DNA from: Marsupella aquatica
Lineage: Eukaryota; Plantae; Marchantiophyta
Direction of reading: 5' to 3'
Assembly (NCBI GenBank): GCA_973895155.1
Contig: OZ316897.1
Location: 9,137,832-9,201,831, forward strand
DNA length: 64,000 nt
A program made the position numbers and the translations under genes. Below are positions 1 through 64,000 of the stretch, piece after piece. Under the pieces are notes generated by a model. It had not been told where the DNA came from. It saw only the letters and a list, made by a program, of their open reading frames with translations, and did not search any database. Numbering within the stretch: position 1 is the first letter of the stretch; the number at the start of each line of letters is the position of its first letter.

Positions 1-137
1 AGATTCGAATCTAACTAGCTCTGGGAGAAATGAGTTATATGTGCAATCATGAGCACAGAGTATACCAACCGTAACGGAATGAGATCCTCTCCAACTAGAC
101 TAGAAAGGAGGTGATTTTTGGAGTTGAATTAACTCAC

Positions 138-553
138 TCTGGGAACATGAGCCCGGCATCGATCATAATGTAGCGGTCATAGTTGCCTACAAGCATGCAG
201 TTCATGCCAATCTCTCCCAGGCCCCCAATCGGAAGGACACGCAAGGGAGGGCCCTCCGTCCCCTCATGAAACGAGGGCATCTTCCTCTGAACAGCATCGT
301 CCCTGCTACGATAAGCACCATCATTGGAACTGCCATTCATACGCCGCCTATTTCTATTATGTTTGCTATTACCAGCCTGCGCTCTCACGCCCTTCACCAC
401 CACCACCCGTCCAGCAGCAGTACCAGCTCCTCTCTCCAAAAGCCTCCTCCCACCATCCCACATTGGCAACCGCCATCCCAAGTTCACGGTCGGAGAAGCA
501 CTGTAGGGCGCACGTTGGGACACAGACCCGCAGAGCGATGAAGAGCTCCTCAT
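138..553 (-). CDS. RNJ: Ribonuclease J (plastid metallo-beta-lactamase/beta-CASP RNase), first coding exon; gene continues beyond the left edge
   Basis: Ser/Arg-rich transit-peptide-like N-terminus, then [39 protein letters not shown], the conserved start of plant RNase J. GTGAGT donor begins at 137 on the minus strand. Confidence 0.92.
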
Positions 554-1005
554 CGGAACAGAACGGTACCAATCTACGACTACAGTTACCTGAGCACGGA
601 GCTCTGAAATTCACAAAAAGGAATTTCGGGACCCTGCGCTCTTCGTCTGAGGCAAGGAGACGCGAAGCGAGAGCTGGAATTTCCGCTGCGGTAGTGGCCT
701 ACGATTGTAGAAATGGAGGAAGTAGAGCTCTGCAGAGGAGAGACCGCAACAGAGCGAGATAGAGAGCGAGATGCAATTCACAAAAAGGAGATTCGAGACT
801 CTGCGCTCATCAGAGATTGCAAAACTGGAGGAGGAAGCCCTGGAGCACGAGCTTCGAAATGCGGAGGAGGCTGCCTGCATCAGGATCTCACTCGCGTCGG
901 CAGAGGAGACACAGAGAGAGAGACACAGAGAGAGAGAGGAGAGCGGGAGAGAGATGAGAGCTTGTTTGGGTGGATGGCTGGCTTCAAACTCGGAAGGGCG
1001 ACGTG

Positions 1006-1205
1006 GTGTGTTTCGTTATCCTTTCTGCTCTTGTGTTTGTTCTCTAGCGTACAGTTACCATGGTAATAATTTTTATTGTTTTCATTTCATTATATAGTAA
1101 CGTACGTGTGTTTCGTTATCCTTTCTGCCCTTGTGTTTGTTCTCTAGTGTACAGTTACCATGGTAATAATTTTTATTGTTTTCATTTCATTATATAGTAA
1201 CGTAC
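1006..1205. repeat. Near-perfect 100-bp tandem duplication upstream of RNJ
   Basis: gtgtgtttcgttatcctttctgc...tatatagtaacgtac occurs at 1006 and 1106; further degenerate copies lie at ~1890-2110. Confidence 0.9.
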
Positions 1206-1290
1206 TGTTTATAAAGCAATTGTGAAACTAAAGCCTGGACCTCCACTTGGTCTATGAAGCTCGTGTTTTCTGGCCTGGACCTCCACTTTG

Positions 1291-1843
1291 TATAGGGTAA
1301 TGGAGGTCTGGGCGCAGGGTTACTAGGGTGTAACCTTGCGTCCGGAATATGAAAAGAAGCTGACCAGCGGTAGTCGGAAAACTTTTTTGAATATTCCAAG
1401 AGCAGGTTACAGTCTATAACCCCAGCCCAGACCTGCACTAGCATACGTAAATCCTGTCAAGAGAAGAGGTTACCGGTGTGTAACCATTTCTACAGGGGCC
1501 TGCTATAGTCATAATCTGGTGTCCTGAAAAGTTGAGCCGGTAATCTCTTTCCGGACAGGAGTTATGTACGCTAATGCAGGGCAGGGCTGGGGTTATAGGC
1601 TGTAACCTGCTCCCAAAATATTCAAAGAAGCTTCTCGGCTACCGCCGGTCAGTTTCTTTTCATATTCCGGACGCAGGGTTACAGCCTAGTAACCCTGCGC
1701 CCAGACCTGCATTACCCTATACGTAACTCTTGCCCGAAAAGAGGTTACCGGCTCTACTTTTTAGGGCAATAGATTATGACTATAGCAGGTCCCTGTAGAA
1801 ATGGTTATACACCGATAACCTCTTCTCCTGACAGGATTTACGT
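1291..1843. mobile_element. Non-coding insertion made of two hairpin units in the order A-B-A'-B'
   Basis: A 1291-1445, B 1444-1568, reverse complement of A 1567-1721, reverse complement of B 1720-1843. It interrupts the local motif gacctccactttgtctatgaagc, which is intact at ~1870-1892. Confidence 0.8.
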
Positions 1844-2112
1844 CTATGAAGCTTGTGTTCTCTGGCCTGGACCTCCACTTTGTCTATGAAGCGTTTGTTC
1901 TCTAGTGTACATGGTAACTTTTATTGTAACTTTTCAATTCATTATATAGGTAACGTCCTGTTTACAAAGCAAATTTGAAACTAAAGCCTGGACCTCCACT
2001 TCGTCTATGAAGTGTTTGTTCTCTAGTGTACAGTTACTATGGTAAGTTTTATTGTTCTCATTTTATTATATAGTAACACCCTCTTTACAAAGCAATTTTG
2101 AAACTAAATACT

Positions 2113-2470
2113 CGATGGACCTCTACTTTGTCTCTGAAGCCCAGATGGACTGGCAAAGCTTGGATGGACTTTCTCAGAATTAAAATTAACTCAGATAATA
2201 TTTTTTACACTTTTGACTGAAATATGACCTATAACGGTCTTTTCACCATTTCCAGCCAGTTTCAATTACATTACCGAACTAATTTTCTAGGTAGCTTGAC
2301 GACTTGACGACCTTGAACCTGACAGACATCAAAATGACATGCCATTACTCAGGATCACCATGAAGTCTTGATTATTTTCTCCCCAAGGTAGTCCAACTAG
2401 TCAACTACAATCCACGACCAATTCCTTTTTTTGTGTAAATACAGTCCATAGGGATGGGCAGGGACAATGT
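2113..2470 (+). repeat. Dispersed ~350-bp repeat family, copy 1 (other copies ~4655-5195 and ~34064-34430)
   Basis: Shared blocks in the same order: atggacct..actttgtct.tgaagcccagatggac, caattacatt, cttga.gacttgacgaccttgaacctga..gacatcaa, caggatcaccatg, ccaaggtag, gtccat.ggatgggcagggaca. Confidence 0.8.
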
Positions 2471-2574
2471 ATTATTGCCTAATGCATTATTTCTTGTAAT
2501 GCTATTTGGTAATGTTTATACACCTAATGCCCTTTTTTCACGTTCTATTTTCAGGGCAATAATGGAGAAGAATA

Positions 2575-2866
2575 TGTTGGGGATAATCCTTATCCCGAGA
2601 CAACATGCACATGTAAATATCATACAAAGTGGTCGACACAGCAAGTACGTGGTTCACCTCATGACTGAGGTTACGTCCACGGGAAAGCAAAAGACTTTTA
2701 TTTCTCTCTTGCTCCACTCCAACAATGAACTGAAGATCCACCAGGGGCTGACATCAGCCCTGGTTATATACAACATGCATCACTACTAACCTAAGCTAAG
2801 TCCTAACCTAAGTTAGCCTAACTGTGGTTAGCCTTAGAGTCACAAGACTAAGAGCAATACTCAACT
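2575..2866 (-). mobile_element. Degenerate solo LTR related to the copia element at 26526-33433
   Basis: Reverse complement matches copia LTR blocks (cccgtggacgtaacctca...gaggtgaaccacgta; ccagggctgat; ctaaccacagttag; tcttgtgactc). No clear TSD. Confidence 0.75.
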
Positions 2867-3024
2867 AAATCAATGCACAATTAAGATTTGAATAGGCTCA
2901 TTCCGAAGAATCTCCTCTATTTTTGTATAATAAATAAAGAAATTCTCCTAGGTCTTTAGGTTAAAGCACATGTTGGACATAGTGCTCTCTCAGGTCTTTA
3001 AGGCCCTAACAAGGATTAGTCTAA

Positions 3025-3292
3025 GGACTGTCTTGCATGTGCAAGACAGCAAGAGTCCTGAAAACTGCGGCCCTTACCAAGCCACACATGTCGGGGAAAA
3101 GTTAAAACCAAATGTTTTGTTTTTATTACATTTTAAAGGTTCGGGACCTCAAGGGCCGGAAATTTTCCGGCCCTTGCCCTTGTATCTGCACAAAAGAAGC
3201 CATCAGGACTGCTGCCCTCTCGCTGCCTCAACCATGACACGAGTTCATTTTAGGGCCGATGTGCAAAGGACCAAAGACATGCAAGACGGCCC
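3025..3292. mobile_element. Tourist/PIF-Harbinger-like MITE
   Basis: 16-bp TIR ggactgtcttgcatgt / acatgcaagacggccc (14/16 match), flanked by TAA on both sides (3022-3024, 3293-3295). Confidence 0.7.
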
Positions 3293-4654
3293 TAAGTGAG
3301 GTTATCCCAAGACTAGTGTGAACCCTCACACCAAGCATCTTGTCTATCTAGGCTTTTGTTTCCATCTACATCCTGGTCTACATCCTTTATTCCTCCCTTC
3401 TCTCTTTGGAAACCCAAGGTCACCCTTAGATGCAATGTTTCACAATATGCTAAGATAATCCCTCTCTTCAGAAACTGAAGTTCCCTAGACCACAACAGTT
3501 GATTGGATACTTGGATAAACTGCCAAAAGTTGCCTGAATTGTGTAATAAATAAATTTTTATTCAGGTGATACATTTTTCTTTGTACAGTAATTATGAATT
3601 TCAGAATTTTCTGGTGTGAAAAAGTGTTTAGTTGGTAAGAGTTTTATATAAGTGTGTGTGTGTGTATATATATGCACATTTACCACAATTGTACAGCTAT
3701 CCAATTGAATCAAACCATAAGAGTCCAAGTCTCTAGTAGGACTAAGCTCTCCCTACATCTTTATGGCTTTGTAACAATGAACCTAAATTTCATTGACAAA
3801 TGAAGTATTGCTAGTGATCTAATATAGCAATGACACATCTAACCTAAATAAGGTCCTTGGTATGAGAAGATTAATTACAAGTACCGCTTTAGACCCAAGA
3901 ATAAATATCTAACATGGTAAGTTGTATCCACCAGGTTTTGCTTCAAGGCAATGGTGGATTTATCACTATGTGCAAACAATTTTGTACATTTGAAACATAG
4001 TGCGTAGTCCCAGAATATGCACTTACAGAGGGTACACTGTAATGTACCTTCTAGCCATCAGGGAAATTTTTAAGTGGGGAATGGCACCTTGTGTTAGGGA
4101 GAGGATGTTAGGAGTATTACTGTAGTCAATCTTGTATATTTATGCATGACCATTAAATGTCCCTAGATTTAAGGAGAACCATTAGATTGTGGCTACTGGA
4201 CCATGTGGTGTGGAGGGAACTTTCAAATGAGACCCCAAAAAACTGCTGAATGACTTCTATTTGCTTTGTGTCAAAATTTTGCTAGATTCTTTCCACCACT
4301 GTGGAAAGTCTTTGCCACATTTGACATAAGTCACTTGGAATGTTGTCTATTCATTCCACTTCTGTCTTTGCCACATTTGACATAAATCACTGGGAATGTT
4401 GTCTTTCATTAGCAAGTTTCCCAACCTAGTCACAAACCTATTTGCCAAAATCTGGTAGTTATCCCTAAATCTAAGAAATTTGATGGCTATAAATTATTCT
4501 AAGGAAATAGATAATATTTGTTGCATGTTCACAGGTTTAACATTTGCCATCTGGCCCAAAAGAAAAGACCTAATAAACTATAGTACTGTGATTCAAAGGT
4601 GAAAGGTTTGACACAAAAAAATGATGGTCCTCCCTCACTTGAGAAACTAAAGCC

Positions 4655-5195
4655 CTGATGGACCACCATTTTATCTATGAAGCCCAGATGGACTTGTTAA
4701 TAACATTTAAACTGACCCTAATAACATTGTTTACACTTATGACAGAAATGTGACCTATAAAAGGTCTCATTACTGTTTGCAGTCAATTTCAATTACATTA
4801 TCTAACTCGGCAGCTTGATGAGTTGACTACCTTTAACCTGAAGGACATCAAGCCGGTTTACTCGACAGCTTGATGAGTTGACTACCTTTAACTTGAAGGA
4901 CATCAACATGTCATATCATTAATCAGGATCACCATGTCATCTTTATTATTTTCTCTCCAAGGTATTCAAAGTTTACTACTACAAGCTTGATGAGTTGACT
5001 ACCTTTAACTTGAAGGACATCAACATGTCATATCATTAATCAGGATCACCATGTCATCTTTATTATTTTCTCTCCAAGGTATTCAAAGTTTACTACTACA
5101 AACCGCGTCTGGTTTATTTTTCTTTTTGATGTAAAATTGACAATCACTTTGTGTCCATGGGAATGGGAAGGGACAATGTCTCGATCCATCCTAGG
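4655..5195 (+). repeat. Dispersed repeat family, copy 2, with internal tandem duplications (~4810-5100)
   Basis: Same blocks as 2113-2470; agcttgatgagttgactacctttaac occurs three times. Confidence 0.75.
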
Positions 5196-6225
5196 TTTTA
5201 TTTACTCATTTAAAATGAGACATTTTATTTGCTAAATTTCGCTATTGTTTTCGTCCTTCGCCCCAAATAATAAAAACAGGTAGTCATATCATGTCGACGT
5301 ACACTTGGCGTGCACGTGAAAATTCGCGGATATGTTATTGAGCCCATTGGTGCGGGTACTGACAGAACTGTGTGAATGTTGACAGCATTTTCCGGACGAT
5401 GTCGTCCTTCAGGAAGTTACTGTAGTATTCAAATCATTACCGTGCGGGCCCCATGAATTGAGTTATCATTCGCTGTAAATGAGCGTGACCGAAGATGGCC
5501 AATAAGATTACGAGCACGGCGAGGTGAAAGGTAATTTTTCTCTTACTTATTCTCCTAGGTTTTAGTGGTCACTTGTTGTGGGCGCAAGTTGCCGAATCAC
5601 GGGCGAATGATTGAAGAAGGGGCGAATACGAGCATCGGCGCACGGGGGCGAATTGGCGAATGGGGGCGGTTCGGTGGCGAAAGGGCGAATACCGTATGCA
5701 TAACTAGTATAGCGAACAAAATATATTAGTAATTGGTTTTTGGCACCCAGCGCACTATATCGACGTTTCAGTCTGGAAAATATTTAGCGAGATATTTATT
5801 TGATAGTAATAAAAATGAAAAGTTTTACTTAATAGAACCCCCTGAAATGAAATTTTTCTTAATAGAACCCCCCTGAAATGTTGGGTAAGTTTATTCAAGG
5901 TCAATCAAGGTCTAAATCACTCACGGTCCTATCAAATAAGACTTTCCATTTTGGGTCCCCCATCAAGCAAGTCCCTCAATATTTTTCAGATTCGTGAAAT
6001 TGGGAGAAAAATAAATTGCTGATGCTCAAGCCCCACAAATGAAACTGCTCTAAGAAAGGTTGTTTGTTTGAAATCTGTTGGCGACAAGCCTTTTGGCTAG
6101 GTGTCAGCTAAAAACACTGTCAAAATTACACTCAGAAAACTTGTTGGCTGGAAATTTGTGTTGTTTGTTGTGCCAACTCAAAACTAAATTTAAATTTAAA
6201 TAATTCCTCGTAATAAAAAATTGCA

Positions 6226-6570
6226 TGTTGAGCATAGACGACAATCGCAACGGCAAGCCCATGAACCATCCAATGCACAAGAGTCGACACAGAGAGATAT
6301 GTGGTTCACCTCCACATGAGGCTACATCCACGGGAACACACATGAGCTTTACTGCACTCTAGGTTGACCGGCCATACCAAGCATTCACAACGCAAGCTCT
6401 CTTTATCTCTCAACTAGCTCCGTAACAATGAGTCTGAGTTCCCACTCTCCAAGCAAACACCGCTTGGTTATAGAGTGTGCACAACATGACTAACCTAACC
6501 AAGTCTGCGACTAAGGTTAGCCTTAACTACGGTACAGTCGTAACTCTAGACCTAAGAGTAAATCCTAACA
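6226..6570 (-). mobile_element. Solo LTR (345 bp) of the resident copia family
   Basis: TG...CA ends and a 5-bp TSD with one mismatch (ttgca 6221-6225 / ctgca 6571-6575). About 6226-6440 is a close reverse-complement match to the 3' part of the copia LTR. Confidence 0.9.
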
Positions 6571-8042
6571 CTGCAAGTCAATTTACTACTAAAGACAATG
6601 AGCCATTTGGGGAGCTTGGGTGACACTAGGGCCAAGGTATAATATGTGGACTATGCTTGTGGGTAGGGACAAGCTTAGGGAGTCTCATTAGATGGAGCCC
6701 TACCTTTGCATACAGAGACATAGTTGGGTAGCTGTAGTCAAGGTTGTTCATTGATATTTTAGTTAGAAAAGGAAACCCAGAGTTGTCCTACTGTCTTGAC
6801 AAAATAAATAAATAAATTCATATTTATTTTTCAATTATTTCCTTGGCATTGGGTCCCTAGAGGATTAGTTGGGTAGAGCTCGGTAACAGACCTCCTATCC
6901 TGATCATGGACTCTAAGAGGCAACACCTTAAAATATTGGCCCTAATTTTGGGCACAAGACTTGCAGCTTGTTTCACCATTGCTTCCCTTTTTTTAAGAAA
7001 ATAGTTGCAGGCACCGAAATCTACAATGCCTACCACCTTCACAAAAATGATTATGACAAAAGAGAGCTTTGCAGCAAGGGATACCAGAACCTGGTTCATA
7101 TATGAGGATAAGTTAAGGCCTTGTCTTCTCAGGAGGACCTAGGGGTTATGGGTGGACTTTCTTTTAATTGAATATTTGCAATGCTTAACTATGTCCAATA
7201 TAAGTCACTCTAGAGCCTGGGCAGTGTCTTTTGTCCACCCCTTAGGTTACCATCGACCAAAAAGGAATTATTTTTTACAGTGAGATGATGCTAACTGAGT
7301 AAAACTCAGTGTAAAACAAGGTGTGTGCTGGTCCATCTGGGCATTTTGTCAATGTTCAGGTCCACTGGGGCTTCAGCTTAATAATCTGGCCTTGAGTTGT
7401 TTACTGAAATGAAAACTAATAATTATTCTTTGCATGTTATTTAGGTCTATGGGACCTTCTTTTTAGTTATGAAATGAAATGTCAAAACAATCATTTGTGG
7501 TTACGACAGTTGTTTCACTCTAAATGCACACTTCTGGTAAGAAGAATCCGGCGTACGTGCACTTAACGTGGGTTTGCACTATATGATAAGTGCAAAAACA
7601 TAGAATCATGCATTTCTCAATGTTACAGCAGGTGATGCAGTGCCTGTGGACAAGAGCGAAGCCTGTAGTCGTTGTGATTGAAATGAAGGGTGCAACTGGA
7701 AAACATGAATTGGGAGGAGGAACATTATTGCTAGAAATACAACTCCTGTGATTCTTTATGGCACTGATTTTGGCTGATTTTGGGTTTAAGTGAATCTGTA
7801 CAATTCCACATGGCCTGTGAGTTTGCTTGCCAAAATGGAGTCCAAAACTTAGGTTTTCTGAAAAAAATTGACACAAGTTTGGGCTAGTCCCCCCTAGTAT
7901 GAATTTTTTTCCCCCTCATTTTTTCTCCCTATTGGCTAGCATGGTACTCATATCCCCAGGGACAAGGTGACATTGTGAAAGAGGCGCAATTAACTTCAAT
8001 GTACTGTGAACCCTCTCATAATCCATTTACATGCAATCAACC

Positions 8043-9045
8043 GAGATATATGCTTGATGGGCCCCCTGGTGAACCTTTCTTACCTGATGGGCCCCTAGGT
8101 AACTTTTTTTACCAAGTAGGACCCCTCTTAATGACCAGTACACCTATTCTTGTGTGCTGCCTACACCTGTCCTTGTGTGGTGCCTACTATGTATGTTGAC
8201 TCCAAGAAAACTGCACAGTTGAACCGTGCAGTCAACCTTGCATGGTCGACCGAGAAACCACGGACTGAGATGATTCGGGAGAAACCGCTAAAAGTAACTG
8301 CCGTTGTCGAAACTGCGATTTGAAGACAATATGCATTATGTCTTCGGATTCACTAGGTTAAATGCCTGAAAACACAATGGATTATGTCTTCGGGTTCAAA
8401 TTTTTACCGTATCGTGGGGTAGTTATTAGGTATGTTTTTCACATTGCGCACATGAGTTTTTCACGATGTTTTCATGCACGACTGTCATGGTCAGTGTGGG
8501 GTACCTCCAAATATCCACAAAGAATATTCAAGTTCAATGTTCGGAATTTGCCTACTCCCGCCACAACAAAAATTGGCAAATGATTGACAAATGCGCTCAA
8601 AAAATGATAATACTCCCCTGTGCAATGCATACAAACAATTTCAAAAGAAGACAGACCCAAAGGTGTCGGGGTACACCCTAAACCCTAAACCTTGAAACAC
8701 GGGAAGACATAATCCATTGAGTCTTCAGGCATTAACCCATTGAATCCGAAGACATAATGCATATTGTCTTCAAATCATAGTTTCGACTGCGGCAATCATT
8801 TTCGCGGTTTCTCTCGAATCATTTCCGTGGTTTCTCGGTCGACCATGCAAGGTTGACCGCACGGTTCAACTGTGCAGTTTGCTTGGAGTCACCATACATA
8901 GTAGGCATCACACAAGGACAGGTGTAGGCACCACACAAGAACAGGTGTACCGGTCATTAAGAGGGGTCCTACTTGGTAAAAAAAGTTACCTAGGGGCCCA
9001 TCAGGTAAGAAAGGTTCACCAAGGGGCCTATCAAGCATATATCTC
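8043..9045. mobile_element. Non-autonomous Mutator-like (MULE) foldback element, ~350-bp TIRs
   Basis: Ends GAGATATATGC / GCATATATCTC; long inverted arms ~8043-8400 and ~8692-9045; 10-bp TSD gcaatcaacc (8033-8042) / acaatcaacc (9046-9055). Confidence 0.88.
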
Positions 9046-9860
9046 ACAATCAACCTGTACTCAAGATAGTAATTAATATTTTGCTCGTCTTGTGCTAATA
9101 GGAAGAACACTACGTCTAGGGTCATGATGGTCTGGGCAGGGGGGGTTACTAAGTTGTAACCTTGTGACCATAAAGTTAATAAAATTGATTAGCAATAGCC
9201 AGGAAACTCTTTTGGGCATTGTGGGAGCAGGGTTCACACTAGAATTCTGGTCCAGATTGTCTTTATGTTATGTAGATGTGGCATGGGAAAAAGTACCCTA
9301 CCATAATTTTCCAAGCAATAGATTATGGAGGGCTGTCTTTATATTATGTAAATGTGTTGCGGGAAAAAGTTACCTGTGGCAGTTCTCTGGCAATACATTA
9401 GGGAAAGGACCTTCAGAAATTGTTACACACCCCTAACATGTATTCTGTACCACATTTACGTACTGAACCTTATTTATAATAGATCTCAAACTGCAACAGA
9501 ACTAAAGTCATCAAACCAGGAGACATGGTCCCAAAGGCAAAAGACCCAATCAAGGAGATGCAACCAAAGATCCTGAAGGTTAGAGCCACCAAGCAAGGAG
9601 AGCACCACTAAAACAACCAGTCACAAAAAACCTAGAACCCTACCTATCGGCAAATTAAAGAGCCTGGTAGAGCTTCGAGATGAACTGCATAGAGGGGTCC
9701 AACAAAGTGATTTGTCTAAACCCCTTAGAAACAGCAAAGTATCTGTCTAGACACCCTAAAACTATTTGTCTCACCTCTACAAAAAGTAATAAATGTCTGA
9801 GCTATCTCAAGTGAGATTTACACCCCTAAACGAAAAAATACATTTACTTTTAATCCTTCC

Positions 9861-10190
9861 GGTACTCAGGATACTCAGGATAGTATTAATATTTCACGGA
9901 TGTCCTGCGCAAACAAGGAGAACTCTAAGGTACTAGAGAAGCAGCGAAGTCAAAACACAGGTACTCAGGATAGTATTAATAGTTCACGCATGTCCTACTG
10001 CCAACAGGGAGAACACTACTGTACTAGAGCAGCAGCGAAGTCAAAAACACAGATGGGTTTGGTTTGTCCTCGAAATAGCATTAATATTTCAGCATTGTGC
10101 TACGCTAACATGGAGAACACTACGGTACTACAGCAGCAGCGAAGTCAAAACACAGGTGGGTTTGGTTTGGTTTGCAGCAAAATGATTCTC
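9861..10190. repeat. Degenerate ~90-105-bp tandem repeat (3 copies, with a fourth partial copy near 10796)
   Basis: Recurrent gatagtattaatatttca...gagaacactac.gtactagagcagcagcgaagtcaaaacacag. Confidence 0.8.
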
Positions 10191-11834
10191 CTCCTGCTCG
10201 AGTAGTGTAGCAACATAATTCTCCTCTCTCAGCATTTTGGGAGCAAGGTTCACACTAGAATTTCAACCCAGATTCTATTGTGGTTCTAGTCTGTAGATAT
10301 GTTACTAAATATAGTTGACATCACGAGTTTCCTGGTAGAAGATTATGGGTATAGCAAATGTGTTACCAAATATAATTGACTATCACTACTTTTTGGGAGC
10401 AAGGTCAGACTAGAACTTCAACCCAGACTGTCCTGTCCTTCTAGTAAGTAAGTGTTTTACCAAATATAATGACTATCATGAGTTTCCGAGTAAGGGATCA
10501 TGGAAATAGCAAATGTGGTACCAGATATAGTTGACTCTCATGACTTTAGGGGTATGAGATTATGGAGTTAACAAATTTGGTACCAATATATTTGGCCAGA
10601 TAGAAAATTTGGTACCAATATTGGTACCACAAGATTGAGGGTAAAAGATTATGGAAATAACAATGACCTCCAGGAAGAGTTACAAAATTTTATTAGGTCC
10701 CACATTTACGTTCCAGTTACCTTGATTGAATCGCACTGACGCTAGTCATTAACATTCCGCTCATTTCGCGTGCTAAGAGGGATTGATCCTTTAGTCACTA
10801 CGGTACTAGAGCGGCAGCAGTCAAGTCAAACGACAGATGGGTTTGGTTGGGTTGGTTCACTGGTTGGGTTCGCAGCAACATGATTCATTGATTCCCCTGC
10901 TGCTGCTGCAGGCGAGTGCAGCTGCGAATGAAGTGGGCGACGGGACGAGGCAAACAAGACATCACGCTCTCAACTGACTCACAGACTGGAGGTTGTACAC
11001 TCCTGTCCTCTGTCACACGACAATTGCCCGCCATTGAGAACTCGAGTGCGAAAGATCGAGAGAGAGAGAAAGAGAGAAATCAGAAGAAGAGAGGGGAGGA
11101 GGTCGCGGGTGGAATAATAAGAGTGTGGAAGCTAGATGAGGAGCTCTCAGTAGATTAGAGGATTGTTGTAGAGTAGCGTCTGTGGAGTCGGGGGACTCTG
11201 TTCCCCTGTTCAGGACGAGTGATGCGAGGAGAGCATATTTGTCATCGGAGCGCATTAAAATTCTAGAGAAATAGCAACAGAGATCTCGGACGGCGCCTAA
11301 TTTGTTGTGCACACGGGGGCGAGCGAGCCTCGCTGTGGACGGAGGGGCGAGCGTCTTCGCGTGTCGGTGATGGGACAATAGATGAGGTTGCGGATTCGAC
11401 CGAGATTGATGGTTTGTGGGGCGTCACATACGTGCTTGGAGAGAGATAGAGGATGTGGTTGTCGGTCTGGGACGAGATTTGGAATGAGAGGTAATTGGCG
11501 GGGTAAGTTTTCGGTAAGGGATTTCTCTCCACTCTGAGGGAGGGAGGGAGGGAGGAATTGATTACATTGTGTGTTTAGCTTGGAGAATCTGGCGTCGTTG
11601 TGACGGAGGCGAGTCAGAGCTGGTGCCTTAGTATACTGAGATGGAAGGGGGTGTACTAGAGGGACTGTGGCGGTGAGATTGTTTCTGAACGGCGGAATGC
11701 GGCGGCGCCGGATGGACGACAAGCGTTTGTGGATGAGCGGGGAAAAGATTGTCCCCAAAGGTGTAGGGGGAGGTAGTGTTATGTATAGAGGAAGAGGTCT
11801 GTAGTGAGCAGTGGAAGAGCAGTATAGCAACAGG

Positions 11835-14149
11835 ATGAAGGCAGCGGGGCAGCGAATGAACCGGAGCCGCAGCTGGAGGGGAGGCGGGGGTCTTATTTCG
11901 GAGCAATCTGGCGATGCTGCCTATCGTTCCGTGTTCCGGCTGATCTTGCATTTGTGTTTCTGTTTTGTCTGTCTCGTTCTCGGATTCCGACTCTCCCGAG
12001 AATCACTCCTCGTCGTCCTCAGTGTAAAAAATTCAGACCCTGACCTTCATGGAGCGAGTATGTTGACTTCAATATCCTCCCAGAGAATTCTGGAGAACAG
12101 ATCGCTTTTCCAGGATCCTCTACTCCCAAACTCGGAAGTGAAGCCCAGTGGTTCGTACCATGATGACGGTGTTAAAAGTAGCAGAGTTCACGTTGGGCGT
12201 CATGGTATTTTGATCCGTCCTTGGCCCCATCCAGATCCCCTGGAGACAATGGTGGCACAAAGCCTCATTGTCCGAGTTCAGCAGGAGCAGCGGAAACTCT
12301 ACGGCTTGGCCGAAAGGAGGCCTCTGATTGTCATCACTCCAACTTACAGTCGTACTTGTCAGATGCTGCATCTCACCAGTCTGATGAACACTCTCAAGCT
12401 AGTGCCCGGTCCACTGTCATGGATTGTCGTCGAGGCGAGAGAGAGATCCGCACAGACTGCGGCAATTCTGTCGAGGTCGGGTCTGGACTATCACCATCTG
12501 TATCTCAAGGAGCCTATGCCCGTAGATTGGCCAGAGCGGCACCGTAGGTCGACTCGACTCCGAATTAGAGGATTGAGGTACTTTAGAGACAGGACACTGC
12601 GTCCTTAACAGCTCTTAGGTCGTTGTATCTTGCAATCCTGTTTTGTAACCTGGCCAGTGATAATGTTGAGGTTCGTGCTGAAGAGGACCAGATGGATTAA
12701 CTCCTGGCTTTTGCTGATAGTGCAGATTTATTAGGGAGCACGAATTGGTTGGCATTGTGGTATTCGCTGATGAAAGCAATGCACATAGGCTCGAGCTCTT
12801 CGACGAGGTGCAGAAAGTTGAGTGGGTCGGGGCGTTCTCTTTGGGTCTCCTAATGCCCCCTCAGGCTTCCGATGAAGCGAACCAGTTATGGAGGTGGAAC
12901 GAGAAGAACGTTCGTGCCCCGACCGCAGGATTCCTACCCGTGCAGGGTCCTGCTTGTAATGAATCAGGCCACTTGGTGGGGTGGCACTCAGAGACTGGAA
13001 ATTTAGATGTAGTAAAAGATCAAACTGAAATGCCTCCGAATTTTGAATGGGCCGGGTTTGTGCTGAACTCAGAAGCAATATTGGATGGAATTGAGAAGCC
13101 GAGTTGGATTAAGGACTTTGACGAATGGGTTCCCCAAGATGGGCGGGCAGTAAGCTTCAATTCTATTGCCTCTGATGAATCATACATTGAACCGCTTGGA
13201 GATTGTGGACGAAGAATTTTGGCGTGGTGGGCTCGTATTGAGGCCAGATCTGATAGCAGGTATCCTGAAAGGTCAGTTTCACTTATCGGCTACAATTTGA
13301 CTTTTGAAGTCGCCTTTCATGTATGCAGCTCCTGTAGAATGCGTAGCTACTAATAGCCTGGTTGCATTTACGCATTTTACCGTGATCCATCTCGCTGCAA
13401 ATTCGTTTATGCGATTGTTTATATCGAACGCAAGCCATAAAAATCACCCAAAAACTAGGCCCCAATATCCAGTGCTTTCCTCATGGGGAAAAATCAGGTT
13501 CAGGAATGCGATCTCATTGCGGTTAATAGCCGTAGGATCACTCTTCTCTTTAGAATTTGGATTTGGATGCATTTTATACATTTTGAAGATTCTTGAAGAT
13601 ACTGGCTTGACGGTGAATGTGTCTGTTCCGTAATTTATCGGCTACTTTCACCATGTTGGTCCAGACGACTGAAACTACCTGCCTGACTCTGAGATCGTGC
13701 TGCTGAAATTTTAATACAGTATCAGCTTCCCGGGTTGGATTGTTCTGCTCTGTTTTTGACAATGACGAAGATGTATTGTAGTGTGAACGACCATTCCTTC
13801 AAGAGTTTCCTTAGCGTCTTTTCCTGTTTTGCTCATGGGTTGAACTAATTGGCGAAAGAAGTTGGATAAGCCTTTATTGGGTGGAAATACGAACTGGGTT
13901 TAGAATGATGACGTGCTTTCGTTGGAATTTGTTTTGTACAGATGGGTTGCAGAGCAGCAATTGGAGGTTTTAGTGCCCGCGAAGAGCACCCCTTGGCCGC
14001 CCCCGGCACCTCCTCCTCCTGTCAGTGATACTCTTCTAGTTGATAGTGAACGGGTCGCTGAAGAGTTGGCTCAATCAGAAAAGAAACGGCAAGGCAAGCA
14101 GTCCCGAAAAGGAAAATCAAAGAAGAAACCCAGCAAGGCAGAATCTTGA
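11835..14149 (+). CDS. IRX14: GT43 family xylan beta-1,4-xylosyltransferase, IRX14-like; join(11835..12577,12726..13271,13942..14149)
   Basis: Type II TM helix; motifs VGRHGILIRPWPHPDP, LIVITPTYSR, WIVVE, GIVVFADESN, PVQGPACN, EWAGFVLNS, WWARIEARSDSRYP, VPAKSTPWP. Both GT-AG introns are phase 2 and keep the frame. Confidence 0.92.
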
Positions 14150-14802
14150 GAGCCAGAGTCCATATTATAGAATTGAGTGAAGACGAAGAATTGAGCTGCT
14201 CGGCCGAGCGGACTTGCATTTCTCTGTTGACTTCTGGGGATCGTTCTCGGGAACACCACCTTTCTGGTCCGGCAGTTGCAAAGAGTTACACTCCTGTCAA
14301 GATCTTATATCTGATCGTACCCTCCATGTCATGGGTTGTTCAGGTGATGATGACAAACGTCATCTTCTAGGCCTTGTAGCCCTCATTGCAGTTCCTTTTC
14401 TATAGGAAGATTTAGTGCAGCCTTTCCCTGAATCGTGACAAGTATGAGTCATTTACTGATCCAAATATTATCTCCTGCATAGTTCGTGCGGGTGTTTATT
14501 TCTGAAGCTGTGGGGCATTACCCATTCATTGTTAGACATTGTCAGTTTATAGAACACAGAGTGCAGAAAGCTGGTTACAGCGCTGCTACAAAGCTCGTTT
14601 ACTCATGTCCTACGGCTGGCTGATTCTTGTGCAGTGAGTCAGTTGTGGAGTTTTCTTTAGGAAGTAGTTAACCTTCACCAATGGCTATGCCTTTGCAGTT
14701 CTCTGTGGCTTTGGCAGGTCATTCATGTATACTATGATGGGGCATTCGCTTTCCTGGTAGTCGCAATATGGCAATTGACGAAGTTTGTTTTGCTATGTGT
14801 CC

Positions 14803-15072
14803 CGTCTCTTTGTCAAATTAATGTAATCCAGTTCCATACGAAACCGGCCAACCATCCGTCGTCCTATACTTGTCTCTTTGTCAAATTAATCTAATCCAGT
14901 TCCATTGGAAACGGGCCAACCATTCTTCATTCTATACTTGTAACTTTGTCAAACTAATGTAATCCACTACCATTGAAAACGGGCCAACCATCCCTCTTTC
15001 TATTGTTGTCTCTTTGTCAAATTAGTGTAATCCAGGTTCAGTGGAAACGGGCCAACCATCCGTCGTTCTATA
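14803..15072. repeat. ~65-bp tandem repeat, 4 copies
   Basis: tctttgtcaaattaatgtaatccagttcca..gaaac.ggccaaccatc repeated. Confidence 0.85.
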
Positions 15073-16106
15073 ATTCTCAGCGTATGTTCCGTCTGGTGAA
15101 TGGTACGGTAATGCAATATAATTTGACCTGAAAATGACACGAAGTATTGATAGGTGGGACTCGAGACGATGGTTGTACCGGTCAAATATGCTTTACCACC
15201 GCCATCGGTCTGAGGATAGAGCAACGGCAGCCAGAGCTAGACGATTTCAAAACCTTCTGTGCATCTTTTAACTGGAACTCGGTGGTGTCGCGGGGTTTTT
15301 AGTGTTGACAACTTTACAGTTCTCGGAGGACTTAACTCTGTTCCCTGTTGCCACTGTGTTAGTTGTTTAATTTGCAGTAGTTAATAGCCTCATGCAATGC
15401 TACAGAGATTCCCTCATTCAGAACCTTCACACCATTGCTGTGTTATCACTCATCGTAGGTGTACCAAAGCCAGGGTGTACCAGAGCCTGGGGACCCCTGT
15501 CTGCAGTAGGGAAAACGTATGTCCCTATAATAAACAATTCTACCAACTCTTTGTTAACCAAATGCTCAAAAGTACTGGGTGCTGAATTTCAGCATTAGCT
15601 CCTGTTACATGGTCCGAACAGGTTCCTCGTAATGAACCCGACCTTGGAGTCCTGTGAACTCTGAACTGCACGAATGGGCACAGTGTGTGACCAGGTCTGA
15701 GCAGCTGCCTGCTTTATCCACAGCTCAATATGCAAGTCCCCTCAAGGACGTTAGAAAGGACCCTGGTACCTGGCCATTCCCCCTGTCACTCTAGGTTCAT
15801 TTCACCCGGATGTTCCCCTGTCACCCTTTGTTTTCCCTGCACTGTGATGGACAGGTGGGCAACAGTTAGCTTGGCAACAGTTGGAGGTTCCCCTGTCACC
15901 CGTTGTTCCTCCCTGCACAGTGATGGACAGATGGACAACAGGTAGCTTGGCAATAGTTGTACTGAACATACATTACTTTTTGCAGTGCTCAGTTACCTGA
16001 CAGAATGTGGGACTCATGTTACCCAATGGAAGGCTACCTTGCCCAAGTATGCCCTGTTCAATAGTAGCTGTACCTAGCATACATTGCAAATCGTAGTTAC
16101 CAGACT

Positions 16107-16435
16107 GGATCTGGAAGTGCTGTTGCCCAATGGAAGTTCCACTAAACTATGGTACCTCTACTAAGAGGATCTGGAAGTGCTCATACCCAATGGAATTTCC
16201 ACTAAACTACTGTACCTCCACTAAGAGGATCTGGAAGTGCTGCTACCCAAAGGAAGTACCACTAAACTACTGTATCTCTACTAAGAGGATCTGGAAGTGC
16301 TGTTCCTCAATGGAAGTTCCACTAAACTATGGCACCTCTACTAAGAGGATCCGCACAGGAACCCTCCATCTGGACCTGGCTGGGTACCTCTACTAAGAGC
16401 ATCTGCACAGGCACCCTCCATCTAGACCTGGCTGG
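16107..16435. repeat. 60-bp tandem repeat x4 followed by a ~49-bp unit x2
   Basis: ggatctggaagtgct....ccaatggaagttccactaaactatggtacctctactaaga with an exact 60-bp period; this explains the repetitive ORF 16130..16396. Confidence 0.9.
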
Positions 16436-19099
16436 CTATTGACATTGTTTTCGGGAGCATTGACATTTTTCCTTCTTGCATGGGTTCAGGGTACCCTGAT
16501 ATTTTTCCCAGGTAGGTAATGGAAGGAATTGCAGGCTAGTAAGTCTAGCACTTTTGGCAGGCAGGAAAAAGTTTTTCCCAGATTTAGCAAACTGCATCAA
16601 CGCTTGTCACACTGCCACATGCCCAACTAGGACACCAACTTTACTGTTACTCCATACTCACTTCACAGTACATTCATGCAACTATCTTTGCTTTGTGACA
16701 AGAGCATGCCCAAATGGTAGCCATTGGTGCCAGACAATTTTTTTGTTTGGGAGGGCTTGACTATCCTGGCCTGCAAGAGCATCCCTAAAGGACCCATTTA
16801 CAAGCCCGCCCGCATCTGGTAAAGAGGTGCGGATGCTCTAAGAGAGTCAAGCCCAAGGGTGTTTTCCATGCTACTATTTAATGGATGCCTGCCAAGATTT
16901 TATTGACTACATTCCTGCCTGGCCAAACATTTGGCTGCTGGCGATTCTGTCCTCTGGTCCTACCCGTCTCTGGTTGGCCACCCCCTCTCCAATTGTCTGG
17001 GGTTCCTATGGCATTGCTTCCCTGGTGGACTACCCCATTTGATTCCTCAGGATTTTCATTTATAAATACCCTCGTTCCAGGCAAAACAAGCAAAACCCAG
17101 ACATCCTTCATTCAGTTTACAAGGGAGGTCGGTCTTTATTTAGTTTACAAGAGTGAGCCCAAAATGAGCATATATCGTAAAATTTTCACCATTGCATACA
17201 TGTTCAACACTTTTCCTTGGTTTTTTGCAACTTTTAATTTATAAGTTCAAACAGGGGCACACGGGATGCTTCTTCCCGGAAGGTGCAGTAGGATAGGCAA
17301 CTATCTGTAACTGCACAAATCCACTTTTTGAACTTAGCACACCTGCAAACCCGCAAGAAGTGTACACATGCTTTATCCCGGAGTGTGCACTTATAGAGAC
17401 TACTGTAGTGTGAACTTTGGAAATCTAAGATGCACTAAAACCTGGCTTGCATGTACGTGGCCTTTCAATTTGCAGCCCTAAATTAATGTTCTGGCAGTGC
17501 ATATTTCCTGAGAAAATTGCGGCTGAAACACCTCATCATCTTAAGCAGAAACTGAGGTCAAGGTCTGCAAAATGTTCAGGCCTTTGCAGTTCAACCTCTG
17601 AAAAAGGAAGACACCATTATCCTGTGGTTAGGGCTCAAGGCTTCATCCCGGAAATTGAGGGAATTTGCGGGCCAATTTTTTTAGGGCTAGCTATATGCAA
17701 GTTAGCTCTTAGAGCCAATTTGAATGTGGGAGGCCTCACTTTTCCGGCGTCCAACTTCACAGATGGCAGTAAAGTATCATATGAGAATCATGTGAAGAAA
17801 CCTCCTCATCAGGTGGGGCTTATGACATACAAAGTAGACAACCAAGGGCAAGGGTTGGAAACTTTACATCCCTTGAGTTCCCAAACTTTGGAATCACAAA
17901 ATACACAAAATGACAATAAACACACACAAAATGGACTTGTGTTGCTGGACAACAAATACTGTTGAAAATCTAGATCCTAGGGAGTGCAAATTAAGGGACC
18001 CTAGTTTGACTGCCGCCCACATGCAAGTTGGGCTCTAATCAAAACCCACCCGCACATAATACCTGACCTCGAAGGTTCACCATGGGGAGCCCAAGAAGCA
18101 CTTTACGAGGTGCATGTGGAGCTGTAATACACAAGCAAACCACCCAATGTTTTCATCCGCATATGGTTGTAATCAAACGCCACCCTCACGTAATCCTGAC
18201 CTCGAAGCTTCGACATAGGCCCCAAGAAGCACTTTAGCAGGCGTACATGTGGCCTCATTCAATGCAGCCTCGTCAGCCCGACCACAAAGAAAACGAAATG
18301 TGAGTCACTCATCAATCTCCAATGAAAGCTGATTCGCTCTTCGATTGTACGCTTAGTGTTTGGCAACGGGTTGAACTTGTGATTGAAGTTTCCAATTGAG
18401 CCTAGCGTCATCTATTTAGTTGACATGATATAAATTGTTTCACCAACTCGTGGAGTGGTCCATTTCTTTTCAGTGAGGTTTGGTTCTTGAGACATCAGCT
18501 TTGGACGGTGATTGATTGAACAAGAAAGAGCATAACACCAACAACTCGTCAGCCTGTCTGAGAAGAGGTGAGTCACACATTTGACAGGCAAACAATTGTG
18601 ACAGATTTCATGGGTTCTTCGTAGGGTAGTTCTTCGCAAAGGCAATTTCACTTTCAGTGAGGTTTGGTTTGGCTACTCGTTGTCCGTGAATAATTCTCGT
18701 TGTCATCTCGGCGCAAATTTATCCTGGACGAGGTTTTCAGCTTATTGTCGTCTCATTCTTGGTGAGAAAGGAATGCATCTTTTTGCTTGGGCTAGGAGCA
18801 AAGATAATGTTTATGTGGGCGAGTGCGATGTAGCAAGCCGGGTGGAAACGTTACCCTGATTATATTTGGGGCGGGTGGGGATCGCGTTGAATCATTTTTG
18901 GTTCTCATCGAATAAATGCTTTGACTAGGACAAGAAATAATGTTTCTATGGAGAGAGTGGTGTGGACACCTGGTGGAAACACTTCCTGATTATTATTGTG
19001 GGCGGAGGAGATTTTGTTGAATCCTAATTGGTTTACCTTGATTGCGATTGGCAGACTGTTGTAGGTCCTTCGTTTTCCTCTCTTCAAATTAACTTCATC

Positions 19100-19747
19100 A
19101 TGGGCACCATTATGGGCAAGATTTCGGTTGAGACACCGAAGTACAACGTGATTTCCAGTGGAGAAGGTTACGAAATCAGGGAGTACCCGTCTCAGCTGGC
19201 CGCAGAGGTGACGTATGATCCAGCCACCATGAAGCGGGGCGCAGACGGTGGGTTCATGGTTCTCGCAGCCTACATCGGGGCCATAGGGAAGCCAGCCAAC
19301 GTTGCAGCTGCAGGGGAATCAGGAGAGAAGATTGCAATGACAGCACCTGTGATCACACAAGAAGCACAAAAAGGAGAACCCGAGAAAATTGCTATGACCG
19401 CCCCTGTTGTCACTCAAGAGAGTGAAGCTGGCAGCGCGACAGAGGGAAAGAAGAAGCTCGTCACAATGCAATTCATCTTGCCTGCCCAGTATACGTCCGT
19501 GGAGAGCACCCCCAAGCCTACGGATGAGAGGGTTGTTGTGAAGGAAGTTCCAGCGAGAAAATTTGGAGCGACCACCTTCAGCGGAGTTGCAGATGACAGT
19601 CTGGTAGCGAAAAAATTGACAAGCTTGAGAACTGCCCTGGAGAAAGCTGGGTTCACAATCACCGGCCAGCACTTGGTTGCTCGGTACAACCCTCCCTGGA
19701 CTCCAGGATTTCTGAGAACCAACGAAGTTCTGCTCCCTGTGGAGTAG
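19100..19747 (+). CDS. SOUL haem-binding protein (215 aa, intronless CDS, likely N-myristoylated)
   Basis: MGTIMGKISVETPKY..GYEIREYP, GGFMVLAAYIG, EKIAMTAPV twice, MQFILP, ARYNPPWT..FLRTNEV; ATG at 19100. Confidence 0.93.
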   Translation: MGTIMGKISVETPKYNVISSGEGYEIREYPSQLAAEVTYDPATMKRGADGGFMVLAAYIGAIGKPANVAAAGESGEKIAMTAPVITQEAQKGEPEKIAMTAPVVTQESEAGSATEGKKKLVTMQFILPAQYTSVESTPKPTDERVVVKEVPARKFGATTFSGVADDSLVAKKLTSLRTALEKAGFTITGQHLVARYNPPWTPGFLRTNEVLLPVE

Positions 19748-22057
19748 GTATCGTCGGCATTACTTCTCTCTGTTTCGAAGCTCCTGCATGTCCTTGCGGA
19801 CAAAGTTTTCTATATGTAAATAACTTCTCAAACAAAGCAAACGAGAATTTTGTTTCCGGCCTTAGAGTGTAGTTGAAGGTTATGCAAACTTTTGAAGCTA
19901 ACCTGGAGTCTAGCTCAGTATACTCTCTCGAGTGTACACTGGACTCTTTCAGCTCATCCAATCACGGGTTCACGTCTTCGTATCAGATTATTTTCAACAT
20001 CCATTTTATTTCATTTCTTTGCTGGCCTGCTACATATTCTTAATATCCTTGTTATATGTTCGGTTACGTGGATTGTTCTGATTGTCCTCCACGTGCTTCA
20101 CTTGAAGTAGATGTTGAAGAGGATGTGTAGCCAAAACTCTTCTACTAGATCTGAACGCCTGTTTTATTCGGATAGTCCACTCCAAATCTTGCAACGATAA
20201 AGATGGTAGCGGATTGAAAGCTTCAATTGTTGATGAATTCCAACACCTTGGAGGATGGAACTGTCTCAGGGGTTTTACAAGGAGCCCCTCACCTAGATTC
20301 ACTACAGTAGAACTCTACAATGCTGCTCCTCATTGAGTTGAGCAATGTCCAAATTTACAGGAACCGTCAGACAATTTCCAATGCTCTTTCCAAGGATTCC
20401 ATATTTGCACAGTAAAAGATGATGTCTACTTTGGGAAATTCTTGAATTCTCTCTGGTATTCTTCATGCGGATGTCATCCTTGTTTGAATAATACGTCAAC
20501 TTGTGTCTGTGGGAAGTGTCTGCTCGAAGGTTTTCCCCCTGTCAGAGAATGAGTCTCCCAGGAAGAAGCTTTTGCCTCGAAAGATTTCAAATATGGGCAT
20601 CGAACGAAGCACAAGACAGTCAGGAATTCTCCCATGAAGAATCTTGAACTGTAGAAAGTAGTCAGTTTATCGGATGCTACTAATGCAGACGTGCTTAGGT
20701 CCTCAAATTGTAACAGGTAAATCCTGAAGAGAAATATCGGAGTACGGTATTAACTGGATGAGATGCTGAGAATGAGATGCACAACTGATACCAACTATAT
20801 GCAATTGGAAATGGGAGAGTTGACGAAACCAGGACAGGACTATTCGTGAACTTAACTTTTAGCACTTGATTGATCCTTGGCCTTTTTTTGCCGACTGTTA
20901 GTACTTACAATTGCTTACTGTCTTGGGATGCCAACCAACAATGACGCTCCTTCACAGCTTTTCTGAATTTTTCTTAAAATCACAGATTCAAAATTGCTGA
21001 CTGTCTGAGGATGCCAATCAACAGATTAGTCTCGCTCATATTGGTCCTATTATGTGAGGACAGAACTATTGTCAGCTGAGTGCAAAGGACTTAACAAAGT
21101 GAAGTAGAGTGTTGGGATCTCAAAATCTGCAAGGTAAGGAAAGCCAAGATCATATGGCACATTAGAGAAAAAAATCGTACACATAGTTAGCTGAGTCTAT
21201 TCTGACGAAACCGTCTTTGGTCAAAAACCTGGTATCACAAATAATGGTTTTACATACCCTTCTGAAACCGTTGGGCTTTATTATGGGGCCATTTTGAGAG
21301 TCACCCCCCTGGTTCACCACCAGATTTTCTTCCCAACATGCCCAATTCAGTATTCTTTAATGTCCTGGCTCACCATCCTATTTGAATGATTGCAATGTGC
21401 CAATCTAAACATCTAGACTCATCATCTCATTCTACTGTTCTCTGCTGCTTTGTCAGGTGTATAGAAGTGATGGTCTGGGGCTGTTACTAGCCTGTAATCT
21501 TGTGACCAGAAAATGAAGAAAACTATGCATGTGTATAAAAATGATGGTCTGGGCAGGGTGTTACTAGACTATAATCTTGCGACCAGAAATCGAAGAAAAC
21601 TATGCATGTGTATAAAACTGATGGTCTGGGCAGGGTGTTACTAGACTGTAATCTTGAAGACAATGACAAGACTGCCAAACAGCAAAGAGCATTTTGGGAG
21701 TAGGGTTCAGACTAGAACCCAGCCTGGATAGTCTTTAAATTACATAAATGCAATATTGGAAGCCCAGGTCATCTTTATATTACACAAGTGTGACACAGGC
21801 AAAAGTTAGTGATCATACATATCCAAACAATAGATTATAGAAATAACAAGTACCTCCACAAATGATCACACACCTTATATTCCATGCCACACTTCCAAAC
21901 CTAGCGCTCCCGGTGGGGGTTGTTCGAGTGCTGCCCCACCACTAATATCCCATGTGCCAGTGCCTTGGTTACTCACCCTAATAGCGAGTCATGAATGTTA
22001 CCATGGGTGTGAATGCTTTTATTATTGTGGGGCAGACACTACAGTGGCTAATAAAGC

Positions 22058-24624
22058 TCAATTGGCCAGGAGGCTATCTCGCAGTTGCTCTTTGGGCGAC
22101 GGCAGCGAGTACTCGCCCGTCACCATAAGGTGAGCCCCAAGCTGTTGGATGAGCAACTGCGCGGAGTCACGGTAGAGGCTGTTGCGACGGCCGTCCTCCT
22201 CCGCCTTCGCTGCTGCTCCCCCGTCGTCCTTGTTCCCCGCTTCGTTGTGTGACGCTTCTGCCGTCGCCGTCGGCAACGGCAGTAGGTCCGCCGTCCAGTT
22301 CACGTCCGTTCCGGAACCCGCGAGCTGAGGCTTGAAGTGCCACTTTACCCGAAAGGAACTGCACTTCTCGAGCACCTCCCCATCGACCACCTTGTACGCG
22401 AAGATGTGCTCCTCCTCGTCCACCTCCTCGATGAGCTCTTGCGTCCACGATATGCCCGGAACTTCTGCGATCATGAAGAAAATGTGAGTCACCTCAGAGC
22501 TGCTGTAACCGGATTTCCCGCTCCTCTTGAAGTGTTATACACTTAGAATGGAACGCCGGGAACTTCTGCGATCATGAAGGAAATGTAAGTCTCCTAGCGC
22601 TACTGTAGTAGGATTTCCCGCTCGATTGAAATGTTATATACTTAGCATGAAAACGCCGGGACCTTCTGCGATCATGAAGAAATTGTAAGTCTCCTGAGAG
22701 CTACCGTAGCAGGATTTTACGTTCTTCTTGTAATGTAATGTACTTGGCATGAAACAATAGTTGCGCGGGACTTCTGTAGAAAAGAGCACTGATAGTGGCT
22801 TCCTTGAGTCAGCAGGATTTCCCTTTCGTCTTGAAATGTTACTTAGCTTGAAACGATAACCTATCTCAATGACCTAACTTCCAGTTGTACGATGATATGC
22901 GTGGAACTTGTGAAGAAAGTAGTAATTTCCTAGAGTCACGACGATTTCCCTTCGCTTTGAAATGTTACTTAGCATGACACAATGAGCCGAGTCAATGACC
23001 TAATTTCCGTTTGAATTCAAGATAAGCGCCGAACTTGTGAAGAAAATGGTATGGTTGTATATTCCTAGAGTCAGCAGGACTGCCTGACTATCTTGAAAAG
23101 TTGGAACGAAATTAATGAAAAGAGGTGTCGATGCCCCGGTTTCCAGTTGTAAGAACTCTTAGAGAAACCGTTCGCAAATGGATACGAATGATCGAATTGA
23201 AAAGTCCAGGAATCTCACTCAGTACAATCATCACAAACATTCCTAAATTCGCAGACGAGTTCGTTGACAGAGTGAGAATTTGATGCAATTGCGAGAAACG
23301 AATCGCAACGCAATACGCGATTTGTCCCCGGCCTGACTGAAGGTGGCGGAAGAAGCTGAACAGTAGGCGTTAGTAAGTCGCTATATTCGACCAACACCAA
23401 CAACGTTAGTGGCTGGCGGCCTCGCGGGTAGGATACACGATCATCTCCTTACAACGAAGTTTAACTGCCATCCAGGGCAGAAGTATGTAGCTGCACCATA
23501 GCCAAACATTGCATGGTCATCATTTTGGATAATTTAGTCCTTGTGATTGTCTCAACGTATGTGAACTTCCTGGAGTGTCATGATTCTTTCTTCAATGCGA
23601 TCCCTTGTGATTGACTCTAACGTATGTGAATCCTGGAGTTTCATATTCTTCAATGCAATCGTGTAGTATGGAGCCGCAAATGGATATAAAGAAGAATTTC
23701 TGCTCATTGACAGAGTCGCTGTGCACCAAGGAAAAATGTAGCAGAGCTTCCCTCGATTTTATCTCATGGAAGCACAGCAATTGTGGTACGGTAGAATAAT
23801 GATGGAAGAAACCATGAGTCCATCCGCTCTCAATGTTATGCGCTGGAGCATAATTATACTGTTCCAGAGTGCAATCCTTCAGACTTCATGTGCGGTCGAA
23901 ACAACAAATGCTGCAGCATTGAGAGTAATCGTTCTTATCCACTGACGCGCGTACGTGGTCAACGATGCCCGGCGGCATCACATACATGCCTTCATGCGAT
24001 CAGAAGTATTGTACTACAGTTCCAAGACTTCGGCATTGAGGACTCCATGTCACGATAATCACAGCTAGGAGAGGCTGTTCGAATACTCTACTCCGTCCGT
24101 TCTGAGGATGACCGTACTTCTCAAACTTCCGATATTTTGTTGTAGGTCCCTGAGATTTCAAAATTGAGGTCGGGACAACTTCCTTACAAATGCGATCATG
24201 AAAAGATCTATCCTAATCCGCCAGTCAAGCATCACGATTCCGTCATTGGCCTCGCAGTCATTCAAGATTCTAAGATGTGTCTGCATATTGTCAACAGCTG
24301 TCAAAATGATCGTAATTGCCTTCAATTCCCTGGCCGACAAACATCTCAATGCTTTGATGCAAGTGCATTATCTGGACATCGGACGTGGAAATTCCTAGGA
24401 CTCGAGGTTTGGAATGGCATGTCTTTAGCTTACGTACCGGAGCTAAACTTGCAATCTCGAACGCTACCAACACCTCCAGCGATAGGTCCGTCGACTATTC
24501 TGCTGCTCTCTATGAAACCCGGTAACAGTCGCGGCATCAGGTGATGCAGATCCTTGAATGCTTCCCACAATTGAGGGAGCGGAACTTTGACGCTCATGTC
24601 GACTGTCAAGGTTTCAGGAGGCAT
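22058..24624 (-). CDS. Bet v1/PR-10/MLP-like (SRPBCC) protein, 197 aa; complement(join(22058..22464,24438..24624))
   Basis: LWEAFKDLHHLMPRLLP, Gly-rich loop DGPIAGGVGSVR, EEVDEEEHIFAYKVVDGEV. One phase-1 intron after codon 62, the typical Bet v1-family position. Joined length is 594 nt. Confidence 0.88.
22455..23100. repeat. ~100-bp tandem repeat containing the intron 3' splice site of the Bet v1-like gene
   Basis: cttctgcgatcatgaag.aa at ~22462, ~22563 and ~22663, with more diverged copies to ~23100. Confidence 0.8.
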
Positions 24625-26525
24625 GATTCAGGATAGACTTAGTTCTGATCCACGCTTTGAGCTCGATGTTACTAAACTCAGTCTGAGGTATACAGATTAT
24701 TCTTCAAATCTTCGAGTTCGGATGACCGATACAAGCACTGCGAGTGATCTGCAACGTCCCGAGATATGGCTGAGCTATCCAAAACGAACCCGATCGGAGT
24801 CGCAGTTGGCAGATTACGAAGTGCTGTGTTCAAGCACAAAAGTGGGAGCTCGCACAGACTGAATGTCTGGCCATAGATTGATCATCCTAAGTAGGCAGCC
24901 CATTGATTTCGACTACATTTCAGCTGGCTCCATAATCGAAAACCGTCATTCAACCAAATCTCCATGGGGGATCGCAGCGGTGGCAGATTACGAAGTGCTG
25001 TGTTCAAGCACACAAGAGAGAGCAGGCACAGACTGAAGGACTTACTACAAATTGAACATCCTAAGTAGGCAGCCCATCGATTTCGACTACATTTCAGCCC
25101 AACACCAACAGAGTGTGCTGACTCCACAATCCAGCACCGTCACTCAACCCAATCTCGATGGGGGATCACAGCGGTGGGAGAATGCCTTAACGCAGACTTT
25201 TCGTCCAGTAATTACCTTAGTACACTTTTCGAATCGACGTTCAGTAAGAGTGTTTTAAGTGTGTAGTTTCTTAGTTTCTCAGCTCTCGCTCCAATCAGGA
25301 TAGACATAACTCGACATCAGTTCTCTTGTTCTCACAATTCAATGGAATCAATTCGGACGAAAAGAACTTGACGCGAAACTTACCCTCAGAAAGCTGGTGT
25401 TCAGGGGACAATGTCGAAACTGCTGCTCTTCGACGATTCTCTCGCTTCTGGCATTTTCTGCCCTCGATCGCGCCACCACGCCACATGTGATGACGCCAGT
25501 GGAAGGCAGCTGCGCCGACCTCATCCTGCATACCGAGGTGGCCTCCCTCCGTCCTCGTGGCACAACCCAGACTTGCCACGCAAGCCTAGAGTGGGTTTAC
25601 CGTAGGGACGAGCCGGTGAGTTTCGCACATGCTGGGAGCTAAAAGTTACAGGAAATGTTGCAGCGAAATTACCATAGTACCATGCCCGGTTAGAGCAATC
25701 AATAATTAATTATTGGCTGAACTGAATTTAACATTGTGCCATGGGAGTTGAAAATTAAACCACATGTAAACGGAGAATGTCCAAAAGTTATCACTTTTTC
25801 ATATTATCTTCACTACCGTGAGACTTTGTTCCAGAATTTTGGGAAAAAGTATTAAAAATGATGAAATCTGTGTAAATCCCGTTTTTTTGCCTTGGCTACT
25901 GACTGTTTAAGCCCGAATGGACCGAGGGTTTGCTTTGCAATGGGGTTGAAAATTAAGCTTAGATGGACTACAGTTCGCTTTGCCCATCCTCATGGATTAT
26001 GGGGATTTAAAATTAAGCCCAGATGGACCAAGGGGTTTTGTTTACTCGTCCCCATGGATTGTGTAACCCGCCATCTCATTTTACACCCAAAATTCACATT
26101 GAGTGACTGCTTTTGGAAGGATGCTTCAAATTTGAGAAGGACTCCCCAAGTAATTTTCTAGGTGCCTTGACTCACTGGGGAATGTTGGTTTTGGGCACAC
26201 TTGTGCATATATTTGTGCAACTTTTGGGTCCAGCATGCTCTCTGGTGACCCAATCTATTAACTGACAAAGTTTGTATTTTTCCTAGATCTGGTCCATTGC
26301 CAATGAGTGGGAAAATGAAGTATTATAAACACATCCAAACATGACTTCTGATGATATAGTCAAACCTAAGCCTGTAGTCCCTTGTGGATCCCAGTGTTGC
26401 AACCCCACTGGTTACCAGTTGTCAGCATTAGTCGCTCCCATTGGTCATAATGTGTTTGGAACATTCCTATTTAGCCAGGCCACCAAGAGGACTCAACAGG
26501 TTGCTGAGTTGAAAGGTGACGCAGC

Positions 26526-26842
26526 TGTTAGATATTGCTCTAGTCTTGTGACTCGGGTTAGGACTAAGCTAATGTTAGCGGTAGTGCTGTTGTGCATATA
26601 GCCAGGGCTGATCCCAGATCCTGGTGAAACTTAGGCTCATTGTTACGGAGCTAGTTGAGAGATAGGGAGAGCTTGTGCTGTGGATGCTTGGTATGGCCGA
26701 TCGGCCTAGAGTGCAGTAAAGCTCTTGTGTGTTCCCGTGGACGTAGCCTCATGTGGAGGTGAACCACGTATCTCTCTGTGTCGACTATTGTGCGTTGGAT
26801 GGTTCATGGGCTTGCCGTTACGAATGTCGTCTATGCTCAACA
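26526..26842 (+). repeat. 5' LTR (317 bp)
   Basis: Differs from the 3' LTR by one substitution I could see and a 27-bp deletion between actc microhomologies. Confidence 0.95.
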
Positions 26843-26844
26843 AG

Positions 26845-26856
26845 TGGTATCAGAGC
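26845..26856 (+). promoter_or_regulatory. Primer-binding site (initiator tRNA-Met)
   Basis: tggtatcagagc, 2 nt after the 5' LTR. Confidence 0.92.
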
Positions 26857-28607
26857 ATGCCTGGGAGGTGACGAGGTTTTTTCGTGACAGGTTTTTCCAG
26901 CGTTCATTGTCGTTGGTACATTCAGAGTTTCGTCGCATGAAACTTGATTGTGTGTGGCTGAGCAGATAGGTTAGTGAGAGGGTTTTCTAACGGTGGTTAG
27001 AACTTGCTGATCGGTATCCATGGTGCGGAGGAATTGAAGTTTGCATCGTTCAGGGTTTATTCGTGTTCGACGGTATTTCGGGGGAGAGACCAGAGTTTGC
27101 GTTGTTCAACAGTGTGAGCTGTGCGGTGTTCGGGGGATCGCACATTATAGCTCAAGTTAAAGGTTGAAGCGAGCTGGTCGTTTCGGTAGCTGGATTGCTG
27201 CCGAGTTGTTACCGAGTGCATCGTGACGAGTGAAGGAGGCGTTCAGGTTTTTTCACAAGCTATGGAGCTTGTTCACATCTGAACCGGGTTTCTCCTCGTG
27301 ACGTCCGACTCGGTGGAAGAAACGCGAAGTGCTACGGCTCAATGGTTTGATTGCGGCGAGGCGGTCGTTCTGAGTCCGGGATTGGTACTTGACGCGGAGT
27401 GAGTGTGACACGACGGAAAGTTTTTCCACGGCGGAGCTTGCAGACCTTGCCGGTGAAATTTGGCAACTTTAACCCGTCGGCACTCATCTTCTACTTCGTG
27501 TAAACGGAGGCTGTTGAGGTAAGAACTTAGCATTTTTAGTTTAGGGTTAAGTTTTTTACTTAAAGGGGGGGCCTTGAGTGTGTTTTCGGGTGTGTATACA
27601 CACACCCGACCTCCCCCTCCTCGGCACCCTATACCCTGCCCCGCATACGGTCCCCCCGCACTCCGTTGTTTCTGCCGCAGCGGCGAGCAGCGCAGCGCCG
27701 GCTGGCGCTTCATGCGCGCTCACGCGCTGCCGGCGTTTCTCCCCCCCGGCCCACTGCCTCGCGCCTCGCATCCCCTGCGCCCTGCCTTAGGCTATCGGCG
27801 CCTCGCTTCCACCTGCTCGCGCCCGGCTGCCGGCCCTGCCTTAATTAACCCTGCGCCCCCGAGTATACCCCGTTCGTAAGGGGCTTGGTGCCCTTTCGCG
27901 AATCCCCCCTTCACTTACGACTACCTCGGGCCCCGACTGGGCGCCCCGACAAGCTGCCGGCCGTTTTCTTCCTTTTTTGCCCCGCCCTTGCTTATTTCCT
28001 TGTACTCGCCGGCCATACGCCCTGTATTCTCGCTGGCCCGCCTCGCGTCGCGCAACGCGGATGCGCGTTTTGGGGTGTATTTTGTTTTTAAGGGGCTTTG
28101 CACCCCCTTAAGGGCCCTATTTTTACTCTTTTTCCCTTGCCGCTTTGTTCTCCTTGTGACGGGACCTGCCGCCCTCCGTTTTAACTGCTTGGACAGGGGG
28201 AACGGCCCCCTGTGAGCCCTGTCGGACTGTGCGGGAATATTCCCAAAAAACAGAGAGCTGTTTTTCGGCCGTCCAACAAAGATTCTGTCCGCCGAACGGT
28301 AACTTTTTTGGTTCTTTTTCGGTGAGGACGTTGCCACTGGAGTTAGCATCGCGGCGCACCGATCACATCCCGATTCCGACAACGGGTTATACTAGGTATT
28401 TCGGTTATTCTCCAAGGTGGTCAAAACGGGGGAGTTTCCCAAGGTTTTACCCACCCCGACCAAAATTTGAATAACTTTTTTGTCGAATTTTGATTTTGAT
28501 TTCGGCTTTCAGTATTGGACTCCTAGCTTCGTGGGCTACGCGGCGGTGTTGAGTTTTGAGTTTTGTGAGAAGTTTTGAAAAAAGACATTTTTTCGTGATT
28601 GTTTCAT

Positions 28608-31600
28608 ATGAGTGACTCGGAGGATACTGGAAGAATTGGCGTCGGTGGAGCTTCAGGATCGCAACGATCATACGGAGAGTCTGAGGAGGAGCTGCTACCG
28701 TTTGAGGAAGAACTAGTGACACCGGTACGATCACCGGTGCGACGTGCAGTGGAGGAAGCTGTCTTACTACCAGAGTTGTCGGTAGTTGGGAAGAAGAGAC
28801 AGATGGCTAGATTTGGAGGAGTGAAGTTTGAAGTGGAGAAGTACGATGGTCGTACTGATTACTTGCTATGGGAGAAGCAAGTGAAGGGTGTCCTTCGGGC
28901 CATGGGATTAGCTCATCTGCTTTCTTCGCGAGAGCAGTATGATGGAGAGGAGGAGATTTCTGTAAAATAGTGGAGACAGGAGCAGGTGATTGCTGTCAAT
29001 GCAGTGATGCTATATCTCAAGCCGCACATCATCAAGCAGCTGGATGATTATGCGGATTGCGCGTCACTGTTCAAGGCTCTAAGAGAGAAGTATTACCGGG
29101 AAGATGCGTCAGACCGGCTATACAAGAAGTCTCTCTTGATGAGCCTCAGCCTCAAAGAAGGGAGCAAGATGCAGGATCACCTGGATGAGTTTGACAGTCT
29201 AGCGGTGGATTTGTCAAACCTGGGAAAAGGAGTTGAAGATGAGGATAAGGCCTTGCTTCTGCTAAGCTCCTTACCGCCGTCATATCAGGGCTTGAAACAG
29301 GTGCTCTTGTATAGAGATCTGAAGTCCATTTCGTATAATGAAGTGGTGAGCTCATTACTGTCTGATGATGCTCAGAAGAAGCTGGGTCAATCACAGACAG
29401 CATCTTTTTCTGGCACTGCGCTCAATGTGAACAGGGGAAGAGCAGCGCAGTGCACAAATGGACAGAACAGGTTTAGATCTACATCACGGGGGAGATCTAA
29501 ATCCAGAGGGAAATCGCAAGAGAGGAAGCCTCTTGCATGTTGGAATTGTGGCAAGCCTGGCCACATGAAAAGGGATTGTCGAGTAAAGGTCCCTACTGCC
29601 TCTGCTAACGCGGCATCGAGCTCGCATGAGGTAGATTTACTCGATGATGATGACATATTGTGATGTCAAGGTTATGCTCTCAACGTAGTGTCAAATCCAG
29701 GTAGTGATGATTGGATTCTAGATAGTGCATGTACTTTTCACATTTGCTCTAGGAGAGATTTTTTCAGTTCTTACACGGTTTCCAACGGGTCAGTGTTGAT
29801 GGGAAATGGAATCCCATGTCAAGTTGTTGGACTTGGATCTGTAAGATTTCAGATGTTTGATGGTGCTGTGAGAACGTTGAGGAATGTAAGACATATTCCC
29901 AGCATGATGAAAAATCTCATTTCACTTGGAGTTTTAGAGGCAAATGGCCATCAGTGGAGTTCTGTTAATGGTGTCCTTCAGGTTTCAACTGGTACTAAAG
30001 TTGTATTGAAGGGAAAGAGACATTGCAATATATACGTTATGGAGGGCAGTGTAGTCTATGATGAAGCCAATGTAACCTTATCTCATGAGGAGACGGCCCG
30101 GCTGTGGCACTTCCGTTTGGGCCACATGAGTGAAAAAGGTTTGGTTATTCTTCAGAAGAAAGGATTACTTTCTAATTTGCAATCTTGTAAGTTAGAATTT
30201 TGTGAGCACTGTGTGCTAGGGAAGCAGCATAGGAAACCCTTCGGAGTTGGAACTCACACCAGCAAGGAGGTACTTGAGTATGTACATAGTGATGTGTGGG
30301 GTCCCGCCCCTACTCCCTCACATTCTGGACGGTTATACTATGTCACGTTCATTGACGATTACTCAAGGTATGTGTGGATATACTTTCTACACAATAAGTC
30401 TGATGTTTTTGCCACTTTTAAGGAGTGGAAAGCCCAAGTTAAAAATCAGACTGGTAATAAGGTGAGATATCTTCGATCGGATAACGGTGGTGAATACAGT
30501 TCCGGTGAATTTGGAACATATTGTAAGGAGCAGGGGATTACCCGCCATCTCACAACAAGCTATACTCCTCAACAGAATGGTGTTTCTGAGAGACTCAATC
30601 GAACACTATTGGACCGCTCGAGGAGTATGTTGAGTCAATCATGCTTACCACATGAGTTTTGGGCTGAAGCTGTCAACACTGCAGCTTATTTGGTAAATTT
30701 TTCTCCATCCAGTTCTATTGGATTCAAGACGCCATTTGAAATGAGGTACGGGCGTCCAGCAGATTACTCACATCTGAGGATTTTTGGATGTGATGCTTAT
30801 GTGCTTACACCTTCCCAGCTTCGATCCAGGCTGGAGTCCAAGTCGAAGAAGTGCATTTTCCTTGGTTATCAGAAAGGTGTGAAGGGTTATAGGTTATGGG
30901 ATCCAGTAACCTGTAAGCTAATTGTCAGTAGAGATGTGTCCTTTAATGAATCCAGATCATCAAAGGAGGGGGAGAGTTCTCAGGACTCCCATACTGACAA
31001 GGGGAAATCTCCCATCCCGGACCGGGTTGAGGGGGAGATTAGTCATGATGCAGTTCATGACAAGAGAGATGGAGAAGCTCCGGGCTTGGAGCTGGTTCCT
31101 GTGATGGAACAAGAGGAGCAAATTGTTGCCGGGGTACCTCAAATTCAACCAGCAGCAGCAACAGATCAGCCTGAGTCATCTACTAGAAGAACTTCCAGTC
31201 GTTCTACTAGAGCTCCTACCAGGTATGGTCAATGGGCACACTCATCTAAGCTAGATGATATTGACATTGCACCTAATGAAGATGATATGGCTTTGATCTT
31301 GGAAGAAGGAGAGCCTTCTTCCTATAGTGAGGCTTGTGCTTTAGAGCAGAAGCATGAGTGGAATGCAGCTATGCAGAGGGAATTGCAATCTTTGAGTGAC
31401 AACAAGACATGGGAGCTGGTGGAGCTTCCAAGAGGTCAGCAAGTGGTGGACAGCAAGTGGATTTACAAGTTGAAGGATAGTCCTTCAGAGGGTGGAGTCA
31501 AGATCTACAAGGCAAGGCTTGTTGCCAAGGGGTTCACTCAGGAGAAAGGAGTGGACTACAATGAGGTTTTTTCACCGGTGGCTAAGTATTCCACAATTCG

Positions 31601-32882
31601 GATCTTGTGTCAGCTTGTTGTATTTTTTGGTCTGGTGATGGATCAAATGGATGTTGTTACTGCTTTTCTCTATGGCAACTTGGACGAGTTGATCTTCATG
31701 AGACAGCCACTAGGCTTTATGAAGAAGGGCCAAGAGAACTTAGTTTGCAGATTGCTCAAGTCCTTGTATGGATTGAAGTAGTCTCCCAGACAATGGAACA
31801 AGCGGTTTGATGATTTCATGCTTGCTCAAGGTTTTACAAGGATGGTGTATGATCCTTGTGTGTATACGAAATCAGTCAAGAATGATGTATTTGGTTTCAT
31901 CATTCTGGTGATCTATGTGGATGACATGCTGATTGTGGCTAAAGATCAATCTGAGGTTGACAGTCTCAAGGCAAAATTGAGTGTTGAATTCAGGATGAAG
32001 GATCTTGGTAAGGCTAAGAGGATCTTAGGGATGGAGATTTTTAGGAACTCTGATACTGGACAGTTGTGCTTGAGTCAAGGCCAGTATGCGAGGAAAGTAC
32101 TTGCACGATTCAACATGGAAAACTGTAAGCCAGTGAGTATTCCTTTAGCTTCACATTTCAAGTTATCATCAGCTTTCTCTCCTACGGATGCTGTGGAGAA
32201 AGGTCTGATGGCTAAGATTCCTTATGAGAAGGCAGTAGGCAGTATGATGTATTTGATGACTTGTACTAGGCCTGACTTGGCCCTAGCGATGGGCAAGGTT
32301 AGCAGATTCATGTCAAATCCAGGGAAGGTACATTGGGAAGCTGTGAAATGGATTCTCAGGTATCTGAAGGGTACACAGGACTATGGATTACTATTTGATA
32401 ACAGATCAGATAGAACGTTAGTTGGGTATGTAGATTCTGACTATGGAGGCTGTCTGGATACAAGGAGGTCTACAACTGGGTTTGTATACACTCTTGGAGG
32501 AGGATGTATCAGTTGGAAATCTACCTTGCAGAAGTGCATTTCTCAGTCTACTACAGAAGCAGAGTATGTTGCAGCAGCAGAAGCAGCAAAGGAAGCAATT
32601 TGGTTGGATAAGTTGATTGCGGAGATGGGTTTAGAGCATGGAAAAATGACTCTAAACTGTGATAGTCAGAGTGCTCTTCACTTGGCTGCTAACCAGGTGA
32701 TGGATAGCAGGGTGAAACACATTGATATCAGGTACCATTTTATCAGGCAAGCAGTGTCTGATAAAACTTTTGAGCTAGTCAAGATTGATGGAAAGCTCAA
32801 TCCCGCTGATGCTTGTACCAAAGTGATTCCTTTGGAGAGTTTCTCAAGACACCGTGCTACTTTGCAGGTTTTGCAGTTGTAG
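28608..32882 (+). pseudogene. Copia gag-pol in one reading frame, interrupted by in-frame stops at 28968 (TAG), 29661 (TGA) and 31779 (TAG)
   Basis: KFEVEKYDG..YLLW; zinc knuckle CWNCGKPGHMKRDC; protease WILDSACTFH; integrase WHFRLGH..CEHC, HSDVWG, RSDNGGEY, PQQNGVSER; RT KARLVAKG, QMDVVTAFLYG, YVDDML; RNase H YVDSDYGG, KHIDIRYHF, NPAD. Confidence 0.95.
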
Positions 32883-33089
32883 TGCAAGTAGAGTTATTTA
32901 GCAATGTGTGACTATTTGTATATGGATTACTCATTCCTGTTAGGCTACGGCTTAGTTCTAGTTAACCCTTAGTTAACCCTTGTGGTTTTTAGGGGGAGAC
33001 CTGGTTTGGTGATTGTCTAGAACTTTCCGCTGAGGATTCCATATGGTAGCATTTAGTCTAGTCCCCAAGACAAGAGTCAAGGGGGAGTT

Positions 33090-33433
33090 TGTTAGATATT
33101 GCTCTAGTCTTGTGACTCATGAGCTAACCACAGTTAGTCTAACTCGGGTTAGGACTAAGCTAATGTTAGCGGTAGTGCTGTTGTGCATATAGCCAGGGCT
33201 GATCCCAGATCCTGGTGGAACTTAGGCTCATTGTTACGGAGCTAGTTGAGAGATAGGGAGAGCTTGTGCTGTGGATGCTTGGTATGGCCGATCGGCCTAG
33301 AGTGCAGTAAAGCTCTTGTGTGTTCCCGTGGACGTAGCCTCATGTGGAGGTGAACCACGTATCTCTCTGTGTCGACTATTGTGCGTTGGATGGTTCATGG
33401 GCTTGCCGTTACGAATGTCGTCTATGCTCAACA
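33090..33433 (+). repeat. 3' LTR (344 bp), preceded by a polypurine tract
   Basis: aagggggagtt|tgttagatattg ... tgctcaaca|gcagc. Confidence 0.95.
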
Positions 33434-33591
33434 GCAGCAAGTTCACTGAGTGCATTTTGCCATCTAAAGTTTTGCTCAGGGAGACCTCAGAGTGAGAATA
33501 TGACTCAGCAAGGTCAGCTTAGTGGAAGTTTTCCAACTTGGTGAGGCCATAGACTGAAAAAGTAACTTACTGAGATCAACCAAGGGGGAGT

Positions 33592-33612
33592 TTTAGGGTT
33601 TAGGGTTTAGGG
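33592..33612 (+). repeat. Interstitial telomeric tract (TTTAGGG)3
   Basis: Three perfect units between two copies of tcaaccaagggggagtttt. Confidence 0.85.
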
Positions 33613-34063
33613 TTCAACCAAGGGGGAGTTTTCTCTGTTGGCTAGCCTGCTGAGGGGAGAAAGCTGTTCCCAAAGCATTATGGGCAGTATATTCACAATC
33701 ATCAAATCAAACCCCTGTAATATAAGATCCCTCCCATTTTGTGGCTTAGTCTGCTTACGAAAACACAAATGGGTGGGAATGTATCTAGATCATCTATTGA
33801 AAATAGGACTTTTAATGACCATTAGATCCAACTAAAACCATATCAGTATATCTCCTAACATGGCAATGATGAGTATCTCCTGACATAGCATGCTAGGTAC
33901 CATACCATGCAATGCAGACCTCTCATCCCAAGATAGACAAGCATGACATACTGTACACCATGCCGTCCACCTATACAATTGTACCTCAAGGTACCCCTAA
34001 TTATGGGGTTGTACTCCTATAAATATCAGAATGTACTTCATGGAGAAGATCAAACTAAAGTCC

Positions 34064-34430
34064 ATATGGACCTCCACTTTGTCTATGAAGTCTGGATGAA
34101 CTGGCAAAGCTTGGATGGACTTGCTCAGAACATTTAAAATGACTCTTAGATAACACCGCTTACACTTCTGACTTTGGTTTCAATTACATTTTCAAACCGG
34201 TTTCCTCGGTAACTTGATGACTTGACGACCTTGAACCTGAAAGACATCAAGACGCCATGCCATTACTCAAGGATCACCGTGACATCTTCACTACTTTCTC
34301 CCCAAGGTAGTAAAAGTCGTCAACTATGATCCACGACCGGTTCCTTTTTTTCTTCGGTGCAAAAGCGATGATTGCTTTACGCAGTCCATGGGATGGGCAG
34401 GGACACTGCCTTGGTCCATCCAGGCTTTTC
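34064..34430 (+). repeat. Dispersed repeat family, copy 3
   Basis: Colinear with 2113-2470. Confidence 0.78.
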
Positions 34431-35009
34431 TTTCTGGAGAAGATTGGATGCTTGGGAGGAAAAAAGGGAGATAATTGAGAAATAGGAAAAAGGGAAAATT
34501 TGGAGAATTTGGAGAAAACTAGACTAGGCGAGAAAAAGAGGAAAGAGGGGATAGTTTAGCATTTTTGTTTTCGGAAAAATGGAAAATAGATACAAATAAA
34601 TCTATTTGAGAATTGTAAATATAGACTAAAAGTGCACCCTTTTGTTGCATGACCAAGCTTGGTGATACGGTGACTATCTTGCATCCCCATGCTCCCGCCT
34701 TCACCCCCGCTAACAACAATACTTTCACAATAGTGACCTAAATGATCATATTTTTGCAACTGACAGCAACCACTCAGCCAAAATGATGAGACTTTTCCAC
34801 CCACAAACTATGGCAGAGGGAATGAGCTTGCGTTCATTTCTTTTGTCCTCTAGATGTTTTCACCTCACCTTGATACCTTTGCCTCCCTTCAACATAGCTT
34901 TTTCACCTCAATATTTTTTCCTCATTCGACATCTTCAGTGCAATGCACTGGTATTGAGCTAGTGTCCTGTAAATATGAACAGGACATTGCTAACTAAATA
35001 AATAATTGG

Positions 35010-36135
35010 GTGACCATATAGACCGTATCTATTGGGCGACCATATATTTGGAAGACCTTTTGTCCCATTAAGGGATTATCTCAGATCTTTAGCTGTTCGT
35101 TCAGGTTGTTAGTGTACTTCGCATGCAAAAATCCATCGGCTGCAGACCTTTTCAATGTGCAAAATGCATCTGTTGTAGACCGTATATGTATGGTTCATTT
35201 TTAATGTGATGTAATGTGTGGGAGGAATGGCTGAAGTGTCTGCTTTTGAGTGATATAGAATGTGAATGGAACTCTAGACAACCTTAAGGTATACACGTAA
35301 GGACAACTAGTGTTTCATTATGAGTTATTTGGTTGACCATATAATTATGGTCAACCCATGTACACGGAGAGACCATATATGAGAGGCACCATAACTCATA
35401 ATAAAATGATTAGGCGCCCTTAGCTTCACGTTAAGGTCGTCAGGGTCGTATTTTGCTTTTGGGGGCTTTAGGCTACTGCCACGTTAGCACAAAAGACTTT
35501 GATTATATCTCATTAAAAATAACCATATATTCATACGGTCTGTGATCTGACTGCTTTTTCTCTTGAGATGCATATGCGGAATGTTTGGGACAGCAATTGC
35601 AAATTCAAAATCCAGGTAAACTGAGTCTTGTAATAAAAAATGAAAATACTCAAAGAACTTTGATACGTCAGTGTTTCCTACCTTAACGAACAGGTAAAGA
35701 CCTGGGCTAATCCCTTAATGGGATAAACAGTCTCCCATATATACGGTTTCCCCGCATACGCGGGTCGACCATATATACGGTCCCCTTTATATCCCATTAA
35801 GGGATAGCCCTGGTCCTTAACCGTATACATTAAGGGCGTTTGGGTGATTCAAACACTGACTTATCCACTGACTAATGTCCAACATGCCTGGCTGTAGGAT
35901 TTGACCTTAACTTTGTGCTGTAGTATGAAATAAGATAGAAATTCATGAGATATAATCATGGCTAGAAGTGCTTGCATGGCAGCAACCTAAAGCACCAAAA
36001 AGCTAAGAATCACCTGGACAACCTAAAGGTGAAGCTGCTTGTTTCTTTATGAGTATATTTTGCCTCCCGCATATTGGACCACATAAGGCCGGCAATCTCA
36101 TAAAAAAGTACCAGTTTTCCTAACTGTATACCTCA
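35010..36135. repeat. Old inverted-triplication-like repeat (segment, inverted segment, segment) with palindromic spacers
   Basis: tcccattaagggat at ~35062 (+), ~35710 (-) and ~35792 (+). ~35285-35515 is inverted at ~35940-36135. Central palindrome ggttgaccatataattatggtcaacc at 35331-35356. Confidence 0.6.
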
Positions 36136-36283
36136 GCACCCACACCAAAAGCATCTTGTGGCTGCCATGGTTCATGGACAATTAGTTCAGCAGGAAATAC
36201 ATTTGAATGCAGATGTTCCTGTTAGAACTTTCAACAACATTGACAGGCTAGGAACAGGAAATACATTTGAATGCATATATTCC

Positions 36284-36604
36284 TGTTAGAAATTGCAACA
36301 ACATGGACGGGCTAGAACTGAACCTAGGACACTCCCTTGTACATCTTAGTGATCCTCTACCACTGAGCTACAGGCCATTCGTGCGTGCTCCATTTCTGCA
36401 TGGGGAATGGCTCATTTCCCACACCCAATCTCGAACCTTCAAGAGAGATCCCAAACCTGCAGAATCATTTGCTCTGATACCATTTTGGAACTTTCAGCTA
36501 AGAGGCGCAAGCTAGAAATTGAACCTAGGACCCTCCAATGTGCATAGTAGTGCTCTACCTCTGAGTTACAGGCCCCTCTCCATCTCTGGTTGGGGTGTGA
36601 TTCA
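36284..36604 (-). mobile_element. TRIM (miniature LTR retrotransposon) with tRNA-derived LTRs
   Basis: Two ~120-130-bp direct repeats (36284-36414, 36483-36604), each with Pol III A/B-box tRNA-like sequence on the minus strand. Minus-strand PBS tggtatcagagc (36471-36482) and PPT-like gggtgtgggaaa (36415-36426). Confidence 0.72.
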
Positions 36605-39600
36605 TTTTCCATTAGTTACTTATGGATATTGCAGAATAAAATGTCTCAACTGGTCGTCATATGAATTTATCTCTGGTTGCAGTGTTGGTTTGGGTGTGGT
36701 TCATTATCTAACAGTTACTTAATTATGGGTATTGTGGAATAAAATGTCTAGACCGGTAGTCAAATGAATTTATCTCTGGTTGGGGTGTGGTTCATTTTCC
36801 AACATTTACTTATGGGTATCGCTGAATAAAATGTCTAGACCGGTCATCAAATGAATTTTGCCTTGTGCCTAAAATAATACTCCATTACGATGAAGGTCCG
36901 ACCTCTGTCCAACCATCTTCGATTGGATCATAAACTTGTGAAACCCATTGAGCGCATTCGTGCCTCAATTTCTACACTTCGAGAACAGACTCCACGATAC
37001 ACAAAAAACTAGTTTCCAAATGTAGCAAGCTGAAGATTAACTCGCCAAGATGCGTTAGGCGTCAACGAAGAAGACCTCCGATCCGAAAACAGCTCCATGG
37101 TTGTCTCAACCTCCGAGTCTGTAAATTTTCTCGTCTTGGCCTTACACCCAAATCTATTTCTTGATAGTTGCATGCTCGCACATTTTTGCCACTGCGTCTG
37201 CTGGATTCAGGAAACACAATGTCGCCGCTCAAATCTCCGCCCAAGACATATTTTTACCATTCAATGATATGCACTGACAGTTCCACGGGAATCCCTTCCA
37301 AAAATCCTGGGATTTGAGAAAGTTGGGAACTACATCCATCTCTGATGGAATACAGAGCACTCTTGTTAGAGACCTGTCTGTAAAATGTTCGTGAGTATGG
37401 ATTACAAGTGTCTCTGCTGAGGAATCGCGAACTCTCGTGTGATAGACAAGACGACTTTGAAATTATGCGTCGCTAGCCCCGACTCACTGCTGAGAGGATG
37501 TGAAAAGCTTTCCATGGCAACTTGGCAGTGATCCGGCTGAGAGGATGTGAAAAGCTTTTCCATAGCAACTTGGGAGTGATCCGGTCCAAAGTAGTCTCAT
37601 CAAAGATCCCTGGAAGTAGTTGCTCCCCTTGTTCCTGCGAGGGTAGTTTGTTCATTCTTCGCGTTCTTGTTGTTTTGCGTGTGGAGAGTCATCGCAGTCG
37701 TTTTTCAAAAGTGCGCTATCCCGTGGGTCTGCATACGCGCAATCAATAGCTGAGAGGTGCAGCAAACTCGGTTGTGAAAAGTCTTATTGAAAACTGTGCG
37801 CCCGGTGGAATGGAATCAATACAAAGATCCAGAATTGATTCAAACAGGAGCTGACACCAGAACATTTGATTCGATTTTTCTCAATTTCCTGCCTGAAACA
37901 GGACTGGAGAAAAGGGCGATGCCGGGGGTTGGGAGAGGTTTGCTGTTTCAGTCTTTCAACCCATCTGAATGGAAGTTGGGCATACTACTTGCGTCCCAAC
38001 CTCAAATCCCAAGAGCAATCACGTCAAACGCCCAATTCCCCCACAACTTCTCCCTGCTGTCCTCGCCACATCCGCAGCTGCCTGCGTCTCCCACTGAATC
38101 CCATCGAGCTGTGAAGGCCGATTTATACATGGCCAATGCCATGCAAGAGGGCTCTAAATTAAGCCTTGGCCAGATCGCAATCTGGGATGCGATTGGGACG
38201 ATAGGATGAAGAAGAGTATTGGGGTAAGAGGAATGGGAGTCGAGGGAATCCCGCGTTTGCTTGTGACACGAAATTTTTCTAACCACTTACGTGGATGGAC
38301 GTGGTTTAGGGAATGGGCAATGCTAAACAAGCCATGCCCTTCTCTCTGAAAGCTTGCTTTCTTAATTTCTACCAAAGTACTATATTTGCCTCTTTCTAAA
38401 TTTCGATCTCGAGTGCCTACACTGCTGGGTTTGCCTCTCCGGCTTCTCGCGAGCTCTAACTTTGTCTTGGCGTGTTGATGACCGGTGAGCACTTTGTGAT
38501 AAATTCGTCCATGATTATGTCACTTCGAGGAAGGTTTGTTTGAGCCTCAGCTTCGCGGGGTGATGTTAGCCGTGTTGAACTTGCAACCCTTTGCCCCTGT
38601 TTGGGGATCGGCACTTTCAACTTCATTTAGTCTCTTAATTTTCAAAAAGAATCGCATACCGAGATAGAGTAAATGCTAGCATCTCAAGAGTTTAGGGTCA
38701 CATATGGGTTGAAGTGTGGGCAATTCTAAATAGACCATGCCGTACTTCTCTCTGAAGCTCGCTGTCTTAATTTCTACTAAATTCGGAACGTCCAATTAAC
38801 TACTGCAAATTTCTCTTCGAAGTCATATATTTCTAAGTGCCCACTCTGCTGGATTTGCCTCAGCGGCTTGTAGTGGATGGATGGATGTACACATGTCCGT
38901 GGCAACCCTTTGCCCCTGATAAGGTAAGGTGAATCAGCAGAGTTGGGACTTCATTTACTCAGAGATGTAGTAGATGCTAGCATCTCAAGAGGGACACCCA
39001 CCCCTTACAAATCTCAGTTACTTTCAGAATAGAAACACGAAAAATTGCATACCGAGATGTAATAAATGCTATTGTCTCAAGAGTGACAGCCAACCTTTAA
39101 CAAAACATCATATCCTGAGAGTGACCGCGAGTCAGACGAGTAAAGGTGAAGATGCATTCACCAAGAAGGGATATTGAGTCCTGCAGTCAAAATGTTAGGG
39201 CTCCCGTTACACAATAGCAGGCAGCATAAAATCTTAGAGTGAATGAGAGAATGCCTACCTTAATAACTCGAAGGGAGAGGAAACAACTAATATGCAGCAT
39301 GGTGAATTGAAAGCGAACGAGAGAATGCCAGCTTAACATCATTCAATAAAATGTACAAATTCAGGATAATGCCTGACATCAAAGGAAAGCTCTACCTCGA
39401 ACACGGCACTGGTGATGTCGCCTAGCTTGAGGTGCTGATACTAATGCCTAAAATGAATACCGACTTGAGACGTGATAGTAATGCCTAAATGAGAATCGAA
39501 TTGAGATGGTGATAGTAATGCCTAAAAGAGAACCGACGAGAAATGACGTCCCAAATGAATCTCTCGAATCAGCAGGCTGCAACTTCAAGTTTTCTCCAAC

Positions 39601-39997
39601 CCTGATTAAGATCCCTAAAATAACCTAACGTGACCAGAACCTCAAATTGTGTCATCGGCCAAGTGCAGTATCCACCAGGCCAGAGGCGGCGGGGCTATGA
39701 AACCAGCTGGTAACACAAACTCCACAGCCAGAACAGTGCTCCAATGTGTATCAAATATCCAGAAAAGCTAGGGCGAGATGACACCGGTGCTACTTGGAAA
39801 ATAGCTAACTCTACCCGCGTTTCAAAGAATAGCTCGACACGCAATCGTTAGCAATTTCACATTCGGAAGTGACTCAAATGAATACCAATGTAGGTCTTAG
39901 GGAGACTGCTCGAAAGTAAATGTCACATCCCGGACACCCTTGCAAGCTGCTTCTGCTCCTTCCTGCCTGATCCACAAAGAAAAGGCATTCATGCGTC

Positions 39998-40807
39998 CTA
40001 CATGGTCTTCTTCGCAACATTGTCGAGTGAACTTTTTTCCACAGCAGCATCTGCAGGTTGGCCCCTCTTCTTATTACCATAGAACTTAATCAATCCCACC
40101 CATAATTTGTACACCCAGACTATGCTTCCGAAAATAGCGAAGGATATCTTGAACATCCAGCAATACGCCAACCACCTCGGCACCACCGCGTCAGCCATAC
40201 CTCGCAGATAAAACTTACCCAGCTCCCAAACCAAGTAGGGCCCCAGAATTCCTCTCACCAGAGTGAAATAGAAGGTGAAAAAGGGAGACAGAGAAGTGTA
40301 GACACGTTTGGCAAGGGGAGACTCCTGGCGAGCCATCCGGGCAATGGTCCAGATGTTCTGCACGGGGCTTGTGGCCTCCCCGGCAGCAATGAGACACATC
40401 ACAGAAGTAGCACCAAACCCTGTGTAGTAACGGCACGAGAACATGTACGTGAAGGTGGCAACATGATGCCCAATGAAGAGAAAATCATCAGGAGCAGCAT
40501 ACAAGTAGTTGAGCAGGTCGATCACAAAATAGGCCATGCTGTACTCCATGATCTGGTTTTGCCAAACGGTATTGGGCGCATCCAGAAGCCAAGGGCTGGT
40601 GAAAATGTCCTGCGCTGCCAGAATTGCGGAGACTGTGCCATGCACGAGGGAGATGCAGCAACTCGCCGCATCGAATCGAGGCCTCCCTTTCCATCGCTTG
40701 AACACCACGAAGTAGCCGAACGCATACACCACGGTGTACAAAGCCATTGAGTTCCACAACACCGGCGAACCGCTGTAGCCCATGCCGCTCCAACTCGCCT
40801 CACCCAT
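39998..40807 (-). CDS. TLC (TRAM/LAG1/CLN8) domain membrane protein, 269 aa, intronless CDS
   Basis: Multiple hydrophobic helices; ISLVHG, APNT..Q, YSMAYFVIDL, FIGHH, GEATSPVQNIW, FYFTLVRGILGP motifs of plant TLC proteins. Confidence 0.9.
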   Translation of the reverse strand: MGEASWSGMGYSGSPVLWNSMALYTVVYAFGYFVVFKRWKGRPRFDAASCCISLVHGTVSAILAAQDIFTSPWLLDAPNTVWQNQIMEYSMAYFVIDLLNYLYAAPDDFLFIGHHVATFTYMFSCRYYTGFGATSVMCLIAAGEATSPVQNIWTIARMARQESPLAKRVYTSLSPFFTFYFTLVRGILGPYLVWELGKFYLRGMADAVVPRWLAYCWMFKISFAIFGSIVWVYKLWVGLIKFYGNKKRGQPADAAVEKSSLDNVAKKTM

Positions 40808-43800
40808 GTTTGCCGACCGGGTCGCCGATCTCGCTCTCCCCGCTTTTGCCTACTTTGGCAAACAACCGAACTCCGGGCTCTGCATATCTCTCGCTAATCA
40901 AGACTTTCCCTCGGGCCTCGGCTCTCCCAGTTGTGAAGATCTCAACAACCTCTCCTCTTCTCTGCCGCCCTCGCAAGCAGATTCTCAAGGAGAGGAAAAC
41001 TGCTCCTCACGGACATTCCGTGCTACAGCGAAACTGTCACCTTCCCTCGCCGTCTCTTGACGCCTGTCTGGCAGTTTGCCATCATAATAATACCGCCGTA
41101 GGTTTCAACACCGTACCCCTGCTGCACTGCAGGCGGCATGAGAGGTCAGAAGAGCACAGAGATAAGTAGTTCGCTGGAATGGTCAGAAAGGATCGGAGGT
41201 TGGAGGCAGCGTCGGCAACATAATCATTTCAAACAGCAACTTCGTAGAAAAAAGTGCATAATCATTACAGCCATTCATACTCCTCCTTTTGCGGAGCTCT
41301 CAAAGTTGTCTGTTCGTATCGACTCACAGGTGGGATCGATTGAGAATATGACTGCGTACAGAACAAACATTCAAATGATAATCTTACAGAAGCTCTTTGC
41401 AAAATCGTTGAAAGGTAGACTGACCTTTCTAGAACAGACCTCTGCAGATTCACAGCCGGCTCACTGATTCCGTGAGACAAGGTAAAATGTTTCTCCAATG
41501 GGGATCTTTATCTCAACAGACGGCTCCTGAAGAGAAGTTTTCACCACATATATGCAAATCTTCGATGCTTTCAGTACTGTACTGACAAACAGTAAAGCTT
41601 TGTGCAGTTTATGGCTTTTTGTAGGAAACAAAAGAGAATCTCCACCCTGTCTTTGCGAATGGAGTTCAAAAAGATCTTTCAAAGCCAAAAACAGAGACAC
41701 TCCACAAAGGCCCTGTCCAATCCGACACGGTATCCAAGCTCCCTATATTTGGGTTCCCGGCATGGGTTTTGTAGGGCGACAGATCCACACGGTAAATGCT
41801 TGCAATGTGGGGCCAAAGGAATGGCACGGTATCTGCCATGGGATATTTTCAAGGGGAGACGTGCTGGAAATAGAGTCGCCAACGTGTTACTTTGTGCAAT
41901 CTCCTTTCCTCCATATCTCTGTTATCAGGTGCTATGCTCCCGCAAAAGCCTCATGGAATCAAAACCAGCAAAAGCAATTCCAACGAAGCCCTGACATCAA
42001 TCGTAGGAATCTGGGTTTCATTAGATAGGAGAGGTATGCGTGTCTTCGAACAACTCCAAAAGTAGTTCCAGTCTGGTCTGCTGACGTTTATCTCCGGGTG
42101 TGGAACTGGGTACACGCATTCTCCACATTTTCTCCCACAGGAAGCTCGAGAGAAGTTTATCCCAAGGTTTGGAATTAGAGATATGTGACTGTGCTTCGTA
42201 TCCCGCCCCCCCCCCCCCCCCTCACCCGCCCCCCCCCCCTACAGGAACCTTGAAGTGAATTTTTCTATTTGCTGAAATTTATCTTCCCGGTTAGTGCTGC
42301 TGGAAGATTGAGGTGGGAGATTTGTGCTTCAGACTCATCCCTGCAGAGTCATTTTAGGATTTAGTGCTGAGGTTTAATTCCCCGTTGAATTCGGGATATG
42401 TATGCTTCACATTTACTCCTACTGAAAGCTGGAGGTAGTGTTTTGTGTGCTTGGAATTCAAAATTGAAAGCCTTTCGAGGCCAATCTCTTCATGACGGTA
42501 TGCATTCCGTGCAGAATGCACAAGCTGCTCCTTGCCTGCCCATGATTTGTTCATGATGATCGATGATTAACTTTAGCCGTATCCCAACCAGTCCTAATCA
42601 CAGGATGGCAATGGTACAAAGAGTGAGTAGGAGCTGTGACTCGATTTCAGCCCTGTCATGGATTTGGTACAAGAACATGAACCGCTGGAAAACTTAACTC
42701 GGAAGAATATATGTGTGGAGAACCAACATTCAAATGATCTCAAAGGCTCTTGCAAAATCTTCGAAGGTAGACAAACCTGATAATTCGTTGTCATGTAAAT
42801 CTGATTCTTCCAGTGGCAATGAAAGGTTTGATATTAAAATTTCACCTGCAGTATGTGAACGAATAAATCCATATTAAGCTCTAGACATCAAACCCAATTT
42901 AGTCATGCAGCATAGGCACACTCACTCTTATTGGTCATCAGAATGGCAGAGCAGGTAATGGCCACTGGCAGAATGACGTGAAGGTGTCCTGCAGGATAAA
43001 GTAGCACGTGGATCTAAGTCTAGGGTGTTGGATCCCTCGATCTTAATGGACTGGACTGCTTGAATTCTGCCACGATGGTTGTGTGGATGTTTGGATTTGC
43101 TTAGATTATACTCTCCCGGTGCCCATGAAGTATCTGCATACCCTTTCTTTGTTACATCTCCCTGTGAAGTTGCTGGCGAACTGTCCCTATGTTTTGTTTC
43201 GCACATGTAACTCGCCTCAATTGTAGATATCTTACGGTCAACATTTTGTGCATCGATTACTTCCCCTTAATTTGAGTATTCCACTCTTCTGCAATCCGAC
43301 CAAGACTTGCTGGTCCGTCTCTAACGCTGGCAATTCTCCAAGTTCACATATTTGAGAGGTGATATGGTCGCGAACGGTAAGAAATGTTCCAGCCTCGTCT
43401 CCGTCAGATTCCGGCCAACATTGCCATACCTTATTTGGGGTCGAGAAAAAACTCGTCATGTTGAGAAATTGAGATCGTCTGCGTCTCATGATTCACTTCG
43501 AACGCATTTTTAGAAATTCAAAGAAAAGCAAGATCGTTTCCTAGTTCCACTTGAGTGTCTCTTCACAGTTTGATCAAAGTGGAGAGTCGTTCGCTTTACC
43601 TTCGCGAAGCCAGGATGCAAGTAATATTGCAAGCAATCAGCAATCTCGATGACTCTGATTTGAATGCTCTTCTCCGAAGAACGACTGGCTCCATGAATTC
43701 CCTGCAGGCATCTTGAACTTGACTTCGTGGATGGGATGTTACAATCGGTAGAGTTGCTTGCTTTCTTTGGAACTCGTACTACAAATTCCTTTCCGAAACT

Positions 43801-44628
43801 TGAACACGGGTCATTAAACTCCGTCACCTTCTCCTGACCTTCAGCAGCAAACTCCTGGCATACTAGCGCATGACGTTCGCATTCAATTCCCGCAGAACAA
43901 AGCCACGGAAGCAAAAGATACAATGGCTAATAGAAACGATCACAAGACCTGTCCGCTGTAGAGAACAGACCCATCGGCCATGTCCGTCACTTCCACCTCC
44001 GTAACAAAGGAACAGACAAATCACTCCGTAACGAATCAATAATGAAACCAAGGAATTTTACACATAAAGGAGACGAGAGAGAGACGCAGAGTTCATGAAG
44101 GACTGTAGTGTGAAAGAACAACAGATTTCGTTTATACGCTACGTGTCGTCAATTGCGTCGCTTCTCTCTCTGATTCCCCGTAAACGGCAGCGACTTTGTC
44201 ACTTTTTAACACGGGAGATTCGGACCAGGCTTATCCTCTCGAACTGCTAGGGATCGCTGGCCATACAATTACCATGCTATCAACCAGCTTTGGTGCTTTG
44301 GTCACGCGAACACTGAACGAAAGTCTGTCTCTGACCACCCTACCACCGCTACCCTACCCTGAGATACCAACGCTATGCAGTGAGGTCCCACTTCGTGATG
44401 TCAACGATTACACCACTCTACTGAAGTGGCGTAGAAGTGACAAAAATCGCAACAAAAGCCGTCTCTGTCGGGAAGGAAGGCGTAATGAGGAGCTGGAAGC
44501 AAATACTTAACGATCAGCCATTACGGAGACCGCTGGCGGATACCATTCCTCATATGCAGCGAGGGAGAAGGAAATAAGATAGGACAAGGGCATGATTAAC
44601 AGCTTGAAGATGAGGTCGACGAGGCGTA

Positions 44629-47600
44629 ATGAGCTGCTGGAAGCAAATACTGAATGATCACCTACTACGGAAACGACTGGCGGATACCATTCGTCCTGAT
44701 GTACCTGAATACAGCGAGGGAGAAGAAAAAAAACAGGACAAGAGCTTGATCAACGGCTTGAAGATGGCCCAGGACAGCAGTCATCAGCAACTCTTGAGGC
44801 GGAAGGGTCCCAAACTCCCTCTCGTGGATCACAAGTAAGCAATGTCCCCTCAGCTTTTTCATCAAGTTTCGGTTCCATTCAGAAAGACTAATCCAGGATA
44901 AAAAATGGTTCGTAGGAATTAGCGCAATTCGGAGCACAGTCCTGAGAGACATTCCCCATACCTTGTTTGCATTCGCGTCCTCTTTTGTATCACCTATTGA
45001 CCCGCATTTAGGCTGGACTTCATGCCGTGTCAACAGATTTCGTCCAGATGAGTGATATCTTGTTGATTCATGACAATGATATGTATCCAATTACAATCGA
45101 TGCCAATACTGACGCCACGCATAATTCTGTACATGCTTTAGGATTTACAATTTCTGCGCCTTTGTCGTGCACTAGAATCTCCACCACACCTCTGTGGATT
45201 AGACGAACGTCCATTACAAATCTATGTGTTTATTGCCAATCTCATAAGAGCCTAAGGTTTGCCTAATGATGATGTCCGACCGGCATCTTTTAATCTTCAG
45301 ATTATATTTCATTCAAAAGTCAGTTTTTATAATTCTCCTCATAAGAAAGTTTGGAGGAAGGGACAGGTATTTGTAAGGGATTGAATCCAATCGATTAGTT
45401 TTTCCGAATGCCGAGGAAACCACAGAAGTAGGGCAAGAGGCAGAGAGTACAGTGTATTGCTTGTAGAGAAACGAAAGAGAATCTGCTCATGGACCGTACC
45501 AACTAACAGTAGTGAATAGTACACAGTGAACGTAGTAAAGCAGACCTATTCCTCATACGCTGGGAAGGTCACTACAGATATGGGCAGCTTTGTGATGAGG
45601 CTGTGGAGTTGGTGTAGACTTATAAAGTACTTGCTGCACGTGAAAGAAGTGATGGTCATTTTTTACACTGCCAAGGCTGAAGTGGTTGCCCTACCCATTT
45701 CACTAGGCATTGCGGGAGTTCATGAATCCCATGTTCTGAAGGAAGAGGTCGTATGTGCACTGGGTTGTGTTGACCACTGTCATTGATGTTGTCAGAGGCG
45801 GCCTCAATGTGGAGACACGAGGTGCACCAAAACATTCACTGTATTGGGGAGACCTTTTTCACACTCTTGTCAATGTAAGTACGAGCATATTGGTTGACAT
45901 GGACCTTCTCCTGTGGAGATAGAAGCTCTAATTTTACTGCATACCTTCGAATTGTTGTTCCCAGTGTCCAGAGCTCTGCTAAAACATTTTGTTGTGAACT
46001 GGTATTCAGCGATCATTTCCTGTGCAAATAAATTTCAGCTTGAGGAGAAGTGGCGTGTCTGACATTATGCATGTACAGATGCCAAGCCCCAGATTTATGC
46101 TGGTTCTCTTTCTTACATACACCATTCTATTTGGAGGATTTGCTTTCCCATATTACTATGATGTAAGGTTTCACCCTCCTTGTCATTTTTACTATGCTCG
46201 ATCGGGGAGTATTTCAGAGTTTTTGGTTGAGCGATTTAGGATTTAAAGTTGAGAGATGGGGAAGCTTTACACAATCTTGAAATAGTAAGTCTCGCCCTAT
46301 TTTCCAGGCTTACAAGAGCCTTTGTATACCGGGTGTACTCGCCTACAGCCATGCCCTTTGGTTCAGGTAAGGGTCTGTTCTGCTATTCTACTAAAACTAA
46401 GATCTTATTCATAAGTTCTGAAAAGGTTGGCCGTGTGACAAGCAACTCTCTTGAATTTTAAGCGAGCAGTTTTGTTCTCACTTGGATGTGTTTCAAAACA
46501 TAGCTAGGATGTCTGACCTGTTGTTGGTTAATGGTGTGACCGGTGGAGTCTGGTGCTTATGTGGCTGGTCCTTACAGTGTACAGACATCTATGACTATTG
46601 GTGGGTTCCAGTAAATTCAAACTCACCCTGAGTTCCGCTTGTATGTACTGTACCACAAAACTTATTGGTAATGAATTCATTTCTGACCAACATAAAGCCA
46701 TGCGTTTTGACAGGATATGGTGGTGAGTTGACTCCCGATCCCAACTGTATGATGACAAATGTAATGGTCGTCGTCCAATCACTTGTCAGCCTGTTAGTTG
46801 CCTATTCTCTGTTGGGTGTCTTCTATATCAGGTTTGCCTGTCATATGACCTCCTGAACTGATTTTCAGTGTGCCAAGTTTCGACTTTAATTTAGACATTG
46901 ATTTCATCTTCTGGAGATTGACCAATGCTTGTGCTACATATAGTGTGACCCCCGCAAATTCAATAAAACAAGAAAAACCTCTCATACGCTAAGGTTTTAG
47001 CAGGCAAATATCCATACAACTTTTTATATTGTTGTCCTGTCTGGAGTAGGTTTGCACGTCCAGCTCGCAGAGCACAAACTTTGATCTTCAGCAAACGAAT
47101 GGTCATGAATGAGGTATATTACGCATCTGCAAGTCCAGCATGGGTTTGTGTTCTTCTAGTGTATCTGTAGACCTGAATAATTCTGTGTGAATGGAAAGGA
47201 AGGTGTCCAAATGGAAGTATTGAGCTAAGTTGTTACTTGTCATATTCACTTTTATTGCCTTCGATTGTGTCAAACGTTTGTGGCTGCAGGAAGATGGAGT
47301 GCGTGTTCTGGCTTTTCGGATGGCAAATATTCGGAAGCATCAAATCATTGAGGTAGTCGGACCCCGATGAATCTATTGCTCGTGATAGTTTTATAGGAAA
47401 GTTTACGCTAGGAATTGCTGGAGGATGAGTTTGTGTTGAGCACCGTACCTTTTTTGTTCATAGTCCAAATATTTGTGGAGGGAGAAATTTTAGCAGGTTA
47501 CTTGACAGAGAGATGCTCAGTAATAACAGACGTCATGCCTATCGAAAGGTTTAGGAAACTGAGGGCTTTTCTATTGTGTGTGGATCGTCAATTTTGAAGG

Positions 47601-49861
47601 GGATGTCCAGTAATTAAAATCTTTGAGAACGTGTGGAATGTAAACAGGCCAATGTTCGTCTTCTTATTGGAATGAACAATCATCTCACTGATGAGAATGA
47701 AAGTGTTTTCCATTTTACCCCCCTTCCGGTTTGTATTCTTATAGTGTCTTTCACCTATTTTTGTGTATCATGCTGGCCTACAAGCAAACTTTGTTGATTA
47801 CAACTCATTTCTTAACGGCAAATATTGGCCAGGAGACGGCACTAAATATATCTAATTTATAGAAAGCAGTGATTTTGTGTGAAGAGGCCATAGTTTATCA
47901 GCCGTACACAAATGTGTTCAGATTGCAAGTCTTTGTGCATGTGTGCTCAATACTAACTAGCAGATCTGCTGGCAGATTGTGGGTGGCAGTGAGGTCTTCC
48001 TAGGGTTACCTTACACTGTTAAGCATCCAATAACATCTACGAGTCCTCTTTATGGCTTGACCGTGCAGGTGGGTGGAAGCTAAGTAGGGTGTTAATGCTG
48101 ATTAGTTTACCAAAGACCGACAACTCGAAGGCTTGGAATAATCTGTGTCAGTGGACCAATTGCATAGGTTTTAAGGAGCAGTTTGGTAATTAAACTACTC
48201 GTGAAAATTGCTTTGCCTCTCCTCCTTGATATATCTTTGTTGTAGTCCTCCTTGTCTGAGGCTTCGATTGGGAAACAAAGTAACCTTGATTTAACGTCCA
48301 GGGCATGGAAGCGGCTGATGCAGAGATTTTGGCGCTGCTGGAGGGTGTGGATGCCTCCACTTCGAGCAAGTTGCAAGGTTGAGTTTGTTTCTGCCCGACA
48401 TATCTGCACCACGTTGCCGCACACTTGCTTTCAGTTAAATTATTTGGCATGACAAGTACTGATCTCCTGCTGATTCTTCTGTGATATCCAGCAAGACGGT
48501 CTTATCTTCCGTCAGATATAGTCAGCGATCATCGTTTTGAGTATGTCTATCTCCAGCTTTTCATATTTTGAGTGCTGTGTCATGGTATTGGAAACTTACT
48601 TGACAATGGTAACAATGGCATCAAGTGTACGAAGATGTGATCATTCGGAATTTGCCAGAATGCCGGAAGATGTTTCTCCCACAGTTGAAAGCGTCCAGTT
48701 TCTGTTTCAAGTTATAGTTGACCTTTGACAGCTGCGACTTGTATGTGGCATCATTCGTTAAAGTGGCCTATCCTTGAAACAACTTGCAGAACAGCAGTTG
48801 CCCGGACGAGCTCTGGTCGACGATCTGTGGTGAGCTGCTGAAATGCCTGTAAATAACTCATACTGCACTGTGAAAGGGAGCTTTTAGGACGGAAAATGTC
48901 ATGACCTCGAACTCGAGAGTATTGAAATATACAGGGACCGACTTTTGTGAGAGCAAAGTCTGGCCCTATATTTGGGAGGTCAATAGTGTGGATTTTCCAC
49001 AATGGTGGTAGTCATTGTCATCATAACTTCGTCAATGGTAATTACACCAACGTTTTCCTTGTGTCATACAGGATTTCACAAAGTTTGATTCAGTTGTACC
49101 AGTCACGGTCAATGTGTTCACAAGACCCGGGGCAAGTGTCCCACCTTCTCCTGCTAGTTCTGCCCTACAGTCACCTCGACTGGGAGGCGTGAATATACCT
49201 TTTCTATCAAATTTCGTTGTGGACCCATCCCTGCGATCCCAAAATTCGGACTTCATGGAGAGAGAGAATGCTTCATCAGTTCAGAGCCTTCCTTCAAGCT
49301 CTGTTAGTCCTGCCGACAGTGAAGAACGGGATAAGCTGAGTGGACTAAACATCGACATTCTAACGACAAGCTTCATTTATCCACAGCGACAGCCATTAGT
49401 GAGGAGTATGCCAGATCTTTCGTACACACAAGTTCTCGTCGATGACCACGAAAAACAGAATTCCCCAAGTGAAGACCTGAAAGACAGGGTGTGTGGTGAA
49501 TAACGAAACCTCATTGTGATCCGTTGTTGTGTTGCTCTGGATGGGTATGATTTATTCCCAACGAAACTACTGAGGGTTCTGCTTTTCTGAATGCCTTAAC
49601 AGCAAGGGTCAGTGATCGAGCATCATGTGGCAGGGGCAAGATTTGTGACCTGTGACACAATAGAATTTTAATTTCGTATTGTTTTTTATGCAGGTTTTAA
49701 TTGCAGAAGCAAGGGCTCAGGCATGGAAACAAATGGTCATTGAGTTGGCATCGGGCATTCAACAGACATTACAACAGCCATCATCAGCTGCAAATGCTGA
49801 TTCTGGAAATCTTGTTGCAAGTGCTCGTCAAGCCCTCTCTGTAGCTTTGGCAACCACTTGA
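44629..49861 (+). CDS. Inward-rectifier (Kir/IRK family) potassium channel, ~539 aa; join(44629..44834,45796..45874,46079..46162,46308..46366,46578..46600,46714..46831,47050..47113,47290..47352,47648..47728,47976..48068,48302..48377,48492..48540,48790..48829,49072..49488,49694..49861); alternative start 44764
   Basis: Fourteen GT-AG introns join into a stop-free 1620-nt frame. Kir motifs in order: LVDHKGGLNV, YWGDLFHTLVN (slide helix), TM1, CIPGV..ALWFSVQTSMTIGYG..PNC, TM2, RFARPARRAQTLIFS, DGVRVLAFRMANIRKHQIIEANVR, FLGLP..HPITSTSPLY, EILALLEGVD..LQARRSY..HRF, VDFTKFD. Confidence 0.9.
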
Positions 49862-61863: not shown

Positions 61864-64000
61864 ATCTGCAATTTCAATCGTGGAACGTACCAATAGGGCA
61901 ATCATTACCAATTGACTCAACACAAAGGGGCAGAGTACCACACCAAAAATCTCAGACACTACAAAATATAGAAACTTCCAACAAATCAAGCAGTAACGAA
62001 CAAGCCACCTACACCGATTTCACCGAAAATCTCAGACACTACAAAATACAGAAACTTCCGACGAATCAAGCAGTAACGAACGAGCCACCTACACCGATTT
62101 CAGTGGCACCACACAAAACACAACCCGCCCCTCTCTACTGCACGTTTCTTCATGTCAAAGTGAAGGATTGAGACCTAATTGCAATGCTCTCAATTACTAC
62201 AAAATTCCAAAAAACACACTCAAATGGTCGACACCAAATCCGGACCGAAGTGGAACGAGGGCACGAACCACAACAGAATGATCTCATACCAAACTCACCA
62301 AAACCATCCTCTTTGAGACAAGCACTATCAACCCTTATCCTCGACCGCTGCTGCCCTCGCAATCGCCCAATTCCAGCACACACTCACAAACGGTCGAGAC
62401 CAGATCAGGACCGAAACAAAACACGTGGACGAAACATGACCGATCTCCTACGATACTCACCAAAATCCTCTTTCGAGATACAATCTATCGTCCCCTGGAC
62501 ATCAACCCGTTGAGCTTGCTCGGCTCCTCTCCTCCACGATCGCTTGCTCGAGCTTTGTCGCATTTCAACGGACTCCAAGCTTCTTGATCTGTCTTGAAAC
62601 CACGCCCGACACATCGCCGAGAGACCGGCAACTCCAAGAGTCTACCTGGGTAAAGGAATAAGGGGGCTTACCAGAACTCTTCCACAATTTCATTTTAACT
62701 ATTCGATAGATTGTTTGTATCCCATTAGTCAGTTTCCTACCTAGTTAAAGACCCCATTCACCAGAATCTAATGGTCATCGTTAAATCTAGGTAGATCGAG
62801 CGGTCAGGAAATAATTCAAGAACAACGGATAAAGAATATTGGCAGCTTTCTCTCCTTCACAATGGCAAACAAAGAAAATTGTTAAAAAATACGCTGGGAT
62901 GGACCGACTCATAACATCAAAACAAATGCTCAACTACTATAGATAATACACTTTATGATTTTGATCAAATGTTTAGGGTTTAGGGATTAGGGTAGACAAC
63001 GGCTGTTTGGACTGGGGTTACGAGCCTGTAACCCTGTGGCCAGAAAGTGAGTCAGTTTTTCAGAGCGGTCTGGGAGCACCATTCCCACCAGCCCACCTCC
63101 AGATGGTTCTACATGTATAGGTACCCCCCATCAATTGCCTCCTTGTGGCTGGAGTCCCGGTTGGAGTCAATGAGCGAGCCTTTTTTAATGTCAAAAACAA
63201 ATTCCACATATGTGGCTTTATCAATTTCACCGCCAAATATGTAGTACTTAGCCACATTACTTCCTCCGATCACTTATTCTTAGCCAAGATAGGATGATTC
63301 TCTTCACATATAGGGAGAGTCCGTGTTAGATCTTTGTAACCACGTGCGATCCAAAATATGTATTTTTCATATAAATTAACTAAATTTTGAAAAGTGTAGG
63401 AGGCAAAAAAGAGGTGTTATAAACTCATGTTTATAGAATATGCTCTAATATATACTTTTTATAAAGTAAAATAGGTTATTAATATTGAAAATAAAGAATA
63501 TTCTTGTAATATTTTCTTTATAAAATAGGTCTATTTATATTAGGCTAAGATTGCACGCGGTACTCCAAAATATACACTTAATTAACCTCCCAAACATTAC
63601 TTTATCCGATCACTTATTTTTAGCCAAGATATGATGATTCTTTGCAAATATAGGGAGAGCCCATGATAAATTTAAGTGTAGGAGACTTGGATCCAAAAGA
63701 TGCTCCATTATCTCCTTGGTTAGAGTTGACAGCAACCACTTTAGCTATTTTTCAAAATCCTTTAAAACAAATGATGGGGTGGACCCCTCTTGGGTGTGCC
63801 CACTTGCATCTAGGAGTGTCTAGGTGTACAAGGAAGCACCCCTTTCCAGTATATAAATGCACAACAATCGAAGGACAAGCCTGTTTATCTTGGAGAGCAT
63901 AATTATAGGAATGCTTTAATAGATTCATTGCAAACACCAAGCTCATTATGAACACTGAAACCCAAGGTCACTCAGGGCAATGGGAGCCCAACCCTGTTTA

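Follow-up and report, generated by a model that had tools for sequence, protein, structure and literature searches.

The window analyzed here, a stretch of 64,000 nucleotides from contig OZ316897.1 of the leafy liverwort Marsupella aquatica, very probably harbors an intact gene, passed down vertically, that encodes a K+ channel subunit of the eukaryotic Kir type (IRK family) and is orthologous to MPTK1_2g08920 of Marchantia polymorpha. Rebuilt from the window sequence, the gene comprises 15 exons on the + strand between positions 44629 and 49861, amounting to 1620 nt or 539 codons plus TGA, and 14 introns of 113-961 nt, all of which (14/14) have GT..AG ends. No internal stop was present in any exon read in its own phase, frame continuity was checked exon by exon, and the split codons at exon borders are all sense (6/6). 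The codons of the TIGYG filter are divided exactly as first described between the micro-exon at 46578-46600, which contributes (S)VQTSMTI and the first base of the Gly codon, and exon 6, which completes G and continues with YGG. The following features were placed:

44478..44612, + strand: upstream copy of the exon 1 start, beginning with ATG and closed by TAA (ORF 44437-44577)
44629..44834, + strand: exon 1, 206 nt; start codon plus the cytosolic N-terminal part, which ends in KLPLVDH(K), open from the ATG, GT donor
45796..45874, + strand: exon 2, 79 nt, phase 2; GGLNVETRG...DLFHTLVN, N-terminal strand and slide helix
46079..46162, + strand: exon 3, 84 nt; TM1, joint 45873 to 46079 in a relative's contig
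46308..46366, + strand: exon 4, 59 nt; short turret bearing a conserved Cys, after which the pore helix begins
46578..46600, + strand: exon 5, 23-nt micro-exon, annotated identically in Calypogeia and Marchantia
46714..46831, + strand: exon 6, 118 nt; completes TIG/YG and carries the other conserved Cys; in TM2, the rectification-controller site is Ala
47050..47113, + strand: exon 7, 64 nt; C-linker (R)FARPARRAQTLIFSK with basic residues, joint with GT..AG ends in the relative's contig
47290..47352, + strand: exon 8, 63 nt; the beta-sandwich of IRK_C begins here
47648..47728, + strand: exon 9, 81 nt; IRK_C, a loose end of the relative before 47646 corresponds to the end of exon 8
47976..48068, + strand: exon 10, 93 nt; IRK_C core (IVGGSEVFLGLPYTVKHPITSTSPLYGL)
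48302..48377, + strand: exon 11, 76 nt; IRK_C (LLEGVDASTSSKLQ)
48492..48540, + strand: exon 12, 49 nt; IRK_C ((A)RRSYLPSDIVSDHRF), a loose end of the relative behind 48377 corresponds to the start of exon 12
48790..48829, + strand: exon 13, 40 nt; IRK_C, joint 48828 to 49071 in the relative's contig
49072..49488, + strand: exon 14, 417 nt; last part of IRK_C (DFTKFDSVVPV), followed by a Ser/Pro-rich linker with predicted disorder
49694..49861, + strand: exon 15, 165 nt plus TGA; helical module at the C-terminus, conserved

The first of these features repeats in tandem, in degenerate form, the initial ~145 nt of exon 1 (direct repeats, 83-88% identity); it lies directly upstream of the gene and could be a uORF or a duplicate of the promoter region.

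The exon structure goes far beyond what chance would produce, since the annotated orthologues of Calypogeia fissa and M. polymorpha, likewise of 15 exons, have exons 2-13 identical to those of the window in length and phase. For exon 2, of which 25/26 amino acids are the same as in Calypogeia, length and phase are common to both liverworts. The ATG context of exon 1 is conserved in Calypogeia, and this exon is further supported by a joint from 44834 to 45801 in the relative's contig and by tblastn matches in moss and liverwort orthologues. Spliced contigs of this ~90%-identical relative, which originate from a run that is only guessed to be RNA and not from M. aquatica itself, contain junctions E1/2, E2/3, E4/5/6, E6/7, E7/8, E9/10, E10/11, E13/14, and E14/15, and loose contig ends are consistent with E3/4, E8/9, and E11/12. 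One such contig carries TAG+TGTCCAGACAGCTATGACTATT between 46363 and 46713, corresponding to the end of exon 4 and the micro-exon, with the last three bases of exon 4 being TAG in the relative vs. CAG in the window. The splice junctions called for by the earlier note were thus recovered for the most part, including those of the micro-exon; E12/13, which is absent among the relative's contig rows listed, is supported by homology. Together with the orthologous exon structures, the rebuild bears out the 15-exon, stop-free, 539-aa model with GT-AG introns throughout that had been proposed from the letters. The gene model is correct and the gene is real.

Membership in the Kir family was examined exon by exon for the window gene itself; full-length Pfam, PDB, structure, complex, and tree analyses were performed with orthologues. 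Exon 6 alone matched Pfam IRK (E=0.0076, profile positions 102-135 of 141) with 16.5 bits vs. a gathering score of 22.7, and exon 10 alone matched IRK_C (E=0.0014) with 18.7 bits, just below the gathering score of 22.5. These scores fall short of the gathering scores because the exons were searched singly; the orthologues carry both domains. Exons 1, 2, 3, 7, 8, 9, 11, and 14, each searched alone, yielded no Pfam match, and the search with exon 15 gave a chance-level match only. Against PDB sequences, exon 6 had no match, and all matches of exon 10 (36/36) were Kir or KirBac chains. A phmmer search with exon 6 returned 26 IRK-family representatives; all of the 10 scanned carry IRK_C and nine also IRK, at 42-69 bits with the exception of one at 19.6, while the protein lacking an IRK match starts past that region. 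The orthologues score 71-102 bits for IRK_C and are colinear with window exons 7-14, and the Calypogeia fissa orthologue (90% identical, same exon structure) carries PF01007 in a precomputed table. In several orthologues, the pore segment that matches IRK is also matched, more weakly, by the generic Ion_trans_2 profile. On these Pfam matches, a TPK-derived, KCO3-like gene was rejected, as exon 6 matched IRK alone, exon 10 matched IRK_C alone, and the orthologues carry both.

At the level of structure, the cytoplasmic Ig-like IRK_C domain (PF17655) is present after TM2 in the window gene (exons 7-14, a beta-sandwich in the orthologue model), and the filter columns T-x-G-Y/F-G are invariant in 14 green-lineage homologues, the window gene having TIGYG. 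In searches against the PDB, an orthologue matched Kir6.2 (7.8e-41, 143 bits), Kir2.2 (5.6e-39, 137 bits), and KirBac3.1 (1.3e-30, 110 bits), with a further bacterial match at 95 bits. Its AlphaFold model displays a confident Kir core, for which Foldseek gave Kir6.2, KirBac3.1, and Kir2.2 as top matches (~1e-24). The extracellular Cys pair encoded by exons 4 and 6, which aligns with C110 and C142 of Kir6.2 (C122/C154 of Kir2.1), is kept in 13/14 green-lineage Kirs and lacking in 43/45 bacterial-type homologues. Judged by its sequence, the window gene is a true Kir with pore domain and IRK_C, as the exon-wise matches, the Kir-only PDB matches, and the orthologue profiles agree in indicating. 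The label "animal-type" given to it before holds loosely: orthologue bit scores are higher against animal Kirs than against KirBac, and the Cys pair is kept.

By homology, four Kir subunits would form one pore. Each subunit would consist of slide helix, TM1, short turret, pore helix with TIGYG filter, TM2, RPARR C-linker, and the Ig-like IRK_C domain, which would carry the pore into the cytosol, and would end in a disordered linker of ~100 residues and a C-terminal helical module, for which self-association into a parallel bundle is predicted. What is said here on K+ selectivity, gating, strength of rectification, and function of the tail is inferred. Basic C-linkers of the RPARR kind bind PIP2 in animal Kirs; through an orthologue, the exon 7 linker aligns with HRRAETLIFSK of Kir6.2, the RPARR motif with HRR, whose R176/R177 are basic TM2-to-C-linker residues of PIP2 dependence in Kir6.2. 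The C-terminal module is conserved from Klebsormidium and Chara to bryophytes, with 50/55 amino acids of exon 15 being the same as in Calypogeia, and is helical with a pLDDT of 84-88 in an orthologue model in which the equivalent of the exon 14 linker has a pLDDT < 50. A complex prediction with four copies of the tail, taken from an orthologue and not from the window gene, scored 0.35 vs. 0.01 for the best control, a mark that was calibrated on pairs rather than four copies and is reached by 21/30 proteins solved as one-chain pairs and 0/23 solved as single chains. Between runs, at least 76% of contacts agreed, with a partner pLDDT of at least 66. The prediction supports self-association of the module.

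The TM2 rectification-controller position (D172 in Kir2.1, N160 in Kir6.2) is occupied by Ala in the window gene and, among the homologues examined, in every one from embryophytes, zygnematophytes, and Chara, vs. Asp in chlorophytes and Mesostigma. Ala at the equivalent of Kir2.1 D172 predicts that the liverwort Kir would rectify weakly, not strongly. Possible, albeit on balance doubtful, is a more far-reaching reading, according to which the Kir fold serves a non-classical physiology, namely that of a near-ohmic K+ leak/background or endomembrane channel controlled by linker and coiled coil and not by polyamine block. Besides the Ala in place of an acidic or polar TM2 residue, it would be compatible with an acidic residue of the cytoplasmic pore near Kir6.2 E288 that, as read from the sequence, is shifted by one position, with the streptophyte-specific tail, and with the lack of conservation of the Kir6.2 ATP-site residues N48 and R50. 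However, the core is otherwise canonical, and the weak rectifiers Kir1.1 and Kir6.2 still count as Kir channels.

The intactness and ancestry of the Kir gene can be assessed from its orthologues. The closest protein is that of the leafy liverwort Calypogeia fissa (90.2% amino acid identity over conserved exons, dN/dS 0.19, dS 0.28), which is also the best match in protein collections, the window's own protein not being contained there; MPTK1_2g08920, whose UniRef name begins with "Inward recti", is 79.1% identical over conserved exons, with a dN/dS of 0.10. By these ratios, the M. aquatica Kir is under purifying selection. That it is a decaying relic or pseudogene merely keeping an open frame appears highly improbable: although its exact sequence was found in no run recorded as RNA and a degenerate duplicate of its start lies just upstream, each of the 15 exons has an open frame and canonical splice sites, dN/dS is low against two liverworts, neither the filter residues nor the conserved Cys pair has been lost, and the close relative has spliced mRNA contigs of appreciable depth, with the reservation on that run given above.

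Further annotated orthologues exist in Marchantia paleacea, Riccia, Ceratodon, Physcomitrium, Klebsormidium ("Inward rectifier K+ channel"), and Chara. Searches of protein collections returned named homologues from liverworts, mosses, streptophyte algae, and chlorophytes, with no named vascular-plant homologue among the matches. Two embryophyte-clade transcripts (SRR33208242, SRR32617123) branch outside liverworts and mosses and could be of hornwort or vascular-plant origin, and for this reason an absence from these groups is not claimed. In a gene tree sampled from green-lineage and bacterial homologues, liverworts and mosses form sister clades (99 each) within an embryophyte clade (SH-aLRT 98); streptophyte algae lie outside the latter, and bacterial homologues are separated at 100. 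Klebsormidium has 8/14 intron positions in common with the window gene, including the phase-1 intron preceding exon 6 inside the filter Gly codon. The moss Kir genes are intronless single ORFs, which suggests that a retroposed copy replaced the intron-rich gene there. From the exon structure shared among liverworts and the Klebsormidium introns, it follows that the window gene is native and vertically inherited. This agrees with the earlier description of a native, intron-rich gene of an early-diverging land plant, in this case a liverwort near Calypogeia, as well as with the flanking TLC-domain and syntaxin-6/10/61 (SYP61-like) genes, both of which are present at the locus; neither neighbor occurs within 10 kb of the Kir gene in Calypogeia or Marchantia. 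Contamination or recent horizontal acquisition from an animal or bacterium, for which the absence of the family from angiosperms and the animal Kirs as nearest solved structures might be cited, can be dismissed as exceedingly improbable given 14 spliceosomal introns at liverwort positions, 8/14 of them also as in Klebsormidium, a placement in the embryophyte clade apart from bacterial homologues, plant genes on the flanks, and the presence of the stretch in independent DNA runs of two further organisms.

Inward K+ currents of flowering plants are attributed to Shaker-type channels. Regarding bryophyte or streptophyte IRK-type Kirs, no paper was found in the literature searched, nor was any mention of Mp2g08920, and matches for "Kir-like" concern TPK/KCO3. 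According to a 2012 survey, P. patens is without a TM-P-TM K+ channel gene (PMC3410407). The assumption that the gene is probably uncharacterized therefore stands, as no functional study was found in the literature searched; its implied novelty does not, because the same 15-exon orthologues, micro-exon included, are already annotated in M. polymorpha and C. fissa. The window gene is an added member of an annotated, apparently unstudied family, and its description mostly amounts to the correct annotation of a gene already in public databases for sister species. A true Kir gene that liverworts, mosses, and streptophyte algae keep under purifying selection implies that the land-plant ancestor had an extra K+ channel of a type familiar from animals, one that vascular plants have apparently lost. 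As a tentative proposal, which we hold to be nearly as probable as its opposite, non-vascular land plants keep a distinct, functionally unexplored Kir subfamily with a weak-rectifier-type pore (Asp to Asn/Ala in streptophytes) and a conserved, self-associating helical module at the C-terminus, tethered by a long disordered stretch, the subfamily being lost in tracheophytes and retroposed in mosses. If true, plants would have a third structural class of K+ channel, overlooked by surveys of plant K+ transport. The liverwort Kir could act in membrane-potential setting, K+ uptake, or sperm or rhizoid physiology, and its role is directly testable through MPTK1_2g08920 in the transformable model Marchantia.

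Compared with M. polymorpha and C. fissa, intron sizes are similar and IRK and IRK_C are found in both; differences concern exon 1 (206 nt in the window vs. 167 and 95 annotated, respectively), exon 14 (417 nt vs. 405 and 384), and the tandem duplicate of the exon 1 start, which is a feature of the window unlike the genes of the other two. The moss orthologues (Ceratodon KC19_7G047600 and a Physcomitrium "uncharacterized protein") belong to the same family, possess the tail, form the sister clade, and are ~58-63% identical to window exons over tblastn matches. Like the window gene, Arabidopsis KCO3 has a single-pore TM-P-TM topology; it is not known, however, to have an IRK_C domain. The "Kir-like" KCO3, derived from TPK2, arose recently when a two-pore TPK was truncated (PMC3410407), whereas the window gene is an ancient IRK/IRK_C gene. 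KirBac1.1 and KirBac3.1 share the fold and a similarly short turret (E 1e-30 to 1e-26), but KirBac-type homologues are ~300 aa long, lack the tail, form a separate clade, and in 43/45 cases are without the Cys pair. With Kir6.2/KCNJ11 and Kir2.2/KCNJ12, the plant protein has in common the layout from slide helix to IRK_C, the T-I-G-Y/F-G filter, the Cys pair, and the basic C-linker, with ~30% identity to animal Kirs over ~310 residues (E ~1e-40) and a matching fold. It differs from them in a turret shorter by 11 residues, the TM2 Ala, Kir6.2 ATP-site residues that are not kept, an intron-rich gene, and an extra tail of ~190 residues with the conserved terminal helical module.

The exon model of the Kir gene was rebuilt by script from positions 44400–50100 of the window, with each exon read in its own phase:

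44629–44834, +, exon 1
45796–45874, +, exon 2
46079–46162, +, exon 3
46308–46366, +, exon 4
46578–46600, +, exon 5 (23 nt), encoding (S)VQTSMTI and the first base of a Gly codon
46714–46831, +, exon 6, finishing the filter Gly codon, then YGG
47050–47113, +, exon 7
47290–47352, +, exon 8
47648–47728, +, exon 9
47976–48068, +, exon 10
48302–48377, +, exon 11
48492–48540, +, exon 12
48790–48829, +, exon 13
49072–49488, +, exon 14
49694–49861, +, exon 15

Together, the exons comprise 1620 nt, corresponding to 539 codons and a TGA, without an in-phase stop in any of the 15; all introns are of the GT..AG type and 113–961 nt long, and six codons are split (K, S, G, R, A, and E). The filter Gly codon begins with the last base of exon 5 and is completed in exon 6, where YGG follows; the TIGYG filter is therefore split across both exons and cannot be shown by the ORF list. 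An earlier note on this DNA had claimed exactly this split over a 23-nt micro-exon, as well as a stop-free 15-exon model of about 539 aa with GT-AG introns throughout, and both claims were reproduced from the sequence.

The start of exon 1, including the ATG, is tandemly duplicated (44478–44612 and 44622–44766, about 145–155 nt apart, 83–88% identical). The upstream copy is open for 30 codons up to a TAA and, if transcribed, could serve as a uORF. In Calypogeia fissa, the exon 1 start sequence is single-copy and located upstream of the annotated ATG, so that the annotated start of this orthologue may lie too far downstream. Two further repeats were observed in the window. A 96-nt unit (1.9 copies, 90% matches; 50041–50218) lies about 180 nt past the Kir stop codon, probably within the 3′ UTR or flank. 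At 55010–55624, a 49-nt unit is repeated in tandem (12.6 copies, about 70% matches), and several frames on either strand read through it, resulting in repetitive peptide ORFs.

The gene is a Kir gene, and the identification in the earlier note was correct. The window sequence was searched exon by exon only; exon 6 matched the Pfam pore domain IRK (E 0.0076, profile positions 102–135 of 141) and exon 10 the cytoplasmic domain IRK_C (E 0.0014), both just below the gathering score, as is to be expected for queries of only 31–38 residues. A search with exon 10 against all PDB sequences yielded 36 matches, all to Kir or KirBac chains and the best to Kir6.2, which agrees with the claim of a true Kir channel. 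Exon 6 yielded 26 matches among 1.84 billion representatives; ten of these relatives were scanned, with IRK_C present in all ten and IRK in nine, the sequence of the remaining one (P0008) beginning past the IRK region. The full set of canonical Kir parts was found in the window gene. For the closest protein, the Calypogeia orthologue P0043, residues 8–325 matched Kir6.2 (7.8e-41), Kir2.2 (5.6e-39), KirBac3.1 (1.3e-30), and KirBac1.1 (about 4e-26) in the PDB. Its AlphaFold model contains a confident Kir core (residues 28–320), and Foldseek returned Kir6.2, KirBac3.1, and Kir2.2 at about 1e-24 for this model.

Orthologous proteins searched against the window by tblastn gave matches colinear with the predicted exons. 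The annotated proteins of C. fissa and Marchantia polymorpha were mapped back exactly onto their loci, and both genes have 15 exons as well, with exons 2–13 equal to those of the window gene in length and phase (79, 84, 59, 23, 118, 64, 63, 81, 93, 76, 49, and 40 nt) and introns of similar size. Over exons 2–13 and 15, protein identity is 90.2% to Calypogeia (dS 0.28, dN/dS 0.19) and 79.1% to Marchantia (dS 1.55, dN/dS 0.10), and these ratios indicate purifying selection on the Kir gene. The comparison points to a leafy liverwort rather near Calypogeia as the source of the window. The Kir gene of the streptophyte alga Klebsormidium nitens also has 15 exons and shares 8 of 14 intron positions with the liverworts, among them the phase-1 intron within the filter Gly codon. 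The moss orthologues, in contrast to the liverwort and Klebsormidium genes with their 14 introns, are intronless single ORFs (Ceratodon purpureus, L005:3001–4608; Physcomitrium patens, L007:1001–2458), which suggests that a retroposed copy displaced the original gene in mosses.

A quick maximum-likelihood tree recovered an embryophyte clade (SH-aLRT 98) holding liverworts and mosses as sister clades (99 each). The streptophyte algae fell outside this clade, their branching not being settled, Mesostigma joined a chlorophyte clade (support 86), and bacterial-type homologues were set apart at 100. Two transcriptome proteins, P0044 and P0045, were placed inside the embryophyte clade and outside liverworts and mosses. 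The Logan contig carrying P0044 contains a second ORF of 354 aa upstream on the same strand (L002:2–1066), for which there is no Pfam record. Both plant genes said to flank the Kir gene were found:

39998–40807, −, TLC-domain gene, single exon (Pfam TRAM_LAG1_CLN8, 5.8e-14)
51732–53902, −, syntaxin-6/10/61 (SYP61-like) gene, multi-exon

In Calypogeia and Marchantia, the Kir gene has neither of the two as a neighbour. The intron positions conserved in Klebsormidium, the tree, and the TLC and syntaxin flanks exclude contamination or horizontal transfer for practical purposes, in line with the claim of a native gene.

The exact window sequence is absent from runs on record as RNA. Contigs of the run X1, which is guessed to be RNA and stems from an organism about 90% identical, skip the predicted introns and join exons in nine sets (E1/2, E2/3, E4/5/6, E6/7, E7/8, E9/10, E10/11, E13/14, and E14/15). 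At E4/5/6, the bases that the X1 contig contains between 46363 and 46713 are the last three of exon 4 and then the micro-exon of the relative (TGTCCAGACAGCTATGACTATT). E3/4, E8/9, and E11/12 are matched by loose ends; of the 14 junctions, E12/13 is absent among the X1 rows listed and was placed by homology alone. The contigs are uninformative on expression level or strand.

The novelty implied by the earlier note did not hold, as the Kir family is already present in the public annotation of liverworts, mosses, streptophyte algae, and chlorophytes. Homologue names, taken from three protein searches, include the liverworts Calypogeia, M. polymorpha, M. paleacea, and Riccia, the mosses Ceratodon and Physcomitrium, the streptophyte algae Spirogloea, Mesotaenium, Closterium, Klebsormidium, Chara, and Mesostigma, and also chlorophytes, with labels such as "Inward rectifier K+ channel" (Klebsormidium) and "ATP-activated inward rectifier K channel" (Chara). 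Vascular plants and hornworts do not appear among the named homologues of these searches; an absence from both groups is not claimed, since the source organisms of P0044 and P0045 may belong there. A survey reported that TM-P-TM K+ channel genes are apparently lacking in P. patens and Selaginella (Gomez-Porras et al., 2012; PMC3410407). For P. patens, this is contradicted by the current Physcomitrium assembly, which encodes one such gene, whose product (P0037) contains IRK and IRK_C. A literature search found no paper on the green-lineage Kir family, which is annotated yet apparently without a published study, the window gene adding one member. Two Closterium Kir proteins carry, in their annotation, a fused class IV aminotransferase domain (P0011, 1012 aa; P0047, 626 aa), probably because two adjacent genes were merged in the gene model.

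Beyond IRK_C, the P0043 model contains a Ser/Pro-rich segment of about 100 residues (pLDDT <50), followed by helices at 427–462 and 473–487 (pLDDT 84–88). The final 55 residues are the counterpart of exon 15, and their conservation reaches from bryophytes back to Klebsormidium and Chara. Four co-folded copies of P0043 residues 420–491 scored 0.35, the best of three controls reaching 0.01; in the calibration, which used two copies, 21 of 30 proteins with structures of same-chain pairs attained this mark, compared with none of 23 with single-chain structures. Contact agreement between runs was at least 76% and partner pLDDT at least 66, with the predicted contacts being parallel and in register (e.g., 447-447, 451-451, and 454-454). 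These predictions support, rather than show, a self-associating C-terminal bundle.

Kir channels have a tetrameric, K+-selective pore with gates at the bundle crossing and the G-loop. By analogy, the window channel would be a tetramer of the same selectivity, gated at both sites, and its basic RPARR linker is probably a PIP2 site. The TM2 rectification site corresponds to D172 of Kir2.1 and N160 of Kir6.2. The window gene carries Ala there (SLLVAYS in exon 6, 46714–46831; A143 of P0043), as does every homologue examined from embryophytes, zygnematophytes, and Chara; Klebsormidium has Asn, and Mesostigma and the chlorophytes have Asp. From this residue series, rectification is predicted to have gone from strong to weak within the streptophytes, and strong rectification may have been lost stepwise. 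A cysteine pair flanking the pore loop is found in 13 of 14 green-lineage Kirs, Chara having Ser at both sites, and is lacking in 43 of 45 bacterial-type homologues. The plant Kir does not keep N48 and R50 of the Kir6.2 ATP site, which leaves the "ATP-activated" label of the Chara protein without support. The turret of the plant Kir is 11 residues shorter than that of Kir6.2, and both pore-loop cysteines of the window gene align with Kir6.2 C110 and C142.
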